Below, piece by piece: positions 1 to 64,000 of a DNA stretch of 64,000 nucleotides. A program made the position numbers and the translations under genes. The DNA comes from Chloroflexota bacterium (GTDB taxonomy: Bacteria > Chloroflexota > Anaerolineae > Anaerolineales > UBA11579). The stretch is taken from contig VRUJ01000012.1 of NCBI GenBank assembly GCA_019456165.1, positions 115 to 64,114 on the forward strand. The letters are read 5' to 3'. Every line of letters starts with the position of its first letter. The first letter of the stretch is position 1. Under the pieces are notes generated by a model that did no database searches, was not told the DNA's origin, and was given only the letters and a program-made list of their open reading frames with translations.

Positions 1-113
1 GTGGGTTGGAGAGCCTCAGTTGGGGGAGCAGGCGTGGGTGTGTCCGCTGAGGCGCACGCAACCAGAGTCAACCCGGTGACCAGTATAGTAAGAATAAGCG
101 ATCTGTATTTCAT
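1..113 (-). CDS. lipoprotein, N-terminal part only (gene runs off the left edge)
   Basis: The reverse strand reads ATG at 113-111 and then MKYRSLILTILVTGLTLVACASADTPTPAPP. This is a signal peptide with an LVAC lipobox. An AAGGAG RBS lies just upstream (reverse complement of 116-127). Confidence 0.5.
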   Translation of the reverse strand, partial: MKYRSLILTILVTGLTLVACASADTPTPAPPTEALQP

Positions 114-684
114 TTTTTCTCCTTATTTCCTTATCTAGTTGAATATGTACAGGATTTATCAAAGTAGGTTTATCACCCGAATAGTTTTATTAGATATATC
201 GTACCTTTTTAGTGGTGTTTGAATTGTCTCCAATTTCTTTCCCCCTGCTTTACAAGATTGAAACTTAATGAATACTTCGCGACAATTCTTGAAAATTACC
301 AGTTCCTTTTAGACCAAATAGTTGGTTATTTTATTAAGGATTATTTGTAGACGTCAAGTTGGGGAAGTTTCTTACTTATTTTGATAGATTTTAATTATAT
401 TACCTGAAAGAGACCGTCGGACTAAAACAAGGCCAGTACCCACAGATGCGGTATCTGTAGTTATTTTGAAAAATTGTTACTTTTTCCCACTTCCTAAAGG
501 TCATCTTTAGCGCTTCCAATCATTCTGCCGAATAAAACATATTCCAACCAAAACGAAAAATGGTGCACGATGCTTGATTGCCTAATTCGGGTTTCAAGCT
601 GCTTTTGTTGTCACCCAGGAAGACCAAACTGACAGAGAAAATCTCTATTATGACCTAGAATTTACTTAGTGCCTGGGTCTGATA

Positions 685-933
685 TTAATTCTGAATTAAA
701 AAAGATTCTTGGTAGCTATCATGAATCACCTCCATAAAGATATCCAGTATATGTGGGTCGAAGTGCTTTCCCGACTGTTCTTGAAAAAAGGAGAGGATCA
801 TCTCCTCTGACCATGCATCTGGATAAGCCCGATCAGAACTTAACGCATCCCAGACGTCAACAATGGAAAATATGCGAGCGGCAAGTGGGATTTTGTCACC
901 TTTTAAACCATGAGGATGCCTGTCCCATCCCAC
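685..933 (-). pseudogene. HD-GYP domain protein, C-terminal remnant (5'-truncated)
   Basis: ORF 685..1041 matches the HD-GYP C-terminus only from about GWDRHPHGLKGDKIPLAARIFSIVDVWDALSSDRAYPDAWS...SGKHFDP onward. The HD metal-binding N-terminal part is absent, and the residues upstream of this point look like non-homologous read-through. Confidence 0.6.
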
Positions 934-941
934 TTTTCGTG

Positions 942-1049
942 AGAGAGCCGAAAACTGAGCCTTACGGCACGGTGGCGGTTTTTGAGGATTTGTATGGCAA
1001 TCAGTGGGACTTGTTAGAGCTGAATAACCCACCCTCCACACCCGAATAG
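942..1049 (+). pseudogene. VOC/glyoxalase-family protein, C-terminal remnant (5'-truncated)
   Basis: The tail of ORF 753..1049 reads EPKTEPYGTVAVFEDLYGNQWDLLE, a typical glyoxalase/bleomycin-resistance-fold C-terminus. The preceding ~60 codons have no family resemblance. Confidence 0.45.
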
Positions 1050-1077
1050 TTGATAACTAGCGCATACAATCAAACTT

Positions 1078-1154
1078 CCTTGTAATTATCCAGCTAACGC
1101 GCAATAATCTGGCTCACAATTCGGGGCGTGGCGCAGCCCGGTTAGCGCGCTTGC
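1078..1154 (+). repeat. partial duplicate of the tRNA-Pro locus: promoter plus tRNA positions 1-31 (up to the 5' strand of the anticodon stem)
   Basis: Hand alignment gives 74/77 identity to 12577..12653. The sequence is ccttgtaattatc..ctaacgcgc.ataatctggctcacaattCGGGGCGTGGCGCAGCCCGGTTAGCGCGCTTGC. Similarity stops exactly where the anticodon loop would begin. Confidence 0.9.
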
Positions 1155-1634
1155 CGCCATCCAATCTATCTCGATTGCGTTCCAACCATCGGTGAGATTA
1201 TACCAAGAGGAAACGTCCCAGCTGGAGTCATCTTTGGTTACAAGAAAGCGTGTCTGGTATGTGCCTGCATTATCGCGTATTTGCAAACCCAGTTGTATTT
1301 GCGAGGCGTTGTAAGCGCCTATAATTGTAAAGTTATCCCCTGAGGCCATATCCAAGCTGTTAGGGTTAAAGTAGAAACGGGCGCGGTAGCGCGTTTCGTT
1401 TGCCGGAGTACTGTCCTTGGCGTAAATGCTGTTGGTGTCATCGATCAGCGCTTCCATGCCATAGAAGCCGTAATAATCAGAATAACCGCTGGCAGCTAGG
1501 TTCCCGCTATCAGTGGACGAATATGACCAGGCAGAAAGGTCGCCGGATTCGAAATCATCCGCAAAGATACCATCCACGATATTGTCATCCACGTCCATAT
1601 GGTAGCCGGGGGTGAAGCTGGTGTAAGCGCGCAC
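1155..1634 (-). pseudogene. LamG/concanavalin-like domain protein fragment; the 3' end is replaced by the tRNA-Pro fragment
   Basis: ORF 1086..1634 contains DDFESGDLSAWS....RYRARFYFNPNSL....WNAIEIDW, a jelly-roll lectin-like pattern. Its last 22 codons (SALTGLRHAPNCEPDYCALAG) are the antisense translation of the tRNA-Pro repeat, so the native C-terminus is missing. Confidence 0.5.
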
Positions 1635-1788
1635 TATAAAGTTTTGCGGTGCCTTTGCTGGCTTAAACTGATTGATTAAAAACCGAGCTTACCGAATCGT
1701 TTATAACGATTTGTTAGCATGTATTTTGCCTCAAGATAAATCCAACTCGACTAGCTATTTTTGCCCCTTCCCGTCACAATGTTTTATT

Positions 1789-3498
1789 TCAGGCTGTTTG
1801 AGTAGCCGCCTCTGTCTCTAATCCAAGTTCCTCGATACTTTGCTCACGCATGACAAATTTCTGAATCTTGCCCGTCACGGTCATAGGGAAGGAGTCTACA
1901 AATTTGAAATAACGCGGTATCTTGAAGTGAGCGATTTTATCGCGGCAGAACTCGCGCATTTCCTCACCACTGGAACCCTCACCTTCTTTTAGCTTAACCC
2001 AGGCCATAAGCTCTTCACCATACCTCTGGTCCGGAACACCAATAACCTGGACATCGCTAATTTTGGGATGGCTGTAGAGGAACTCTTCAATTTCACGAGG
2101 ATAGACATTTTCCCCACCCCTAATAACCATATCTTTGATGCGCCCAACTATATTTACATAACCATCTTCATCCATTACAGCCAAGTCGCCTGTACGCATC
2201 CAACCGGCTGCATCTATCGAATCACGGGTCTTTTCGTCATCGTTCCAATAACCCAACATGACAGAGTATCCTCGTGTACATAACTCGCCCTTTTCCTCGA
2301 TTGGCACGACTTGACCTGTTTCAGGATCGATAATCTTTACCTCTGTGTGCGGGTGAATCTGACCAACGGTACTAACCCGCTTGTCCAGAGGGGCATCTGC
2401 ATGGGTCTGGAAACTCACTGGGCTGGTTTCGGTCATCCCATATGCAATCTCTACTTCATTCATATGCATGGCCGTATTAACCTGTTTCATAACCTCAACC
2501 GGGCAAGGAGCACCGGCCATAAGTCCCGTTCGCAAGCTGGTGAGATCATATTTATTGAATTCAGGATGCTCCAATTCAGCGATAAACATCGTCGGGACAC
2601 CATGCAAAGCTGTCGCTTTCTCTTCTTCTATCATCGCCAAAACAGAATCTGGCTCAAAGCCAGGGCCAGGGATAAGCATTGCTGCTCCGTGGGTAATACA
2701 AGCCAAGTTTCCCAACACCATGCCAAAGCAGTGGTAAAGGGGAACCGGGATAATTAATCGGTCTCTAGGGCTAAAATTCATGATTTCCCCAACAAAATAA
2801 CCGTTATTGAGGATGTTATGATGACTCAGAGTGGCACCCTTGGGAAATCCAGTGGTCCCGCTTGTATACTGGATGCTGATCGGATCATCGAACTCGAGTT
2901 GGCTTTGACGATCGGCCAGTTCTCCCTGGCTGATCTGATCTGCCATGTCCATCAGATCATTCCAATTCCACATACCTGCTTTCGCATCATCGTCAAGGCA
3001 AATCACTTTCTTCAGATCGGGTAATTTTTCTGCCCTGAGTTGGCCGGGTTTGGTGTCAATTAACTCTGGAGCCAGATCATACATCATTTGGGTATAGTTG
3101 GATCTTTTGAATTCTGGGGCAATGACTAAGGCGCTACATCCGGACTGTCTTAAAGTATATTCCAACTCATGAAGGCGGTAAGCCGGATTGATATTGACCA
3201 AGATAGCCCCCATCTTACAGGTAGCAAACTGAATAATGACCCACTCGGCATTGTTGGGAGACCAGATACCAATTCGATCGCCCTTTTCCATACCGATCGC
3301 CATTAGCCCTCGAGCGCATTGGTTCACTTGTGCCTGCAATTCTTGGTATGTGTAGCGCAGATTCTGGTGACGCACAACAAGCGCCTCATTATCAGGGTAC
3401 TGCTCGACAATTTGATCGAACATTTCGCCAATCGTGAGGCCAAGTAAAGGTTTGTCACTGGTACCGCTGGTATAACTCTGGACATGCTGGCTCATCAT
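1789..3498 (-). CDS. AMP-dependent acyl-CoA synthetase (fatty-acid-CoA ligase family)
   Basis: The 569-aa ORF carries the AMP-binding motifs [25 protein letters not shown] and [16 protein letters not shown], plus a C-terminal TVTGKIQK. Confidence 0.9.
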
Positions 3499-3555
3499 TA
3501 TTTCTCCTTAATTAAACTTTATGACTTTCCAGACCACATGTTTCAGGCTGGTGGA

Positions 3556-4014
3556 TCACAAGCTTTCCATCTCAGTATATACAGCCTCTAAAAATGTCTT
3601 GTGAAGTGCATCGACGCGAACATCTCGTTTCACAGGCACATCCCCATTAACCATTCCTGCCCCGTACATATTACCCCTAACTTCATCTACAACCATCTCG
3701 AAGAGCATTGTTGGCCATTTCGTTGCTTCCATCTTTTCTTTGATAACCGAAGCAGTCCCTTTAATCGCATAGACTTGGTCTTTTCCCAAGATCTGCAGCG
3801 TCACTTGTCTATCACGCCGGATATTAATAGCAGCGGGAACCGCCGCACCGACAACGAACCGAATAGTCTTCTCATTGACTGCTAGAACCCAGGATATCAA
3901 ATCAATGTCGGGCTGACCTTTTGCATCGACGGTAGCCACAGCCACAGTGTGCCCGCGGGCTGCTAAATATTCAACCGTCGCAGTTGGAAGTTTAGGTTGA
4001 GCGTTTTTAGACAT
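3556..4014 (-). CDS. pyridoxamine 5'-phosphate oxidase-like FMN-binding split-barrel protein
   Basis: The pattern is VEYLAARGHTVAVATVDAKGQPDIDLISWV....IRFVVGAAVPAAINIRRDRQVTLQILG. I chose the start at the ATG preceded by GGAGGG; the track ORF extends to 4125. Confidence 0.6.
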   Translation of the reverse strand: MSKNAQPKLPTATVEYLAARGHTVAVATVDAKGQPDIDLISWVLAVNEKTIRFVVGAAVPAAINIRRDRQVTLQILGKDQVYAIKGTASVIKEKMEATKWPTMLFEMVVDEVRGNMYGAGMVNGDVPVKRDVRVDALHKTFLEAVYTEMESL

Positions 4015-4215
4015 GCTTCCCTCCATAGGAGGCTCGAAAGTTCCCTGGTTGACCGCTATCCTTAGGTACTCAGCAATAGTTAGGCCGCTTAGGGCAACGT
4101 AGAACGGAGGTTGGTCCTTACACATCCCAACCCCCGTTCTACTATTATGAGGTATCTCAATTCCCCGTTATGGCAAGGAAGAACAGAGTCATTGCCAGTC
4201 TAAAGGTTCTTGTCT

Positions 4216-5340
4216 CTATTCTGCTTCCTCTTCTGCAGGCCAAACTTCCGTATCACCTATGAAATCGTTGGTATATGCTTCGGTAACATCTAAAGTTTCT
4301 GTGAGCCAGCCAGTATCAAACAGGAATTGGGCTAATTCCTCCCAAATTTCCGGATCTGAAAACCCTAGTCGTCCACCATCGCAGCATTGGATTCCTGAAA
4401 TAAGCTGATCTAGGCGGGTCACTTCGCCGGCTGCGTTGGTTTCGGGTATATAACCCAGCGCAATTTGAAATGCTTCCCAAGGGTTTTCAATCGTATAAGC
4501 TAATCCCTTGGTAAAGGCGTTGGCGAACCCTTGAACAACTTCTGGGTTGTCTTGCATGAACTGTTCATTAACCGCAAAACCTGAACCTATTAATGGTTGG
4601 TAATCTGCAGTTTCGATAATGTTTATTTCTAACCCAGATGCGGCGAGAACCTTTGGCTCATTGTAGATCACGCCCACTGCTGCATCCACAGTACCCTCGG
4701 ACACGGCGGCTATTTGAGTGTAGCCAATCGATTGTACGCTCATGTCCCCCTCGCTAAGTCCCTCAGCCCATAGTACAGCTTGGAGGCCAAGGTAATTCCC
4801 ACCCGCTAAAAATGGAACTCCGATTGTCTTACCGACCAGGTCGGCAGGTTCAGTAATTCCACTCTCAGCTAGTGAGAATATGGCATAATTGTCTCGGCTG
4901 TGCCATTGATAGAAATATACCACTGGCATACCTTGAGCACGGGCCAGGAGCACCTCTCCTCCGGACCCACTCAATATTGGACGCTCACCAGAGGCCAACA
5001 ACACCATAATGTCATCTGCGCCACCGTACTCCCAATCCAACTCTATGCCCTCCTCGGCGAAATAACCCAAGGCGTCAGCCACGTACAATGGAGCATAAAG
5101 GACTGTCGCCCGATAACCAAGTGAGATAGGTATTGTGGTAAGTTCAGCTGGTGTTTCTGGCGCCTGTGTAACCATGACCTCCACAGTTGTTATTACCTCA
5201 AAAGGAACCTCAACTGTTTCAACAACTGTTTGAATCACAACTTCTGGCGATGCGGCATCTTCGGACCCGCAAGCAGTCAAAGCCAGTAAAGTGAGAACCA
5301 CGAGGGCGATTACTTTCATTTGTTTTGCAATTTTCATCAC
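4216..5340 (-). CDS. ABC transporter substrate-binding lipoprotein, NMT1/THI5 (SsuA/TauA-like, NitT/TauT family)
   Basis: It has a signal peptide with an LTACGS lipobox and an NMT1-like core (GYRATVLYAPLYVA..GYFAEEGIEL..., GKTIGVP). Confidence 0.8.
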   Translation of the reverse strand: MMKIAKQMKVIALVVLTLLALTACGSEDAASPEVVIQTVVETVEVPFEVITTVEVMVTQAPETPAELTTIPISLGYRATVLYAPLYVADALGYFAEEGIELDWEYGGADDIMVLLASGERPILSGSGGEVLLARAQGMPVVYFYQWHSRDNYAIFSLAESGITEPADLVGKTIGVPFLAGGNYLGLQAVLWAEGLSEGDMSVQSIGYTQIAAVSEGTVDAAVGVIYNEPKVLAASGLEINIIETADYQPLIGSGFAVNEQFMQDNPEVVQGFANAFTKGLAYTIENPWEAFQIALGYIPETNAAGEVTRLDQLISGIQCCDGGRLGFSDPEIWEELAQFLFDTGWLTETLDVTEAYTNDFIGDTEVWPAEEEAE

Positions 5341-5575
5341 TATTCTCCTTCTTATGAGTAAGCCCCTACCTTATTTAGTAGGGAAAAGTGTCTCTCTCAC
5401 CAATCATGCATTAGCAATGAGAGGTAGAGCGACCAAAAAAATCTTGAAACTTATCACTGTGTTTTCTCACCACCTCCTTGCGTGTTCTTCCTTCGTGGGT
5501 ACTGAGTGGTATAAATATTTACCGGATAATCAGAATGTTTCACTATTTGCTGAAGATGATAGTTTAATAATCAAT

Positions 5576-7240
5576 TCAATTTTTCTCTTGTTCACGCGCA
5601 ATCTCTAACTCACGATCTCGCAGCAAACGGCGCTTGATTTTACCGCTTTGTGTTTTCGGTAGGCTGTCGACGAACTCCACTTTTCTGGGGTATTTGTAGG
5701 GTGCAGCGTTCTGTTTGCAATGATCTTGAATCTGCTCTGCCAAAGTCTCCGAAACCTCTACCCCATCCCGCACCACGATGAAAGCTTTTACCACATGCCC
5801 ACGCAGTTCATCCGGGCTCTGCACCGCGGCTGCTTCGAGGATCGATGGATGGGTAAGTAAAACACTTTCAACCTCAAAAGGAGAGATGCGATATCCAGAA
5901 CATTTCATCAAATCATCCTCTCTGCCTTTAAACCAAAAGTAACTGTCTTCATCTTGTACGTAGACATCTCCGCTGTAGTACCAATCACCGCGTAAAATCT
6001 CAGCTGTCTTCTCAGCTTTGTTCCAATAGCCCTTCATAATTCCAGCGTGTGTATCCCTCCGTACACAGAGGACACCGGGAGTTCCTGTTTCAACCTCATC
6101 TAAATTTTCATCCAGAACTTTGATTACAGTACCTGGTGCTGGACGCCCAGTCGATCCCGGCATAACCGGTTGCCCGATCATATTGAAGCAGTACACCATA
6201 GACTCGCTCATCCCAATTCCATCCAGCACTTCGACCCCAAACCGGTCTTTAACTGACTGAAATGTGTCAGCTGGTAGTGATTCGCCTGCTGAGACTGCGC
6301 GTTTCCACTTCGAGAGATTAAACCGCTCCTCGGCATCCTCCACCGTCAGCATCATCCGGTGAATCGTGGGAGTTCCCACAAAGCATGTAATCCTATAATC
6401 TTGAATCAAACGAAACCAAGTTTCAGGATTGTATGCGCCTTCTACCTGATGGTAGAGGACAACGCTGACCCCATGGCAGAAAGCGTATAGGAATGTAGAA
6501 GCAAGGGGGAATTTCCATGCAATCTCGGGGGGACAAGCAGCAACGTCCCCGGGTTGATAACGATACCAGTATTGAATTAGTGAGTTAAATGCGAGAGGAT
6601 AGCGATGCATATGCACGCATCCCTTAGGATCGCCAGTTGTACCGGAGGTGTAGCAAATGAAAGCGTCATCGTCATTATTTGTTAAAGCTATTTCTAGATT
6701 GTCCTCCGCTTGATCTAGCAATTTCTTGAAATTCAATTGAGTTCCCGAAACCTCATCCCCAAGATAGGGGACTACGATAATATGCTTTAGACTTGGGCAA
6801 TCCTTTTTGATATTCTCTACTTGTTCAACGAGTTGAGGTGTGGTCAAGACCGCGACTGCCCCGCTGTCGTTCACACGGTATGCAATCTCTTTCTCACGAA
6901 ATAATGAGCTCGTGGGAATATAAACAGCGCCAATTTTGTTCGCTCCAAGAGCAGCGATGTAGAATTCTGGTAAATTAGGCAAACGCAGCAAGATCCGATC
7001 ACCACGCTCTATCCCTAATCCAAGTATGGCGTTGCCAAAGCGGTTAGTGAGGACGCGAAAATCTTCATAGGTGAAAGACCGTTTATCACCCAAGGAATTT
7101 TCCCAAAACAAGGCGGTGGTATCACCGTGCCCATCTTCGACCTGATCGTCGGTCAAGTATTTCCCGACGTTAAATTGGTCAGGAATTCCTTCCCACGGAT
7201 CAAAGCTCGACCATATCTCCTCAAAAGTATTGTTTACCAA
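5576..7240 (-). CDS. AMP-dependent acyl-CoA synthetase (aryl/medium-chain acid-CoA ligase-like)
   Basis: The 554-aa ORF carries YTSGTTGDPKG, WYYSGD, GREDDLMKCSGYRISP and a C-terminal TQSGKIKR. It uses a TTG start with a GGAGGTG RBS. Confidence 0.9.
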   Translation of the reverse strand: MVNNTFEEIWSSFDPWEGIPDQFNVGKYLTDDQVEDGHGDTTALFWENSLGDKRSFTYEDFRVLTNRFGNAILGLGIERGDRILLRLPNLPEFYIAALGANKIGAVYIPTSSLFREKEIAYRVNDSGAVAVLTTPQLVEQVENIKKDCPSLKHIIVVPYLGDEVSGTQLNFKKLLDQAEDNLEIALTNNDDDAFICYTSGTTGDPKGCVHMHRYPLAFNSLIQYWYRYQPGDVAACPPEIAWKFPLASTFLYAFCHGVSVVLYHQVEGAYNPETWFRLIQDYRITCFVGTPTIHRMMLTVEDAEERFNLSKWKRAVSAGESLPADTFQSVKDRFGVEVLDGIGMSESMVYCFNMIGQPVMPGSTGRPAPGTVIKVLDENLDEVETGTPGVLCVRRDTHAGIMKGYWNKAEKTAEILRGDWYYSGDVYVQDEDSYFWFKGREDDLMKCSGYRISPFEVESVLLTHPSILEAAAVQSPDELRGHVVKAFIVVRDGVEVSETLAEQIQDHCKQNAAPYKYPRKVEFVDSLPKTQSGKIKRRLLRDRELEIAREQEKN

Positions 7241-7298
7241 GTTACACCTCCTTCATTTCAACAAAACATCCTTTAGATAGCATGTCTTGCTTGATGGA

Positions 7299-8309
7299 CT
7301 AAGCGTTCAATCCAGGTGCGATTTCGTCTCGGAATAAACTCATGTTATCGCGCCAATTTTCAGTGAACTGGAGCATTACCTCAGTTACACCATATTTTGG
7401 TAATTCTCTGATTTTCTCAGTGCATACCTCGGGGGTACCGTAAATAGCCCAAGCTTGCATGATATCATCAGTAAGAAGTGACATTGCCTCCTCATGGTCG
7501 CCAGACTCCCATGCTTCTCGGAGCTTGGCTACTTCAGCTTGGTCAAGCCCCATGGCTTCAATCGATTCTGGGGGTACGCGCCGTACAACTTCTGTCAATC
7601 GGCTGACGAGTAGTTCCGATGCCGTGTTGGGATCATGACTTACCGAGAACGGAATCCAAGGAATGATTTGGAAATCTTTTGGATCCATGCCACGCTTCTC
7701 AACGACTGGGTAACAAATATCACGCACGTGAGTGAGATAGCGCTCACCTCCCCCCCAAATTAGAACACCATCCGCAATTTCCGCGGCGAGTTTAAATTGT
7801 TCCACATCAGTCCCGATTAGCATCATTGGGATCTTGGATTGAACCGGACGAATGCCGAGTTGTGCGCCGCGTACTTTTATGGCTTCGCCTTCTATATTTA
7901 CAGTTTCGCCGTTTAACAGTCCCTTAATTGCAGCATAACCTTCACGCATTGCTGCTATCTTGTTCGTCTGCTCAATTCCCATCCGCTCTATCAAACTCTC
8001 GTGGCCACCACCCATTCCAAAGATCATACGGCCATTTGATATCTCATCAACTGTTGCTGTAGCATGAGCGGTAATGACCACATTGCGCCTGTACGGGTCG
8101 GTGCCATCTAAACCAATGCGTATTCGTTTGGTGTTAGTCGCGACCAAGACAGCTGTTGTCCACATTTCTCCCCAACTGGTGTATTTATCTGTCAGCCAGA
8201 TCGAATCCAGCCCAGACGCTTCCGCGGTTTGGCTGAATTCAGCAATCATCTGTAGCTTTGACCCCCATGGAAAGTGTCCTCCTACCTTCACAACTCTATC
8301 TTGACTCAT
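7299..8309 (-). CDS. LLM-class (luciferase-like) flavin/F420-dependent oxidoreductase, paralog 1
   Basis: The fold pattern is luciferase-like (SGLDSIWLTDK....NTKRIRIG....DPYRRNVVITAH..ATVDEISNGRMIFGMG). The start is placed at the ATG after GGAGGA. Confidence 0.8.
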   Translation of the reverse strand: MSQDRVVKVGGHFPWGSKLQMIAEFSQTAEASGLDSIWLTDKYTSWGEMWTTAVLVATNTKRIRIGLDGTDPYRRNVVITAHATATVDEISNGRMIFGMGGGHESLIERMGIEQTNKIAAMREGYAAIKGLLNGETVNIEGEAIKVRGAQLGIRPVQSKIPMMLIGTDVEQFKLAAEIADGVLIWGGGERYLTHVRDICYPVVEKRGMDPKDFQIIPWIPFSVSHDPNTASELLVSRLTEVVRRVPPESIEAMGLDQAEVAKLREAWESGDHEEAMSLLTDDIMQAWAIYGTPEVCTEKIRELPKYGVTEVMLQFTENWRDNMSLFRDEIAPGLNA

Positions 8310-8384
8310 ATTGATCCTCCAGTAGTTTGTTGGTAAAAACAATTACACATTTTTAATAAACACAGCTCGTAATATTGTGGCGTG

Positions 8385-9401
8385 CTATGGTTCCAATCCA
8401 GGCAAGATGTAATCCTTAAGTACTTCCATATCGCTCTGCCAATTCGAGGTAAATTGCAGCATTACTTCGGTCACACCTAGGTCATAAAGATTTAGTATCC
8501 GGGTCGTACAATGCTCCGGTGTGCCGTATATCGCCCAGGGTTCAAGAATCTCGTCGGATAATAAGCTCTGGGCTTTGTCTATATCGCCTTGTTCCCATGC
8601 GTTGCGCAAGGGTTGAACCGCTGCTGAATCAATGCCCATTAACTCCAGTACGGAATCAGGCACGCGCCGGAGCACCTCGGTCATCCTTGGCGTTAGACGC
8701 TCTTTGGCTTTGGACGAATCTTCGTCAACCGAAAAAGGCACCCAGGGCAAGAGAGCGAAATCTCTGAATGATTCGAAGCGGTTCTCAACACCCGCGCGGA
8801 TTGTCTCGTGAACATTGTTCAAATAAGTCTCACTTCCTCCCCAGATCTCAAGACCATCGCTGATCTCAGATGCTAAACGCATGTCTTCGAGGGTTTCGCC
8901 TGTTTGGTATATTGGCATCCGATCTTGGGCGGGTTTGATGCTTAACATTGCGCCTTTTACCCGGATTACTTCGCCTTCCAGAGTGACCCGCTCTCCGGCT
9001 AGTAGTTTCCGGAATACCTCTATAGCTTCACGGACTGCCACCAGTGGCTTTTTCTGATCCATCCCCATCTCTTTGAGGAGACTGATCGTTCCCCGTCCTA
9101 TCCCGAAAATCACCCGGCCGCCAGAAATCTCATCGAGCGTCGCAGCAGCATGAGCTGTAACAACCACATTACGCCGATAGGGGTCTGTGGCATCCAAACC
9201 TATTTTGATACGTTTCGTATTGCTGGCAACGACAACCGAAGTGGTCCACAATTCACCCCAATTTGTGTGTTTATCCACCAACCAAATGCTGTCTAACCCG
9301 CTGGCTTCTGTACCCTGGCTGAATGCTCCCACTTCACCCAATCCCATTCCCCACGGAAAATGGGCACCTACCCTTATTGCCCGTTTCGTTTGGGTCACCA
9401 C
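8385..9401 (-). CDS. LLM-class (luciferase-like) flavin/F420-dependent oxidoreductase, paralog 2
   Basis: It is collinear with 7299..8309 along its whole length and about half the residues are identical by eye. It uses a GTG start after AAGGAGG. Confidence 0.8.
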   Translation of the reverse strand: MVTQTKRAIRVGAHFPWGMGLGEVGAFSQGTEASGLDSIWLVDKHTNWGELWTTSVVVASNTKRIKIGLDATDPYRRNVVVTAHAAATLDEISGGRVIFGIGRGTISLLKEMGMDQKKPLVAVREAIEVFRKLLAGERVTLEGEVIRVKGAMLSIKPAQDRMPIYQTGETLEDMRLASEISDGLEIWGGSETYLNNVHETIRAGVENRFESFRDFALLPWVPFSVDEDSSKAKERLTPRMTEVLRRVPDSVLELMGIDSAAVQPLRNAWEQGDIDKAQSLLSDEILEPWAIYGTPEHCTTRILNLYDLGVTEVMLQFTSNWQSDMEVLKDYILPGLEP

Positions 9402-9462
9402 AACCTCCTTGAATTACTTTTTCAATTACCTTATCTATACACTTATCAATATTCGAAAACAA

Positions 9463-10254
9463 TCATTCGCGGACGTGTCGCCGCCAAGATGGCAGCAGTA
9501 AAATTTCAAGGGTTAAAGCAAACAGGTAGCCTAGGATGGTTAATGCTACTAGGGCTACTGTTGCGGCAAGGACCATGGATGTATCAAAGAATTCGATTCC
9601 CCCGATGATGAGCAGGTAACCTAGACCTTCCGTCCCGCCGATGTATTCGCCTACCATTGCTCCCATCATGGCGCGGACAATTGAGGTTTTGATTCCCGCC
9701 AGCACCACCGGCAAAGATGCAGGCAGTTCAAGCTGTCGAAAGACCATCCACCTCGAAGCTGAGTAGGAGCGCATCAACTCGATATCAGCTGGTTGAACTG
9801 TCCGGACCGCAACGATGGCACTGACCAACATGGGGAAAAAAACTACAATAAAGCAAATAATAACTGTAGATTTAAACCCAAACCCAAACCAGATGATCAA
9901 AAGTGGTGCAATTCCGATAATCGGCACTGCCTGTATAGCGACCAAATACGGTGAAAACAGTTGCTCAAGCATCTCTGACTTGCCAAGTATATAACCCACC
10001 ACGTTGGCAAAGACAAAACCGAAAGCGAAACCTAATCCTGCTTCTTTCACCGTGATAATTGTGTGATCCCAAAGGATTCCTTCTCGACCCAAGCTCACCA
10101 ATTGATTCCAAACTGCACCTGGCCTTGGTAGAACGAAGCTGGAGATATCTCGAAGTATGACTATTGAATCCCACAGTAGCACAAAGCTCGCGAAGACCAA
10201 TGGTATTAAGAGATATTTCATCCATTTTCTTTGTGCTGTTCCTAGCTCACTCAT
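9463..10254 (-). CDS. ABC transporter permease (NitT/TauT family)
   Basis: It is a multi-TM protein with the binding-protein-dependent transport signature region (ELMRSYSASRWMVFRQLELPASLPVVLAGIK). Confidence 0.85.
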   Translation of the reverse strand: MSELGTAQRKWMKYLLIPLVFASFVLLWDSIVILRDISSFVLPRPGAVWNQLVSLGREGILWDHTIITVKEAGLGFAFGFVFANVVGYILGKSEMLEQLFSPYLVAIQAVPIIGIAPLLIIWFGFGFKSTVIICFIVVFFPMLVSAIVAVRTVQPADIELMRSYSASRWMVFRQLELPASLPVVLAGIKTSIVRAMMGAMVGEYIGGTEGLGYLLIIGGIEFFDTSMVLAATVALVALTILGYLFALTLEILLLPSWRRHVRE

Positions 10255-10353
10255 TTACTACCAACCATCTTCCTATTTCTTACTAAAATTAATCCTGCGA
10301 AAAGAAACGTAATCCTATTTGTTAGTATGATCACTGACCTAAAATTCCAAATC

Positions 10354-11217
10354 TCAAACCTTTCGCCATGCGAGTACTTTATGCTCGATAACCGTCATAA
10401 GTCCATACAAGGCTACGTTAATCACGATCATCACCCCGAGTGCAGTAAACACAAGTGACGCATCATGCATAGCCTTGCCCAAGATAATCCAGTAGCCTAA
10501 GCCTCGCCCAGCGCTGATATATTCACCCACTAGAGCCCCGCTCATCGCATGTACGAGACCAATTTTGATTCCCCCTAACAATACGGGCATTGCAGCGGGA
10601 ATCTCGAGTAGGAAGAAGATCTGACTGCGATTAGCAGAATATGAACGCATTAGCTCTCGATGGTTGGCTGATACAGATCTGAATCCAACAATGGCGCTAA
10701 TAAGCATAGGAAACACGACTAACACGAATGCAATAATAATTTTGGATGCAGGTCCGAATCCAAACCAGACGATTAGAAGGGGAGCAATAGCCAGCATTGG
10801 TGTGGCCTGGGCAATGACGAAGTAAGGAGATACCAGATCCTCCAACAGAGGTGAGTGGGCAAGAAAGTTTCCCACGACCATAGCAAATACGAATGCGAGG
10901 CTAAATCCCCAGAACGCCTCATACATGGTATAGCTAGTGTGGTACCAAAGGGTGTTATCCTCCCAAACCACGAGTAATTTAGCCCAGATTCGAGAAGGGG
11001 AGGGAAGCAGGTAGGGAGGGTAATCGCCGATATTAATTAGCATTTGCCAGCCAACAATTGAGAGCAGGATTACGAATGGCAATACTAGATACTGGAACCG
11101 GCGACGAAAAATAGACTTTATTTTGGGAGGGGATTGTGGAAGAGCGCGAAAAACATCAATCAGACCAACATATTTGTTGCGAAAAAACCCCCGAATACTT
11201 CTACTGGAATTGACCAA
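10354..11217 (-). CDS. ABC transporter permease (NitT/TauT family), paralog
   Basis: It shows the same signature (ELMRSYSANRSQIFFLLEIPAAMPVLLGGIK). It uses a TTG start with a GGAG RBS. Confidence 0.8.
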   Translation of the reverse strand: MVNSSRSIRGFFRNKYVGLIDVFRALPQSPPKIKSIFRRRFQYLVLPFVILLSIVGWQMLINIGDYPPYLLPSPSRIWAKLLVVWEDNTLWYHTSYTMYEAFWGFSLAFVFAMVVGNFLAHSPLLEDLVSPYFVIAQATPMLAIAPLLIVWFGFGPASKIIIAFVLVVFPMLISAIVGFRSVSANHRELMRSYSANRSQIFFLLEIPAAMPVLLGGIKIGLVHAMSGALVGEYISAGRGLGYWIILGKAMHDASLVFTALGVMIVINVALYGLMTVIEHKVLAWRKV

Positions 11218-11323
11218 TCTTTACTCCAGTGGTAGGGGAGAGAAATACACCTGCAATTGGGGCTCAATAAATAACTGATTTGCAGGATTTGCGTAATATA
11301 AATTTTGTGCTGTAAATATGTAT

Positions 11324-11350
11324 ACAGTCGACTGTCGACAATCGACTGTG
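11324..11350. promoter_or_regulatory. perfect 12-bp palindrome ACAGTCGACTGT followed by an extra CGACTGT half-site; possible operator
   Basis: The site was read directly from the sequence. It lies about 110 bp upstream of the first gene of the minus-strand transporter/oxidoreductase operon. Confidence 0.3.
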
Positions 11351-11603
11351 GTTGAATAATAGCATGATGGCGCGAAAAAGTCAACTGCAAACTGTGGGAT
11401 TCCCAGGAGATTTTAGAAATTAAGTTGTATCAACAAAACTTTTCTATTTATTATTGGATTCAACTCAAGGATCCGCACTTGCAGAGTTGATAATTAATCG
11501 CCTGATACGAATTCAATGCAAAAATGGGTCCCATCTCTTTAGGCATCAAATATTTTTATAGTTTCGAAAATATAAGGCAGGATATTAGATAACCCACACA
11601 AAT

Positions 11604-11631
11604 TGGTTACCCTTAAAGGAATCGAACCTAT
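11604..11631 (-). other. tRNA 3'-end-like fragment (T-arm, acceptor strand and an encoded CCA); putative att-site relic
   Basis: The reverse strand reads ATAGG-TTCGATT-CCTTT-AAGGGTA-A-CCA. No matching 5' acceptor strand or anticodon arm lies upstream. It sits 54 bp beyond the stop of the integrase remnant. Confidence 0.4.
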
Positions 11632-11684
11632 AACCTACTAGTATAAAGAATAAAAGAACTAAATAATTTCCTGTATCATTCCAA

Positions 11685-11864
11685 TTAACTCAAACCCTTA
11701 TAAGGCACATCCAGTAAACCAGCGGTTTTTTGTTTGGCTTGCTCACCTCTGCGGTCGTAACGTGATGTGGTTTGGGTGTTGGCATGACCAGCCATTTTTG
11801 CCACGATTGAGATATCTGCTCCTGCCATCAATACCTGAAATTGATAATTATTAATATCGAACAT
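11685..11864 (-). pseudogene. tyrosine recombinase/integrase, C-terminal remnant (~45 aa of homology)
   Basis: My translation is ...[49 protein letters not shown]. This is the box II region with the catalytic H and the RY. The residual ORF is 59 aa, so it is below the track threshold. Confidence 0.7.
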
Positions 11865-12094
11865 TCAAGATTAACAACTAAATATGGTACTATAAAGTAG
11901 GATCAAATACATCAATAATTGGCCAGACCCTCACTGCTCTCACATCGCAGATTACGCGGGTCAATCCGTCGAAGAAAAAATTTATCTGTGAGACACTAGA
12001 ATTACCTTTATTATTCATCAATAGCAGCCAACCTAGAGATTCTTCATGAATTTCTACTTTTAACCTAGACTATCTAACCAAGGAGGTACTACCG

Positions 12095-12508
12095 ATGGAA
12101 AAGTCAGCAGAGTTAAGTGATATTGTACTTCGAGTACTGGAAGGGTATGTAAGTGGAGACATTTCAACTTCCGAAAATATAACCTCGCAAAAGGATGAAG
12201 TATTACTCATTGGATCTGACCCCAATGAGTGGTGGGAAGGTTACAATAAGATCATCAGTACTCTCAAATCTCAATCGGGAGAGCTTAGTGGAGCAACCCT
12301 CAGTGAAGTAGATACAAAGGCTTACGTCGAGGGGACAACAGGATGGTTTAACAATCGAACGACAATGAAAATGCCGGATGACCTAGAAATTCCATTTCGT
12401 GTCACAGGCGTCTTCCATCAAGAAGATGGGGACTGGAAAATCATACAATGGCATGCCTCTGTCGGTGTAGCAAACGAAGAGGCCATGGGACAAGAGTTCA
12501 CGACGTAG
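12095..12508 (+). CDS. SnoaL/NTF2-like fold protein (hypothetical)
   Basis: The 137-aa ORF has a good RBS (AAGGAGG). The cone-shaped alpha+beta pattern ending in GDWKIIQWHAS is typical of NTF2-like proteins. Confidence 0.4.
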   Translation: MEKSAELSDIVLRVLEGYVSGDISTSENITSQKDEVLLIGSDPNEWWEGYNKIISTLKSQSGELSGATLSEVDTKAYVEGTTGWFNNRTTMKMPDDLEIPFRVTGVFHQEDGDWKIIQWHASVGVANEEAMGQEFTT

Positions 12509-12578
12509 TTTTATGTTTTATGTTTTACCAGGATCAGATTGGGAGGTAAAGCCTTTCTTTCCCTTCTTGCCTCCCGCC

Positions 12579-12607
12579 TTGTAATTATCAGGCTAACGCG
12601 CTATAAT
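12579..12607 (+). promoter_or_regulatory. sigma-70-type promoter of tRNA-Pro (TTGTAA-17-TATAAT)
   Basis: The hexamers and 17-nt spacing were read directly. The -10 element ends 13 nt before tRNA position 1. Confidence 0.5.
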
Positions 12608-12620
12608 CTGGCTCACAATT

Positions 12621-12695
<75 letters not shown>

Positions 12696-13026
12696 CAGAA
12701 TTTGATTGCCGTAGACCTTCTGGGTAAGCAGCGCCTGGATATGTGGTTTGCGGTTTTTGTGTTTTAGGGTTGTGATATTTACCAGATATCCCATCCTCTG
12801 AATATTGGGGAAAGGTAGGGTTGAAAAACTAATTTAGTTTTTATTCGGATAACAGCTCAAGCTGTCATAAAAGCCATTTTGTATGGATAGAAACCTCCCA
12901 AATATGGTTGGATAATTACTCAGATGTTATTGAATATCCGAGGCTAGAATTTAATTGATATTTTTGATGAGATTAATAACTAATTGGTAGAAATAGGAGG
13001 TTTTCGATGGTTGAGTCTGAATATTT

Positions 13027-13788
13027 CTATGAGCTCATCAATTTGTTGTCATTTCTGAAGAGCCTGGCTTTTGCTGCCTCATATTCCTCTTCGGTTATAG
13101 TTTGATACTTATACAACTCAGCCAGTTTTTCCAATTGATCAGCGATATCTATGCTGGGCTCTCCGCTTCGTTCAGGTTGACGAAGGTATTGTTGAAAAAT
13201 ACTGTATGCCTCATCCCCAGCTGTTTGGCCATAAAGTACAAACCCTAACCTAACATCTGGTAAAAACGTTAAATTCAACTTTACTAGACTTAGATTTTGG
13301 TGGGTTAACTCATATATTTCTCGTCGTATTCCTACCAAGTTGGCTAATGGGTTTTCTGTTTCAAGCCGATGTTCAGTCTCGTAAGTTCTCAGCGGATATG
13401 TTGGGCGGGAAAATATTAAACCATAATGTAGTCGGTCACCATGGAAACTTGCATCCACATATGGTCTCCCAGGTTTAGACCCCGAGGGGGAAATAAGACC
13501 GCCGGATAGAAGACTTAGAAGTATGGCCATGAATAGGAAACAACCATCCCCTGTTCGTAGGTGTGATTCGTATCGAACCTTAATAAACCGTCGATTAGTA
13601 ATAATTATGTAACCAAAATAATAATCATTTTCTCCCCATACAGAAAAGTGAGAATAATTTCCCGCCCAATTTACATTCTCCCCCTCTTGGATTAAGGCTT
13701 TATGCGTTTTTCGATAATCTGATAGATAGTGTTCACTAACTTGCGAGTTAATGGGTAGTCTCGGTTCGGTATCAACATTAGGTTTCAT
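13027..13788 (-). CDS. SHOCT domain-containing protein (N-terminal PH-like region)
   Basis: The C-terminus LEKLAELYKYQTITEEEYEAAKARLF is the SHOCT motif. The start is taken at the ATG after AAAGGA; the track ORF starts at TTG 13815. Confidence 0.55.
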   Translation of the reverse strand: MKPNVDTEPRLPINSQVSEHYLSDYRKTHKALIQEGENVNWAGNYSHFSVWGENDYYFGYIIITNRRFIKVRYESHLRTGDGCFLFMAILLSLLSGGLISPSGSKPGRPYVDASFHGDRLHYGLIFSRPTYPLRTYETEHRLETENPLANLVGIRREIYELTHQNLSLVKLNLTFLPDVRLGFVLYGQTAGDEAYSIFQQYLRQPERSGEPSIDIADQLEKLAELYKYQTITEEEYEAAKARLFRNDNKLMSS

Positions 13789-14136
13789 TTCTAATCCTTT
13801 TCCATCTTCATTCAATGGTCACAAAAGAGATATTATCATATTTCTGCTACAACCGGACCGCAATATTTCCAAACCATGTCATATGCTTCCTAGTTGTGCG
13901 ATCTTCAATAATTATCGGTGGAAAAATAAAAATTAAGGTGGTTCCCTTAAACCACCCAAGCACCCCATCCCAATTACGGTTTCCTGAAATAAGAAATAAG
14001 TTTGTATTCGACCACCACGGATTATTCGAGGTATTTGCGGTAAAATGTAGTCGCTCTTTACCAGTAGTTTCATGCAATCCGTCAATAAAAAAAAAAATAA
14101 GCCAAATTATTTTAATGCCAAAACACCACAATCCCA

Positions 14137-15207
14137 ATGCCTAAAAACATCCTCGTAACCGGCGGGGCTGGCTTTATCGGTTCAAACTTTGTGCGCTATT
14201 TGCTGGTTGCCAATCCGGATGTACGCATAGTGAATTACGACTCCCTGACTTATGCAGGCAGCCTCGAGAATCTAAAAGACCTGCCTGACCCAGAGCGGCA
14301 TATCTTTGTTGAAGGGGATATCAACGATCAGGGTAAAGTCGAGGGCTTGCTCCAGGAATATAAAATTGATGCCCTGGTGCATTTTGCTGCTGAAAGCCAC
14401 GTGGACCGCTCTATCCTGGGGCCGGAAGCATTCATTCAGACCAATATCATCGGCACTTTCCGGCTGCTAGAAGCAGTCCGCAGAGTCTACATTGAAGAGA
14501 AATTGCTGCCGCTCGAGGGATTCCGCTTTCATCACATCTCGACTGACGAAGTCTTCGGGGAGTTGGGCACAGATGACCCACCTTTCACCGAAGAAACCCC
14601 ATATGCCCCAAATTCACCTTATGCTGCCTCTAAAGCCTCCAGCGATCATTTAGTGCGCGCATATCACCACACCTACGGACTGCCCATCTTGATCACGAAC
14701 TGCACCAATAATTACGGGCCCTATCAATACCCTGAAAAATTGATCCCATTAACGATCTCTAATGCACTGGCAGGAAAGAGATTGCCGGTATACGGTCAGG
14801 GGAAGCAGATGCGTGATTGGCTTTACGTAAGCGATCATTGTTCTGCGATTTGGGAGGCGCTGCAGCGCGGAAAGGTCGGGGAAACCTACGCCGTGGGAGG
14901 CGACACCCAGGTCGTGAATTTGGAAATCGTGGAGACTCTGTGTGAAATATTAGATGAGCTGAAGCCGCGTGCATCTGGTGAAAGTTATGCCGAATTAATT
15001 ACCTTCGTGAAAGATCGACCAGGCCACGATTGGCGCTACGACATCGATAGTTCAAAAATTAAAAGCAAGTTGGGTTGGCAGGCTAAAGAGACCTTACATT
15101 CAGGGCTGATGAAAACTGTGCAGTGGTACCTGGACAATGCTCAATGGATTGAAGCCATCAATTCGGAAGGTGAATATAAAGGTTGGATTAAGGAGAACTA
15201 CGGTTAA
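14137..15207 (+). CDS. rfbB: dTDP-glucose 4,6-dehydratase
   Basis: It has the TGGAGFIGSN Rossmann motif and the YAASKASSDH catalytic YxxxK. It looks collinear with RfbB over its full length (PGHDWRYDID...). Confidence 0.9.
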   Translation: MPKNILVTGGAGFIGSNFVRYLLVANPDVRIVNYDSLTYAGSLENLKDLPDPERHIFVEGDINDQGKVEGLLQEYKIDALVHFAAESHVDRSILGPEAFIQTNIIGTFRLLEAVRRVYIEEKLLPLEGFRFHHISTDEVFGELGTDDPPFTEETPYAPNSPYAASKASSDHLVRAYHHTYGLPILITNCTNNYGPYQYPEKLIPLTISNALAGKRLPVYGQGKQMRDWLYVSDHCSAIWEALQRGKVGETYAVGGDTQVVNLEIVETLCEILDELKPRASGESYAELITFVKDRPGHDWRYDIDSSKIKSKLGWQAKETLHSGLMKTVQWYLDNAQWIEAINSEGEYKGWIKENYG

Positions 15208-15257
15208 AAATATATAATCAGGAACCTTTTGGGGCTTTCAAGCCGGAGGTTGTGCAA

Positions 15258-16148
15258 TTACTCCGAGGCTTCCTCGTACGGCGGCCATGGCACTAATCTC
15301 CATGCTGTGTAACCGTGTTTTTCAACTGTGTAAACCCGAGCGCTGGACGGCTCAAAGCAGCCGGGCTCGTCAATCACATCCACGTACAGCAAGTCAGAAC
15401 GAATGGGATAAAAGACGATCTGCCCATCTTGGCACAACCAGGCCTCTACCAGATAGCCGCGGTAATCATCCTCCGTCATCCATACGTACGCCCATTCGAT
15501 GCGCACTTCATCCCCATCCCTTGTGGCCCCTGCCCATGTAGGCGGCAAGTACAAGTCTGAAAGTGGCAGCCGGCCGTAATATTCACCAACGCTGAAGATA
15601 TCACCGTCAACCTGCACTAATTCAGTCTTGATCCAACAAGGCGTTGGGAAGCCCAATCCCTGAACGTAGATCCAGGTCCCATCTTTATTGCGGCCGACAA
15701 CTTCGAATAAGTAACCTTCAAAAAAGCCGTATTCGTACAGGTAAGCCGCACCTGGCCCATAACGGCAGTTAGTCTGCTCTAAAGCAACCCCGTCTGGGGG
15801 ATCGAATGTAGCTGTGGGTGTAACCGTGGGAGTATCGGAGGGTGTGGGAGTGATCGTAGCTGTATAGCGTGAGGTGGGTGTTGCCGTTGGATGGGGAATA
15901 GGTGTGGAGGTAGAAGTACTAGTCAAAGTGGGGGTGGGGGTTGAGGTGGATGTAGCGGTCTGAGTGAAAGTCGGGGAAGGACTGTAGGTTGAGGTGAACT
16001 CGGGAATCTCCGTTGGATCTTCGGCCAAACCGATTGCCAGCATATCCGTCTGGACTAATAGGAAGCCAACACAGACCACTCCCAAGATACCTACAAAAAA
16101 TGCCCCGATCACTTCTGGTTTCCTTATTAGAGAACGTAACTTTTGCAT
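15258..16148 (-). CDS. membrane-anchored protein with a Thr/Pro/Ser-rich linker and an SH3b-like domain
   Basis: It has an N-terminal TM helix, a low-complexity TSTSTPTPTLTSTSTSTP linker, and then CRYGPGAAYLYEYGFFEGYLFEVVGRNKDGTWIYV, which is SH3b-like. Confidence 0.55.
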   Translation of the reverse strand: MQKLRSLIRKPEVIGAFFVGILGVVCVGFLLVQTDMLAIGLAEDPTEIPEFTSTYSPSPTFTQTATSTSTPTPTLTSTSTSTPIPHPTATPTSRYTATITPTPSDTPTVTPTATFDPPDGVALEQTNCRYGPGAAYLYEYGFFEGYLFEVVGRNKDGTWIYVQGLGFPTPCWIKTELVQVDGDIFSVGEYYGRLPLSDLYLPPTWAGATRDGDEVRIEWAYVWMTEDDYRGYLVEAWLCQDGQIVFYPIRSDLLYVDVIDEPGCFEPSSARVYTVEKHGYTAWRLVPWPPYEEASE

Positions 16149-16489
16149 ATATTAACAACTACCTTCATATAATATTTTTTCACCATAGAATATTACTTGA
16201 TTTTATATGTAATTTGATATTCAAAAACATTACAAAACGGATAAGAATATTTTATGTTTGCAGAGTAAATACTGGCATCCCCCATCAATACTGGTATTGC
16301 AATAAAAAATTATCTAATAACAGTTCTCGGACAAGGGTGACATAACACCCAAATTACTTGCGCTTGACCGGTAAGCCGCGATTTCATATAATGATATTAA
16401 CTCTGCACCTCCCCAAGGTGTAAAAATTGACAATGCCGCAAAAAACATTCATCATAAGCCGGTTTAAAATAAAATAGGAGATTAATAAT

Positions 16490-16894
16490 ATGGCTAAACT
16501 CGAAACAATTGAGGGGATTGGTGATAAATATGCAACAACTTTACGCGACGCAGGTGTAAAAACCACCAACGCATTACTCAAGAAAGGCTCGACACCGAAA
16601 GGGCGCCGGAAGCTTGAAAAGGATACCGGAATAAGCGGAAAACTCATCCTTGAATGGGTCAACCATTGCGATTTATGCCGCGTAAAAGGTGTAGCTGGAG
16701 AGTATGCTGATTTGCTTGAGGAGGCCGGGGTGGACACAGTACCTGAATTGGCCCAACGCAACCCTTTCCGGCTATATCTGCATGTCCGGGATGTCAACGA
16801 GGCAAAAAGCTTGGTGCGCAGCATTCCCGCTCAATCTAAGATCAGAAAGTGGGTGACGGAAGCTAAGAACCTGCCCCGCGTAGTGGAATATTAA
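16490..16894 (+). CDS. DUF4332 domain-containing protein (tandem helix-hairpin-helix)
   Basis: It matches the family pattern LETIEGIGDKYATTLRDAGVKTT....LILEWVNHCDLCRVKGVAGEYADLLEEAGVDTV.ELA.RNP...LPRVVEY. Confidence 0.7.
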   Translation: MAKLETIEGIGDKYATTLRDAGVKTTNALLKKGSTPKGRRKLEKDTGISGKLILEWVNHCDLCRVKGVAGEYADLLEEAGVDTVPELAQRNPFRLYLHVRDVNEAKSLVRSIPAQSKIRKWVTEAKNLPRVVEY

Positions 16895-16928
16895 ATCCAT
16901 TACTTAAAATCCACCAGACAGCCATCTT

Positions 16929-17702
16929 CTAATTACCGCGGGTGTCGTTGGAAACCGGGTTGGATAAAACCCCCAATCCCTCAATGCTTACGCTGACTTC
17001 ATCACCATCCTCCAAGCGCCCCACTCCAGCCGGAGTCCCGGTCAGCAAAAGATCTCCAGGTTCCAGAGTCATCACTGAAGAAGCATAAGTCAATAGTTGA
17101 CGCACGGGGAAGACCATGTCCCGCGTGGAGGCCATCTGGCGCATCTCCTCATTCACGTGGCAGGTGATCAACGCGTCGGTGGAGTCAAAGTCCGTTTCGA
17201 TCCATGGCCCGGTGGGGCAAAAGGTATCGAACCCTTTGCCGCGCGTCCACTGCCCATCCCGGCGCTGGAGGTCTCTGGCTGTGATGTCATTGGCTATGGT
17301 GTAACCCAGGATGTAATCCGCAGTATCCTCCGGTTGGATCCAGCGGCAACGCTTGCTCACCACAACCGCTAATTCCGCCTCGTGCTCCACCTGTTGGGAT
17401 TGTGGGGGCAGTATGATGGGTTCCTCGTGCCCGATCAAAGATGAGGGCGGTTTCAAAAACAATAAAGGTACATCTGGGACCTCGGCCCCGTGTTCTTCGG
17501 CATGTGCAGGATAATTTCTCCCAATACAGATCACTTTGCTCGGTTCTACTGGGGGTAACAAACGTACATCTGCCAGAGGAATATCGGCCTCCGTGCGGCG
17601 GAATTCTTCAAATGGAGTACCCTGCATTGTGCCAACCATTTCGTCCAAAACCCAGCCGAACCGCGGTGCATCATCTTTTATTTGGAAGCGAATTATGCGC
17701 AT
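16929..17702 (-). CDS. fumarylacetoacetate hydrolase (FAH) family protein
   Basis: FAH C-terminal domain motifs are present: VICIGRNYPAHAEE, EAELAVVV, RGKGFDTFCP and GDLLLTGTPAGVG. Confidence 0.85.
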   Translation of the reverse strand: MRIIRFQIKDDAPRFGWVLDEMVGTMQGTPFEEFRRTEADIPLADVRLLPPVEPSKVICIGRNYPAHAEEHGAEVPDVPLLFLKPPSSLIGHEEPIILPPQSQQVEHEAELAVVVSKRCRWIQPEDTADYILGYTIANDITARDLQRRDGQWTRGKGFDTFCPTGPWIETDFDSTDALITCHVNEEMRQMASTRDMVFPVRQLLTYASSVMTLEPGDLLLTGTPAGVGRLEDGDEVSVSIEGLGVLSNPVSNDTRGN

Positions 17703-17734
17703 ATCTTTATGATTTTACTTCAAAAAGGAAATTA

Positions 17735-18568
17735 CTAATCCCCAATATGAATGCGGTCGTACATTTTTTCAATGGCTTCGTCCGTGCCCCCAAAACGTTC
17801 ACCAAAACGCCAGCGTAAAGCCTCTGCCAGAGCATACACGATAGCATCTACTACGACAATACCGATTCCAATGGCAGGTTGGTTCTGAGCTGCTAAAACT
17901 ACTTGTGCTGAGCTGGCTGAATCTAACGAGGCCGCTCCCACGATTGCTGCAGTAGGAATATTCCTGTCACCAGCTGCTTTCAAAGCGCGGGAGATGAAAG
18001 GCGCTGCCCCGGCAACATCGATCGCCAGTAGTAGGTCTTTGGTGGACGCGGTGGAAACTGTACGCGCCAGGTCGGTTACGCCGTGCTGCACAACAGTGAC
18101 TATGAAACCGCCCTGTTCCAGCAAATTGAATAGATTATAGGCCGCAGCCTGTCCCAGGCTCTCGGGAACGATGATGATACGCCGGGCCTCCCCGATCAAA
18201 CCGACCAGTTCGTCAACTGCATCTGTATCCAGGAGTTTGCGCGCCTGTTCTATCGCATCCCCTAATCTTTTGAGGGTAGCATCCACCACCCCTGGAGTCG
18301 ATTCTGGGTCGGCAGCCTCTTCTGGACGGATAAGCAGATTACGCTTGACCTTGTCACGTATTTCGCGTTGTAATTCAGGGAAACCCCTATATCCCAACTT
18401 CTGGGCAAAGCGCACCACCGTTGCCGCGTCCACGTCCACCTGATGAGCGATCTCGGTGGCCGTCATCAAAGCCGCCTGGATGTAAGAATCCAGCAGGTGA
18501 TCGGCCAGGCGCACAAAGCTCTTAGACATGCTTGGGCGCGCCTCGCGGATGCGCTTCTCGTAGGACAT
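17735..18568 (-). CDS. MurR/RpiR family transcriptional regulator (HTH_6 + SIS)
   Basis: The N-terminal HTH reads TATEIAHQVDVDAATVVRFAQKLGYRGFPELQ. The C-terminal half is a SIS-like sugar-phosphate-binding domain. Confidence 0.8.
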   Translation of the reverse strand: MSYEKRIREARPSMSKSFVRLADHLLDSYIQAALMTATEIAHQVDVDAATVVRFAQKLGYRGFPELQREIRDKVKRNLLIRPEEAADPESTPGVVDATLKRLGDAIEQARKLLDTDAVDELVGLIGEARRIIIVPESLGQAAAYNLFNLLEQGGFIVTVVQHGVTDLARTVSTASTKDLLLAIDVAGAAPFISRALKAAGDRNIPTAAIVGAASLDSASSAQVVLAAQNQPAIGIGIVVVDAIVYALAEALRWRFGERFGGTDEAIEKMYDRIHIGD

Positions 18569-18626
18569 GAGTTCAATATAGCATAATTATTTTAAAGGCG
18601 CAAACACATTGCAAGAGTTATTGCGC

Positions 18627-18656
18627 TTGAATTGGCGGGATTATTTGCGGTATAAT
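18627..18656 (+). promoter_or_regulatory. promoter of tRNA-Val (TTGAAT-18-TATAAT)
   Basis: The hexamers were read directly. The -10 element ends 9 nt before the tRNA 5' end. Confidence 0.45.
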
Positions 18657-18665
18657 TTATCACCC

Positions 18666-18739
18666 GGGCGGATAGCTCAGTTGGTTAGAGCGCTTCCTTT
18701 ACACGGAAGAGGTCGTAGGTTCGAGTCCTATTCCGCCCA
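18666..18739 (+). tRNA. tRNA-Val (anticodon TAC)
   Basis: Hand fold: acceptor GGGCGGA/TCCGCCC, D stem GCTC/GAGC, anticodon stem CTTCC/GGAAG, loop TT-TAC-AC, T loop TTCGAGT, discriminator A. Confidence 0.9.
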
Positions 18740-18828
18740 CCTGAGAATTCCTTGCATTTTGGGAATTATCTTCTATCCAAAAAATCCCAACCCCCTACAA
18801 ATCCCGACAAACTTAATAGGAAAATTAC

Positions 18829-19074
18829 ATGCGCGAGTATGACCGAAGGGATTACAAATTCATCCACGCTCCGGAAATCGATGGCGAGGGAATGACAAGT
18901 ATGCTTTGGGTCAACAGCAGCCCGTTCCGAAAGCGTTTGAAAACAAACCTGTTCGAATACATTGCAGAATTGGGCGGGTTTGGCTGGGAGCTGGTACCGC
19001 GTGTGGATGACGTTTGGGTGCTGAAGCGTCCAAATGAGAAAGTTAGGATTGATGAAGAAGGTGTAGTCTACTAA
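18829..19074 (+). CDS. small hypothetical protein
   Basis: It is an 81-aa ORF with no convincing RBS and no family I recognise with confidence. Confidence 0.3.
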   Translation: MREYDRRDYKFIHAPEIDGEGMTSMLWVNSSPFRKRLKTNLFEYIAELGGFGWELVPRVDDVWVLKRPNEKVRIDEEGVVY

Positions 19075-19207
19075 CACCGGGGATTTTAATTGATTGCACA
19101 ATTTTATGACAAAAATGTAAAGCAGGAAAATGTTTCCTCCTATTGACCTATGTATTACATCTTCCTATAATGGAATTGTTTGATTGGTCTTTGAAGGATT
19201 CAAAAAA

Positions 19208-19576
19208 ATGAGCAACCCCCTTGCATTTATCGTCGAAGATGATCCCGATTCGGCTAAGCTTTACCGCCGCATGGTAACACCTGCTGGTTTTGTTTGTGAG
19301 GTCTTCTCCACGGGAGAAGCAGCTCTGAAGCGCTTGGACGAAGTCACGCCGAAATTGGTGGTTTTGGATCTCCTGCTGGATGAAGGCGTTTTGAACGTTT
19401 CAGGTTTAGATGTGCTCGAAAAAATCCATAACGACCACAGATTAACTGAAACGCGTGTAATCGTAATTACCGGGTTCAGGCAAATGGCCGACAAGCTTGA
19501 AAATCAAGTCGATCATGTACTCATCAAACCTATCGATGTAAAACAATTACGTGATTTGGCTGGGGAGACGATATAG
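19208..19576 (+). CDS. single-domain response regulator (receiver only)
   Basis: The CheY-like pattern is present: FIVEDD, VVLDLLL, VIVITG and LIKP. Confidence 0.75.
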   Translation: MSNPLAFIVEDDPDSAKLYRRMVTPAGFVCEVFSTGEAALKRLDEVTPKLVVLDLLLDEGVLNVSGLDVLEKIHNDHRLTETRVIVITGFRQMADKLENQVDHVLIKPIDVKQLRDLAGETI

Positions 19577-19693
19577 ACAATCAAGCTTTTTGGTATCTTG
19601 GACCCAATGGGAGGAATGGCAATAACTAGCTGCTTTAATAACTAGCCGTGATAGGGCAAATGTCCTAAAAAGTTGGGTCTTTTGTCCCATCCC

Positions 19694-19722
19694 TTGAACA
19701 AACAAAACCTCTATACTATAAT
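19694..19722 (+). promoter_or_regulatory. near-consensus promoter TTGAAC-17-TATAAT driving the candidate small RNA
   Basis: The hexamers and 17-nt spacer were counted directly. Confidence 0.45.
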
Positions 19723-19728
19723 AAGAAA

Positions 19729-19940
19729 AGACGCCGGAGTAAGGGTAGTTCTTGCTGTCACATGAGCAGAGTTTTATACTCTATTAGTCTCAAATGACTT
19801 GATCAGCTACAATCGCTAAAAGAGGCGGTTGAGAGTGGTGGCAATGGCTACACTTCCAACAAATTTTTTATTAGACTAGCGGCCAACTAGCCTAAACCTA
19901 ATTATTTGTTTGAACCCCTTAAAGTTGCTCCGGCGTTTTT
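19729..19940 (+). ncRNA. candidate structured small RNA (~210 nt; identity unknown, a 6S-like architecture is possible)
   Basis: It starts about 7 nt after the -10 element. The 5' ACGCCGGAG pairs with the 3' CTCCGGCGT, which is followed by TTTTT. Further end-to-end pairs are TAAGGG/CCCTTA and GTTC/GAAC. An apical hairpin sits around 19826-19858. There is no ORF. Confidence 0.35.
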
Positions 19941-19950
19941 ATATTCCACC

Positions 19951-19979
19951 TTGACCTGCCTATCCCCAAAGACTACAAT
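19951..19979 (+). promoter_or_regulatory. promoter TTGACC-17-TACAAT of the SHMT-GcvT fusion gene
   Basis: The hexamers were read directly, about 40 nt upstream of the ATG. A GAGGAG RBS is present. Confidence 0.45.
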
Positions 19980-20018
19980 TCACCAATCTAAATTATTCAT
20001 GACCGAGGAGAATTTCTC

Positions 20019-23000
20019 ATGGCCGATGCCCTTTTTCGCGGCTCATTAAAGGAATTGGACCCCGCCGTTTTCGAATTGACCCAAATCGAGGCTGAGCGGC
20101 AATACCGCCGCTTGATTTTGATCCCCAGCGAAAGCACTGCCCCCCTAGCCGTGCGTGAAGCTTTAGGCAGCGCATTCCAAAATATTTACGCCGAAGGCTA
20201 CCCGGGGGAAGCTACCCGATGGATGAGTGAGGGAGAAATATTAGATTTTGACGCTCGCTTAGCCCACTATCGCCGCTACTCTGATCCACGCTATTATAAG
20301 GGCACCGAATATGTCAACGCTATCGAAGCACTTGCCAGAAGACGCTGCGCAGAGACTTTCGCGGCCAACGGTATATCTGCGGATGATCTTTATGTCAACG
20401 TCCAGGCTCTATCTGGCGGCCCAGCCAATAACGCGGTTTATCATGCACTGGTAGAACCTGGAGATACCGTAATGGGCATGGACCTTTTGCACGGGGGTCA
20501 TCTCTCCCACGGCTCAAAGGTTAACCGCTCGGGGAAGTATTACGACATCCAGCATTACACTGTAGACCCAGAAACAGAAAAAATAGATTACGAAAGTATC
20601 CAGGAGTTGGCTCTCAAACATAAACCGAAGATGATCATTGGTGGGTTTTCATCTTATCCCTGGGCAGCAGATTGGGCAGCCCTGCGTGCTATCGCAGATT
20701 CGGTAGGTGCGTATCTATTCGCCGATATCGCCCACGTAGCCGGCCTGATAGCTGCAGGAGTTTACCCCTCCCCAGTTGGCTACGCTGATGTGATCACATC
20801 GACAACTCATAAATCCTTATTAGGGCCGCGCGGCGCTATCATCATGACCCATCATAAGCACCTTGCTCGTAAGATTGACCGGGCAGTTTTCCCCGGCGAA
20901 CAAGGTGGCCCTCACGTGAACGTCTTCGCAGGACTTGCTATCACCTTCAAGCTTGCTCAGACAAAACAGTTCCAAAGTTTGCAAAAACAGATTATCAAAA
21001 ATTGTAAGGTATTCACCAACCGTTTGGAAGAACGCGGTTTCCGTATCCCATTCGGCGGCAGCAACACACACCTGATGAATTTGGATGTTAAATCCATCGT
21101 TGGCCCAGATGACACAGCTCTCTCTGGTGATATGGCTGCCAGAATCTTGGATCATGCAGGCATAGTTGTCAACCGCAACACGATCCCTGGTGATAAAGGT
21201 GCACTCAATCCTTCAGGTATACGCATGGGGACTCCCTGGATCACGCAGCGGGGCTTTAAGGAAAAGGCGACCATTCAACTTGCTGATATTATCGCGGATG
21301 TATTAAATGCTTGCACACCATTCCGCAGAAGTTCTAGAAGACGTCCGAAGCAACGCTCTGTGGTGGATTTCAATATTCTTGAAGATGCCAAGTTGCGAGT
21401 GCGCGATCTGGCCGAGGCTGCCGGGATTGATTTCGAACCCACGAACCACGGCTACCCACACTTTTACTACATTGATGATAAATCAACAAATGAAGGTGAG
21501 CGTGTAGCCCTTGATATACGGGGTAAGGAAGTCCGACGATTAATGAACACAGCTCTAAGCAGCGATGTGGAAGCATTATCACCCGATGAGGTACAAGCAT
21601 CCCGCTTACACACACCACAAGGTGAAATTGATTGTACTTTGAGATGTATTTCATCTAATGAATTCCGCATAAGCCTGCCATCAGAACAATTCGGGCTCGC
21701 AGCTGCCTGGCTGCGCGCATTATCAGACGGCTTTATAGCCATTGACGAAGACATCACCCGCAAACCACCCGGACCAGTATCAGTGCGTGTCTCTAATGAA
21801 CAACCCGATGAACACATTGATGTATCCCCGCTAGACAATTCCAAGCCATTTTACATTGGCATTTCTAAAGGATCGGGCAAACCCCTCCCGGCATTTGAAT
21901 GGAAAGATACGAACGATAAGGACCTCAAACACACACCCCTGAATGAAACCCACCGCAAGTTGGGAGCCAAGATGGTGCCGTTTGCTGGATGGGATATGCC
22001 CGTTTGGTATGGATCGGTAATAGAGGAGCACAAAGCTGTGCGTGAGTCCGCCGGCCTTTTCGACGTTTCACACATGGGTGTTTACCAGGCAGAAGGACGG
22101 CAGGCAAGTACATTTCTGGATAGTGTCTGCGGAAACCATATTGGCGGCCTGGGATTAGGCCAATCTGCTTACACCCATTTTCTCGACCCTGAGGCAAACG
22201 TGATTGATGATCTGCTTGTGTACCGCCGGGACAAGGAAAAATATCTACTTGTGGTCAACGCCTCCAATGATGACAAAGATTGGATCTGGCTGAACGGAGT
22301 GAAGGATGGTGTTGTACGCATTGATAGTGCGCATCCTTGGGCAAAAGCCTTTGGCCGCGAGGTGATATTACGCAACCTGCGGGATCCGGCAGTTGGAGAT
22401 GAAATGCGCGTAGATATCGCCCTGCAGGGACCCCACTCGCGGGACATCTTGCTATCCCTAAAGACCAGCAAGGAGACCCAAGATCGCATCATGCAGCTCA
22501 AACGTACAGAATTATGTGAGGCTAAAATCGGGGGTTTCGATCTTGTGGTTTCCCGGACGGGTTACACCGGAGAAAAGATGGCCTTTGAACTTTTCGTTCA
22601 TCCTGAACAGTCAGTGGCATTGTGGAATTCACTGCTCAAAGACGGAGAACCTTTAGGGATAAGACCATGTGGTTTGGGAGCGCGCGACTCATTACGCACT
22701 GAAGCTGGTCTGCCGTTATACGGACAGGAGATGGGCGGTGAATTAAACCTGGGAGTGGCCGAGGCAGGATTCGGCTACTACGTCAAGACGCACAAACCTT
22801 GGTTCATCGGTCGAGATGCCTTTATCAAACGCGAGGCTGAGCGCAAATCCGTAGTGGTCCGATTTCGTTTCAACGAAAAAGGCGTGCGCATGGCACACCT
22901 GGGAGACCCTGTGGTAGATAAACGCGGCCGTGTTATCGGCCAAGTAACCAGCTGCGCGATTGACAGCCAAGGCTTATTAACCGGTCAAGCCTTTATTGAT

Positions 23001-23147
23001 CTCAAGCACGCCAAGAAGGACACCCCGATCTTCATATTCCAGAGTGCATCAGACAAACCTGAAAGAGCTCTCTCAGAACTAAAACTGGGGGAACGAATCT
23101 CAATACCAACTGCGGCTAGTGTTGTCAGCCGGTTTTTGAAAACTTAA
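20019..23147 (+). CDS. fusion protein: serine hydroxymethyltransferase (N-terminal) + degenerate GcvT-like linker domain + aminomethyltransferase GcvT (C-terminal)
   Basis: It is one uninterrupted 1042-codon ORF. Residues 1-440 carry SHMT motifs (LIPSES, GGHLSHG, TSTTHKSLLGPRG with the PLP lysine). Residues ~640-1042 are GcvT (HRKLGAKMVPFAGWDMPVWYG, LFDVSHMG, SRTGYTGE, GLGARDSLRTEAGLPLYG). Confidence 0.85.
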   Translation: MADALFRGSLKELDPAVFELTQIEAERQYRRLILIPSESTAPLAVREALGSAFQNIYAEGYPGEATRWMSEGEILDFDARLAHYRRYSDPRYYKGTEYVNAIEALARRRCAETFAANGISADDLYVNVQALSGGPANNAVYHALVEPGDTVMGMDLLHGGHLSHGSKVNRSGKYYDIQHYTVDPETEKIDYESIQELALKHKPKMIIGGFSSYPWAADWAALRAIADSVGAYLFADIAHVAGLIAAGVYPSPVGYADVITSTTHKSLLGPRGAIIMTHHKHLARKIDRAVFPGEQGGPHVNVFAGLAITFKLAQTKQFQSLQKQIIKNCKVFTNRLEERGFRIPFGGSNTHLMNLDVKSIVGPDDTALSGDMAARILDHAGIVVNRNTIPGDKGALNPSGIRMGTPWITQRGFKEKATIQLADIIADVLNACTPFRRSSRRRPKQRSVVDFNILEDAKLRVRDLAEAAGIDFEPTNHGYPHFYYIDDKSTNEGERVALDIRGKEVRRLMNTALSSDVEALSPDEVQASRLHTPQGEIDCTLRCISSNEFRISLPSEQFGLAAAWLRALSDGFIAIDEDITRKPPGPVSVRVSNEQPDEHIDVSPLDNSKPFYIGISKGSGKPLPAFEWKDTNDKDLKHTPLNETHRKLGAKMVPFAGWDMPVWYGSVIEEHKAVRESAGLFDVSHMGVYQAEGRQASTFLDSVCGNHIGGLGLGQSAYTHFLDPEANVIDDLLVYRRDKEKYLLVVNASNDDKDWIWLNGVKDGVVRIDSAHPWAKAFGREVILRNLRDPAVGDEMRVDIALQGPHSRDILLSLKTSKETQDRIMQLKRTELCEAKIGGFDLVVSRTGYTGEKMAFELFVHPEQSVALWNSLLKDGEPLGIRPCGLGARDSLRTEAGLPLYGQEMGGELNLGVAEAGFGYYVKTHKPWFIGRDAFIKREAERKSVVVRFRFNEKGVRMAHLGDPVVDKRGRVIGQVTSCAIDSQGLLTGQAFIDLKHAKKDTPIFIFQSASDKPERALSELKLGERISIPTAASVVSRFLKT

Positions 23148-23211
23148 GATCTAGTGAGAAGATAATATCTCAAATGTTTTGGGTACAGCTTTATTGCCTA
23201 TTTGGGTAAGA

Positions 23212-23763
23212 TCAGTTTATCTCCAATAATTCTACTTGGAATATTAGCGTGGCATTCGGAGGGATCGAGCCGCTCCCAGATTCGCCATATGCCAGATCCG
23301 GGGGAATAACTAAGATGCGTGTTCCGCCCACTTGCATTCCCTGGAGTCCTTCTTGCCAACCTTCAATTACACCAGGAACTCCTATGGATAGGTCAAATGG
23401 CTGATCTCTAGCTACCGAAGAATCGAACTGGGTTTCATCAGTTAACCAGCCTGTATAATGCACGCTCGCGGAATCACCTACTTCTGAAGTTTCCCCATCT
23501 CCAATAACTAGATCAAAATATTGGAGACCGGAATCTGTTGTAATCAATGATTCTTCGTCATATGTGGGAAATGGAACTGCTCCCACAACTTCTGTTGGTG
23601 TAGGTAGGGGTGTGGGGGTTGGCGCAATCTCTTCTGGTTCTTCCTTCCCCAAATAAGAAATCACAATCAGCGCAAACCCTGCCCCGATCAAAACTCCATA
23701 GATGATTCGCCGTCTGCGTGTCGCAGCTCTTTTTTGGGTGTGTTTTTTATCAAATTTTGGCAT
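23212..23763 (-). CDS. FKBP-type peptidyl-prolyl cis-trans isomerase, membrane-anchored
   Basis: It has an N-terminal TM helix and an FKBP core (VHYTGWLTDETQFDSS, GVIEGWQEGLQGMQVGG, IPPNATLIFQVELL). Confidence 0.85.
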   Translation of the reverse strand: MPKFDKKHTQKRAATRRRRIIYGVLIGAGFALIVISYLGKEEPEEIAPTPTPLPTPTEVVGAVPFPTYDEESLITTDSGLQYFDLVIGDGETSEVGDSASVHYTGWLTDETQFDSSVARDQPFDLSIGVPGVIEGWQEGLQGMQVGGTRILVIPPDLAYGESGSGSIPPNATLIFQVELLEIN

Positions 23764-23813
23764 TTCTACCTCCTGAAGTAATAAATCCTATTGTAATCGA
23801 ATATTCCACACTG

Positions 23814-25532
23814 CTAACCGTGATGCCAGAGTTTAAAATCTCTCAATATCGAGCCGCCCAAGAATTCTCGCAAGAGTGAATTATCGGGAATCCAACTAAC
23901 GTCACATGGCAGAAACCATTCCAATAAAGCCAACAGCCGTTTTACCTCAATATATTCAGGGGAACCATGGGGTACCTGCCGCAAGAGCGGTTCAGCCTGT
24001 GGTTTAAGAGCTGCCAATTCGTAAACCAGGGCAGAATTAAACATCACATCGGTATTCTCTTGGAATGGGAAAATGTAGCGCTTTTCACCGCGCCTGACCG
24101 AGTCCCACCGGCGAATCGTTTCCTGCGGGCTGTAGCCGCGCGCCCGTGCATCCCGAACTATTCGGCGGATTAAACGCGTGTCTGTTGTCGAGACACGATT
24201 ATGCCTGTCCAGGTTGAGCTGAGTAAGCGCAGAAATATATATTCTAAATGTTTGTTCTCTTGGAATTTCTGCCAACAACGCAGGGTTCAAGCCGTGGATT
24301 CCTTCCAGCACGATAATCTGATTCTGCTCCAGATGTACTTCCTCGCCCTCTTTACTCAATCCGGTTTGGAAATCATACTCTGGTAAACGCACACTCTCGC
24401 CTGCAATCAGTTTTCTCAAAGTTTGGTTTAGGCGCTCAATGTCAATTGCTTCGATATGCTCGTAATTAAACTCCCCTTTTTCATCCCGTGGTGTCTTATC
24501 GCGATCAACGAAAAACTTATCTAATTCTAGTGCAAAAGGGGAAAACCCAGATGCGAGCAGCTGCACGGATAGGCGCTTAGAAGCTGTCGTCTTTCCTGAG
24601 GAAGAAGGTCCGGCAATCAAAACCACACGCACTTCCTTGCGTCGTACCCTTATTTGGCTGGCAATATTTACAATACGTTGTTCGTGCAAAGCTTCAGCAA
24701 CCAAAATCACTTCACGTATGCGTTTTTCCAATATCGAGTCGTTTAGCGCTCCAACGCTCTCAATTCCTAATCTTTCCAACCAATCTCCGTAGCGCCGGAA
24801 AGTTGCCAAGAGATTTGGGTAATTACCCAATGGAGAGATCTGTGTAGGAGTACCTCTGCGGGGGAAACGCAGAGTAAAACCATTTTCAGCAACTGCCAAT
24901 TCGAACCAGCGAATATATCCTGATGACGGCACCATGTAGCCGTGGTGGTAATCGCGGCGCCCATCAAAGGTATATAAAACAAGGTAATCTTTTTTTCGAT
25001 GAGCTAACAAACGCACCTTATCGGGCCTGCCATGTTCCTCAAAATAGCTGATCGCCTCTTGTATTGGTACTTCTATGCGTTCGAAAGGATGGTCTGCTTC
25101 TACAAATTCCCGCATTGCAGAATCTAGCTTTTCTAATTCTCTAGCACCCAAAGGCTCGCGGCCCCGCACTTGACAGTAATACCCGCCAGCAGAAACCGAA
25201 TGATCTATGGTCAGAGTTGCGCTTGGGAACAAACTGTGGAAAGCTGCCCTAAGTAGGAAAGTTAGTGAACGACGGTAAATGCGCATGCCATCCTCAGTCC
25301 CCATTGTCACCGGATCAACCAAGGATTCATATTTTATCGGGTAAGTCAGCTCGCGCAGCTCCCCATTGACAATGGCCCCAACGATTTGGGGTATATCTTC
25401 TTGCTCAAGCAGCTTAAGAAAATCTCCCACAGGCGCCCCGCGCGGCCCGGATAGCCCGCGCCCATCGGTTAGATGGATTTCAATACGGTCATCAAAATCT
25501 TCAAAACGGATTTCCTTATCGGTTTCCGCCAT
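23814..25532 (-). CDS. uridine kinase/PRK-family nucleoside kinase with a ThrRS-like (TGS-type) N-terminal extension
   Basis: The P-loop IAGPSSSGKTT is followed by the uridine-kinase pattern (FNYEHIEAID, IIVLEGIHGLNP). About 290 aa of N-terminal region resemble the ThrRS N-terminus. Confidence 0.65.
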   Translation of the reverse strand: MAETDKEIRFEDFDDRIEIHLTDGRGLSGPRGAPVGDFLKLLEQEDIPQIVGAIVNGELRELTYPIKYESLVDPVTMGTEDGMRIYRRSLTFLLRAAFHSLFPSATLTIDHSVSAGGYYCQVRGREPLGARELEKLDSAMREFVEADHPFERIEVPIQEAISYFEEHGRPDKVRLLAHRKKDYLVLYTFDGRRDYHHGYMVPSSGYIRWFELAVAENGFTLRFPRRGTPTQISPLGNYPNLLATFRRYGDWLERLGIESVGALNDSILEKRIREVILVAEALHEQRIVNIASQIRVRRKEVRVVLIAGPSSSGKTTASKRLSVQLLASGFSPFALELDKFFVDRDKTPRDEKGEFNYEHIEAIDIERLNQTLRKLIAGESVRLPEYDFQTGLSKEGEEVHLEQNQIIVLEGIHGLNPALLAEIPREQTFRIYISALTQLNLDRHNRVSTTDTRLIRRIVRDARARGYSPQETIRRWDSVRRGEKRYIFPFQENTDVMFNSALVYELAALKPQAEPLLRQVPHGSPEYIEVKRLLALLEWFLPCDVSWIPDNSLLREFLGGSILRDFKLWHHG

Positions 25533-25691
25533 TGCTTTATTCCATCACTGCCATTTATTAGTTCTAACCCCTGAGTTAGATTGCGAATTTGGATTGGTAT
25601 TTTACCATCAAAGCGATTTACATAGATTTTTCCTAATAAAAAATGTCCTCGGACTCAATTAAATAATCTGATTTGATAACAAATCATCCAA

Positions 25692-25903
25692 AAATCATGA
25701 TAATATTCATTACTTGTGAATTATGGCATAAACACCCTCTAATCAAAATGGGACCCAACCTCCATGTTTGAGATCAATACAACAACCGTTTTTGTCGCCG
25801 CGCTGATCACCGCGCTGGCCACCGGGTTGGGTGCTGTCCCTTTTTTCTTCTTCAAGGAAATCCCCCGCAAATGGTTGGGGGTTTCTAACGCCATAGCCGC
25901 CGG
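25692..25903. repeat. 212-bp direct repeat, copy A (ZIP transporter upstream region + first ~47 codons)
   Basis: Hand alignment to 27657..27868 shows about 90% identity. Similarity ends at ...GCCGCCGG / ...GCAGCCGG. Confidence 0.85.
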
Positions 25904-25967
25904 GCGGATTTCGCCAACCGTGGCTGCGACTTTAGTCGCCAGCCAACTCTGCACCAACCTCATTTAG
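25764..25967 (+). pseudogene. truncated duplicate of the ZIP transporter 5' end
   Basis: MFEINTTTVFVAALITALATGLGAVPFFFFKEIPRKWLGVSNAIAAG is near-identical to the start of 27729..28475. It then diverges and terminates after 20 unrelated codons. Confidence 0.8.
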
Positions 25968-26068
25968 GAGAGTAAATTTACTTGCTAAAACCTGTCGAAG
26001 ATAATACAATCATATTACTTGAAAGAGAAGGTTAATCAACTCCTTTGTAATGCTAACGGTGGAAAATC

Positions 26069-27454
26069 ATGGAACCAAAAAACAAAGCAATTGCTTTAAA
26101 CCCCTTTAATCGCTCAATTACCTATGCACTTATATTTGGAGCTGTTCTTACCTCTGCCTGTGGGCAAGCTGCAGAAACAATTGCAGCAACATCCACTACA
26201 ACTGCCTCCATCGTTCCCGAAAATACGGTAGAGCCAACCCAACCTCCCACAATAGAACCCAGCCCAACGATTGAGCCATATTATTACATAGATACTTTCT
26301 TGGCCGTGGAAACCGATGAGATACCCGAATTTTCAAACGGATGGGAGATAAGGGAAGCTATTATTACGATTTTCTCAGAAGTTGATAGCTCAGATCCTTT
26401 TTACAGAGAAATTCAAGAGGTCGTTTCTGAATTTGCGAGGACATCTAGTTTAGTTTCCGGAGAAGATGGCGTTGATTACTCAACAGCTGTTTTGGAAATT
26501 GAAGGGGGTAATGGAGAAAAGGGGGCAATTGGTTTGGTGGTGGATGTAGAAGGGAATTATTACTTTGCTCTCTCTCAAAACAATGCGCAAGAAGCTGATT
26601 ACATCTCAAGCGAAAACAGGGGCATCTTTTTCTGGCAAGGAGCAGGGGACTACAGGCAAGATGGGAGTGTCAACCTGGGTCTTGCCCTCCCAGATGGGGC
26701 TGTAAGGGCAATTTTCAGCGTCGCAGAAGACCATGGGGTATCTTATATTTCTCCATTCGCAGATGGAACAAAAACCTCCCTTGGCAGCTTAGAAGATTTA
26801 GAAACTCAAGCTGCAGGAATGTTGGCTCCTTTGGTAGAGGCCGAACAGCCCTTGGAAATAATTGAGTTTATGGCTAATGGAGAGATGGTAGAAGGGAGGG
26901 TATTCGAGATTTCAGAATTGTGGGAGGGAGAAATACCTCCAAATTTATATGCAACTGGAACATATCATATATGGGGGGTTCGGGAATCATTTGTTGATGA
27001 TCGTGGATTGCATTATCGAAGTATAGTTTTCGGGTTTTTACGACAATATAGAGTGGTAGAATTTGATCTCCAGGACGGTGGCATAGTAAAACAAATGTTG
27101 TTCGACATGGTCTATGCAAATTACAACGGAGAAGAGACGTTTGTTCGTTTTCGGATCGGTGACATTGACCTCAGATCTGATTGGTACCCTATTGTTAATA
27201 ATCCTCACTTAGGTAGTATGTATACGGTGGTATTCAGTTTTATACCTCCTGAAAGTTCGACGACCTCACTAGATCTTATCAACGGTTCATTAGGACAAGG
27301 CCCTTGCACAACTTTTGAGCGGTGTGCCTTAGATTATGGTGGGGTTGGGGATATCAAATTATCCATCGACGAACTCATAAATATATTGGACAGAGGAGAA
27401 GGAGAGTTTGTTGATTTATCTAACTCTACCGTTTTATCAAATGTTGATAATTAA
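26069..27454 (+). CDS. hypothetical lipoprotein
   Basis: The 461-aa ORF has a signal peptide with an LTSACGQ lipobox. I recognise no family. Confidence 0.55.
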   Translation: MEPKNKAIALNPFNRSITYALIFGAVLTSACGQAAETIAATSTTTASIVPENTVEPTQPPTIEPSPTIEPYYYIDTFLAVETDEIPEFSNGWEIREAIITIFSEVDSSDPFYREIQEVVSEFARTSSLVSGEDGVDYSTAVLEIEGGNGEKGAIGLVVDVEGNYYFALSQNNAQEADYISSENRGIFFWQGAGDYRQDGSVNLGLALPDGAVRAIFSVAEDHGVSYISPFADGTKTSLGSLEDLETQAAGMLAPLVEAEQPLEIIEFMANGEMVEGRVFEISELWEGEIPPNLYATGTYHIWGVRESFVDDRGLHYRSIVFGFLRQYRVVEFDLQDGGIVKQMLFDMVYANYNGEETFVRFRIGDIDLRSDWYPIVNNPHLGSMYTVVFSFIPPESSTTSLDLINGSLGQGPCTTFERCALDYGGVGDIKLSIDELINILDRGEGEFVDLSNSTVLSNVDN

Positions 27455-27656
27455 ACCTAATAAGTTATAAGTTAGGTAAAGCTCAAGCCAAAAGATTAAA
27501 TATCTTCAGTTTCCTCGCATTTTGATCACACTAGTCTCTTGTGTGCAATATATTCATGTGGGGTCTCTAAAGAAAACTTTTGTAAATATATTCTAGTATC
27601 CATTTCTAGCCGATTCCTTTTCTCACAATATCCATTATTCTGTTTCACGCATCCCC

Positions 27657-27868
27657 AAATCATGATAATATTCTGTAATTGTGAATTATGGGATAAACAC
27701 CCTCTAATTAATATGTCAACAGACCTCCATGTTTGAGATCAATACAACAATCGTATTTATTGCCGCGCTGATCACCGCGCTGGCCACTGGGTTGGGTGCT
27801 GTCCCTTTTTTCTTCTTCAAGGAAATCCCCCGCAAATGGTTGGGGGTTTCAAACGCCATCGCAGCCGG
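27657..27868. repeat. 212-bp direct repeat, copy B (part of the intact ZIP gene and its upstream region)
   Basis: It pairs with 25692..25903. Confidence 0.85.
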
Positions 27869-28475
27869 ACTGATGCTGGGCGCAAGCCAGGGGTTGATCA
27901 TTGAAGGCTTTGCTTATAATTCATTAACATTGATCTTTGGCCTGATCATCGGTGTGATTTTCATAGCTTCCACACACGACTATTTACACAAACGCGAAGA
28001 CCTGAGTGTTTCAGCCTGGCCAAGTGCGGATGCCAGGAAAGCATTCATCATAATTGGTGTAATGACCCTGCATTCTATTTCAGAAGGGGTAGGCGTGGGA
28101 GTTGCTTTTGGCGGTCGGGAAGGTTTGGGAGAGTTGATCGCCACCGCCATTGCGGTGCATAATATTCCCGAGGGGCTGGCCATCTGCCTGGTAATGGTGC
28201 CGCGCGGCAGCTCCGTTTGGCGGGCAGGATTATGGAGCGTATTTTCAAGTTTACCCCAACCCCTCATGGCTGTCCCAGCTTTCCTCTTTGTGGCAAGCTT
28301 CAAAGGGATCCTCCCGGTTGGGTTGGGTTTTGCAGCCGGCGCGATGATCTGGATGGTGTTCGCCGAACTTATCCCGGATGCCAATGAAGATGCATCAAGT
28401 AATATTGTAGGTACTGTGATAGTATTTTCATTGACTGCGATGCTGCTCTTCCAAGAGTTGCTCTCGCGCCTCTGA
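27729..28475 (+). CDS. ZIP family (ZupT-like) divalent metal transporter
   Basis: It is a multi-TM protein with the ZIP signature HSISEGVGVG....IAVHNIPEGLA. Confidence 0.8.
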   Translation: MFEINTTIVFIAALITALATGLGAVPFFFFKEIPRKWLGVSNAIAAGLMLGASQGLIIEGFAYNSLTLIFGLIIGVIFIASTHDYLHKREDLSVSAWPSADARKAFIIIGVMTLHSISEGVGVGVAFGGREGLGELIATAIAVHNIPEGLAICLVMVPRGSSVWRAGLWSVFSSLPQPLMAVPAFLFVASFKGILPVGLGFAAGAMIWMVFAELIPDANEDASSNIVGTVIVFSLTAMLLFQELLSRL

Positions 28476-28505
28476 ACTATCCAAAATTATTATTAGGAGT
28501 TTGGC

Positions 28506-30374
28506 TTGAAACGTTCAAATCCATTATTAATGTGGCTGCTGATTATTCCTTTGGTAGTTCTTGCTTGCCGCACTTTCATTTCCACCACCCCCGCTGGTAA
28601 ATCCACGACGCCAACCGCAATCTCTTCATCGGTCACGTCACCCTCTCCACCATCATCCTCTCCAACAGCACCCTCTCCAGCTGCAGCATCCTCCAACACC
28701 CCTGTTCCCTCCGCTAACATCGAAGCCCAGGACCCCCAACCAGGCGCAGATGGCATAGGCGATCCTTATTACCCGCAGATGGGCAACGGAGGTTATGACG
28801 TGCAGCATTACACCATCGATTTGATGGTAGATATGCAAGACAATTTCATTTCTGGAACAGTTACCATATCTGCGCTAGCCACTCAAGATCTGAGTAGTTT
28901 TAACCTCGACTTTCTTGGTTTCGAGATCGCCCAAATATCAGTAAATAATCAACCTGTTGAATATAGACGTTCTGAGGGCGAGTTAACTATTACCCCAACT
29001 ATCCCAATTGCGAACACGAGCCCTTTTACCGTCGATATTAATTATTCCGGAATCCCTGGTGAAGGATTACCTCCCGGGCTGGCGGCATACGAAGCCGGCT
29101 GGACTAATTATGGTGATGGAGTAATGGTTGCCGGAGAACCAAGTAGAGCTTCATCCTGGTATCCGGTGAATGGACATCCTTTGGACAAAGCCACCTATAC
29201 CTTCCGGATAACAGTCGCGGAGCCGTACGTAGTAGCCGCTAACGGCTTACTCCAAGAGGTTGTCGATAATGGCGATACCAATACCTATATTTGGGAAAGC
29301 GGAGACCCCATCGCCAGTTATTTGGTAACTCTGGGTATCGCTGAATTTGACCGCGTGACTGAAATTGGACCGGATGGCCTGTTGATCCGCAACTATTTCG
29401 CGACAGATATCCCCAGCCGGACCCGCGATAATTTTAACCGCACAGCAGAGATGATCGAGTATTTCATTACCGTCTTCGGCCCTTATCCATTCGAGGCCTA
29501 CGGTGTGATAGTGCACGATATGAACCTGGGGTTTGCGCTAGAAACCCAGACTTTATCAATATTTGGCAACAGCTTCAATCAAGAGCCGGTTGTAGTGCAC
29601 GAACTTGCCCATATGTGGTTTGGGGACAGCGTCGGGTTGGAGCGCTGGCAAGATATTTGGTTGAACGAGGGGTTCGCCAGTTATGCCAGTGTATTGTGGA
29701 TTGAACACGATCAGGGTGAAGAAGCCGCGGCAAGTGAACTAGGCGGCTATTATGAAGACATGGCATTCACAGAACCCTCAGCTACGTTCTCAAGAGCTGA
29801 AATTGCGGATTTTGTGAATGATTATCCCCTCGATGGCTCAACCCTTTCCGCAGAGCAGGTTTCTGATGCTTTAGAAGCATTGTTAGGCAGCAGCTTATCT
29901 TCAGCTGATCTAGAATCAGCCCTCGATTCGATTCCCAGCAGTGGACTCCCCAGAGAACAAATCCTATCGTTAATCGATGAGATGAGTTTTCGAGATGTAT
30001 TTTTAACCCTTTCACGCCTAAATCAATTCCTGACCATCATTGAGCTGGAAGAGTTTGTTGAAGAAGTCGATTATTATAATCCCCCCCCTGGAAATCCACC
30101 CGCTGATAACCTATTCAGCGGCAGCGTTTATGAGCGCGGAGCTTTGACCCTGCACGCGCTAAGACTTGAAGTTGGAGATGAAGTTTTTTTTGAAATTCTA
30201 AGAACTTATTTTAGCCGATTCCAAAACAGCAATGCTAGCACCACAGATTTTATAGAATTGGCCGAAGAGGTTAGTAGGGAAAACTTAGAAGAGCTATTTG
30301 ATGCCTGGCTCTTTGAACCAACGTTACCCGACATTCCTGAGATGGGCTTATACCTTGAGGATTATTTGCCCTAA
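28506..30374 (+). CDS. M1 family zinc metallopeptidase (aminopeptidase N-like), lipoprotein
   Basis: The HELAHMWFGD and WLNEGFASY gluzincin motifs are present. The N-terminus has a VLAC lipobox and a Ser/Pro-rich linker. Confidence 0.85.
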   Translation: MKRSNPLLMWLLIIPLVVLACRTFISTTPAGKSTTPTAISSSVTSPSPPSSSPTAPSPAAASSNTPVPSANIEAQDPQPGADGIGDPYYPQMGNGGYDVQHYTIDLMVDMQDNFISGTVTISALATQDLSSFNLDFLGFEIAQISVNNQPVEYRRSEGELTITPTIPIANTSPFTVDINYSGIPGEGLPPGLAAYEAGWTNYGDGVMVAGEPSRASSWYPVNGHPLDKATYTFRITVAEPYVVAANGLLQEVVDNGDTNTYIWESGDPIASYLVTLGIAEFDRVTEIGPDGLLIRNYFATDIPSRTRDNFNRTAEMIEYFITVFGPYPFEAYGVIVHDMNLGFALETQTLSIFGNSFNQEPVVVHELAHMWFGDSVGLERWQDIWLNEGFASYASVLWIEHDQGEEAAASELGGYYEDMAFTEPSATFSRAEIADFVNDYPLDGSTLSAEQVSDALEALLGSSLSSADLESALDSIPSSGLPREQILSLIDEMSFRDVFLTLSRLNQFLTIIELEEFVEEVDYYNPPPGNPPADNLFSGSVYERGALTLHALRLEVGDEVFFEILRTYFSRFQNSNASTTDFIELAEEVSRENLEELFDAWLFEPTLPDIPEMGLYLEDYLP

Positions 30375-30388
30375 GGTAATTGTTGTGC

Positions 30389-31870
30389 TCAATCCCCTTC
30401 AACCGCCTTAATAAACTCCGGGACTTGACAGCAAAATACTAATTGTTTCGCAGCTTGAACCTCATCTAAACGTGCAAAGGGAGTGTTGTGCGGTGCTGTT
30501 AGCAGTATTTCCGGATCTGTATGAGCTTCTTCAGCTATCTGCCGCATGGCATCAACAAATGCATCTAAAGTTTCCAGCGTTTCTGTTTCGGTAGGCTCGA
30601 TCATCAAGGCTTCTTTCACGATCAACGGGAAATAATATGTCGGGGGGTGAAAACCAAAGTCCATCAATCTTTTGGCAATATCAAAAGCATGGATATCTGG
30701 CGCATCTGGCCAACGGCCCTCAAACACAAATTCGTGCATACACACTCGATCAAAAGGTAGGTGGTAGATATCCTTCAATTGAGACATCAAGTAATTGGCG
30801 TTTAGCACCGCTCCTTCGGAAACTTCCCGCAAACCAGATGCGCCGTGCATCAAAATATAAGTAAAAGCACGCACAAATATCCCGAAATGCCCATGGAATG
30901 ATTTTACCCGGCCGATGCTCTTTTGAGGTTGCAGAAATCCGTATAAAGGGGGGTTATCATCTGCTCCCTGGTCAATAATTCCCACAATAGGGCCGGGCAA
31001 GAAATCAACCAAATGTTCGGCGACCCCAACTGGTCCAGACCCAGGACCTCCACCACCGTGAGGTGTGGAGAATGTTTTATGCAAGTTGTAATGCAATACA
31101 TCGAATCCTAAATCACCTGGGCGCACAATTCCAAGCAACGCATTCATGTTTGCCCCATCGCCATAAACCAACCCGCCAGCTTCGTGCACAAGTTCGATAA
31201 CTTCTAGGGTTTGTTCCTCAAACAAACCCAAGGTGTTCGGATTTGTCAGCATCAATCCTGCCAAATTTTGGTCGCATTCAGCTCGTAGGGCTTCCAGATC
31301 TACATTGCCGCGTTCGTCGGATGGCAATTCAACCACCTGCATCCCGCTCATTGAGGAAGTGGCTGGATTAGTACCGTGCGCGGAATCAGGTATTAGGATC
31401 TTATTACGCTGGGTTTCCCCGATGGAATGCAGATACTCGCGGATAATTGAAACACCCGTCAATTCACCGTGTGCTCCGGCCGCAGGTTGCAAGGTCACAC
31501 CGGCAAAGCCCCCAATTTCCTTAAGGAACTCTTGCAGCAGATGCATTAGTATTAAACTCCCTTGAACAGTTTCCAAGGGTTGCAGCGGGTGCACGTGTGC
31601 AAACCCAGGTAAGCGCGCCGCCTGTTCATTGATCTTAGGGTTATACTTCATCGTACAGGAACCTAGAGGGTAAAAGCCTGTATCTACCCCATGATTAAGT
31701 TGGGATAGGCGTGTGAAATGGCGAATGACTTCTGGCTCGCTCACTTCAGGAAGGGGTAATTCTTTGCGTAAAAACTTTTCGGGCAAGTCCGTGTGCGGCA
31801 CGTCAGGTTCTGGAAAACGAACTCCCCGCCGCCCTAGTGAAGAAAGATCGTATATCAACGGCTCAACCAT
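30389..31870 (-). CDS. gcvPB: glycine dehydrogenase (decarboxylating) subunit 2
   Basis: It is a full-length GcvPB-like sequence ([27 protein letters not shown] with the PLP lysine). The ATG overlaps the gcvPA stop (ATGGTTGA) and follows GGAGGTG. Confidence 0.9.
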
Positions 31871-33206
31871 GAGGCACCTCCGCCAATACACTGACAAGAT
31901 AATCGATCTCATCTTGTGAATTAGTCTCTGTGACCGCGAATAGCAAACAGTCTGCTAGTTCCGGAGAATCCAATCCTAGATCGTAGCCGCCAATTATGTC
32001 ATGTTCCAGTAGATCCTGATTAATTTCGGCGGCTGGACGCGGCCCGCGCATTACAAATTCATGGAAGAAAGGTTCGCTGGACCAAAGTTCAAAACCGGGT
32101 AATTTTGCGATCTGGTCAGCCGTATAATGCGCCTTTTGGTAACATAATTCAGCGACCTCACGCAAACCTTGTTTACCCAATACGCTAAGATAAACTGTTG
32201 CCGCCAAGGTCATAAGCCCCTGGTTGGTACAGATATTGGAACTCGCCTTTTCTCGGCGGATGTGCTGCTCACGCGTACTCAAGGTAAGCACAAAACCGCG
32301 CTGTCCATTAGTATCTGTCGTTTCGCCGACAAGCCTGCCCGCCAGGCTGCGTACGTAATTCTGCCTGGTCGCTAAAATACCAAGATATGGGCCGCCATAA
32401 GAAAGCGGGATGCCTAAAGGTTGTCCCTCTCCTGTTACGATGTCGGCTCCAAAATCGCCGGGGGGTTTGAGCATGCCAAGGGATGTAGGGTTTACTGAAA
32501 CTGCTAGCAATGAGCCAGCTTCATGGACAGTTTCAGCTAAGGCAGCATAATCATAAATGCGGCCAAAAAAGTCTGGGTACTGGACGTAAACTAGAGCAGT
32601 ATCCTCATCCAGATATTCCAATAATGCTTCCGGACCTGAGCTTAAATCAAGATCCTCACCCACAAAGGTTGTGTCAGAACCCAATGCATAGGTTTTTAAT
32701 GTCGCCCGATATTGGGGGTGTAACGATGGAGAAAGAATCACTTTGCTGCGCTTGTTGCGATGGATCAAGCGTGCCATATTGACAGCTTCTGCTGCAGCGG
32801 TAGCTCCATCGTAATGCGAGGCGTTGGAGACTTCCATCCCGGTAAGGTATGTAATTAAACTTTGGTATTCAAATACAGCCTGCAGTGTGCCTTGAGAAAT
32901 TTCTGGTTGATATGGCGTATAAGCGGTATAAAATTCTCCACGAGATAAAACCGCATCTACAGCCGCAGGAATATAGTGGCTATACGCACCAGCCCCTAAA
33001 AATGAGGGCATTTCACTGGGATTCTCATTTGCTGAGGCAATTTCCTGTAGATCTGCCAATACTTCAATCTCTGTAAGTGCATCCGGGAGATCTAGAGCTG
33101 GATAGCGGTATTTTTCAGGTACAACCTCAAACAGTTCTTCGATTGACCTAGCCCCGATCTTCTTCAACATCGAGGTGCGGTTTGCGTCAGTTTGCGGGTG
33201 AAACAT
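31863..33206 (-). CDS. gcvPA: glycine dehydrogenase (decarboxylating) subunit 1
   Basis: It looks collinear with GcvPA over its full length ([26 protein letters not shown]). Confidence 0.9.
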
Positions 33207-33208
33207 AC

Positions 33209-33598
33209 TTAACTGCGCTCCTTGGTATTGGTTTCGTAATCAGAGGCATTCATCAACCCATCAAGCTCACTCGAGTCTGCGATCTCTATCTTGACCAGCC
33301 ATCCTGCCCCATAGGGATCACTATTAACTAATTCGGGAGTCTCCAGCAAATCTTCATTGACTTCCAAGATTTTCCCACCGATGGGTAGAAATAGATCAGA
33401 AGCTGCTTTAACAGATTCCACCGTGCCGAATACCTCACCTTTTTCCCCAGATTCGCCTTCCGTGAGAGTTATTTCAAGGTAGACGATATCTGATAGCTGA
33501 TCCTGGGCAAAATCTGTAATACCAATAGTTCCTGTATTGCCATCTACTTGGACCCATTCGTCTTCTTTAGAATATTTCAATTCAGATGGAAAATTCAT
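33209..33598 (-). CDS. gcvH: glycine cleavage system H protein
   Basis: The 129-aa protein has the lipoyl-lysine motif VESVKAASD and GAGWLVKI. Confidence 0.9.
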   Translation of the reverse strand: MNFPSELKYSKEDEWVQVDGNTGTIGITDFAQDQLSDIVYLEITLTEGESGEKGEVFGTVESVKAASDLFLPIGGKILEVNEDLLETPELVNSDPYGAGWLVKIEIADSSELDGLMNASDYETNTKERS

Positions 33599-33623
33599 TT
33601 GACTGCCTCCAGGTTATTTATCC

Positions 33624-33660
33624 AAAAGAAAAAGGGCGCATACCTATAGAGCATGCGCCC
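33624..33660 (-). terminator. intrinsic terminator forming the expression platform of the glycine riboswitch
   Basis: The reverse strand reads GGGCGCAT-(11-nt loop)-ATGCGCCC followed by TTTTTCTTTT. It lies between the second aptamer and the gcvH RBS. Confidence 0.7.
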
Positions 33661-33860
33661 TCTGTCGTAAACCTGAGAGATTCGCACCGTTTACCGGTAC
33701 TTGCCCCTTCGGTGTCTGGGTAAAACCTTCTTCCCCAGACTTTCCAGAGGTGTAAGCGGAAACAGGGTCCTTTTTACCTGAGAGTTTCGAGAGGCGTTGT
33801 CACTGCCTCACTTGCCCCTTCGGTGTCCAGCATAAGCTGGCTCTCTCCCCTGTTTCCGTT
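33661..33860 (-). promoter_or_regulatory. tandem glycine riboswitch (two aptamers)
   Basis: The reverse strand contains GGGGAGAGAGCC...ACACCGAAGGGGCAAG...CTCTCAGG enclosed by the P1 helix CGGAAACAGGG/CCCTGTTTCCG. A second aptamer follows: CTCTGGAAAG...ACACCGAAGGGGCAAG...CTCTCAGG. Confidence 0.9.
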
Positions 33861-33874
33861 CGATTGTAAGTTTC

Positions 33875-33903
33875 ATTCTATATTGCTGGCTAGAAAAAGT
33901 CAA
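33875..33903 (-). promoter_or_regulatory. promoter TTGACT-17-TAGAAT of the riboswitch-gcvH-PA-PB transcript
   Basis: The hexamers were read on the reverse strand, just upstream of aptamer 1. Confidence 0.45.
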
Positions 33904-34058
33904 GCTCAATTGATAATTTCATTATAAATATAATTTTCAAATTATCAATAATAAACAATTAATTGGTCATGGATTTCTCTTTATAAATATTGTAAATCAG
34001 GTATAATCAAAATATTGTCCTTGAGATCCTTTACAATACTTCAACGGAGGAGTTAAAG

Positions 34059-34508
34059 ATGGAAGATATTCTCGGAATTTTATCGTCTCTAATTTGTCTT
34101 ATAGCATTTATTTGTGCATGGATCATTCCAATTGCAAGTTTAGGTGCACTGATTTACCTAGTCAAACAAACGAAACAAGCAGAAGCTGAAACGAAAATCG
34201 AAATACAAAGACTAGTGCAATCTTTACCTCAGGAAAGTCAAACTGGGTTTTTTATTCATTTTACTTCTCAGAAAAAAGATCCAACTATTGCAGTTGTCTT
34301 GGCTTTACTCTTGGGGGGGCTCGGTGCTCATAAGTTTTATCTCGGTGAAACAGGTTTGGGAATTTTATATTTAGTTTTCTCGTGGACTTTAATCCCCTAT
34401 ATTATTGGTTTCTTTGAAGCTTTTACAATGACAAAAAAGATCCATGAAATAAATCTAGAAATTGCCCGGGAATCGGCTGCAATGGTTGGTGGAACTTTAC
34501 ATTTCTAA
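34059..34508 (+). CDS. TM2 domain-containing membrane protein
   Basis: The TM2 signature is present: [28 protein letters not shown]. Confidence 0.7.
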
Positions 34509-34535
34509 AATTCAGAAATTCCAGATAAGTTCAAA

Positions 34536-34562
34536 AGCCTCAGCTGTAACTGGGGCTTTTTG
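34536..34562 (+). terminator. intrinsic terminator
   Basis: AGCCTCAG-ctgtaa-CTGGGGCT is followed by TTTTTG, 28 nt after the stop codon. Confidence 0.6.
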
Positions 34563-34679
34563 TGATATTAACATAATTTTTTCGTACATGCATAGAGAAG
34601 AGTGCTTTAGTAAGATTGCCTGAATCTTAAAGTGATGAGATTTACTTAACCTAATTGCGCTTGTGAAATTGGAAATTTC

Positions 34680-35108
34680 TCAGCCCAATTTTTCACGCAC
34701 AAACTCCCAATCACCTACTAAATAGTAACGGAAATCTTCACCCTGGTTTGCTTGGATTCCGCCGACCACAGCATAAACAATTCCAGCAAGTGGAATTAAA
34801 GAGAGTATGCAGGTAAATGGGATACAAATTAGCCCGATCAAAACCATAGATAATAACCAGGTAGCTCCCCAAGCAATACCGACTAGTACTCCAATTCCCA
34901 GCAATATAAGTTGGAAGATCAAAGCTTGAAATGAATGATAGGCGACAAATTTCGAGCGATCCTTATACATGATGTAAATGACCAAAGCAATCACTGCCCC
35001 AAGGAATCCAGTGAAGAGGTTTACTAGAACAGAGAGGTGGGCCAACATGGCCCATAAACGTTCATCGGATTCGGAGAGAGGTTCAACTTGTGAGACCACT
35101 ATGCCCAT
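34680..35108 (-). CDS. DUF4870 domain-containing membrane protein
   Basis: The pattern ERLWAMLAHLSVL...HSFQALIFQL is typical of DUF4870. Confidence 0.65.
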   Translation of the reverse strand: MGIVVSQVEPLSESDERLWAMLAHLSVLVNLFTGFLGAVIALVIYIMYKDRSKFVAYHSFQALIFQLILLGIGVLVGIAWGATWLLSMVLIGLICIPFTCILSLIPLAGIVYAVVGGIQANQGEDFRYYLVGDWEFVREKLG

Positions 35109-35416
35109 CCTTGATTCTTAACAAAATCTGATATTAGAGGAATATTCACCATTTCACCCTGGTATGCTTGATATGCCCAGTAAAACATTACTAACCATAC
35201 GACTACCCCACAACCTAAGGTGAATGGGATTATTATAAATGAGATCAATAGCCCTGCGACCAACGCCTGAAAGTTATGGGCACGAATATAAGGGCGGTCT
35301 TTCTTGTCTTCGAGTAATAATAAAATAACGGGGACCAAGGGGGAAAACACATAAGCCAAAGCTGCCCATAAGCGGTCATCACTTGAGACATCTGTTGTAG
35401 ATTGTTTTTCTGACAT
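35099..35416 (-). CDS. DUF4870 domain-containing membrane protein (paralog)
   Basis: It shows DRLWAALAYVFSPL...RAHNFQALVAGL. It overlaps the downstream paralog by 10 nt. Confidence 0.65.
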   Translation of the reverse strand: MSEKQSTTDVSSDDRLWAALAYVFSPLVPVILLLLEDKKDRPYIRAHNFQALVAGLLISFIIIPFTLGCGVVVWLVMFYWAYQAYQGEMVNIPLISDFVKNQGWA

Positions 35417-35601
35417 ATTATTTAGCCTCCAGAGCTAATAAAAGTTCATTGAGTATTATCATTCCATAATATTGTAAACCAAATCGTATTATCTTGCATG
35501 ATTTTGTTGTTTATTATTGTAACCCCTCCGAGAATAAAAGGTTTCGTAAGTGTAGAATTCCAATATTTCACCCCCTCGGAGAGATGTGCTAAAATCAGTT
35601 G

Positions 35602-36519
35602 ATGCAAACTAGAATCGTTTTCATGGGATCTCCTGAGTTCTCCATCCCATCTCTCAAGATATTGGCGGAAAATCACCATGTCGTTGGAGTCGTCACTCAA
35701 CCAGACCGGAGAGCTGGACGAGGCAGGGAGATGAGGTCGCCCCCGGTAAAAGTTCTTGCCAATGATCTTCGCTTGCCGATCATCCAGCCTCCACGATTGC
35801 GTGATCCTGAAGTCTTGCAGAAACTCTCTAATTGGAAACCAGATTTAATTGTTGTAGCTGCTTACGGTCAAATTCTCAGAAAGGATATATTAGAACTGCC
35901 ACCGCACGGCTGTCTAAATGTGCATGCGTCATTGCTGCCGCGCTGGCGAGGAGCTGCACCCATCCAGGCGGCTATTTTAAACGGTGATGATGCAAGCGGA
36001 GCGACGATCATGCTGATGGATCCAGGGGTTGATACAGGCCCGATTATCAGCCAACGCTCGGTTTCGATAGAAGACACAGATACTGCTGGAACGCTCAGCC
36101 CCCGGCTCGCTCAATTAGGTGCAGATTTACTAATTGAAACCATACCCGCCTACCTGGATGGAGATTTAAAACCCTATCCGCAGGAAGACCCCCTGGCCAG
36201 CTCAGCGCCAATGCTTGCCAAAGCAGATGGCAAATTGGATTTCAGCCAAGCCGCGCAGGAACTAGAGCGCCGTGTGCGGGCTTTCAACCCCTGGCCCGGC
36301 ACTTTCACTCTTTTCCAGGAAAAGAGTTTAAAAATCCACCGCGCTCGCGCTGAAGCCAGCACATCTCTCAATCCAGGTCAACCAGGAATCCACAATGATC
36401 TACCTGCGATTGGAACTTCACAAGGAATGTTGGTGTTGAAAGAAGTCCAACCTGCAGGCAAAAAGCCGATGCCAGGAGATGTGTTTTTACGCGGGGCAAG
36501 AGGATGGGTAGAATTTTAA
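35602..36519 (+). CDS. fmt: methionyl-tRNA formyltransferase
   Basis: Motifs IVFMGSPEF, VVTQPDRRAGRG and LNVHASLLPRWRGAAPIQ are present, together with the C-terminal domain. Confidence 0.9.
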   Translation: MQTRIVFMGSPEFSIPSLKILAENHHVVGVVTQPDRRAGRGREMRSPPVKVLANDLRLPIIQPPRLRDPEVLQKLSNWKPDLIVVAAYGQILRKDILELPPHGCLNVHASLLPRWRGAAPIQAAILNGDDASGATIMLMDPGVDTGPIISQRSVSIEDTDTAGTLSPRLAQLGADLLIETIPAYLDGDLKPYPQEDPLASSAPMLAKADGKLDFSQAAQELERRVRAFNPWPGTFTLFQEKSLKIHRARAEASTSLNPGQPGIHNDLPAIGTSQGMLVLKEVQPAGKKPMPGDVFLRGARGWVEF

Positions 36520-36557
36520 TAATTGTACTAACACGATCGAGTAGTTTTCAGTGATAG

Positions 36558-36579
36558 ACAAGGGGTTTAAACCCCTTGT
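36558..36579 (+). terminator. intrinsic terminator (perfect palindrome ACAAGGGGTTT/AAACCCCTTGT)
   Basis: It was read directly. A T-rich run follows it, and it lies 39 nt after the fmt stop. Confidence 0.55.
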
Positions 36580-36672
36580 TATTTACAATGAAACCTAAAT
36601 GCACATAATTATTCTGGTTTTAGGTAAGTCCAAAAAAATATTTGTTGACCAAATTAATTAAAGGAGATAATA

Positions 36673-37302
36673 ATGAACTCAAAAAAATTGGTGGTTGAAT
36701 TCATAGGCACCTTCGCCCTCATTTTCATCGGGGCTGGTGCAGTATCATTGGGTGCCAGTCTCGTTGAGGTTGCCTTAGCTCACGGTTTAGTGGTCGCCGT
36801 CTTCGCATATGCCTATGGACCAGTTTCCGGTTCACACATCAACCCGGCAGTAACTTTCGGGGTCGCTCTGTACGGAAAAATCAGCTGGAGGGATGCTGTT
36901 GGCTACTGGGTCGCTCAATTTCTTGGCGGAATCGCCGGCGCGGCAGCTTTGGTTTTCGTACTTGGGGGCAGTTCCAGCGGGTTGGGAGCAACGACAGTGG
37001 CAGAGCCATTCTCCAACCTTCAAGGTCTGACTGTTGAAGCAATATTAACATTTCTGCTTGTAAATACTGTCCTGCGCACTGCGGTGAAAGGCGAAGGTGG
37101 CAATATGGCCGGATTGGCCATCGGTCTTACCCTGACCCTGAGCATATTAATGGGCGGGCCAGTAACCGGTGCATCTCTAAATCCGGCACGAACGCTTGGG
37201 CCGGCAATATTTACGGATAACCTGGATTCATTCTGGATCTATTTATCTGGCACTTTTATCGGGGCTGCGCTGGCCGCCGGAGTCTCAAAATACCTGGATT
37301 AA
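36673..37302 (+). CDS. MIP family channel (aquaporin-like)
   Basis: Two NPA boxes are present (SGSHINPAVT and GASLNPARTLGP) within six predicted TM segments. Confidence 0.85.
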   Translation: MNSKKLVVEFIGTFALIFIGAGAVSLGASLVEVALAHGLVVAVFAYAYGPVSGSHINPAVTFGVALYGKISWRDAVGYWVAQFLGGIAGAAALVFVLGGSSSGLGATTVAEPFSNLQGLTVEAILTFLLVNTVLRTAVKGEGGNMAGLAIGLTLTLSILMGGPVTGASLNPARTLGPAIFTDNLDSFWIYLSGTFIGAALAAGVSKYLD

Positions 37303-37318
37303 TTGGGATGATGCACCT

Positions 37319-38602
37319 TTGTACGAAATAACATTCCTAAGGCATGGAGAATCTGTCGGCAATGCGGATGGCTACCATCAAGGACAGTCAGAGTTTGAAC
37401 TGACCGAGACCGGTCGCGAGCAAGCCCACACCCTGGCGCAAAGATGGCAGCATGAAGGCCGAAAATTCGACTATATGATCGCCAGTCCCTTATCCCGTGC
37501 CAAGCAAACTGCTGAGATCATCGCCGAATCGCTTGACCTGAAACTTGAATTCGATCCAATCTGGGTAGAGCGAGATAATGGTATCCTGGCAGGCTTGAAA
37601 TTTGAAGAAGGAAACACCATCCACCCGCGACCAGACTTCGTCCCACTCTACTTTCCCACAGGAGAAACTGGAGAAAGTCAATGGTCGTTGTACTTGCGTG
37701 CCGCAGAAGCCGTTCAAAGTCTTATGCGCCAGACTCCTGCACGTTATCTGGTTGTTTCCCACGGTGGTTTGCTGAACATGGTTATGCATGTGGTTTTGGG
37801 AATGGCGCCACAAGCTAATTTTCAGGGTATGAATTTCAGGTCAACCAACACAGGCTTCGCAACTTTTACCTATAATCCAGCAACCTCTCGCTGGTGGGTA
37901 AAATCCATCAATGACCATCAGCATCTTGAAATTCAGCAGTCCTCTACCGGGACTCACCAAATCTGGCTTCTGCGGCACGGAGAATCTGAAGGCAATATCA
38001 AGAAAGTCTTCCAAGGTCAAACAGACTATCAACTGACCCTAGAAGGGAAAAAGCAAGCCCATGCTCTCGCTTTGCGTTGGAAACGGGAGGAAGAATCTTT
38101 TGATCACATAATCACCAGCCCCCTTTCCCGCGCTCACGAAACGGCCCAAATTATTGCAGACCAACTAAAATCTCCGTTAGAAGTAGACCCTGCCTGGCTT
38201 GAAGTCGACGCTGGAGGATTATCCGGGTTGAATTCGGCCGAGATTGATAGTTTCCCTGAACATCCTGATGAAATAAGTCTTTTTGACCCCGTCGGAATTA
38301 CCGGTGAGAGTTGGTTGGAGCTTTACCTTAGGGCTGGAAAAGCCATGCAAAGGATAATTTCACAGCCCCCAGGAAAATATCTAATAGTTTCGCATGGAAT
38401 GGTGCTGGGCGCAGCCCTTTCTGGTATATTAGGGATCCAACCCCAACCACACCGCCATAATCCGGGTTTCGATCTTGGTAATTCTTCATTTGCAAAAGTG
38501 ACCTATGAACCTGAGCGGAATTCGTGGCGTTTTATGCGTTTCGGCGACCAGGCTCATTTACAATTGAAAGGTAGGTTAGTAGGAGATGACAGTCTCAAAT
38601 AA
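37319..38602 (+). CDS. tandem-domain histidine phosphatase (two phosphoglycerate-mutase-like domains in one polypeptide)
   Basis: There are two complete copies of the family pattern: FLRHGESVGN...SPLSRAKQTAEII...VSHGGLL and LLRHGESEGN...SPLSRAHETAQII...VSHGMVL. The start is uncertain. I chose the in-frame TTG just after the aquaporin stop; the track ORF begins at 37196. Confidence 0.7.
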   Translation: MYEITFLRHGESVGNADGYHQGQSEFELTETGREQAHTLAQRWQHEGRKFDYMIASPLSRAKQTAEIIAESLDLKLEFDPIWVERDNGILAGLKFEEGNTIHPRPDFVPLYFPTGETGESQWSLYLRAAEAVQSLMRQTPARYLVVSHGGLLNMVMHVVLGMAPQANFQGMNFRSTNTGFATFTYNPATSRWWVKSINDHQHLEIQQSSTGTHQIWLLRHGESEGNIKKVFQGQTDYQLTLEGKKQAHALALRWKREEESFDHIITSPLSRAHETAQIIADQLKSPLEVDPAWLEVDAGGLSGLNSAEIDSFPEHPDEISLFDPVGITGESWLELYLRAGKAMQRIISQPPGKYLIVSHGMVLGAALSGILGIQPQPHRHNPGFDLGNSSFAKVTYEPERNSWRFMRFGDQAHLQLKGRLVGDDSLK

Positions 38603-39635
38603 TCAACACCTAAAAATCCTGAGCATCGGTGCGGGAGCTTTAGGAACTTATATTGGAGGCAGCCTGGCGCTGCACGGCCATGAAGTGGTATTCTTGGAGC
38701 AGCCCAAAGTGGCCGGGGATCTTCGCAGGCGCGCCTTAAGGCTCAACCTTCGCGGCGTAGAGCACAGCGTCACAAACTTCACGGTTACAGGCTTCCTAGA
38801 TGAAGCCATGCTGTTGGGTCCTTTTGATGTGGGGCTTTTCGCCTTGAAATCGTTCGATACTCAGACTGTAATCAAGACTTTGGTTGATGAGTCAGAAAAC
38901 CTACCTCCTTTCCTTTGTTTGCAGAATGGGGTTGATAACGAGCGTGCGCTGAGGAAAATCTTTGGGAAAGATAAAGTGATTGCAGGCACTGTCACCTCTG
39001 CGGTTGGACGGCGGGACGCGGGTGATATCGTCCTTGAACGTCTGCGCGGAATTGGAATCGCCTCAGGACACCCTCTTTCTAAAAGACTGGCGCAAGCATT
39101 CTCCTCCGCGGGTTTGAATGCCCAGCTCTTCTCCTGCGCTGATAACATGAAGTGGTCCAAAATGCTTACCAACCTGCTTGCCAACGCATCTTCTGCCATT
39201 CTGGATATGCCTCCAGCCGAGATCTTCGCCCACCCAGGCCTATTCGCCCTGGAAATTTCCCAACTGCGAGAGTGTCTAGCTGTTATGCGTGCAAAGAATA
39301 TCCACGCTGTTAACCTGCCAAAAACACCTGTCCGCGCCCTGGCATTCGCAGTGCGCAGACTGCCCCTGGCTCTCTCCCGCCCTATCCTTACGCGCGCAGT
39401 TGGCGGCGGTCGCGGGGATAAAATGCCCTCCTTCCACATTGACCTGCACAGCGGACGCGGCAAGAGCGAGGTGAATTATCTTAATGGCGCGGTTGTGCAT
39501 GCTGGGAAAAAATCAGGCATTCCAACTCCGGTGAATAAACTGCTGAATGATACTTTGAGAGGGTTAACCAAAGGTCAAATTCAAATGGATGAATTTCGAG
39601 GCAAACCTGAACGTTTAATCACTCAAACCAAATAA
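38586..39635 (+). CDS. ketopantoate reductase (ApbA/PanE) family oxidoreductase
   Basis: The N-terminal Rossmann motif ILSIGAGALGTYIGGSL is followed by an ApbA_C-like C-terminal half (EVNYLNGAVV..G...G.PTP.N). Confidence 0.75.
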   Translation: MTVSNNQHLKILSIGAGALGTYIGGSLALHGHEVVFLEQPKVAGDLRRRALRLNLRGVEHSVTNFTVTGFLDEAMLLGPFDVGLFALKSFDTQTVIKTLVDESENLPPFLCLQNGVDNERALRKIFGKDKVIAGTVTSAVGRRDAGDIVLERLRGIGIASGHPLSKRLAQAFSSAGLNAQLFSCADNMKWSKMLTNLLANASSAILDMPPAEIFAHPGLFALEISQLRECLAVMRAKNIHAVNLPKTPVRALAFAVRRLPLALSRPILTRAVGGGRGDKMPSFHIDLHSGRGKSEVNYLNGAVVHAGKKSGIPTPVNKLLNDTLRGLTKGQIQMDEFRGKPERLITQTK

Positions 39636-40023
39636 ACCTACTTCATTTAGATTTAGTTTCATTCTTTGAGGTAATTAAAACAATATCTTCTCTCAATTGT
39701 TATGATGAAGAATTTAAAACTCCTCTTAAATCAATTACACCTTTGTTGACATACACTAATATTCTTAAATGTCATGTATTTATATGTTAGAACTTTTTTT
39801 CTTTCTTGATTACAATATAATCAGTCAATTCGCAATATTGTAGGGTGATATTGAGATAATTACATTATTTTGTAATGTTATTCTGTTTTCCAGGTAAGGT
39901 ATGTATAAGTGGTTGATTATTATATAAGTGATTCATAATAATTGCTAAAATCAATAGAACAATCTTTCTTATTATAAGCTAGTATGCGGGGGTATGTAAC
40001 TTCTTACCCCCTATATGTAGTGA

Positions 40024-40052
40024 TTGACAGATAATTTCATTTAGATTACAAT
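40024..40052 (+). promoter_or_regulatory. consensus promoter TTGACA-17-TACAAT of the AT-rich five-gene operon
   Basis: The hexamers and spacer were counted directly, about 50 nt upstream of the first ATG. The spacer contains the 12-mer TTCATTTAGATT, which is repeated at 39642. Confidence 0.55.
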
Positions 40053-40103
40053 ATTTCCAAGAATAATTGAATTTACTTATATCTTATAATTGGAGATTGA
40101 TTG

Positions 40104-40436
40104 ATGGACGAACAATTATTAAATACGATTACACTAATGTCTCAGGCTCTTCATGATATCCGCAACTTACTCAAGATAAGCACAGGTGAAAATGTCAAGG
40201 CTTTTTTAGAAAAAACTCTAGTTTCAGAACAAGAGAAATTAGCCTATGAACTAACTGATGGAGAAAATACACAAACACAGATAGCTAAAAAGGTAAATGT
40301 TACTCAACCAGCCGTATCTTTTTGGTGGCGAAAGTGGAATCAAATTAATCTCTCAATTGATTCACCGGCCTACCCTGGAAGACAAGAAGCTGTTTTTAGT
40401 TTATCTGAATATGGAATCAAGGTGAAAAACAATTAA
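40104..40436 (+). CDS. small HTH protein, paralog 1 of 3
   Basis: 110 aa, with a GGAG RBS. The C-terminal half is KLAYELTDGENTQTQIAKKVNVTQPAVSFWWRKWNQ. This is a homeodomain-like HTH like that found in resolvase/transposase N-termini. Confidence 0.6.
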   Translation: MDEQLLNTITLMSQALHDIRNLLKISTGENVKAFLEKTLVSEQEKLAYELTDGENTQTQIAKKVNVTQPAVSFWWRKWNQINLSIDSPAYPGRQEAVFSLSEYGIKVKNN

Positions 40437-40446
40437 GGAGTTCCAG

Positions 40447-40827
40447 GTGCAAGAAGACCTACGCAATCAAAAAAACGAAAACCAGAGCGAAGTTTCAAAA
40501 ATATTGAAAGAATTAGCAGTAATACACACGCGAATCGAAAAATGGCTTCGTTTTTTTGCTCAATCTGAACTAGAAAAGCGTCTTTCTAATATATTTTCTA
40601 CTAATGAAGAACTCATTATCTATGAGCTAACGAATGGGAAAAGGAGTTCGAGGGAGATTGCAAAGCTTGTCAATAAAAGCCATAACTGGATTGTAGACCT
40701 GTGGAAAAAATGGGAAGATGATAACAATATAGTTGAACCAATTGGCCCCAGGAAACCTTATTCAGCAAAATATACATTACCAGAATTAGCTATTTTATTT
40801 GGAAAATCAGAACTAAAGGAGGGCTAA
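40447..40827 (+). CDS. small HTH protein, paralog 2 of 3
   Basis: 126 aa, with a GTG start 6 nt after AAGGAG. It reads ELIIYELTNGKRSSREIAKLVNKSHNWIVDLWKKWEDD...PRKPYSAKYTLPELAILFG. Confidence 0.6.
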   Translation: MQEDLRNQKNENQSEVSKILKELAVIHTRIEKWLRFFAQSELEKRLSNIFSTNEELIIYELTNGKRSSREIAKLVNKSHNWIVDLWKKWEDDNNIVEPIGPRKPYSAKYTLPELAILFGKSELKEG

Positions 40828-41169
40828 ATGCCGCAAGAAATTAATCAGCAAGAAATAACCACTGTACTAAAAGACATTGCCGCTTCGTTGCGTGCATTGA
40901 TCCAACCTCAAATTGAATCCCGATTGTCCCACTTTTTTCCCTCGAGTGAAGAAATGCTCGCATATAAATTATCTGACGGTACACGGAGCACACGCGCAAT
41001 TAGTGATATTGTTGGAGCAAGCCATATGACAATTGGCAATTGGTGGAGAAAATGGGAAGAGGATTATTCAATTATTGAATCTTTAGGAAAAAATAAGCCG
41101 TATAAAGCGAAATATTCCCTCTCAAAACTCGCGATTATGTTTGGAAAGGAGAATAACGATGGCAAATGA
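40828..41169 (+). CDS. small HTH protein, paralog 3 of 3
   Basis: 113 aa. The ATG directly abuts the previous stop (TAAATG). It reads EMLAYKLSDGTRSTRAISDIVGASHMTIGNWWRKWEED...KNKPYKAKYSLSKLAIMFG. Confidence 0.6.
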   Translation: MPQEINQQEITTVLKDIAASLRALIQPQIESRLSHFFPSSEEMLAYKLSDGTRSTRAISDIVGASHMTIGNWWRKWEEDYSIIESLGKNKPYKAKYSLSKLAIMFGKENNDGK

Positions 41170-41383
41170 GGATAACTTACACGAAATATCTATTGCCATA
41201 AACCAACTAGCAAAATTGCAGGCTTATAGTATTGTTCAAAGTGATGAGTGGATAGCTAAGAAAAATGTAGAAAAAATATTATTTCTCAACAGTCTTGGTT
41301 TTAGACCAAAAGATATCAGTGAAATTATTCAAACGACCATAGGGACTGTGAAAAAAGAAATTTCAACTCATAAAAATAAATAA
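41159..41383 (+). CDS. small HTH protein (fourth, more divergent)
   Basis: 74 aa counted from the ATG after AAGGAG, overlapping the previous stop. It reads EKILFLNSLGFRPKDISEIIQTTIGTVKKEIS, which is LuxR/sigma-region-4-like. Confidence 0.5.
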   Translation: MANEDNLHEISIAINQLAKLQAYSIVQSDEWIAKKNVEKILFLNSLGFRPKDISEIIQTTIGTVKKEISTHKNK

Positions 41384-41401
41384 TATTAATAGGAAAAATT
41401 T

Positions 41402-42184
41402 ATGTCAAAAAGTAGTCGAATAGACCCTGAAATAATAAAAAAAATTATAAAAGCAATGGGATTGAAACAACGCCAAACGTACAATAAGATTCACTCTGTT
41501 GCAAATATGTATAATATCCCCCAAAATTTTGCGGCAATTAAGTTGGCTTCTGAGCTTGGGATTGGGATACAAAAATATGCTACCGATGAGTATTATGCTG
41601 CTTTGTCAGGTGTAAGAGTAAAACATTCTCAAGTTCCAAAAAATAATAACGGTGAATTACCTACACAAGTCACCAGAAAGATTGTTGTTTCAAAACAGCA
41701 CCCACTCGTTGAAATTGATCTATCGAGTGTTGTTAATCCTGAACTAATAAAAATCTTAGAACGAGATATTTCCGAATTAAATTGTGCTATCAAGATTGGT
41801 ATTGAAAAAACTAAAAAGACTTGTATGATTTTATCGGGTTCTATTGCCGAGGCTTTACTTCTAGAGCGATTAACCAGAGATAATTCCATCGAACAAGAAG
41901 CAATACAGGTTGCTTCTACACTTAAATATCCTGGAAAACCAAGTAAACTCAATAATTTAGAATCTTGGGTTTTAGTATCTCTTGTTGAGGTTGGAAGCAA
42001 ATTAAATACACCAGTTTTACCAGCTGATTCATTAGATCAAATCGGGCAATTGCGGAAATGGCGAAATCTGATACACCCTGGCAGAGAGTTAAAGGATAAT
42101 AGCAATAAAAGAATTAGGCCCACAAAAACTCGTGCAAAAAATGCTATTGGATTTCTTGAATTTGTTGCAAGTGAGTTAAACTAG
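41402..42184 (+). CDS. 260-aa protein with a helical C-terminal domain carrying a HEPN-like motif (LRKWRNLIHPG)
   Basis: It is the last ORF of the operon. The C-terminal ~130 aa are predicted helical by eye. They carry R-x6-H / RN-x2-H (RKWRNLIH), followed by a helix (AKNAIGFLEFV), as in HEPN families. The N-terminal ~70 aa form a small helical module of unknown type. Confidence 0.45.
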   Translation: MSKSSRIDPEIIKKIIKAMGLKQRQTYNKIHSVANMYNIPQNFAAIKLASELGIGIQKYATDEYYAALSGVRVKHSQVPKNNNGELPTQVTRKIVVSKQHPLVEIDLSSVVNPELIKILERDISELNCAIKIGIEKTKKTCMILSGSIAEALLLERLTRDNSIEQEAIQVASTLKYPGKPSKLNNLESWVLVSLVEVGSKLNTPVLPADSLDQIGQLRKWRNLIHPGRELKDNSNKRIRPTKTRAKNAIGFLEFVASELN

Positions 42185-42249
42185 AATTATCATTTGGTAT
42201 TTGGGGTAAAATCAGTAAGATTGTATCAATATTTCACAGAGGAAAATAT

Positions 42250-44205
42250 ATGTCCGAGCAATTTGAATTCGGGGGCGAGATCGTCTGGCGGCCAAACGAG
42301 GATTACATCGAAAACGCCAACCTCACCGCCTTCATGCGCCAGCACAATATCGCAGACTTTACCGAACTCATGCAGCGCTCCACCGAAGATGTCGCCTGGT
42401 TCACCGAGGCCGTGCTCAAATTCCTGGACATACAATTCCAGCAACCATACAGCAAAGTGGTCGATCTTTCCAAAGGCATAATGTGGCCGCAGTGGTGTGT
42501 GGATGGCAAAATGAACATCGCCCATAACTGTGTGGATAAATACATTGGGACGCAAACCGAGAATCAACCCGCACTCATCTGGGAGGGCGAAGAAGGCCAA
42601 ACGGTAACCATGACTTACGCAGAACTTTACCGCCAGGTCAATCAAACAGCGAATGCCTTACGTAATCTAGGGCTGGGTAAAGGCGATGCCATCGGTATTT
42701 ATGTGCCCATGACGCCCGAGATCGTGGTCGCCCTCTTAGCCATCGCCAAGATTGGGGGTATAATTTTGCCTCTCTTTTCAGGCTACGGCGTCGGCGCGGT
42801 GGTCACCCGTCTGGCAGATGCGGACGCAAAAGCCCTCTTCACCGCGGATGGCATGTTCCGCAGAGGAAGACCGGTTGCGATGAAACCCACCGCCGACAAG
42901 GCGGCCGAACAAGTTCCATCGTTAAAAATAATGATCGTTCTCAATCGAATCGGCCTTGATGTGCATATGGAAGAGGGACGAGATTATTGGTGGAACGACA
43001 TCATCCCGAAACAATCCGACCAGGCCGAGACGGAGATCACCTCAGCTGAAGATACCCTTATGGTGATCTATACATCCGGAACGACCGGGCGCCCCAAAGG
43101 AGCCGTGCACACCCATTGTGGATTTCCGGTAAAAGCGGCTCAAGATATGGCTTTTGGTACAGACCTGCATCCGGGGCAAGTACTCTATTGGATGACAGAT
43201 ATGGGTTGGATGATGGGACCCTGGCTGGTGTTTGGCGCTTTGATCCTGGGCAGCACATTCTTCATCTATGATGGCGCGCCAGACTACCCCGAACCAGATA
43301 GGTTGTGGGAAATGGTCGCCAGGCATAAGATTACTACGCTAGGTATTTCCCCCACCCTAGTGCGCTCTTTGATCGCTCACGGGGAGACTCCCTTCAAAAA
43401 ACATGATATTTCCTCCCTGCGTTTTTTTGCATCCACTGGCGAGCCCTGGAATCCCGACCCCTGGATGTGGTTATTTAATAACGTGGGTGGAGCAAAGCTG
43501 CCGATAATAAATTACTCTGGAGGCACTGAGATATCTGGAGGCATCGTAATGGGCAATCCTATTCTGCCCCTCAAGGCGTCTGCGTTTGCAGGCCCTTGCC
43601 CAGGAATCGCCGCGGATGTATTCAATGAGCAAGGAAATTCTGTCCAGGATCAGGTTGGCGAACTGGTTATTAAAGCTCCCTGGATTGGCATGACGCGCGG
43701 CTTCTGGAAAGACCCGCAGCGCTATGAGGAAACCTATTGGGCACGCTGGCCAAACACCTGGGTGCAAGGAGACTGGGCAGCTAAAGACAATGATGGTCTC
43801 TGGTATATCCTAGGACGCTCTGATGATACGATCAAAATAGCCGGCAAACGTCTTGGTCCAGCAGAAGTCGAATCGATTCTGGTGAGCCATCCTGAAGTAG
43901 TTGAGGCAGGCGCGATAGGTATTCCCCATGAGATAAAAGGCAGCGAATTAGTAATATTTTGTGTTTTGGTCTCCGGGGCTCAAATAAGTGACGATCTGCG
44001 GCAAGAACTAAAAAAGATGGTTATTGACGCGATGGGCAAACCTCTAGCACCCAAAAACATCCTGTTTGTCAACGATCTCCCCAAGACACGCAACGCCAAG
44101 GTAATGCGCCGTATGGTACGCTCCGCTTACCTCGGCCATGACCCCGGAGATACTTCATCATTGGTTAATCCAGAAGCTGTTGAGCAAATTAAGAAAGCAA
44201 AATGA
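42250..44205 (+). CDS. acetyl-CoA synthetase-like AMP-forming acyl-CoA synthetase
   Basis: The 651-aa ORF carries YTSGTTGRPKG, GEPWNP, GRSDDTIKIAGKRLGP and PKTRNAKVMRR. The N-terminal extension is ACS-like. Confidence 0.85.
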   Translation: MSEQFEFGGEIVWRPNEDYIENANLTAFMRQHNIADFTELMQRSTEDVAWFTEAVLKFLDIQFQQPYSKVVDLSKGIMWPQWCVDGKMNIAHNCVDKYIGTQTENQPALIWEGEEGQTVTMTYAELYRQVNQTANALRNLGLGKGDAIGIYVPMTPEIVVALLAIAKIGGIILPLFSGYGVGAVVTRLADADAKALFTADGMFRRGRPVAMKPTADKAAEQVPSLKIMIVLNRIGLDVHMEEGRDYWWNDIIPKQSDQAETEITSAEDTLMVIYTSGTTGRPKGAVHTHCGFPVKAAQDMAFGTDLHPGQVLYWMTDMGWMMGPWLVFGALILGSTFFIYDGAPDYPEPDRLWEMVARHKITTLGISPTLVRSLIAHGETPFKKHDISSLRFFASTGEPWNPDPWMWLFNNVGGAKLPIINYSGGTEISGGIVMGNPILPLKASAFAGPCPGIAADVFNEQGNSVQDQVGELVIKAPWIGMTRGFWKDPQRYEETYWARWPNTWVQGDWAAKDNDGLWYILGRSDDTIKIAGKRLGPAEVESILVSHPEVVEAGAIGIPHEIKGSELVIFCVLVSGAQISDDLRQELKKMVIDAMGKPLAPKNILFVNDLPKTRNAKVMRRMVRSAYLGHDPGDTSSLVNPEAVEQIKKAK

Positions 44206-44248
44206 CATTGCAAACACACATTAATAATCGCTTTTTAGGAGCAATTAA

Positions 44249-45403
44249 ATGGACTTTGATCTAAATGAAGAACAGCGCATGTGGCGCGATGCGGTGCACG
44301 AATTCGTCTCACGCGAGGTAAAACCCAAGGCGCGCGAAGTGGATGAAAGAGGCGAATTTAATTGGGATGCCACTAATAAGATGGGGGCATTGGGGTTACT
44401 AGGCTTAAACGTGCCTGAAAAATATGGCGGGGCCGGGGTGGATGCCATCAGCGCGGCTATCGCCATCGAAGAATTAGGTTGGGGCTGCGGCAGCACCGCA
44501 TTATCCATCGCCGCGCATAATGCTCTTGGTTGTGCCCCGATAGCAAAACATGGCTCGGAAGAACTGCAGAAAAAATATTTACCAAATGCCGCCACAGGTA
44601 AAGGCAAACTCGCTGCGTTGGCCCTGACTGAGCCAGGCGCGGGTTCCGATCTTAAAGGCGGGGTAATAACTCATGCAGAGTTCGTGGATAACAATTGGGT
44701 GATCAACGGCGCAAAAATGTGGTGCACCAATGCCAGTATCGCTGATTATATAATCACTCTCGTACGCACAGATGATCAAGCTGGGTCTAATGCGCTCAGC
44801 ATGTTCGTCGTGCCCACGGATTCTGAAGGGCTGCATATAGGCCCTCTTGAAAAAAAGATGGGCCTTAAAGGCTCACCCACTCATGCGGTAACTTACGAGA
44901 ATGTGCGTGTGGATGCAGAGAATTTAGTCGGAAATCTTGGCCGCGGTTTGTATTATGCTTTTGAGACTCTAGACGGGGGACGCATCGGGATCGGTGCTTT
45001 AGCTGTAGGATTGGCTCAAGCAGCTTTCGAGGCAGCCGTGAAATATGCCCAAGAGCGGGAAACATTTGGTCAACCCATAGCCAACTACCAAGCTATCCAA
45101 TGGATGCTGGCTGATGCAGCTACCGAGATCCAAACTGCACGCTTGATGGTTTATTTTGCTGCAAGTCAGAAAGAATTAGGCCGTCCATTCTCAAAAGAAG
45201 CCGCTATGGCCAAGCTTTTTGCTACCGAAATGGCTGAACGCGTGTGCCGCAACGCTATCCAAATTCACGGCGGATATGGATACAGCCAAGAATATCCCGT
45301 GGAGCGAATATACCGCGACGCGCGCCTGATGACCATTGGAGAGGGCACGAGTGAAGTGCAGCGTATGGTGATCGCCCGTCACATTCTACAAGTGGCAGGT
45401 TAA
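44249..45403 (+). CDS. acyl-CoA dehydrogenase
   Basis: The 384-aa ORF shows ACAD patterns: LTEPGAGSD, KMWCTNA and QIHGGYGYSQEYPVERIYRDARLMTIGEGTSEVQ. Confidence 0.9.
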   Translation: MDFDLNEEQRMWRDAVHEFVSREVKPKAREVDERGEFNWDATNKMGALGLLGLNVPEKYGGAGVDAISAAIAIEELGWGCGSTALSIAAHNALGCAPIAKHGSEELQKKYLPNAATGKGKLAALALTEPGAGSDLKGGVITHAEFVDNNWVINGAKMWCTNASIADYIITLVRTDDQAGSNALSMFVVPTDSEGLHIGPLEKKMGLKGSPTHAVTYENVRVDAENLVGNLGRGLYYAFETLDGGRIGIGALAVGLAQAAFEAAVKYAQERETFGQPIANYQAIQWMLADAATEIQTARLMVYFAASQKELGRPFSKEAAMAKLFATEMAERVCRNAIQIHGGYGYSQEYPVERIYRDARLMTIGEGTSEVQRMVIARHILQVAG

Positions 45404-45421
45404 TAATTCTTATATTCAAAC

Positions 45422-45458
45422 CCTGGGGAAGAATATCTATTCTTCGCCAGGTTATTTC
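45422..45458. terminator. bidirectional intrinsic terminator between convergent genes
   Basis: CCTGGGGAAGAATA-tc-TATTCTTCGCCAGG forms 13 of 14 possible pairs and is followed by TTATTTCT. Confidence 0.55.
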
Positions 45459-45467
45459 TATAGTAAT

Positions 45468-45737
45468 TTACTCTTCCATGCCTCCCATGTGTTCCATACC
45501 TCCCATTTCATCCCCGTCATCATCATCTTCACGGTTGAGAATCGCGCCGTAAATAAAATACCCTGCAACACACAGTACTGCAGTAGCAACAACGAAGATC
45601 CAGTAATTCATCTCACTGAAAATCCTTGTTCCTACTTCAGGTACCATATATGCAAATACGGTTACCGCAACGATGACGATTATAAATGTACCGAAGAGCC
45701 AAAAACTCATTAGTTCACGTTTCTTTTGGTTATCCAT
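45468..45737 (-). CDS. small two-TM membrane protein with an acidic, Met/His/Gly-rich C-terminal tail
   Basis: The ATG lies 7 nt after GGAGGA. It has two hydrophobic helices followed by REDDDDGDEMGGMEHMGGMEE. Confidence 0.55.
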   Translation of the reverse strand: MDNQKKRELMSFWLFGTFIIVIVAVTVFAYMVPEVGTRIFSEMNYWIFVVATAVLCVAGYFIYGAILNREDDDDGDEMGGMEHMGGMEE

Positions 45738-45863
45738 GTAATAATCCTCCAAAAGTTAAAAAAATAGTGGATAAATAAATACCTTTAGAATCGATAATAG
45801 CATATTTGGGATTTTAAAGCAATCAAAAAATCGATTTATATCATCATGAATCATTAGTAATTA

Positions 45864-46376
45864 TTAGTGCCCAGCCTCCGATTTTGGATCATCACGGAGT
45901 AATTCCACAGCATGGGATAGTACAGGTAATACAGTTTCCAGATTCTCCTTGGCGGCTTTTGGGCTGCCTGGCAGGTTGATGATCAGCGTCTTGCCTCGGA
46001 TACCTGCCACTGCTCTAGACAGCATGGCGTGTGATGTGACCTGGATGCTTGCAGCTCGCATAGCCTCTGTGAGACCTGGCGCTAGACGTTGAATAACGCC
46101 GAGTGTGGCTTCTGGAGTTATATCTCGTTGGGCGAAACCGGTTCCGCCTGTAGTGAGGATAAAGTCTAGATTATGTACATCTGACCAATTAATTAATATA
46201 TTCTGAATCGCTTCCAAATCATCAGGCACGATCATTGTTTGGACAGATTTCCACCCTTGGTTCTTTATCGCTTCTTCCAAAGCAGGCCCAGAAAGATCTG
46301 GGCGCCCCCCTCTCGCGGAACGGTCGGAGATGGTAAGAATTCCGCATTGCAATATAACCCCTGTCTTTTTACTCAT
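45864..46376 (-). CDS. molybdenum cofactor biosynthesis protein, MogA/MoaB family
   Basis: The MoCF_biosynth pattern is present: ILTISDR, DFILTTGGTGFAQRDITPEA and INLPGSPKA. Confidence 0.85.
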   Translation of the reverse strand: MSKKTGVILQCGILTISDRSARGGRPDLSGPALEEAIKNQGWKSVQTMIVPDDLEAIQNILINWSDVHNLDFILTTGGTGFAQRDITPEATLGVIQRLAPGLTEAMRAASIQVTSHAMLSRAVAGIRGKTLIINLPGSPKAAKENLETVLPVLSHAVELLRDDPKSEAGH

Positions 46377-46382
46377 TTGCAG

Positions 46383-48140
46383 CTATTCTTCTGCTCCAAC
46401 AACTTTTCTCCAACCTCCATGGATGCCGTCATCGGTGACCCCAAAATAGTACCTGAAATTCTTTCCATTTCGCTGGACTAGATCGTAACGCATACTTTTA
46501 CCCTGTTGATAACGCTTAATAAATCCCAAATTTCCGGCCCATTCAGCTTGGGTTTTTTTACTATCCTTTGGCATTTTTGCGTATGTGGTGATAGCGTAGT
46601 GCCATAAACGACGGGCGGATTTTTCAGTCACATTCTTAACTACGTTACCATTGCGCAAATCTTTGACTATGTAGTATCGTGTTCCTTTGCGTTCTTCGAC
46701 TGAGACTATCTCCACACCTGTACGAGGCGCCTGTTCCTTATCCTTCTTGCCTTTGGTTTTGACCGGCTGCTCATGCCCACTTGTTACGCCGGTCTGCTGT
46801 TTTGAACCTGGAGCAACTGCACTTGCTCTGCTAGGTTTGCCCCGCTGCACTAATCCGACAATTTCATCACGCACGGCCAGCCCGGTATCTGCCTCTTGAC
46901 GAATGTAAATTTTATTGTCGTCTACTGCATATGGGGGATCATCTCCACGCGGAATTAATACACGTAAAATATTTTTTCCACCAGATTTATGCCCATCGAC
47001 TGTGCATTGTAACGGCGGGCTAATACGGTTGCTGATCTCTTTTTCCAATTGGCGGATTGCTTGTGGCGGGTTGTTGATGCCTGCAATTTGGGTTTTGGGG
47101 TCGTTACTCAACCCAATGTACAACGTGCCCCCGTTGGTATTTGCAAAACCGCAAACATCTGCAATCACTCCGTAAAGTTTGCCTCCGCTTACGGTCATGG
47201 CCTCGTGAAAGTCTTGGATAATATTACTGCCTTCTTCGCGGGCGCCGCGTACAAAATCATATGCGGATTCTCCTTTTTTCTTTCTTCGAGGACGCGTGCG
47301 CGCAAAGTCATTACGCTCAAACAATTCCTTTAAGGCTTCAAAAGCGGGTTCCGGGAGAAGCACTTCAGTAATCCTGCCTCCCACTCCAAAATTCTTTTTA
47401 CTCTGGGAATCATTTTCAAGTCTATGAGCATCAGATCCCTGAATACAATGCATGCGGCGAGGGTATTCCGGCTTGGCGCCGCTAAAAAAGGCGGCTGTTG
47501 TGCGACGCCCGCGTTGTTCAAGATCGGTCACCTCCAGCGCATGCAGGTTTGGATCCTGGGTATAAGCAATCTTCGTCTGCCCCCCAAAGGTCAAGCCCCG
47601 CATGGCAATTCCATTTGTAGAATTGGCGTGGGCTGCGATCGCTAAACCACCAGCTTCGTTGACGAGTCTGTATGCGGTGAGCACATCCGCGGAAGCTCCC
47701 ACCGTCACCGATCCTCTATCCAATTGGTCGGCAGGAATATTCATATCAAGCAGGAGATGCTCTACTTCGCGGACAGGTTTGTTCGGAGGGAAAATCGCTA
47801 GAATGTGAAATCCTAGCGTGGCTGTAAATTCAAATCCCGGAAAAACAAGAATTCTCTTTAATAGCCTTTCATACTCTATTAAACGTGCTTGCTCTTCTGG
47901 GAGGATGCGCTCAAGTTTTGCCAAAAGCCTCAACCTCTCGATTTCTTCGTGCATATGGCTGTAACCAGCAACAGTGTTATGGTCGGTGAAGGCAATCATG
48001 TCGAGGCTGAGGTTATCAGCTTTCAGCAATATATCTAAATAAGTTACTCCGCTAGTTTTGTAATCGCTGGATGCGGGAGTATGCAGATGCAAATCCATCG
48101 AATACCATTTACGTGAAGCTTTTATTTTTTTTCTAGCCAC
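46383..48140 (-). CDS. PHP-domain phosphoesterase fused to an AlbA_2 (Schlafen-like, divergent-AAA) domain and an uncharacterised basic C-terminal domain
   Basis: The N-terminus carries [31 protein letters not shown] and GSDAHRL (PHP metal ligands). The middle reads [28 protein letters not shown]...[29 protein letters not shown], which is the AlbA_2 pattern. The C-terminal ~130 aa are unknown. Confidence 0.65.
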
Positions 48141-48178
48141 TAATCACTCTCATGTCCCTTTTCTGCCTAAAATTTTTA

Positions 48179-48541
48179 CTAACCTAACTTTTCAAGCTGT
48201 TGTTTTATCATCCCGATCAATTCATCTGGCATGTAAGGTTTCATAATGAAATTATTGGCGCCTTTATCAAGGCAATCGTCCTTCAACGCCATACCTGAAG
48301 ACATGATAACAGCAATGTCTTTAGTGACCTGGTCTTGTCTGATTCCCTCGAGTATCTCAAAACCATCATATTCTTGTAGATGCACGTCCAACAATACCAG
48401 ATCAGGTTTTGCGGCGCGTATTTCATCAAGCGCGTGTCTGAAATCCTTAGTTTCAAAAACGTTGAATCCCTCAATTTCTAACAAAGTGTTTAATAACGAT
48501 AGCATCGTAGGGTCATCTTCGACCAGCATCACTTTATGCAT
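48179..48541 (-). CDS. single-domain response regulator (receiver only)
   Basis: It shows [15 protein letters not shown] and IMKP. The start overlaps the lon stop by 8 nt. Confidence 0.8.
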
Positions 48542-51158
48542 TTTTCCTCGCTTTTTTCGGAGGGATTGTTTTTGTCTTCGCTTTCCTGGTAGGGCTTTTT
48601 CTCGTGTTTTCTTTTCTGGTTTTTGGTTTTTTCAATGCAGCTTTCAATACCTCATCCATTGTATCCACAAAAATAAATTTTATGTTATTGAGAACATCCT
48701 CTGGTAGATCTTCTAAATCTAATTCATTCTGTTTTGGTAGGATAATTGTCTTCAAATTTGCTCTGTGGGCTGCTAAGATTTTTTCTTTAATGCCCCCCAC
48801 CGGCATAACCTGTCCTCGCAGAGTTATTTCTCCAGTCATACCAACATTTGGTTTAATCGGGATACCCGAAACCATCGAAACTAATGCAGTGACTATCGTG
48901 ACTCCTGCTGAAGGTCCATCTTTCGGTTGTGCTCCTGCTGGAACATGCAAATGTATATCCGTAGTATTAAAGAAATCTTTCTCCAAACCTAGTGAATCGG
49001 CACGCGAGCGCACATATGACAATGCTGCCCGGGCAGATTCTTGCATGACGTCTCCCAGAGAGCCAGTCAATTGGAACCCTTTATTGCCCGGCATACAGGT
49101 TGCTTCAATAAACAGGATATCACCGCCAAAAGGAGTCCACGAGAGTCCAGTCGCGACACCAGGAATAGAAGTACGCGTGGTGATTTCTTGCGTGCTGAAA
49201 AAGCGCGCCCGACCAAGTAGGTCTTTCACCACTTCTGAGGTCACCTTGACGGTTTTGACTTTCCCTTCTGTTATAAGCGTAACAATTTTACGGCACACCC
49301 GTCCGATCTCACGCTCCAAGTTTCTAACTCCAGCTTCCCGCGTATAAGAACGAATTAATCTGCGGATGGCAGCTTTATTAAATTTTGCTTCACTCTTTCG
49401 AAGTCCCTTCTCCCGCAATTGCCTGGGGATAAGAAACCCTTTAGCGATGGCGATCTTATCCCGCTCAGTATAACTGGAGAGGTGGATGATTTCCATGCGG
49501 TCGCGCAAAGGGCCAGGGATAGGTCCAAGCGAGTTTGCAGTAGTAATAAACATCACCTGAGAAAGATCAAATGCTACCTCTAAGTAATGGTCTCGGAACT
49601 CGGCGTTTTGTTCTGGATCTAAAACCTCTAAGAGTGCTGAGGCGGGATCACCTCTAAAGTCATGTCCAAGTTTATCTATCTCATCCATCATAAAGACTGG
49701 GTTGCGGCTTTCTGCGCGGCGCAGAGCCTGTAGGATGCGCCCTGGAAGCGCGCCGATATAAGTGCGGCGATGGCCCCGTATCTCAGCTTCGTCGCGCACA
49801 CCTCCTAAGGAAATACGCACAAATTTACGCCCCAAAGAACGTGCAATTGATCGCCCCAATGAGGTTTTACCTACTCCTGGCGGTCCCACGAAGCAAAGAA
49901 TGACACCTTCACGCGTTTTTCGAATTGTGTCCTCATTTTCAGCGCTCTGTAATTCATCCTTCCTTTCTGAACGCAACTTGCGTACGGCTAAAAATTCAAG
50001 GATGCGATCTTTGATATCCTTCAAACCAAAATGGTCTTCGTCTAATACTTTGCGCGCATGAGCAATATCAAGGTTGTCCTCGGAAATAACCTGCCAAGGA
50101 AGGCTCACCAACCAATCGAGGTAAGAACGGATAACGCCATATTCTGCTGAGGCCGGTGATAAACGAGAAAGACGCTCAATCTCCCTTAAGGTCTGCTTTT
50201 CGGCCTCCTCAGGCATATTTGCGGATGAGACTTTCTCCCGGAATTCCTCCAACTCCGCAGTTTGTTCATCCTGCTCTCCAAGCTCTTTTTGAATAGCTTT
50301 TAATTGTTCGCGCAGGAAATAATCACGCTGGACTTTTTCGATCTCAGATCTAGCTTCATTTTGTATCTTCTGACCGAGTTCTAATACCTCTACCTCGCGG
50401 GTTAGTATATTGGTCAACTTGCGTAATTTTTCTGCAACTGAATTGACTTCCAGCAACTCTTGGGCATCTTCCAATTCCATGCGTTGAAAATTTGCGATGG
50501 TGTAGACCGTCTGTAAAGCATCCTCCAAACTGAGAACCGAAAATACCAATTCTTGGGGAATTGAGGAAATTAACCCAGCGATATTCTCAAATTGTTTGCG
50601 TACATTGCGCGCCATGGCTTCAATCTCAATATCTTCCTCTTCGATTTCTGGGTCCAGGGTTATCTTGGCTTTGAGGTAAGGTTCAGTTTCAACATATTCG
50701 CTCAATCGAAACCGGTGCGTCCCTTGCACGAGCAAACTCATGGTTTCGTCGTGTGTGCGGAACATACGGTGGACCGTGGCGACTGTCCCTACTTTGTATA
50801 GATCTTCCGGTCCGGGGGTTTCAAGTTCAGGGTTTTTAGATGCGACCAGTCCAATAAGCCGGTCGCCTCCGATAATATCATCCACAAGTTTAATCGATCG
50901 AGGTTGGCCGATAGTTAGCGGTAAACCGGTGTGGGGAAAAACTACAATTCCACGCAGCGGTAAGATGGGTAAAACATCTGGTATTTCAATCATGAATTCA
51001 TCGTCGTCAGGATGATGATCCTCAACATCATTTTTCCCCTTTTCCGGAACAATCCGCGTTGCTTTAGGCTGGAGAAGCAACTCTTCATATACATTTTCTC
51101 CCCCTTCCATTAATTTGAGGATGTCAAATAAGTCTGAAAACCAACGAGAAACCGGCAT
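48534..51158 (-). CDS. lon: ATP-dependent Lon protease (endopeptidase La)
   Basis: It has a LON N-domain, the Walker A motif GPPGVGKTS, the catalytic KDGPSAG and a downstream Lys. It also has an unusual Lys/Arg-rich 40-aa C-terminal tail. Confidence 0.9.
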
Positions 51159-51203
51159 AATGTCCTTTTTATATTGGCGTATTAGTTAGTAAAACGCGCC
51201 CGG

Positions 51204-51638
51204 TTAATTACCTGTCTCTTTCTTCACCTTGATTCGGCTGGGAGGCGTCTTGGGAAGCACAACTTTCAGAAAGCCATCCTCGTAAGAAGCTTCAATATCA
51301 TCAACATCCACTGTATTGGTAACTTCTACTATCGTCATAAACTCGCCAAAACGGATTTCTAATTGCTTATAAGCGCGTTGTTCGACAGATTCAGAGCGCA
51401 ATCCATAGATGACTAAAACCTGATTTTCTAAAGATATTGTGAATTCCGCATCCTTCATTCCCGCGATCTCAACCCGAACGACCAGCGCTTCTTTAGTTTC
51501 GTATACGTCCGTAGGAGGCTGCCAGATATGAGGCCGTGAAGTAGATTGCCGGATGATTGCTGAAACAAAAAAACGAGGCTGGTTGGAAGCTTTCGGTGTC
51601 GAAAGCATCTCTTGATCAGGTAATTGTCCTTTATTCAT
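51204..51638 (-). CDS. Hsp20/alpha-crystallin family small heat-shock protein
   Basis: The alpha-crystallin domain pattern is present: PPTDVYETKEALVVRVEIAGM...ASYEDGFLKVVLPK. Confidence 0.8.
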   Translation of the reverse strand: MNKGQLPDQEMLSTPKASNQPRFFVSAIIRQSTSRPHIWQPPTDVYETKEALVVRVEIAGMKDAEFTISLENQVLVIYGLRSESVEQRAYKQLEIRFGEFMTIVEVTNTVDVDDIEASYEDGFLKVVLPKTPPSRIKVKKETGN

Positions 51639-51684
51639 AATATTTAGGTCCTAAACAGAAAGCGTAAACCAGCGTGCGGTCTTG

Positions 51685-52203
51685 TTAATTTAAGGCTTTA
51701 CGAGCAGCATTTAAAACCGCATCGTAATTGGGTTCTTCTCCCAGCGCTGGCAGGTATTCCACATAAACTATCAGATCATCGCGGTCGACAACGAAAGCTG
51801 CTCGCCTTAAAAGACGCTGCTCTTTAATCAAACACCCATATTTAACGCCAAAATCTGTATTGTAATGATCAGAGACTACCATCACACGGTCTATTCCAGC
51901 TGCCCCACACCAGCGTTTCTGAGCGAAAGGCAGGTCTGTGCTGATAGTAACGATAATGATATCTTCGCTCAGGCCAGCAGCTTCTTGGTTGAATCTACGC
52001 GTCTCTGTATCACACACGCTGGTTTCCAGAGATGGTACCGCCGCCAGGATGCGTACTTTTCCTGCAGTTGCCTTTAAGATTTTCAAGTTCTTCCAAGATT
52101 GGTCATGAACAGTGAATTCCTCTGCCATTTCTCCGACCTTGACATCTAATCCAATAATGGTTACATCCTGGCTGCTAAATTTTAATAATCCTGATCTTTC
52201 CAT
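51685..52203 (-). CDS. tpx: thiol peroxidase (Tpx-type peroxiredoxin)
   Basis: The Tpx pattern is present: VPSLETSVCDTE, STDLPFAQKRWC and RAAFVVD. The start is at the ATG giving MERSG. Confidence 0.8.
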   Translation of the reverse strand: MERSGLLKFSSQDVTIIGLDVKVGEMAEEFTVHDQSWKNLKILKATAGKVRILAAVPSLETSVCDTETRRFNQEAAGLSEDIIIVTISTDLPFAQKRWCGAAGIDRVMVVSDHYNTDFGVKYGCLIKEQRLLRRAAFVVDRDDLIVYVEYLPALGEEPNYDAVLNAARKALN

Positions 52204-52459
52204 TAGTTTATTATACCTGCAATCCAGAGTAGCACCACACACAGTGGTGGTGGAATTTATAAAAAAAAAGCAATACTAACGGATTCATAAACAATAGCTT
52301 CGTTTGCAGACCTGATATGTATAGTATAATGACATATACAATTAATAGTGTACTTATTGGTCAATTTTAGATTGTATTTTTTTAACCAAGACCCACTCAA
52401 CGCTCTTTCATTGCAAGGTCGCCTCGTTTCCAATAAATGTCAGAGTTGGATGAGACGCT

Positions 52460-52945
52460 ATGATAAAAACGAGCAGCAAAAAAGAATTAATAAAAAAAAT
52501 CCGCACAGAACGTACACGCCTCTCAAACGTTTGGCTTCAGATACCCAAAGAACGTCTTACCACTCCCGGAGTTGTGGGAGACTGGTCGGTTAAGGATTTA
52601 CTTTCCCTTATCTGTTGGAGTGAACATAAAATAGTGGGGTTAATCCATACACACAAACTTACGGATGCAAAGATTTGGGAACTTAGTGATCTTGAACGGG
52701 CTACCATCATCATTGATAGAGCCAAAGACAGGCCTTTTATTGAAGTGCGCGCTGAAGCTAACCAACTGATCCACGAGGTATTAACTGCAATCAATAAATT
52801 GGATGTATCCGAGCTGGACGACCCAGCTGGTTTTCAGGGACTCCCAGCTGGATACACTCCCAGACAATTTATCGCAGCGAACACTTACGAACGATATAAG
52901 GCTCACTTACCAGACCTGCAAGCCTGGTTAAATAAGGGGTCGTAA
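52460..52945 (+). CDS. ClbS/DfsB family (DUF1706) four-helix-bundle protein
   Basis: The N-terminal pattern SKKELIKKI..ER.RL......IP.ERL..PGV.GDWSVKDLL is typical of the family. Confidence 0.55.
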   Translation: MIKTSSKKELIKKIRTERTRLSNVWLQIPKERLTTPGVVGDWSVKDLLSLICWSEHKIVGLIHTHKLTDAKIWELSDLERATIIIDRAKDRPFIEVRAEANQLIHEVLTAINKLDVSELDDPAGFQGLPAGYTPRQFIAANTYERYKAHLPDLQAWLNKGS

Positions 52946-53178
52946 ACACTAAATAGATTGCGGAAAGATTTATAAAAAGATTTATTATTCTCTGCAGTTA
53001 ATCTGCAATTTCTTTCTCTGCAATTAGAGCCGCAATCTTTTAAAAGCAGCCATATCAAAGTATTAAGGATAAAATAATTCTATACGATTACTTTACTCAC
53101 CTATGGGTGTTTCAAATCACACACATCCGGCAAGCTTCTTGCACATCTAGTAGTAAATATTTATTAGGATGTGGTGCT

Positions 53179-53592
53179 ATGAAATCAAACAATAATAAAA
53201 AACTGCTAGGACCGGACGATCATGCCTGGTTGATTCTAAACAAACAAGTTAATAAAGTTACTACAACCCTTACCCAAATTGGCCGAGATCTTGATAATGA
53301 CATCATCCTTCTTGACCTGACCGTTTCACGCCAACATGCTCAGCTGCGAGTCGAAGATGATAAATTTATCTTCTATAATTTAAGCTCAAATGGGAGGACG
53401 GAGGTAAATTTCAAACAGGTGGACAAATGCGAAATTACCCATGGGGATATTATCCACATTTCGAACCACGTGATCGTTTTCTATTCTGAGAAACCGAATA
53501 TCGAAACCATCGCAGGAATGGATACTGCCAGCTTAGAAGAAGCTCAGGACTTGTTGTTTCTCTCGGTATTGAAGGAATCGTTGCCAAGATAA
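53179..53592 (+). CDS. FHA domain-containing protein
   Basis: The FHA core is present: TQIGRDLDNDIILLDLTVSRQHAQLRVEDDKFIFYNLSSNGRTEVN...GDIIHI. Confidence 0.7.
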   Translation: MKSNNNKKLLGPDDHAWLILNKQVNKVTTTLTQIGRDLDNDIILLDLTVSRQHAQLRVEDDKFIFYNLSSNGRTEVNFKQVDKCEITHGDIIHISNHVIVFYSEKPNIETIAGMDTASLEEAQDLLFLSVLKESLPR

Positions 53593-53856
53593 AGAATTTG
53601 GTCCCGGAGAGCAAGAATTCAGCGGCGGAATCTCGATCCCTTTTATTTCTTTCAAATTTGATAATGCCAATAAAATAATAGGTCGGATAGTCTTTGGAAT
53701 CCCTGCGTTGTTGATGGACCTCTTTCTAATTAGTGCAGTGTTGGGCGTAACTTACGAAGCGCTCAAAGCTTGGGTTAATGAGGGAAATGAATAGGTTGGG
53801 TCAGCGGTATTAGGTATAACGGTAATCCCATCACCACCTCGTCAGTTATCATCTCT

Positions 53857-54114
53857 TTACTCGTTCTCCTTCCCAAGAAACTCATCTTTAATTCTTTGTT
53901 TATGTTCTGCTGGCAAATGGTGCCAACGAATACCTTGTATAGCGCCTTCAAGAGCATACAGCATATTTATGCATCCAGCATCTTGCACATCACTTATCCG
54001 ACGGACGGCATTGATACTGCCGAATTCAATAAGCTCATCTGGATTATGAATCCCAACCAATTCCAGCTTCTTCTCCAGTTCCTCTCCGATATTTGGAAGA
54101 TCAGATAATTTCAT
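53857..54114 (-). CDS. TfoX C-terminal domain-containing protein
   Basis: It reads LSDLPNIGEELEKKLELVGI..PDEL...G...A..RI...........LYALEGAIQGIRWHHLP. Confidence 0.65.
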   Translation of the reverse strand: MKLSDLPNIGEELEKKLELVGIHNPDELIEFGSINAVRRISDVQDAGCINMLYALEGAIQGIRWHHLPAEHKQRIKDEFLGKENE

Positions 54115-54262
54115 GTTTACTCTATGCCCGCATTCATTTTCGTTTTACGTCAAATCGCGATGGTGATTCCTGAGAAAATACATTTTGCTTTTCTGATTTT
54201 TCAAAGCAAAGCGACGATAAGAATCTGCTCACCTGCATTGCACGCGAATCAACTTTCTCAAG

Positions 54263-54336
54263 CACCCCCGGTAGGATTCGAACCCACAACCTCAGGCTTA
54301 GAAGGCCTTTGCTCTATCCGTTTGAGCTACGGGGGC
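54263..54336 (-). tRNA. tRNA-Arg (anticodon TCT)
   Basis: Hand fold of the reverse strand: acceptor GCCCCCG/CGGGGGT (G1-U72 wobble), D stem GCTC/GAGC, anticodon loop CT-TCT-AA, T arm GTGGG-TTCGAAT-CCTAC, discriminator G. Confidence 0.85.
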
Positions 54337-54494
54337 ATTTGATGCCGGTATTATAAAGCGAAACGGGCATAATGGTTAGGGAAATCTGTTGGGATGAATG
54401 CGTAAAATGTTTCGATAATAATTATGGCTTGGATTAATTAGGTTTAACGTGTTGAATATGCTAAGATAATGTAACCCGAGTAGAGGTGATCATT

Positions 54495-54908
54495 ATGCTT
54501 CGGAAGATTAAAGACGAAAATACCGGTTTTAAAGAGTCGTTACAATTATCCTTAGACGAATACGAAAAAATTGCGGAAACAAAAAAATGGCCTTCTTTAC
54601 GAGGCATGGTAGTTCCCGCGTTGGGCGCAGCAATAGGAGGGATTTATGGATCTTATTCAATCGTTTCTAAATTTGGCAAGTTCCCTACGTCTGACAAGGA
54701 ATTTCTAGTGGACTATTGGCTGGGACCAAACGCTCTCTATTTTAATTTTGCTATATTTGGTGGAATTATATTAGGAGGATTTATTGGGAATTTGTTGGGG
54801 GGTAGAGGCCGTAATGAGCTATATAGACTAATAATTAAATTGTTGTTGGGTCTTTTCATTGGCTTGGAGTTTGCAGGTTGGATAACAAATTTTATCGTCC
54901 CATTATAG
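54495..54908 (+). CDS. hypothetical membrane protein (Gly-rich TM helices)
   Basis: The ATG follows GAGGTG. There are three hydrophobic segments and I recognise no family. Confidence 0.45.
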   Translation: MLRKIKDENTGFKESLQLSLDEYEKIAETKKWPSLRGMVVPALGAAIGGIYGSYSIVSKFGKFPTSDKEFLVDYWLGPNALYFNFAIFGGIILGGFIGNLLGGRGRNELYRLIIKLLLGLFIGLEFAGWITNFIVPL

Positions 54909-55099
54909 TATTACAAGGACTATTACAATCGTTGCTAATCCAGACGTTGCCCGTTTCAAAGCGTTTCAAACCTTGAACTGTGTTATTTGTGGTGTAACAT
55001 TTCAGAGGGCAACAAAGAAGGATATTCTGAGGGCTGCAACAGCAAGTGGAGGGGATTTGGTGGATTATCAAATAGATTAGTAATGGAGAGAGGAAGTCA

Positions 55100-55567
55100 A
55101 TGGATATGAACATGGTTTTTTTAGCTTTTCTAACCTTTTTGTTTGGACTAGCTGCATCTTCGTTCGGTGCGAGAACAAGCAAGTCCATTGAGGCACGCCA
55201 TAAACAATTAGAAGAAATGGCAGAATGGGTAGACACAGTAATTGCTAGTGTGATGCTATTTTTCAAGGTTGAGGGCAAAATTAGCATCTACGAAAATATG
55301 GAAGAATTCGCTTGGATGAGTGCAAAACAAGAAAGATATTCTGCTATTGCAAATCAAAAAAAAATTGGGTCAAAGAAACTAGTTTCTTCTCTAAAAGAAT
55401 TTTCTTCTGCATATGCTTGTATTCTAGATATTTTTTTCTCAGATCCAGCTGAAAACATGGAAGTAGCAAAAAAGAATCTAACGAAAATAAATGAATTTAC
55501 TGCTAGACTAACAAATGCAGCTTATGTTATACATATAGAAATTGCAAGTCTGAGAGTAAAAAGGTAA
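55100..55567 (+). CDS. hypothetical protein with an N-terminal TM anchor
   Basis: It has a GGAGAGAGGAAG RBS, a signal/anchor helix and then a helical region. I recognise no family. Confidence 0.45.
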   Translation: MDMNMVFLAFLTFLFGLAASSFGARTSKSIEARHKQLEEMAEWVDTVIASVMLFFKVEGKISIYENMEEFAWMSAKQERYSAIANQKKIGSKKLVSSLKEFSSAYACILDIFFSDPAENMEVAKKNLTKINEFTARLTNAAYVIHIEIASLRVKR

Positions 55568-55650
55568 CAACCAAAAGCAAACACCCTCAACATCTTTACA
55601 TCCCAACCCATTCGCTTGCCCTCCTCTCCCCCTCAAGCTATCATCCACAC

Positions 55651-55920
55651 ATGGGTAGAACTATCCGCACCACATCACACCAATTCCAAAAAGAAATCCA
55701 ACGGTTAAAGCAATTCAAGCAAGCCCTCAGCCCAGCAGATAAACGGGCATTTGATGACATATTCGCACTTGTGCAACCTCACCTCATGGCTTGTGGATAT
55801 GTAGTTCATGAGATGCCAATGCTAATATACATATTTTCTATCCTGCTAGAAATGCAAAAAGAAATAACAAACCTGGAAGAATTTATACAAGAGGATCTGA
55901 GTCTACAAATAAAAGAATAG
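55651..55920 (+). CDS. hypothetical protein
   Basis: It is an 89-aa ORF with no clear RBS. The call is weak. Confidence 0.3.
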   Translation: MGRTIRTTSHQFQKEIQRLKQFKQALSPADKRAFDDIFALVQPHLMACGYVVHEMPMLIYIFSILLEMQKEITNLEEFIQEDLSLQIKE

Positions 55921-55959
55921 ATTCCTCTCTTTTCTAATAGTTTTTGGGAATTGCTAACG

Positions 55960-56178
55960 CTATTTATTATTTATAATATTATCCTGAATATTCTTCCCAA
56001 GTAAAAATACTGGAATACCAACCCCTAAGAATATGAACCATGTCATACTTTCATTTAAAACATAGTTAGCATCAGCCCACGTTAAAACCATACCCGCTGA
56101 AATTGTTGCAATTGAAACAGGGATAATATATTTGAACATCCAAAAAAATAGCAAACATCCACTCCCACGAACTTTCAT
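55960..56178 (-). CDS. small two-TM membrane protein
   Basis: It has a strong RBS (GAGGAGG) and two hydrophobic helices. Confidence 0.5.
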   Translation of the reverse strand: MKVRGSGCLLFFWMFKYIIPVSIATISAGMVLTWADANYVLNESMTWFIFLGVGIPVFLLGKNIQDNIINNK

Positions 56179-56440
56179 AGTGCCTCCTCTTAATATTTAC
56201 AGGAAATTATAACCTGATTATTTGGGTTTCTCTCTGCCTATCCAATTTTCACGAGAAAGGTACCCACCGCACCACCACACAGACAAACGAACCAACGTGA
56301 TGGGGTAGTCGCAAATCCACAATAAAAAGTTTCACCTCGCCAGCCAGCACCGCACCCGACCAAATCAAATATTAGTATATAATGATTACCAGATCTGAGG
56401 AGATCAAGCCTGCCGGAGACATGCAGGCACACATAAGGAG

Positions 56441-57562
56441 ATGATGATGAATCGGAGCCGGAATTTATTTCTATTTGTTTGCATAATCTTATTGACAACT
56501 TTGGCTTGCGGTCCAAGCGCAGCCACTCCAACCACTGAGCCTGAGGAGGAAATCCCTCCAACGCCCACCAACACAATAGTTCCGCAGGGTGAACCTCCAA
56601 CGCTTACTTCTCCTCCAGGGGAAGAACCCAGCCAGCCACCTCCCCCGGACTCTACTGCCACTACGGAAACGATTCTCCCTACGGCTACAACCGCCTCACT
56701 TCCCACAGCGACCTCTGTGCCTACAGATACGCCCTGTGAGCCAGATTCGGAATTCATGGCGGATATAACCATCGAAGATGGCACGCTGATGTCACCGGGC
56801 AGCACCCAGACAAAGACGTGGCGCCTGCGTAATGACGGCACCTGCACCTGGAACAGCAATTACACCTGGGAGCAGATCAACGCCTCGGGCAACGCGTTAA
56901 CCGGGCCTACAATATCTATCCCGGGAAATGTGCCTCCAGGAGGGACTATTGAGATCAGCGTTCCGGTAACCTTATCAGGTTCTGCCAATCTTGGAGATAG
57001 ATTTCTCGCTAGATACCAGATGCGCTCTCCTTCCGGAGAATTATTCGGTACCCGCCCTTGGGCTTTGGTTTTTGCCTCTAATGGAACCGGTGTATGCACT
57101 CCGCCTCTCAACGGCCAGAATCACTATATCAACCAGTCCCATGGTTATTGCTTCGTCTACGATGACCAGTACACGCTGAACATAGATGGTAATCACGTTT
57201 GGGTCAATTATATTCCCACAGGTCAGGGGCAACCTCTAGGATCCATTGTTGGAATAGATTTAATAGCCAACACAATCGGCAAAACTCTGCAGCAGTGGTC
57301 AGGCGAAATGATCGCTGCATGGCAGGACCCCAACAACCCGGCCACCACCACGAATATCACTGTTGGCGGTGTAGCGGCTATCCAAACAGATGACATCCCC
57401 GGGATGACGGCGCACAGAAATGTCTTTTTGATTCGCAGCAATTCTGGGTTTCATATCATTGTCATGCCTGTGGATCCAGGATTACCAGACCAATCTGCGA
57501 CAGAAATCGCCTTGGAGATCTGGGAATTGTTCCAGGATTCGTTTGCCTGGTTCGTTCCATAA
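56441..57562 (+). CDS. secreted lipoprotein with an NBR1-like Ig-fold domain
   Basis: It has an LACGPS lipobox, a Pro/Thr-rich linker, and then DITIEDGTLMSPGSTQTKTWRLRNDGTCTW (N_BRCA1_IG-like). Confidence 0.6.
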   Translation: MMMNRSRNLFLFVCIILLTTLACGPSAATPTTEPEEEIPPTPTNTIVPQGEPPTLTSPPGEEPSQPPPPDSTATTETILPTATTASLPTATSVPTDTPCEPDSEFMADITIEDGTLMSPGSTQTKTWRLRNDGTCTWNSNYTWEQINASGNALTGPTISIPGNVPPGGTIEISVPVTLSGSANLGDRFLARYQMRSPSGELFGTRPWALVFASNGTGVCTPPLNGQNHYINQSHGYCFVYDDQYTLNIDGNHVWVNYIPTGQGQPLGSIVGIDLIANTIGKTLQQWSGEMIAAWQDPNNPATTTNITVGGVAAIQTDDIPGMTAHRNVFLIRSNSGFHIIVMPVDPGLPDQSATEIALEIWELFQDSFAWFVP

Positions 57563-57710
57563 TTAATAAATGGATTTACTGTCAACTTAAATCGCTTGTC
57601 GTAATCTCATCTCCCTACTTAACGTTGCGCGTCCAATAGTTGATTTTATTATCTGCGTCCATCCGCGTTCATCTGCGGCGAATATAACAATATCTCAGGG
57701 AATTAATAAA

Positions 57711-58145
57711 TTAATCCAGGACAGGCCTAACGCCGCGGTATACACGTCCCCCAGATAGTGTCCGCAATATGGGAATTGGTTTTCTTTCTAGTTTCTCAGC
57801 AATTTCCCCCACGCTCATGGGTGTGTTCCCATTCTTCATGAATAAACGGAAGATGGCTTCGGTCAGGGCTGTGCGTGAATCCAAGAAATCTTCCTCTTGA
57901 GCGCAGTGTGAAAGTAAAACGTGCTGCAAGCCGTCCACTTTTTGAACTTCTGCGGTTACCGGGTCCACCCAATCAACTTTCTCAGCCTGGTCAATAGCTA
58001 CGAAAGCTTCTTGGTGCTCAAGGCATAACAAACTCCGTAAATGTACCCGCCAATCCCTGTCATTCTGCTTCCACCAGGAGAAGTCAATATGGAAAGGGGT
58101 CTGTAATGTAGGTTTTACTAGACTGGAATGTTTGACCTCTGCCAC
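57711..58145 (-). CDS. hypothetical protein (possible C-terminal winged-helix)
   Basis: The 144-aa ORF starts 10 nt after the upstream gene's stop, so the two are probably co-transcribed. Confidence 0.45.
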   Translation of the reverse strand: MAEVKHSSLVKPTLQTPFHIDFSWWKQNDRDWRVHLRSLLCLEHQEAFVAIDQAEKVDWVDPVTAEVQKVDGLQHVLLSHCAQEEDFLDSRTALTEAIFRLFMKNGNTPMSVGEIAEKLERKPIPILRTLSGGRVYRGVRPVLD

Positions 58146-58155
58146 CTGGGTGCTC

Positions 58156-59748
58156 CTATTCTTTTCCGTTTTCTGATTCTTCTATGCGAAAGTGTAAATC
58201 ACCTACGTGTACAAACCAAGGGCGGGAAGCCAGTAGAGCCATGATTGGTTCTGGTGGGCAGCGCAAAGTGGCATTCAAAGCTGAATACAATTCACTGGCA
58301 TGCACATGACTTTGGGGGTTAAGTTTCGCCAACTCACGCATTTTCTGTACAACAACCTCTTCAAGGGGATGAGGGTTGCCCTGCCTTTGCTCCCAGGCTG
58401 TATCCAGGGCATTAATTTCCTTGGGCATGGCGATCATCATTCGTTCATCAAAAGTGGTGGATACAGGTTGCTTGAGAGTAGCATAGACTATGCCGCCATC
58501 TGCACCTACCAGAGCAGTTCGCACCCACTCCTTGGCAGAACGGTGTGATTCTACATCCACGATGACTTCTCCGGGTTGGGTTCCACGCTGCAGGCGTATA
58601 TAACTTCCGGGCATAAGCCCTTTTTGTTTGTACCAATCTCCCAATCCATAAACATAACGCTCAAGACGCACAACCCAACCTGGGAATTTTTCACCTGTCT
58701 TCCCATCGATAAGTATAAAACGAATCCTGGGCGCTTCGTAGGCTGTGGGAAATAGCTTACTCATACGTGAAGATAAAGGTAGTGTACCAGTTCGCCAGTG
58801 AGGGTATATCAGACGAATTTCAACCTCATTCACATCTGCTGTGTACTCGCCAAGAGGCGAATGCTCATCGTCCAACCGGCTTGATAATTCTAGCATTTGA
58901 TCGGTTAGAACATTCTCGTCGTAATCAAACGGCTCATAGCGCAGATAGAGAGGTGTCTTCTGAACTCCACCTGGTTCTTCACGCTTCAAAAACCAAGCAA
59001 CTTCGCCCGCAGGACCAACTTCGTCGAAACGCTGGTCTTCTTGTAATGCCATATCCAATGAAAATTCAGCTAAATGCGAGTTTACACCTTCTGGCAAACC
59101 AACGTGGGTGATTAATTCGGCGGTCCTCATTGGTCCGCCCCCTTCCATATCAAGCGCAGCTTCAGCGAGATTGAGATTTCCTAAGTTAACGTCTACAATT
59201 AAAGTTTTTGGGAACCAATTCCCGGCTATATAAACAAAATCTGGGTTTTTAGATAAGTTACTAATCAGACGTTCGGCCAAAATATTCCCGTAAGTTTCCA
59301 GAACCTTTTCTGGTATCAACAAAGGATCATCAATGTCTTCTTCAACAGGATTGTTCAAAATATGCTGTTCCAACCCAGTCGCGAATTCCCGGATTTCACC
59401 ATTTTGAAACTCAACTTCAATGACTTCAAACTCCTCTGGGGTGATACTCATCCCTGGGCGAACACCCAATACTTTGGCAGTTTGCCATTCCATGGCTGGA
59501 AAAATCAAACTTTCGCCCGCTTCGTATGTTTCCTCAGGTATATAAACTCGGCTGCCAGTAATTTTTTGTTCTTCGGCAGTTTGCCGTTCGTGTTGGATGC
59601 GCTCGGCTATTAAAACTGCGATCAGGTTGTGAGGGGATAATGGTGTTTCTAATTCTAAAAGATGGTTATTAATAAACTCAATATCCGTTTCCTTGAGTGC
59701 GAAATTATCCCAATATTCTTCGTTCAATGTAAAATCAGTTAACATCAT
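58156..59748 (-). CDS. hypothetical protein, 530 aa
   Basis: It is a long uninterrupted ORF with normal composition. I recognise no family. Confidence 0.5.
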   Translation of the reverse strand: MMLTDFTLNEEYWDNFALKETDIEFINNHLLELETPLSPHNLIAVLIAERIQHERQTAEEQKITGSRVYIPEETYEAGESLIFPAMEWQTAKVLGVRPGMSITPEEFEVIEVEFQNGEIREFATGLEQHILNNPVEEDIDDPLLIPEKVLETYGNILAERLISNLSKNPDFVYIAGNWFPKTLIVDVNLGNLNLAEAALDMEGGGPMRTAELITHVGLPEGVNSHLAEFSLDMALQEDQRFDEVGPAGEVAWFLKREEPGGVQKTPLYLRYEPFDYDENVLTDQMLELSSRLDDEHSPLGEYTADVNEVEIRLIYPHWRTGTLPLSSRMSKLFPTAYEAPRIRFILIDGKTGEKFPGWVVRLERYVYGLGDWYKQKGLMPGSYIRLQRGTQPGEVIVDVESHRSAKEWVRTALVGADGGIVYATLKQPVSTTFDERMMIAMPKEINALDTAWEQRQGNPHPLEEVVVQKMRELAKLNPQSHVHASELYSALNATLRCPPEPIMALLASRPWFVHVGDLHFRIEESENGKE

Positions 59749-59848
59749 TAAAACATTTAAATTGGTTTGCGAGATTCGGTTGGGGCATATTATACTCTAC
59801 CCCACTGAGCAATCAAGTCCCTTAACTTAAAATTTAGGAGTGATAAAA

Positions 59849-60106
59849 ATGGTTGATCCAAAATGGGAAGTTGTTGATGAAGTAGAAGGTGAACTACAAG
59901 CTTCCATAATTCAAGGGCTGCTTGAGGCCCAAGGTATTGAATCTACTCTGCTTTCCCAAGAAAGCTTGGGGAAGACACTCGGATTATCGATAGCAAGATT
60001 AGGCAAAGTTCAGATACTTGTTCCTAGTGATGTGATAAATGATGCAAAAGAAATTCTCGAAGCGTATTATCAGGGAGATTTTGATATTGGGGAGGAAGAA
60101 ATTTAA
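59849..60106 (+). CDS. DUF2007-like small protein (putative signal-transducing fold)
   Basis: The pattern GELQASIIQGLLEAQGIES.L........G......V.ILVP..D...AKEIL is present. The ATG lies 8 nt after AGGAG. Confidence 0.5.
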   Translation: MVDPKWEVVDEVEGELQASIIQGLLEAQGIESTLLSQESLGKTLGLSIARLGKVQILVPSDVINDAKEILEAYYQGDFDIGEEEI

Positions 60107-61488
60107 GGGAATACATTTGAAAGCCAATCAAGGGGATCAACTTGAATTCCCCCCACCCAGATCTCCCAATGTAAGTGGGCGCCAGATGAACGGCCAGTAT
60201 TTCCAACTATACCAATTACCTGGCCAGGCTGGACGATATCCCCTACCTCAACAAGAACCTCCGATTGATGAAAATAACCAGTGTAAATCCCCCAGCCGTG
60301 GTTGATTATCGTAATATTACCCCGGATTTCAAGAGCACCTGCGAAAATTACTTCACCGACGGCTGGAGCAAGAATCTCTACTCCCAGGCCTCCCCCAAAA
60401 TCCAGACCAGAGTGGTAATAATCAAAGTCACTGCCGTTGTAGGAACGCCGAGTTCCAAAAAATGAATTGAATGTATCTCCATATTGTGTCGGGGCTAAAA
60501 AGTATCCTTGCCATAATTTATCTTCGGTGACGTTAGAGACTAATGCAATGATCTGCGCATCTTCTGAGGCACTCACTTCGGGATCTAGCAATGCAGGATC
60601 AACGGTTATGGTTTCAAAAGAATATCCTCCATCTGCAACGCGGATGGTTTGCTCAAACTCAAAACTTTCACCATTCTCTAGGGCGCCCGAAATCCTTAAT
60701 TGATAATATCCAATTTCGGCTAAGGCATGAATGCCTTGCATTGCAACTAAAGAACCCGCGCCATCATCAAAGAAGTTTAATTCACTGCCCATAAGTTCTC
60801 CACTCAGAGATAGGAGAGCTTCCGAATTTATTATTAAACTGCTGGTCTTTCCTTGAACAAAGCCAAGAAACCCAACCTCAAGTTGAGTTATCGGAGAAGG
60901 TAACGCGCCTGGCCCAGGGTCATCTGTTCCAGGAATGATGAGCACGTCTCCTGGAACTATGCTCCAAGCATTCTCCACAAGATTAGCGCCCACTATCGAC
61001 CAAGGGTTACTTCCAGATTGAACTGCCATTTCGAGGAGAGATGCATGTGGGGCTAAGGTAGCGCGTGCTGTATTTAACTCCTCTCCTCGTTCGGTTGGCA
61101 GAATTAGTGGATAATTTACGAATAACTGTTCTGGGGTTGAGACTCGATTTAAACGAGCAAAGTCTTGTGAGGAGATGTTGTATTTCCGGCTGAGGCTCCT
61201 CAAATTCTCCCCGAATGGCATAGGGTTGGAAATTAATAACCCGCTGATCCAATCAACACCTGGTAGGACAAGTTCCATCCCAGGGAATATCTGGTTAGGG
61301 TCAGATAGATCGTTCTCCTCTGCCAACTCTTCTACGGACACCCCAAACCTTGCGGAGATTCCAAAAAGCGAATCGCCCTCTTGAACTATATATCGCGGAT
61401 CCTCTTGCGGTTCTTGTGCTTCTGCGTTCCCAGAAATCATCATGGAGATCCACAGGAGCAAAATAAATATATTAAGATACTTCATCAA
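60103..61488 (-). CDS. M23 family metallopeptidase with LysM domains
   Basis: It has a signal peptide and LysM domains (YIVQEGDSLFGISARFGVSVEELAEEN). The M23 motifs HSGLDF and GNTGRSSGAHLHWEI are present. Confidence 0.85.
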   Translation of the reverse strand: MMKYLNIFILLLWISMMISGNAEAQEPQEDPRYIVQEGDSLFGISARFGVSVEELAEENDLSDPNQIFPGMELVLPGVDWISGLLISNPMPFGENLRSLSRKYNISSQDFARLNRVSTPEQLFVNYPLILPTERGEELNTARATLAPHASLLEMAVQSGSNPWSIVGANLVENAWSIVPGDVLIIPGTDDPGPGALPSPITQLEVGFLGFVQGKTSSLIINSEALLSLSGELMGSELNFFDDGAGSLVAMQGIHALAEIGYYQLRISGALENGESFEFEQTIRVADGGYSFETITVDPALLDPEVSASEDAQIIALVSNVTEDKLWQGYFLAPTQYGDTFNSFFGTRRSYNGSDFDYYHSGLDFGGGLGVEILAPAVGEVIFAGALEIRGNITIINHGWGIYTGYFHQSEVLVEVGDIVQPGQVIGIVGNTGRSSGAHLHWEIWVGGIQVDPLDWLSNVFP

Positions 61489-61843
61489 AGCTTATTTTAT
61501 CTCCAATCTGAAATTCTCCCAACCTCTCGATTGCAAGCTCTAAAGTGTACATCGCTGGCTTCCTGGGGATAATCATCGAGATCCATCGCCGGGCATGGCG
61601 CAAATCGACAACTTCTCCAGCATTACTGATCCACACAATTGCCAAATCGAAATTCATCCCCAGCATGTGGATAGCGGATGCAATACGGCTTTCCTTTTCC
61701 TGAACCAAAAGTAGACCCCAGTGGTGAGGTATTGTGCGCCTAAAAGATAAACCTCGCAGGCGACAAAGAAAGGACTCACAATAACCCACCTGAAGGGGAG
61801 ATTTCAATTGACGGGTCTGGTTTGCCAGCTCAATGTCATGCAT
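61472..61843 (-). CDS. DUF192 domain-containing protein
   Basis: The pattern is GLSFRRTIP...GLLLV......IHMLGMNFDLAIVWI...GEVV. Confidence 0.6.
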   Translation of the reverse strand: MHDIELANQTRQLKSPLQVGYCESFLCRLRGLSFRRTIPHHWGLLLVQEKESRIASAIHMLGMNFDLAIVWISNAGEVVDLRHARRWISMIIPRKPAMYTLELAIERLGEFQIGDKISFDEVS

Positions 61844-61852
61844 TATGGCAAT

Positions 61853-61879
61853 CAAAAACGGGGCGGCTTTCGCCGCCCC
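61853..61879 (-). terminator. intrinsic terminator after the response regulator gene
   Basis: The reverse strand reads GGGGCGGC-GAAA-GCCGCCCC followed by GTTTTTG. Confidence 0.7.
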
Positions 61880-61885
61880 GTGATC

Positions 61886-62299
61886 TTATGATCGTTTGGG
61901 GCTATCTGCCTGATCCTTCTTAGACAAGACCTGCTCCACGCTGTCTAACAATTCTTGTGGGCTGAACGGTTTGGAGATATAGTCATCAACCTTGGCAATA
62001 TGCAACCCAAGCACTTTATCAATACTCTGAGCTTTTGCTGTAACAACGATGACAGGTATATCGCGTGTCTCCTCATCCGCCTTCATTTGCTGGTAGACTT
62101 CCCAGCCGTCCATATCTGGCATCATCAGGTCAAGTAATACGAGGTCGGGCTTTTTATTGCGAATAGTTTTCAATCCTTTTTTACCCCCATCTGCACCGAT
62201 TATTTCGTAGCCTTTGCGACTGAGAATCAACCGTATCAGATCAATCATTTCAGGTTCGTCTTCTACGCAAACCACTACAAGTTGATCCCTATCAGACAT
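61886..62299 (-). CDS. single-domain response regulator (receiver only)
   Basis: It shows VVCVEDE, LVLLDLMMPDMDG, VIVVTA and ISKP. Confidence 0.8.
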   Translation of the reverse strand: MSDRDQLVVVCVEDEPEMIDLIRLILSRKGYEIIGADGGKKGLKTIRNKKPDLVLLDLMMPDMDGWEVYQQMKADEETRDIPVIVVTAKAQSIDKVLGLHIAKVDDYISKPFSPQELLDSVEQVLSKKDQADSPKRS

Positions 62300-62538
62300 A
62301 CATCACTCCAAAATTCAAATAAATCACTATATTAATATAAAATAAGTTTACCATAAAAGCATACCAATCACCTTCGAATTAACGTTTTTTCTCACGTAAA
62401 CATTACTTTAGTACTACATTAAGTTTGCCTGTTTGAGGTTATTTTTGGAAATCTTGGATTAGTTTGGAAAAATTGCGGGATTTTGGATACTGCGCTATAA
62501 TCTGCGCGTAACCATAAATTCAGAAAGGGACTTACCCC

Positions 62539-63096
62539 ATGATCGCTGCAAACGAACTTCGCAAAGGTGTAACATTTCAATTGGATGAGGATATCTTCAA
62601 GGTTATCGACTACCATCATAACAAAACCGGGCGCGGATTAGCCAATATTCGGGTTAAAGCACGCAACCTCCGCTCGGGAGCCATTTTGGAAAAAACTTTT
62701 AGTTCTAGTGAACGGGTTCAAGACATCCGGCTGGACTACCACCAAGTTCAATTCCTTTACAAAGACGGTGATGCTTTCGTATTTATGGACAATGAAACTT
62801 ACGAACAACCGGCTGTTTCCGCTGCTTTGTTGGGAGATGCTGCACCATACCTAAAAGAAGGCTTGAACGTCAAGCTCACATTTTATGAGGGCGAGCCATT
62901 AGATATCGACCTACCTACTTCTGTGGAACTGCAAGTGACTGAAGCCGATACAGCTTTGCGCGGTGATACAGCCACCGGAGTAAATAAACGCATCATCACA
63001 GAAACAGGGCTTGAAGTTCAAGTTCCTGCTTTTGTAGCTGTGGGCGATGTAATAAAAGTGGATACCCGTTCCGGGGAATACATCACACGAGTATAA
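62539..63096 (+). CDS. efp: translation elongation factor P
   Basis: The 185-aa sequence is EF-P-like over its full length (ANELRKGV, VIDYHHNKTGRG, GDTATGVNK). Confidence 0.9.
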   Translation: MIAANELRKGVTFQLDEDIFKVIDYHHNKTGRGLANIRVKARNLRSGAILEKTFSSSERVQDIRLDYHQVQFLYKDGDAFVFMDNETYEQPAVSAALLGDAAPYLKEGLNVKLTFYEGEPLDIDLPTSVELQVTEADTALRGDTATGVNKRIITETGLEVQVPAFVAVGDVIKVDTRSGEYITRV

Positions 63097-63337
63097 ACCT
63101 CCTCATTCTCAAAGGTTTGGAATCAATCCATTTTCTCGGTCAGCCACTCGCTCTCTGGTTGTCTCGGTTTTTATTAATATGTCTAGAAGATTGATTGATG
63201 ATAATCCTGGTTAAAGGTTACCTGATCGAAATTAAGAAATATATTAGTTTTTCTCCTAGATAAAAATTTCATTAGAAATATTATTAATATACTCAAATTT
63301 AGTAGATGTGGGAAATAGGCGTGCTATAATTTCCGGC

Positions 63338-63691
63338 ATGAAGAACCCAGCCGGAAAAGAATGTAGTTATTTTTATGGTGATTATTTTCGCGGGCGCAAC
63401 AAAGAGGAATGCCGCCTGCTCGACCAGGCTGGTCTAACCTGGAATCCGGGACTTTGCAGTCAATGTCCTATCCCGGATATTCAGGTGGCAAATTCGTGTG
63501 AAAACATGCAATTTAAACCAACTCTTCAACGTCCTTTGTTCTTTCTAAAACCTCAGTTGCAAATTGACGTTTACTGCAAAAAATACCATCTAGATGTTAA
63601 GCAGCCGCGCATTGGCTGCGGAAATTGTCATGAACTTCCGGAAGCCTTCATCGTGATCCCCAATGACCCTGACACTCCTTCTAGATCTTGA
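63338..63691 (+). CDS. Cys-rich hypothetical protein (CxxC-type pairs)
   Basis: It contains CSQCP and CGNCH plus further Cys residues. The start is uncertain because the track ORF begins at GTG 63308. Confidence 0.4.
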   Translation: MKNPAGKECSYFYGDYFRGRNKEECRLLDQAGLTWNPGLCSQCPIPDIQVANSCENMQFKPTLQRPLFFLKPQLQIDVYCKKYHLDVKQPRIGCGNCHELPEAFIVIPNDPDTPSRS

Positions 63692-64000
63692 CGATACTCT
63701 GCTCGGCAACGATATGAGCACGTTCTTGCCGGGCTACTTAAAATCCATGGCAGAGCATATGGGCGCCTATTCAGCCGAAGAGCCGCTCGTTAAAGCATTG
63801 CTGACATCGACCAGTGAAATGCTAGGTAACGAAAGCCCTGAACTCACTTTAAAAGAAACCCTGGACGCTAAATTTTACCCCCAATTAGGCTGGGATTATG
63901 ACGCTATGCAGGCACCCCTCCAAGATTTCTATGCAAATGTATTCCCATCTCTAAAAAGTTTAGCTGAATTTCGTCCCCAGGCTGTCGAGCTTGTAAAACA
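63663..64000 (+). CDS. HAD-superfamily hydrolase, N-terminal part (runs off the right edge)
   Basis: My translation from ATG 63663 is MTLTLLLDLDDTLLGNDMSTFLPGYL.... LDLDDTL is HAD motif I. The frame stays open to the window end. Confidence 0.6.
   Translation, partial: MTLTLLLDLDDTLLGNDMSTFLPGYLKSMAEHMGAYSAEEPLVKALLTSTSEMLGNESPELTLKETLDAKFYPQLGWDYDAMQAPLQDFYANVFPSLKSLAEFRPQAVELVK

Follow-up and report, generated by a model that had tools for sequence, protein, structure and literature searches.

A conserved SHMT-GcvT fusion protein of Anaerolineae, probably a bifunctional enzyme coupling glycine cleavage to serine synthesis

Here we describe a single polypeptide that joins a serine hydroxymethyltransferase (SHMT) to a T-protein (GcvT) of the glycine cleavage system (GCS), encoded in a 64-kb window (the whole stretch of DNA that was analysed). 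Its architecture, the intact catalytic residues in both halves, its conservation across the family and its link to gcvH-PA-PB and a glycine riboswitch are all directly supported. The fusion is probably bifunctional, with an active SHMT and an active T-protein on either side of a rigid connector, and would serve as the GCS T-protein of its lineage, with the methylene-THF it forms being reused by the SHMT half. The initial annotation had read the gene as one polypeptide with SHMT hallmarks in its N-terminal part, an insertion foreign to canonical GlyA, a degenerate extra GcvT half-domain and a complete GcvT at the C-terminus, and each of these readings has held up. The ORF begins with ATG, is open throughout its 1042 codons and occurs at full length in at least 80 species genomes.

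Table 1. Positions of the fusion gene, its parts and its partner operon within the window
Feature	Position	Strand	Remarks
Whole fusion gene	20019..23147	+	1042 aa + stop; NCBI protein MBW8010996.1
Promoter-like site TTGACC-17-TACAAT	19951..19979	+	40 nt 5' of fusion start codon; consensus match only
SHMT domain, aa 1-431	20019..21311	+	Pfam and NCBIfam profiles
Helical insertion of 27-28 aa, aa 63-90	20205..20288	+	between GYPG and RYY motifs, SHMT active-site loop
Post-SHMT extension, aa 432-494	21312..21500	+	beta-hairpin, helix 451-468, loop
Degenerate GcvT sub-domain copy, aa 495-590	21501..21788	+	beta-alpha-beta-beta-beta-alpha
Linker into GcvT, aa 591-632	21789..21914	+	K609 invariant, F626 nearly invariant
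Complete GcvT/T-protein, aa 633-1042	21915..23144	+	profiles and alignments to 1YX2, 1WOO, 1VLO
gcvPB, P-protein subunit 2	30389..31912	-	
gcvPA, P-protein subunit 1	31863..33206	-	
gcvH, lipoyl H-protein	33209..33598	-	first gene of T-less gcv operon
Tandem glycine riboswitch and terminator	33624..33860	-	aptamers 33755-33860 and 33659-33750; hairpin and U-run 33660-33624

The N-terminal half is recognised as SHMT by both Pfam (PF00464; E 1.3e-129, 432.7 bits, cut-off 27) and NCBIfam (NF000586; 445.9 bits, cut-off 335). Its PLP-lysine motif, TSTTHKSLLGPRG, is located at aa 259-271, with the PLP lysine, K265, encoded by nt 20811-20813. Conservation was assessed over 73 full-length relatives with 43-100% identity to the fusion, in all of which (73/73) K265, H264, D236, H239, H161/H164, R402, Y57, E59 and Y93 are kept; alignment to the E. 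coli enzyme (1DFO) pairs K265, H264, D236, H239, H161 and R402 with K229, H228, D200, H203, H126 and R363, respectively. This set includes the Schiff-base lysine of the T-x-T-T-H-K motif, the Asp and His that bind PLP, and the Arg for the substrate carboxylate. Structurally, the SHMT part of an AF2 model matches solved SHMTs with TMt values of 0.93-0.96, and canonical GlyA (E. coli 1DFO) shares approximately 42% structure-based identity with the fusion (TMt 0.93 to the model) as well as every PLP, substrate and folate-site motif. SHMT is an obligate dimer with its active sites at the subunit interface, and pLDDT falls below 50 in just two segments of the monomer model, interface loops 158-165 and 292-297, an outcome to be expected when an obligate dimer is modelled as a monomer.

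Relative to canonical GlyA, the fusion adds about 610 C-terminal residues and the conserved, family-specific loop insertion of 27-28 aa. SHMT profiles break into two around the insertion, and the best-stretch alignments to the PDB SHMTs listed all start at aa 85-91, none spanning it. It splits the Tyr55/Glu57...Tyr65 loop (E. coli SHMT numbering). Helices are predicted at 64-68, 71-75 and 77-84 in the AF2 model, and R85, R86, D76 and L81 are nearly invariant among the 73 relatives; the stretch GEATRW...RYYKG by which the insertion was first recognised corresponds to aa 63-95. Kinship of the SHMT half with the long 'PRK13580' SHMT type was considered and rejected, as the C-terminal match alone was not significant (E 0.14); the PRK13580 model does not cover the insertion.

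The connector of approximately 200 aa that follows is conserved across relatives and confidently folded. The loop of its post-SHMT extension carries a conserved G-Y-P-H-F motif (aa 478-482). For the middle piece, aa 495-590, four lines of evidence agree on an origin from GcvT: a weak Pfam GCV_T match (E 0.014), an HHalign comparison with the protein's own GcvT (91.9%, E 6.9e-7), a Foldseek search in which the top 41 matches belong to the GcvT family throughout, and an order of secondary-structure elements that matches aa 687-763. The stretch ALDIRGKEV...AAAWL, on which the first suggestion of a degenerate copy had been based, corresponds to aa 497-565. The catalytic DD and N-A-S-N motifs are absent from this copy, and its own conserved signature is W564-L-R-x-L-S-D-G571, making it a clear case of a catalytic sub-domain that was duplicated and then decayed into a structural connector. 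Self-matches of the decayed sub-domain were obtained by tblastn in two loci (L061, L068). Extra copies were suspected in longer members of the family (1145-1250 aa), a suspicion we dropped after finding exactly one copy in each, besides the true GcvT sub-domain, which is itself weakly matched.

The C-terminal half exceeds the cut-offs of Pfam GCV_T (PF01571; E 1.7e-76, 257.3 bits, cut-off 25.6), the GcvT equivalog TIGR00528 (251.7 bits, cut-off 235.85) and NF001567 (301.7 bits, cut-off 300). It is homologous over its full length to stand-alone T-proteins (TIGR00528; B. subtilis 1YX2, T. maritima 1WOO, E. coli 1VLO/3A8I), with which it shares the catalytic Asp, the Asn residues, GYTGE, GLGARD and a genomic tie to gcvH and gcvP. 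D730/D731, N747/N750, E852 and R889 correspond to the DD, VVNA-N, GYTGE and GLGARD motifs of 1YX2, 1WOO and 1VLO, and presumably have catalytic roles; they are invariant in 73/73 relatives, as are GYTGE (848-852) and GLGARD (885-890) in full. D731 (nt 22209-22211) is the putative catalytic Asp, and R957 is likely the Arg that contacts H-protein. In contrast to stand-alone GcvT, the fusion has an insertion of about 25 aa around aa 765-795 and a divergent C-terminal barrel, which scores 14.2 bits with PF08669 (GCV_T_C; cut-off 25.9) and is predicted by AF2 as a beta-barrel at aa 944-1036; two relatives (P0185 and P0260) exceed the PF08669 cut-off. Moreover, the N-terminus of the T domain is not free, as it is in stand-alone GcvT, but runs on from the linker and the decayed sub-domain. 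In E. coli, the T-protein N-terminus reportedly contributes to H-protein binding.

A further difference from stand-alone GcvT is that the fusion gene lies apart from the gcv operon. Coordinates and tblastn agree with the earlier remark that the window's single gcvT lies 7 kb from gcvH-PA-PB and is transcribed apart from it: the operon is situated 7.2 kb downstream of the fusion, in convergent orientation, and the 64-kb window holds no second SHMT or GcvT. Likewise, no SHMT or GcvT besides the fusion was found in any of 80 loci (+/-10 kb), where two of them (L004 and L024) contain two fusion paralogues each; stand-alone glyA or gcvT may exist elsewhere in the carrier genomes, beyond these loci. 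A T-less gcvH-PA-PB lies within 10 kb of the fusion in 26 of the 80 loci; among the 38 loci whose flanks both reach 9 kb or more, the number is 21. The tandem riboswitch controls gcvH-PA-PB, and a glycine riboswitch is found 5' of gcvH in the window and in all six loci tested (6/6). Two loci, L070 and L056, have riboswitch, gcvH-PA-PB and fusion in this order on the same strand, the fusion following gcvPB after 99 and 130 nt, and the gap between gcvPB and the fusion in L070 contains neither a terminator-like nor a promoter-like site. In most genomes, however, the fusion and the gcv operon point towards each other and are not co-transcribed, so that co-regulation by glycine is not general. No L-protein, lipoate ligase, serine dehydratase or folD gene is among the conserved neighbours. 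Recurrent EF-G-like, FtsH and DUF255 neighbours look like lineage synteny. Overall, gene neighbourhood strongly ties the fusion protein to the GCS.

How, then, might the fusion work? In the mechanism we favour, it would act as the GCS T-protein in the Anaerolineae-type lineage, receiving its partners H, P-alpha and P-beta from the separate T-less operon. When glycine is abundant, P- and H-protein would bring aminomethyl-lipoyl-H to the T domain, which would free NH3 and place the C1 unit on THF. From the resulting 5,10-methylene-THF and a second glycine, the SHMT domain of the same, necessarily dimeric protein would make serine, and THF would go back to the T site. The net reaction would be 2 Gly + NAD+ -> Ser + CO2 + NH3 + NADH, with THF and methylene-THF turning over locally in a short cycle. 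The activity of both halves, the direction from glycine to serine and a gain from proximity or channelling are what we infer. The SHMT half would presumably also be the housekeeping SHMT of the cell, which would explain why the fusion usually lies outside the riboswitch-controlled transcript. The AF2 model of the full-length fusion is compact and confident (pLDDT 87.4, pTM 0.85), which argues for a fixed inter-domain geometry.

Whether T-protein hands methylene-THF directly to SHMT is a long-standing topic of discussion in plant mitochondria, and the answer matters for the engineering of reductive glycine and serine pathways. With SHMT and T naturally joined in one chain, the question would become approachable on a single polypeptide. 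Synthetic C1 metabolism would also gain a building block that is ready to use, has long been conserved across a bacterial class, and brings an adaptor domain of its own and an SHMT whose active-site loop has been remodelled. A bolder version, which we regard as rather unlikely, is that the SHMT insertion and the decayed GcvT sub-domain form a conduit or cradle that holds a (poly)glutamylated folate captive, swinging between the two sites almost like a prosthetic group, in a self-contained 'glycine-to-serine synthase'. Were this true, glycine catabolism would be insulated from the free one-carbon pool of the cell, and the fusion would be the first natural example of GCS-SHMT channelling that is amenable to structural study.

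Among the alternatives, a small but appreciable chance falls to a fusion that secures co-expression only, in which two parallel producers of methylene-THF are co-localised at 1:1 stoichiometry and folate passes freely into and out of the bulk pool. Were the SHMT half to serve as the housekeeping SHMT, it would usually run from serine to glycine; the glycine shared with the GCS would then go to P-protein, not to T, and nothing would be passed between the fused sites. Transcription of the fusion, which is mostly independent of the glycine riboswitch, fits this reading too. However, the conserved rigid connector and the conserved SHMT-loop insertion exceed what a simple tether needs, and the GCS partners stand behind a riboswitch with a glycine-ON layout, indicating a high-glycine condition. 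At high glycine, the SHMT equilibrium favours serine synthesis.

We consider it improbable that the fusion works mainly in the reductive direction, with T consuming methylene-THF, NH3 and reduced H-protein to form glycine, to which SHMT adds a second methylene-THF to form serine. Both reactions are reversible and consecutive in the reductive glycine pathway, and many Anaerolineae are anaerobes. Against this, both fused sites would compete for methylene-THF, so that the reductive direction would gain no cofactor cycle from the fusion. Moreover, the tandem glycine riboswitch and terminator before the partner operon form the layout of glycine-induced catabolic gcv operons, and genes for formate-THF ligase, folD and other steps of the reductive glycine pathway are not among the conserved neighbours.

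Still harder to sustain is the idea that the C-terminal half is another folate enzyme of the GcvT family (of the DMGDH, sarcosine oxidase, DmdA, LigM or TMAO demethylase type) that feeds C1 units to SHMT. GcvT-family domains have repeatedly been recruited into fusions with other catalytic domains, and the GcvT half does give weak matches to demethylase and oxidase families. Yet these fall 5-20 fold under the respective cut-offs (TMAO demethylase 160.6 against 1100, SoxA 109.3 against 1164, DmdA 60.6 against 410, LigM 32.4 against 580), whereas the GcvT equivalog cut-off is exceeded. In addition, the closest solved structures are bona fide T-proteins, synteny is conserved with gcvH-PA-PB clusters devoid of a T gene, and Pfam finds no DAO/FAD or other substrate-oxidising domain.

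Among known folate systems, dimethylglycine oxidase (DMGO)/dehydrogenase, sarcosine oxidase alpha and TMAO demethylase also have a GcvT-family folate domain covalently bound to a catalytic partner. In 2003, Leys et al. reportedly found that an internal cavity of DMGO passes the C1 intermediate to THF. In fusions of this type the partner acts upstream, and what the folate domain receives from it is small, an iminium or formaldehyde unit, whereas SHMT acts downstream and would need the whole folate cofactor; the SHMT-GcvT fusion also lacks an FAD domain and scores far under the cut-offs of those families. The concept of consecutive folate reactions on one chain, where one site uses the folate product of the other, is shared with DHFR-TS and formiminotransferase-cyclodeaminase, which are unrelated in sequence and fold and for which channelling has been demonstrated, whereas it is a hypothesis for the fusion. 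A metabolic parallel is plant mitochondrial glycine decarboxylase with SHMT in photorespiration, which has the same net conversion of 2 Gly to Ser, CO2, NH3 and NADH and the same T/SHMT THF cycle, with the difference that the plant proteins are separate, their physical channelling being debated, and those of the fusion form one chain.

Within Anaerolineae-type Chloroflexota, the SHMT-GcvT architecture is old and widely distributed. It is present at full length in each of the 80 best-matching species-representative genomes (80/80), mostly Anaerolineae, and protein clusters formed at 90% identity include more than 120 with it (120 further clusters hold the fusion full-length), far more than chance could produce; no cultured isolates are named among the top matches or cluster members. 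Although the window comes from a metagenome-assembled genome, the one point in favour of an artefact, we reject an error of assembly, frameshift or gene calling that joined two adjacent genes, because a continuous ORF of approximately 1040 aa recurs at full length in hundreds of independent assemblies, closed chromosomes included (for instance CP070708.1, OZ243936.1, OY764157.1 and OZ253499.1), and the connector is itself conserved and confidently folded. Shorter proteins of 600-870 aa that match the middle-domain profile were rejected as alternative architectures, since seven of the ten examined carry C-terminal pieces of SHMT and are N-terminally truncated fragments; in the other three (P0183, P0260 and P0138) no part of SHMT is seen, and they could be either fragments or forms without SHMT. 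We found no publication describing a natural SHMT-GcvT fusion. Database entries already exist, by the hundreds, and their automatic names are either 'GcvT' or 'SHMT'; recognising the fusion corrects this annotation, as such single-function names may lead pathway reconstructions in Anaerolineae to wrongly count one function as missing.

Regarding expression signals, a search for regulatory RNA in the 440-nt leader of the fusion gave no Rfam match, even at E<=10. A stable closed RNA fold is predicted in the leader at 19727-19943 (z -4.2), a region upstream of the fusion without sequence conservation across the 80 loci compared. The sequence GAGGAG stands 8 nt 5' of the ATG of the fusion gene, and M1 is invariant among homologues.

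In this analysis, we found that the fusion of serine hydroxymethyltransferase (SHMT) and glycine-cleavage T protein (GcvT) is, as described in the initial annotation, a single uninterrupted reading frame with SHMT at its N-terminus and GcvT at its C-terminus; the sequence strings quoted there were all located where it had placed them. M1 is invariant among homologues, whose N-termini coincide with that of the fusion. Pfam recognized both domains (SHMT 1.3e-129; GCV_T 1.7e-76), and in NCBIfam the N-terminal part scored 445.9 bits against an SHMT cut-off of 335, while the C-terminal part narrowly exceeded the GcvT cut-offs (NF001567, 301.7 vs 300; equivalog TIGR00528, 251.7 vs 235.85). The sole soft point in family membership is the C-terminal barrel profile, which is sub-threshold in this particular sequence. 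Judged by sequence, each half is a member of its classical family.

Table: Coordinates of features in the window and in related loci
Feature	Position	Strand	Description
Fusion ORF	20019-23147	+	1042 codons; Shine-Dalgarno GAGGAG 8 nt 5′ of start codon
gcvH-PA-PB leader	33624-33860	-	tandem (two-aptamer) glycine riboswitch, 55.2 and 36.9 bits, then GC-rich terminator hairpin with U-run
Folded segment, fusion leader	19727-19943	+	217-nt closed multi-branch fold, -71.9 kcal/mol, z -4.2; long closing helix GACGCCGGAG...CUCCGGCGUUUUU, then U-run
Promoter-like site	19694-19722		flanks folded segment
Promoter-like site	19951-19979		flanks folded segment
Low-GC islet	40101-42184	+	GC 0.34 vs ~0.46 elsewhere
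ORF	26069-27454	+	461 aa; no Pfam match at thresholds used
ORF	58156-59748	-	530 aa; no Pfam match at thresholds used
ORF	15258-16148	-	296 aa; no Pfam match at thresholds used
ORF	13027-13815	-	262 aa; no Pfam match at thresholds used
Fusion paralogues, locus L004	10001-13132; 16918-20034
Fusion paralogues, locus L024	10001-13117; 3431-6214		SHMT match of second copy only from residue 114
EF-G-like/FtsH/DUF255 neighbours, example loci	L040 6262-8613; L060 1126-3294; L048 190-2421

Alignment to E. coli SHMT (1DFO, 348 bits) showed the SHMT half to contain the PLP lysine motif T-T-H-K (K265), FADIAHVAG (D236, H239), HGGHLSHGS (H161, H164), SGIRMGTP (R402) and the elements Y57-A-E59-G-Y-P-G and R-Y-Y93. 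Aligned to T-proteins (B. subtilis, 207; T. maritima, 185; E. coli, 156 bits), the GcvT half shows the D730-D731 pair, VVNASN, SRTGYTGE and GLGARDSLRTEAG. The roles of these residues we take to be those in published SHMT and T-protein structures. Across 73 full-length family members translated from related loci (43-100% identity), all of these positions are invariant or nearly so (Y92 is Y/F); both catalytic centres are thus under purifying selection.

Between the two halves, a degenerate extra GcvT half-domain had been proposed, and several lines of evidence bear this out. Pfam found a weak GCV_T match at aa 498-577 (E 0.014), and when the middle part of the family was compared with the GcvT part by HHalign, aa 497-579 aligned with aa 688-771 (91.9% probability, E 6.9e-7), the two sharing the AF2 order beta-alpha-beta-beta-beta-alpha. 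When aa 431-640 were modelled separately (AF2, pLDDT 80.3) and searched against the PDB, ranks 1-41 were all GcvT-family (T-proteins, DMGDH, DMGO, sarcosine oxidase, YgfZ, Iba57, LigM, DmdA) over ~100 columns at 2.3-2.7 Å rmsd; by tblastn, the GcvT domain also matches the middle region of two divergent members, L061 and L068, at 26-28% identity. The HHalign alignment shows the DD and N-A-S-N motifs to be gone from the middle copy, which has its own conserved signature (G-Y-P-H-F 478-482, W564-L-R-x-L-S-D-G571, G585, K609). In our reading, a catalytic sub-domain was duplicated and this copy decayed to a structural adaptor. Searched against 1.84 billion sequences, its profile retrieved 352 representatives (233 at E<=1e-10), and in every full-length match (1027-1250 aa) it holds the same position, with SHMT before it and GcvT after. 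Among ten shorter matches examined, seven are N-terminally truncated fragments and three show no SHMT piece; none of the profile matches clearly places the adaptor in a different architecture. A longer sub-family of 1173-1250 aa (P0185, P0191, P0217, P0218, P0228, P0238, P0265) has 130-200 aa extra, with the SHMT start ~15-30 residues later and ~100 aa more between the still single decayed copy and GcvT.

The SHMT half also carries the insertion described as absent from canonical GlyA: 27-28 extra residues separate G-Y-P-G (aa 60-63) from R-Y-Y (aa 91-93), best-stretch alignments with the listed solved SHMTs all begin only at aa 85-91, and the segment splits the matches of both general SHMT profiles. 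It is predicted by AF2 to form three short helices and is conserved at R86 (73/73), R85 (72/73), L81 (71/73) and D76 (70/73). In canonical SHMT, the same loop extends into the partner subunit's active site, beside the folate pocket, so from its position the insertion could influence how folate enters or could touch another domain.

The genomic context agrees with the initial annotation, in that the fused copy is the only gcvT in the window and gcvH-gcvPA-gcvPB, which includes no gcvT, lies apart on the other strand, 7.2 kb downstream; neither the window nor any of 80 related loci (±10 kb) contains a stand-alone gene for SHMT or GcvT. The leader of this cluster, whose second aptamer was detected only by sensitive search and whose terminator hairpin shares 2 nt of its 5′ arm with the end of aptamer-2 P1, has the layout of glycine-ON gcv leaders, with the ON logic putative. 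Of the 80 loci, 26 have the same T-less gcvH-PA-PB cluster no more than 10 kb from the fusion; where each flank covers at least 9 kb, the figure is 21 of 38. The cluster is mostly convergent with the fusion, at 30 nt to 8 kb, and a glycine riboswitch precedes gcvH in all six loci tested. In two loci, the fusion follows gcvPB on the same strand, in the order riboswitch-gcvH-PA-PB-fusion, after a gap of 130 nt (L056) or 99 nt (L070); the L070 gap holds no terminator- or promoter-like site. No other functionally suggestive conserved neighbour was found across the 80 loci. Genes that recur near the fusion in the Aggregatilineales/Phototrophicaceae group encode an EF-G-like GTPase (29 loci), FtsH (26) and a DUF255/thioredoxin-domain protein (23); they probably mark lineage synteny, not a functional link.

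The simplest reading is that the fusion is the T-protein of the host glycine cleavage system (GCS), permanently joined to SHMT, and we consider it very probable that the protein is simply a bifunctional SHMT/T enzyme. Under glycine excess, the riboswitch would switch on H and P, and the T domain would in turn receive aminomethyl-H; methylene-THF would be made beside the SHMT site, where the high-glycine equilibrium would favour serine, and THF would be handed back locally. That the fusion lies mostly outside the riboswitch transcript would fit a constitutive need for the SHMT half as well. AF2 folds the whole protein into a compact, confident model (pLDDT 87.4, pTM 0.85), which argues that the domains are set in a fixed geometry and not strung like beads. 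Very low confidence is confined to loops at the SHMT interface, which fits an obligate dimer. That the two folate sites share a true channel or a captive cofactor seems to us rather unlikely. Plausibly, the fusion may instead secure stoichiometry or co-expression, both halves making C1 units in parallel. The riboswitch context speaks against operation in the reductive, glycine-synthase direction, as does the absence of any cofactor cycle that way. A GcvT-family enzyme outside the GCS is disfavoured for the C-terminal half by the equivalog score and by synteny with gcvH-PA-PB; in NCBIfam the fusion scores far under the cut-offs of TMAO demethylase, SoxA, DmdA, LigM and DesA.

An assembly artefact is refuted by the distribution of the full-length architecture, which answers how widespread it is and shows the fusion to be old and stable. 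The protein (NCBI MBW8010996.1, from a Chloroflexota MAG) is matched over 100% of its length by >120 clusters at the 90% identity level (65-71% identity, 1035-1067 aa), a search seeded with a Leptolinea-type member gave another 120, and at least 593 candidate stretches were confirmed in species-representative genomes. The best 80 are all essentially full-length (43-70% identity), from Anaerolineales, Anaerolineaceae, Aggregatilineales, Phototrophicaceae, Ca. Villigracilis, Ca. Desulfolinea and Leptolinea, with the outlier labels Ca. Fraserbacteria, 'Thermotogae' and Herpetosiphon. Bins labelled outside Anaerolineae (L061, Ca. Fraserbacteria; L071/L072, 'Thermotogae' MAGs; L073; L058, Herpetosiphon sp. 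MAG) hold full-length fusions at 43-58% identity, which could reflect horizontal transfer or mis-binning. Two loci carry two whole-fusion paralogues a few kb apart, one of them on a closed chromosome (CP070708.1).

Database records are auto-named either 'GcvT' or 'serine/glycine hydroxymethyltransferase', PDB sequence and Foldseek (full model) searches matched single domains only, with no solved structure of this architecture, and full-text literature searches returned no description of a natural SHMT-GcvT fusion, which as far as we found is unstudied. We conclude that the fusion is real, is conserved and makes biological sense, though its chemistry is not categorically new. Its nearest analogues by mode of action include the plant GDC-SHMT couple, whose chemistry is the same but whose proteins are separate. 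In the GcvT-domain fusions DMGO, DMGDH and SoxA, the partner is upstream and a small intermediate is channelled, whereas here T-protein is joined to its downstream consumer, with its own decayed-GcvT adaptor and SHMT loop insertion; DHFR-TS and FTCD offer an analogy for folate channelling with unrelated folds. The fusion offers a useful natural system in which to test how GCS and SHMT are coupled, and its recognition corrects annotation in a large uncultured lineage.

Elsewhere in the window, Rfam gave no family for the folded segment of the fusion leader, even with the threshold relaxed to E<=10, and the sequence of the segment is not conserved 5′ of the fusion across the 80 related loci. It could be a leader specific to this lineage or a small RNA in its own right. 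The low-GC islet looks like a foreign or mobile insert, with three tandem paralogous small HTH-like ORFs (111, 126 and 113 aa) sharing the motif ...Y-E/K-L-T/S-D/N-G...W-W/K-K-W..., followed by ORFs of 80 and 260 aa.
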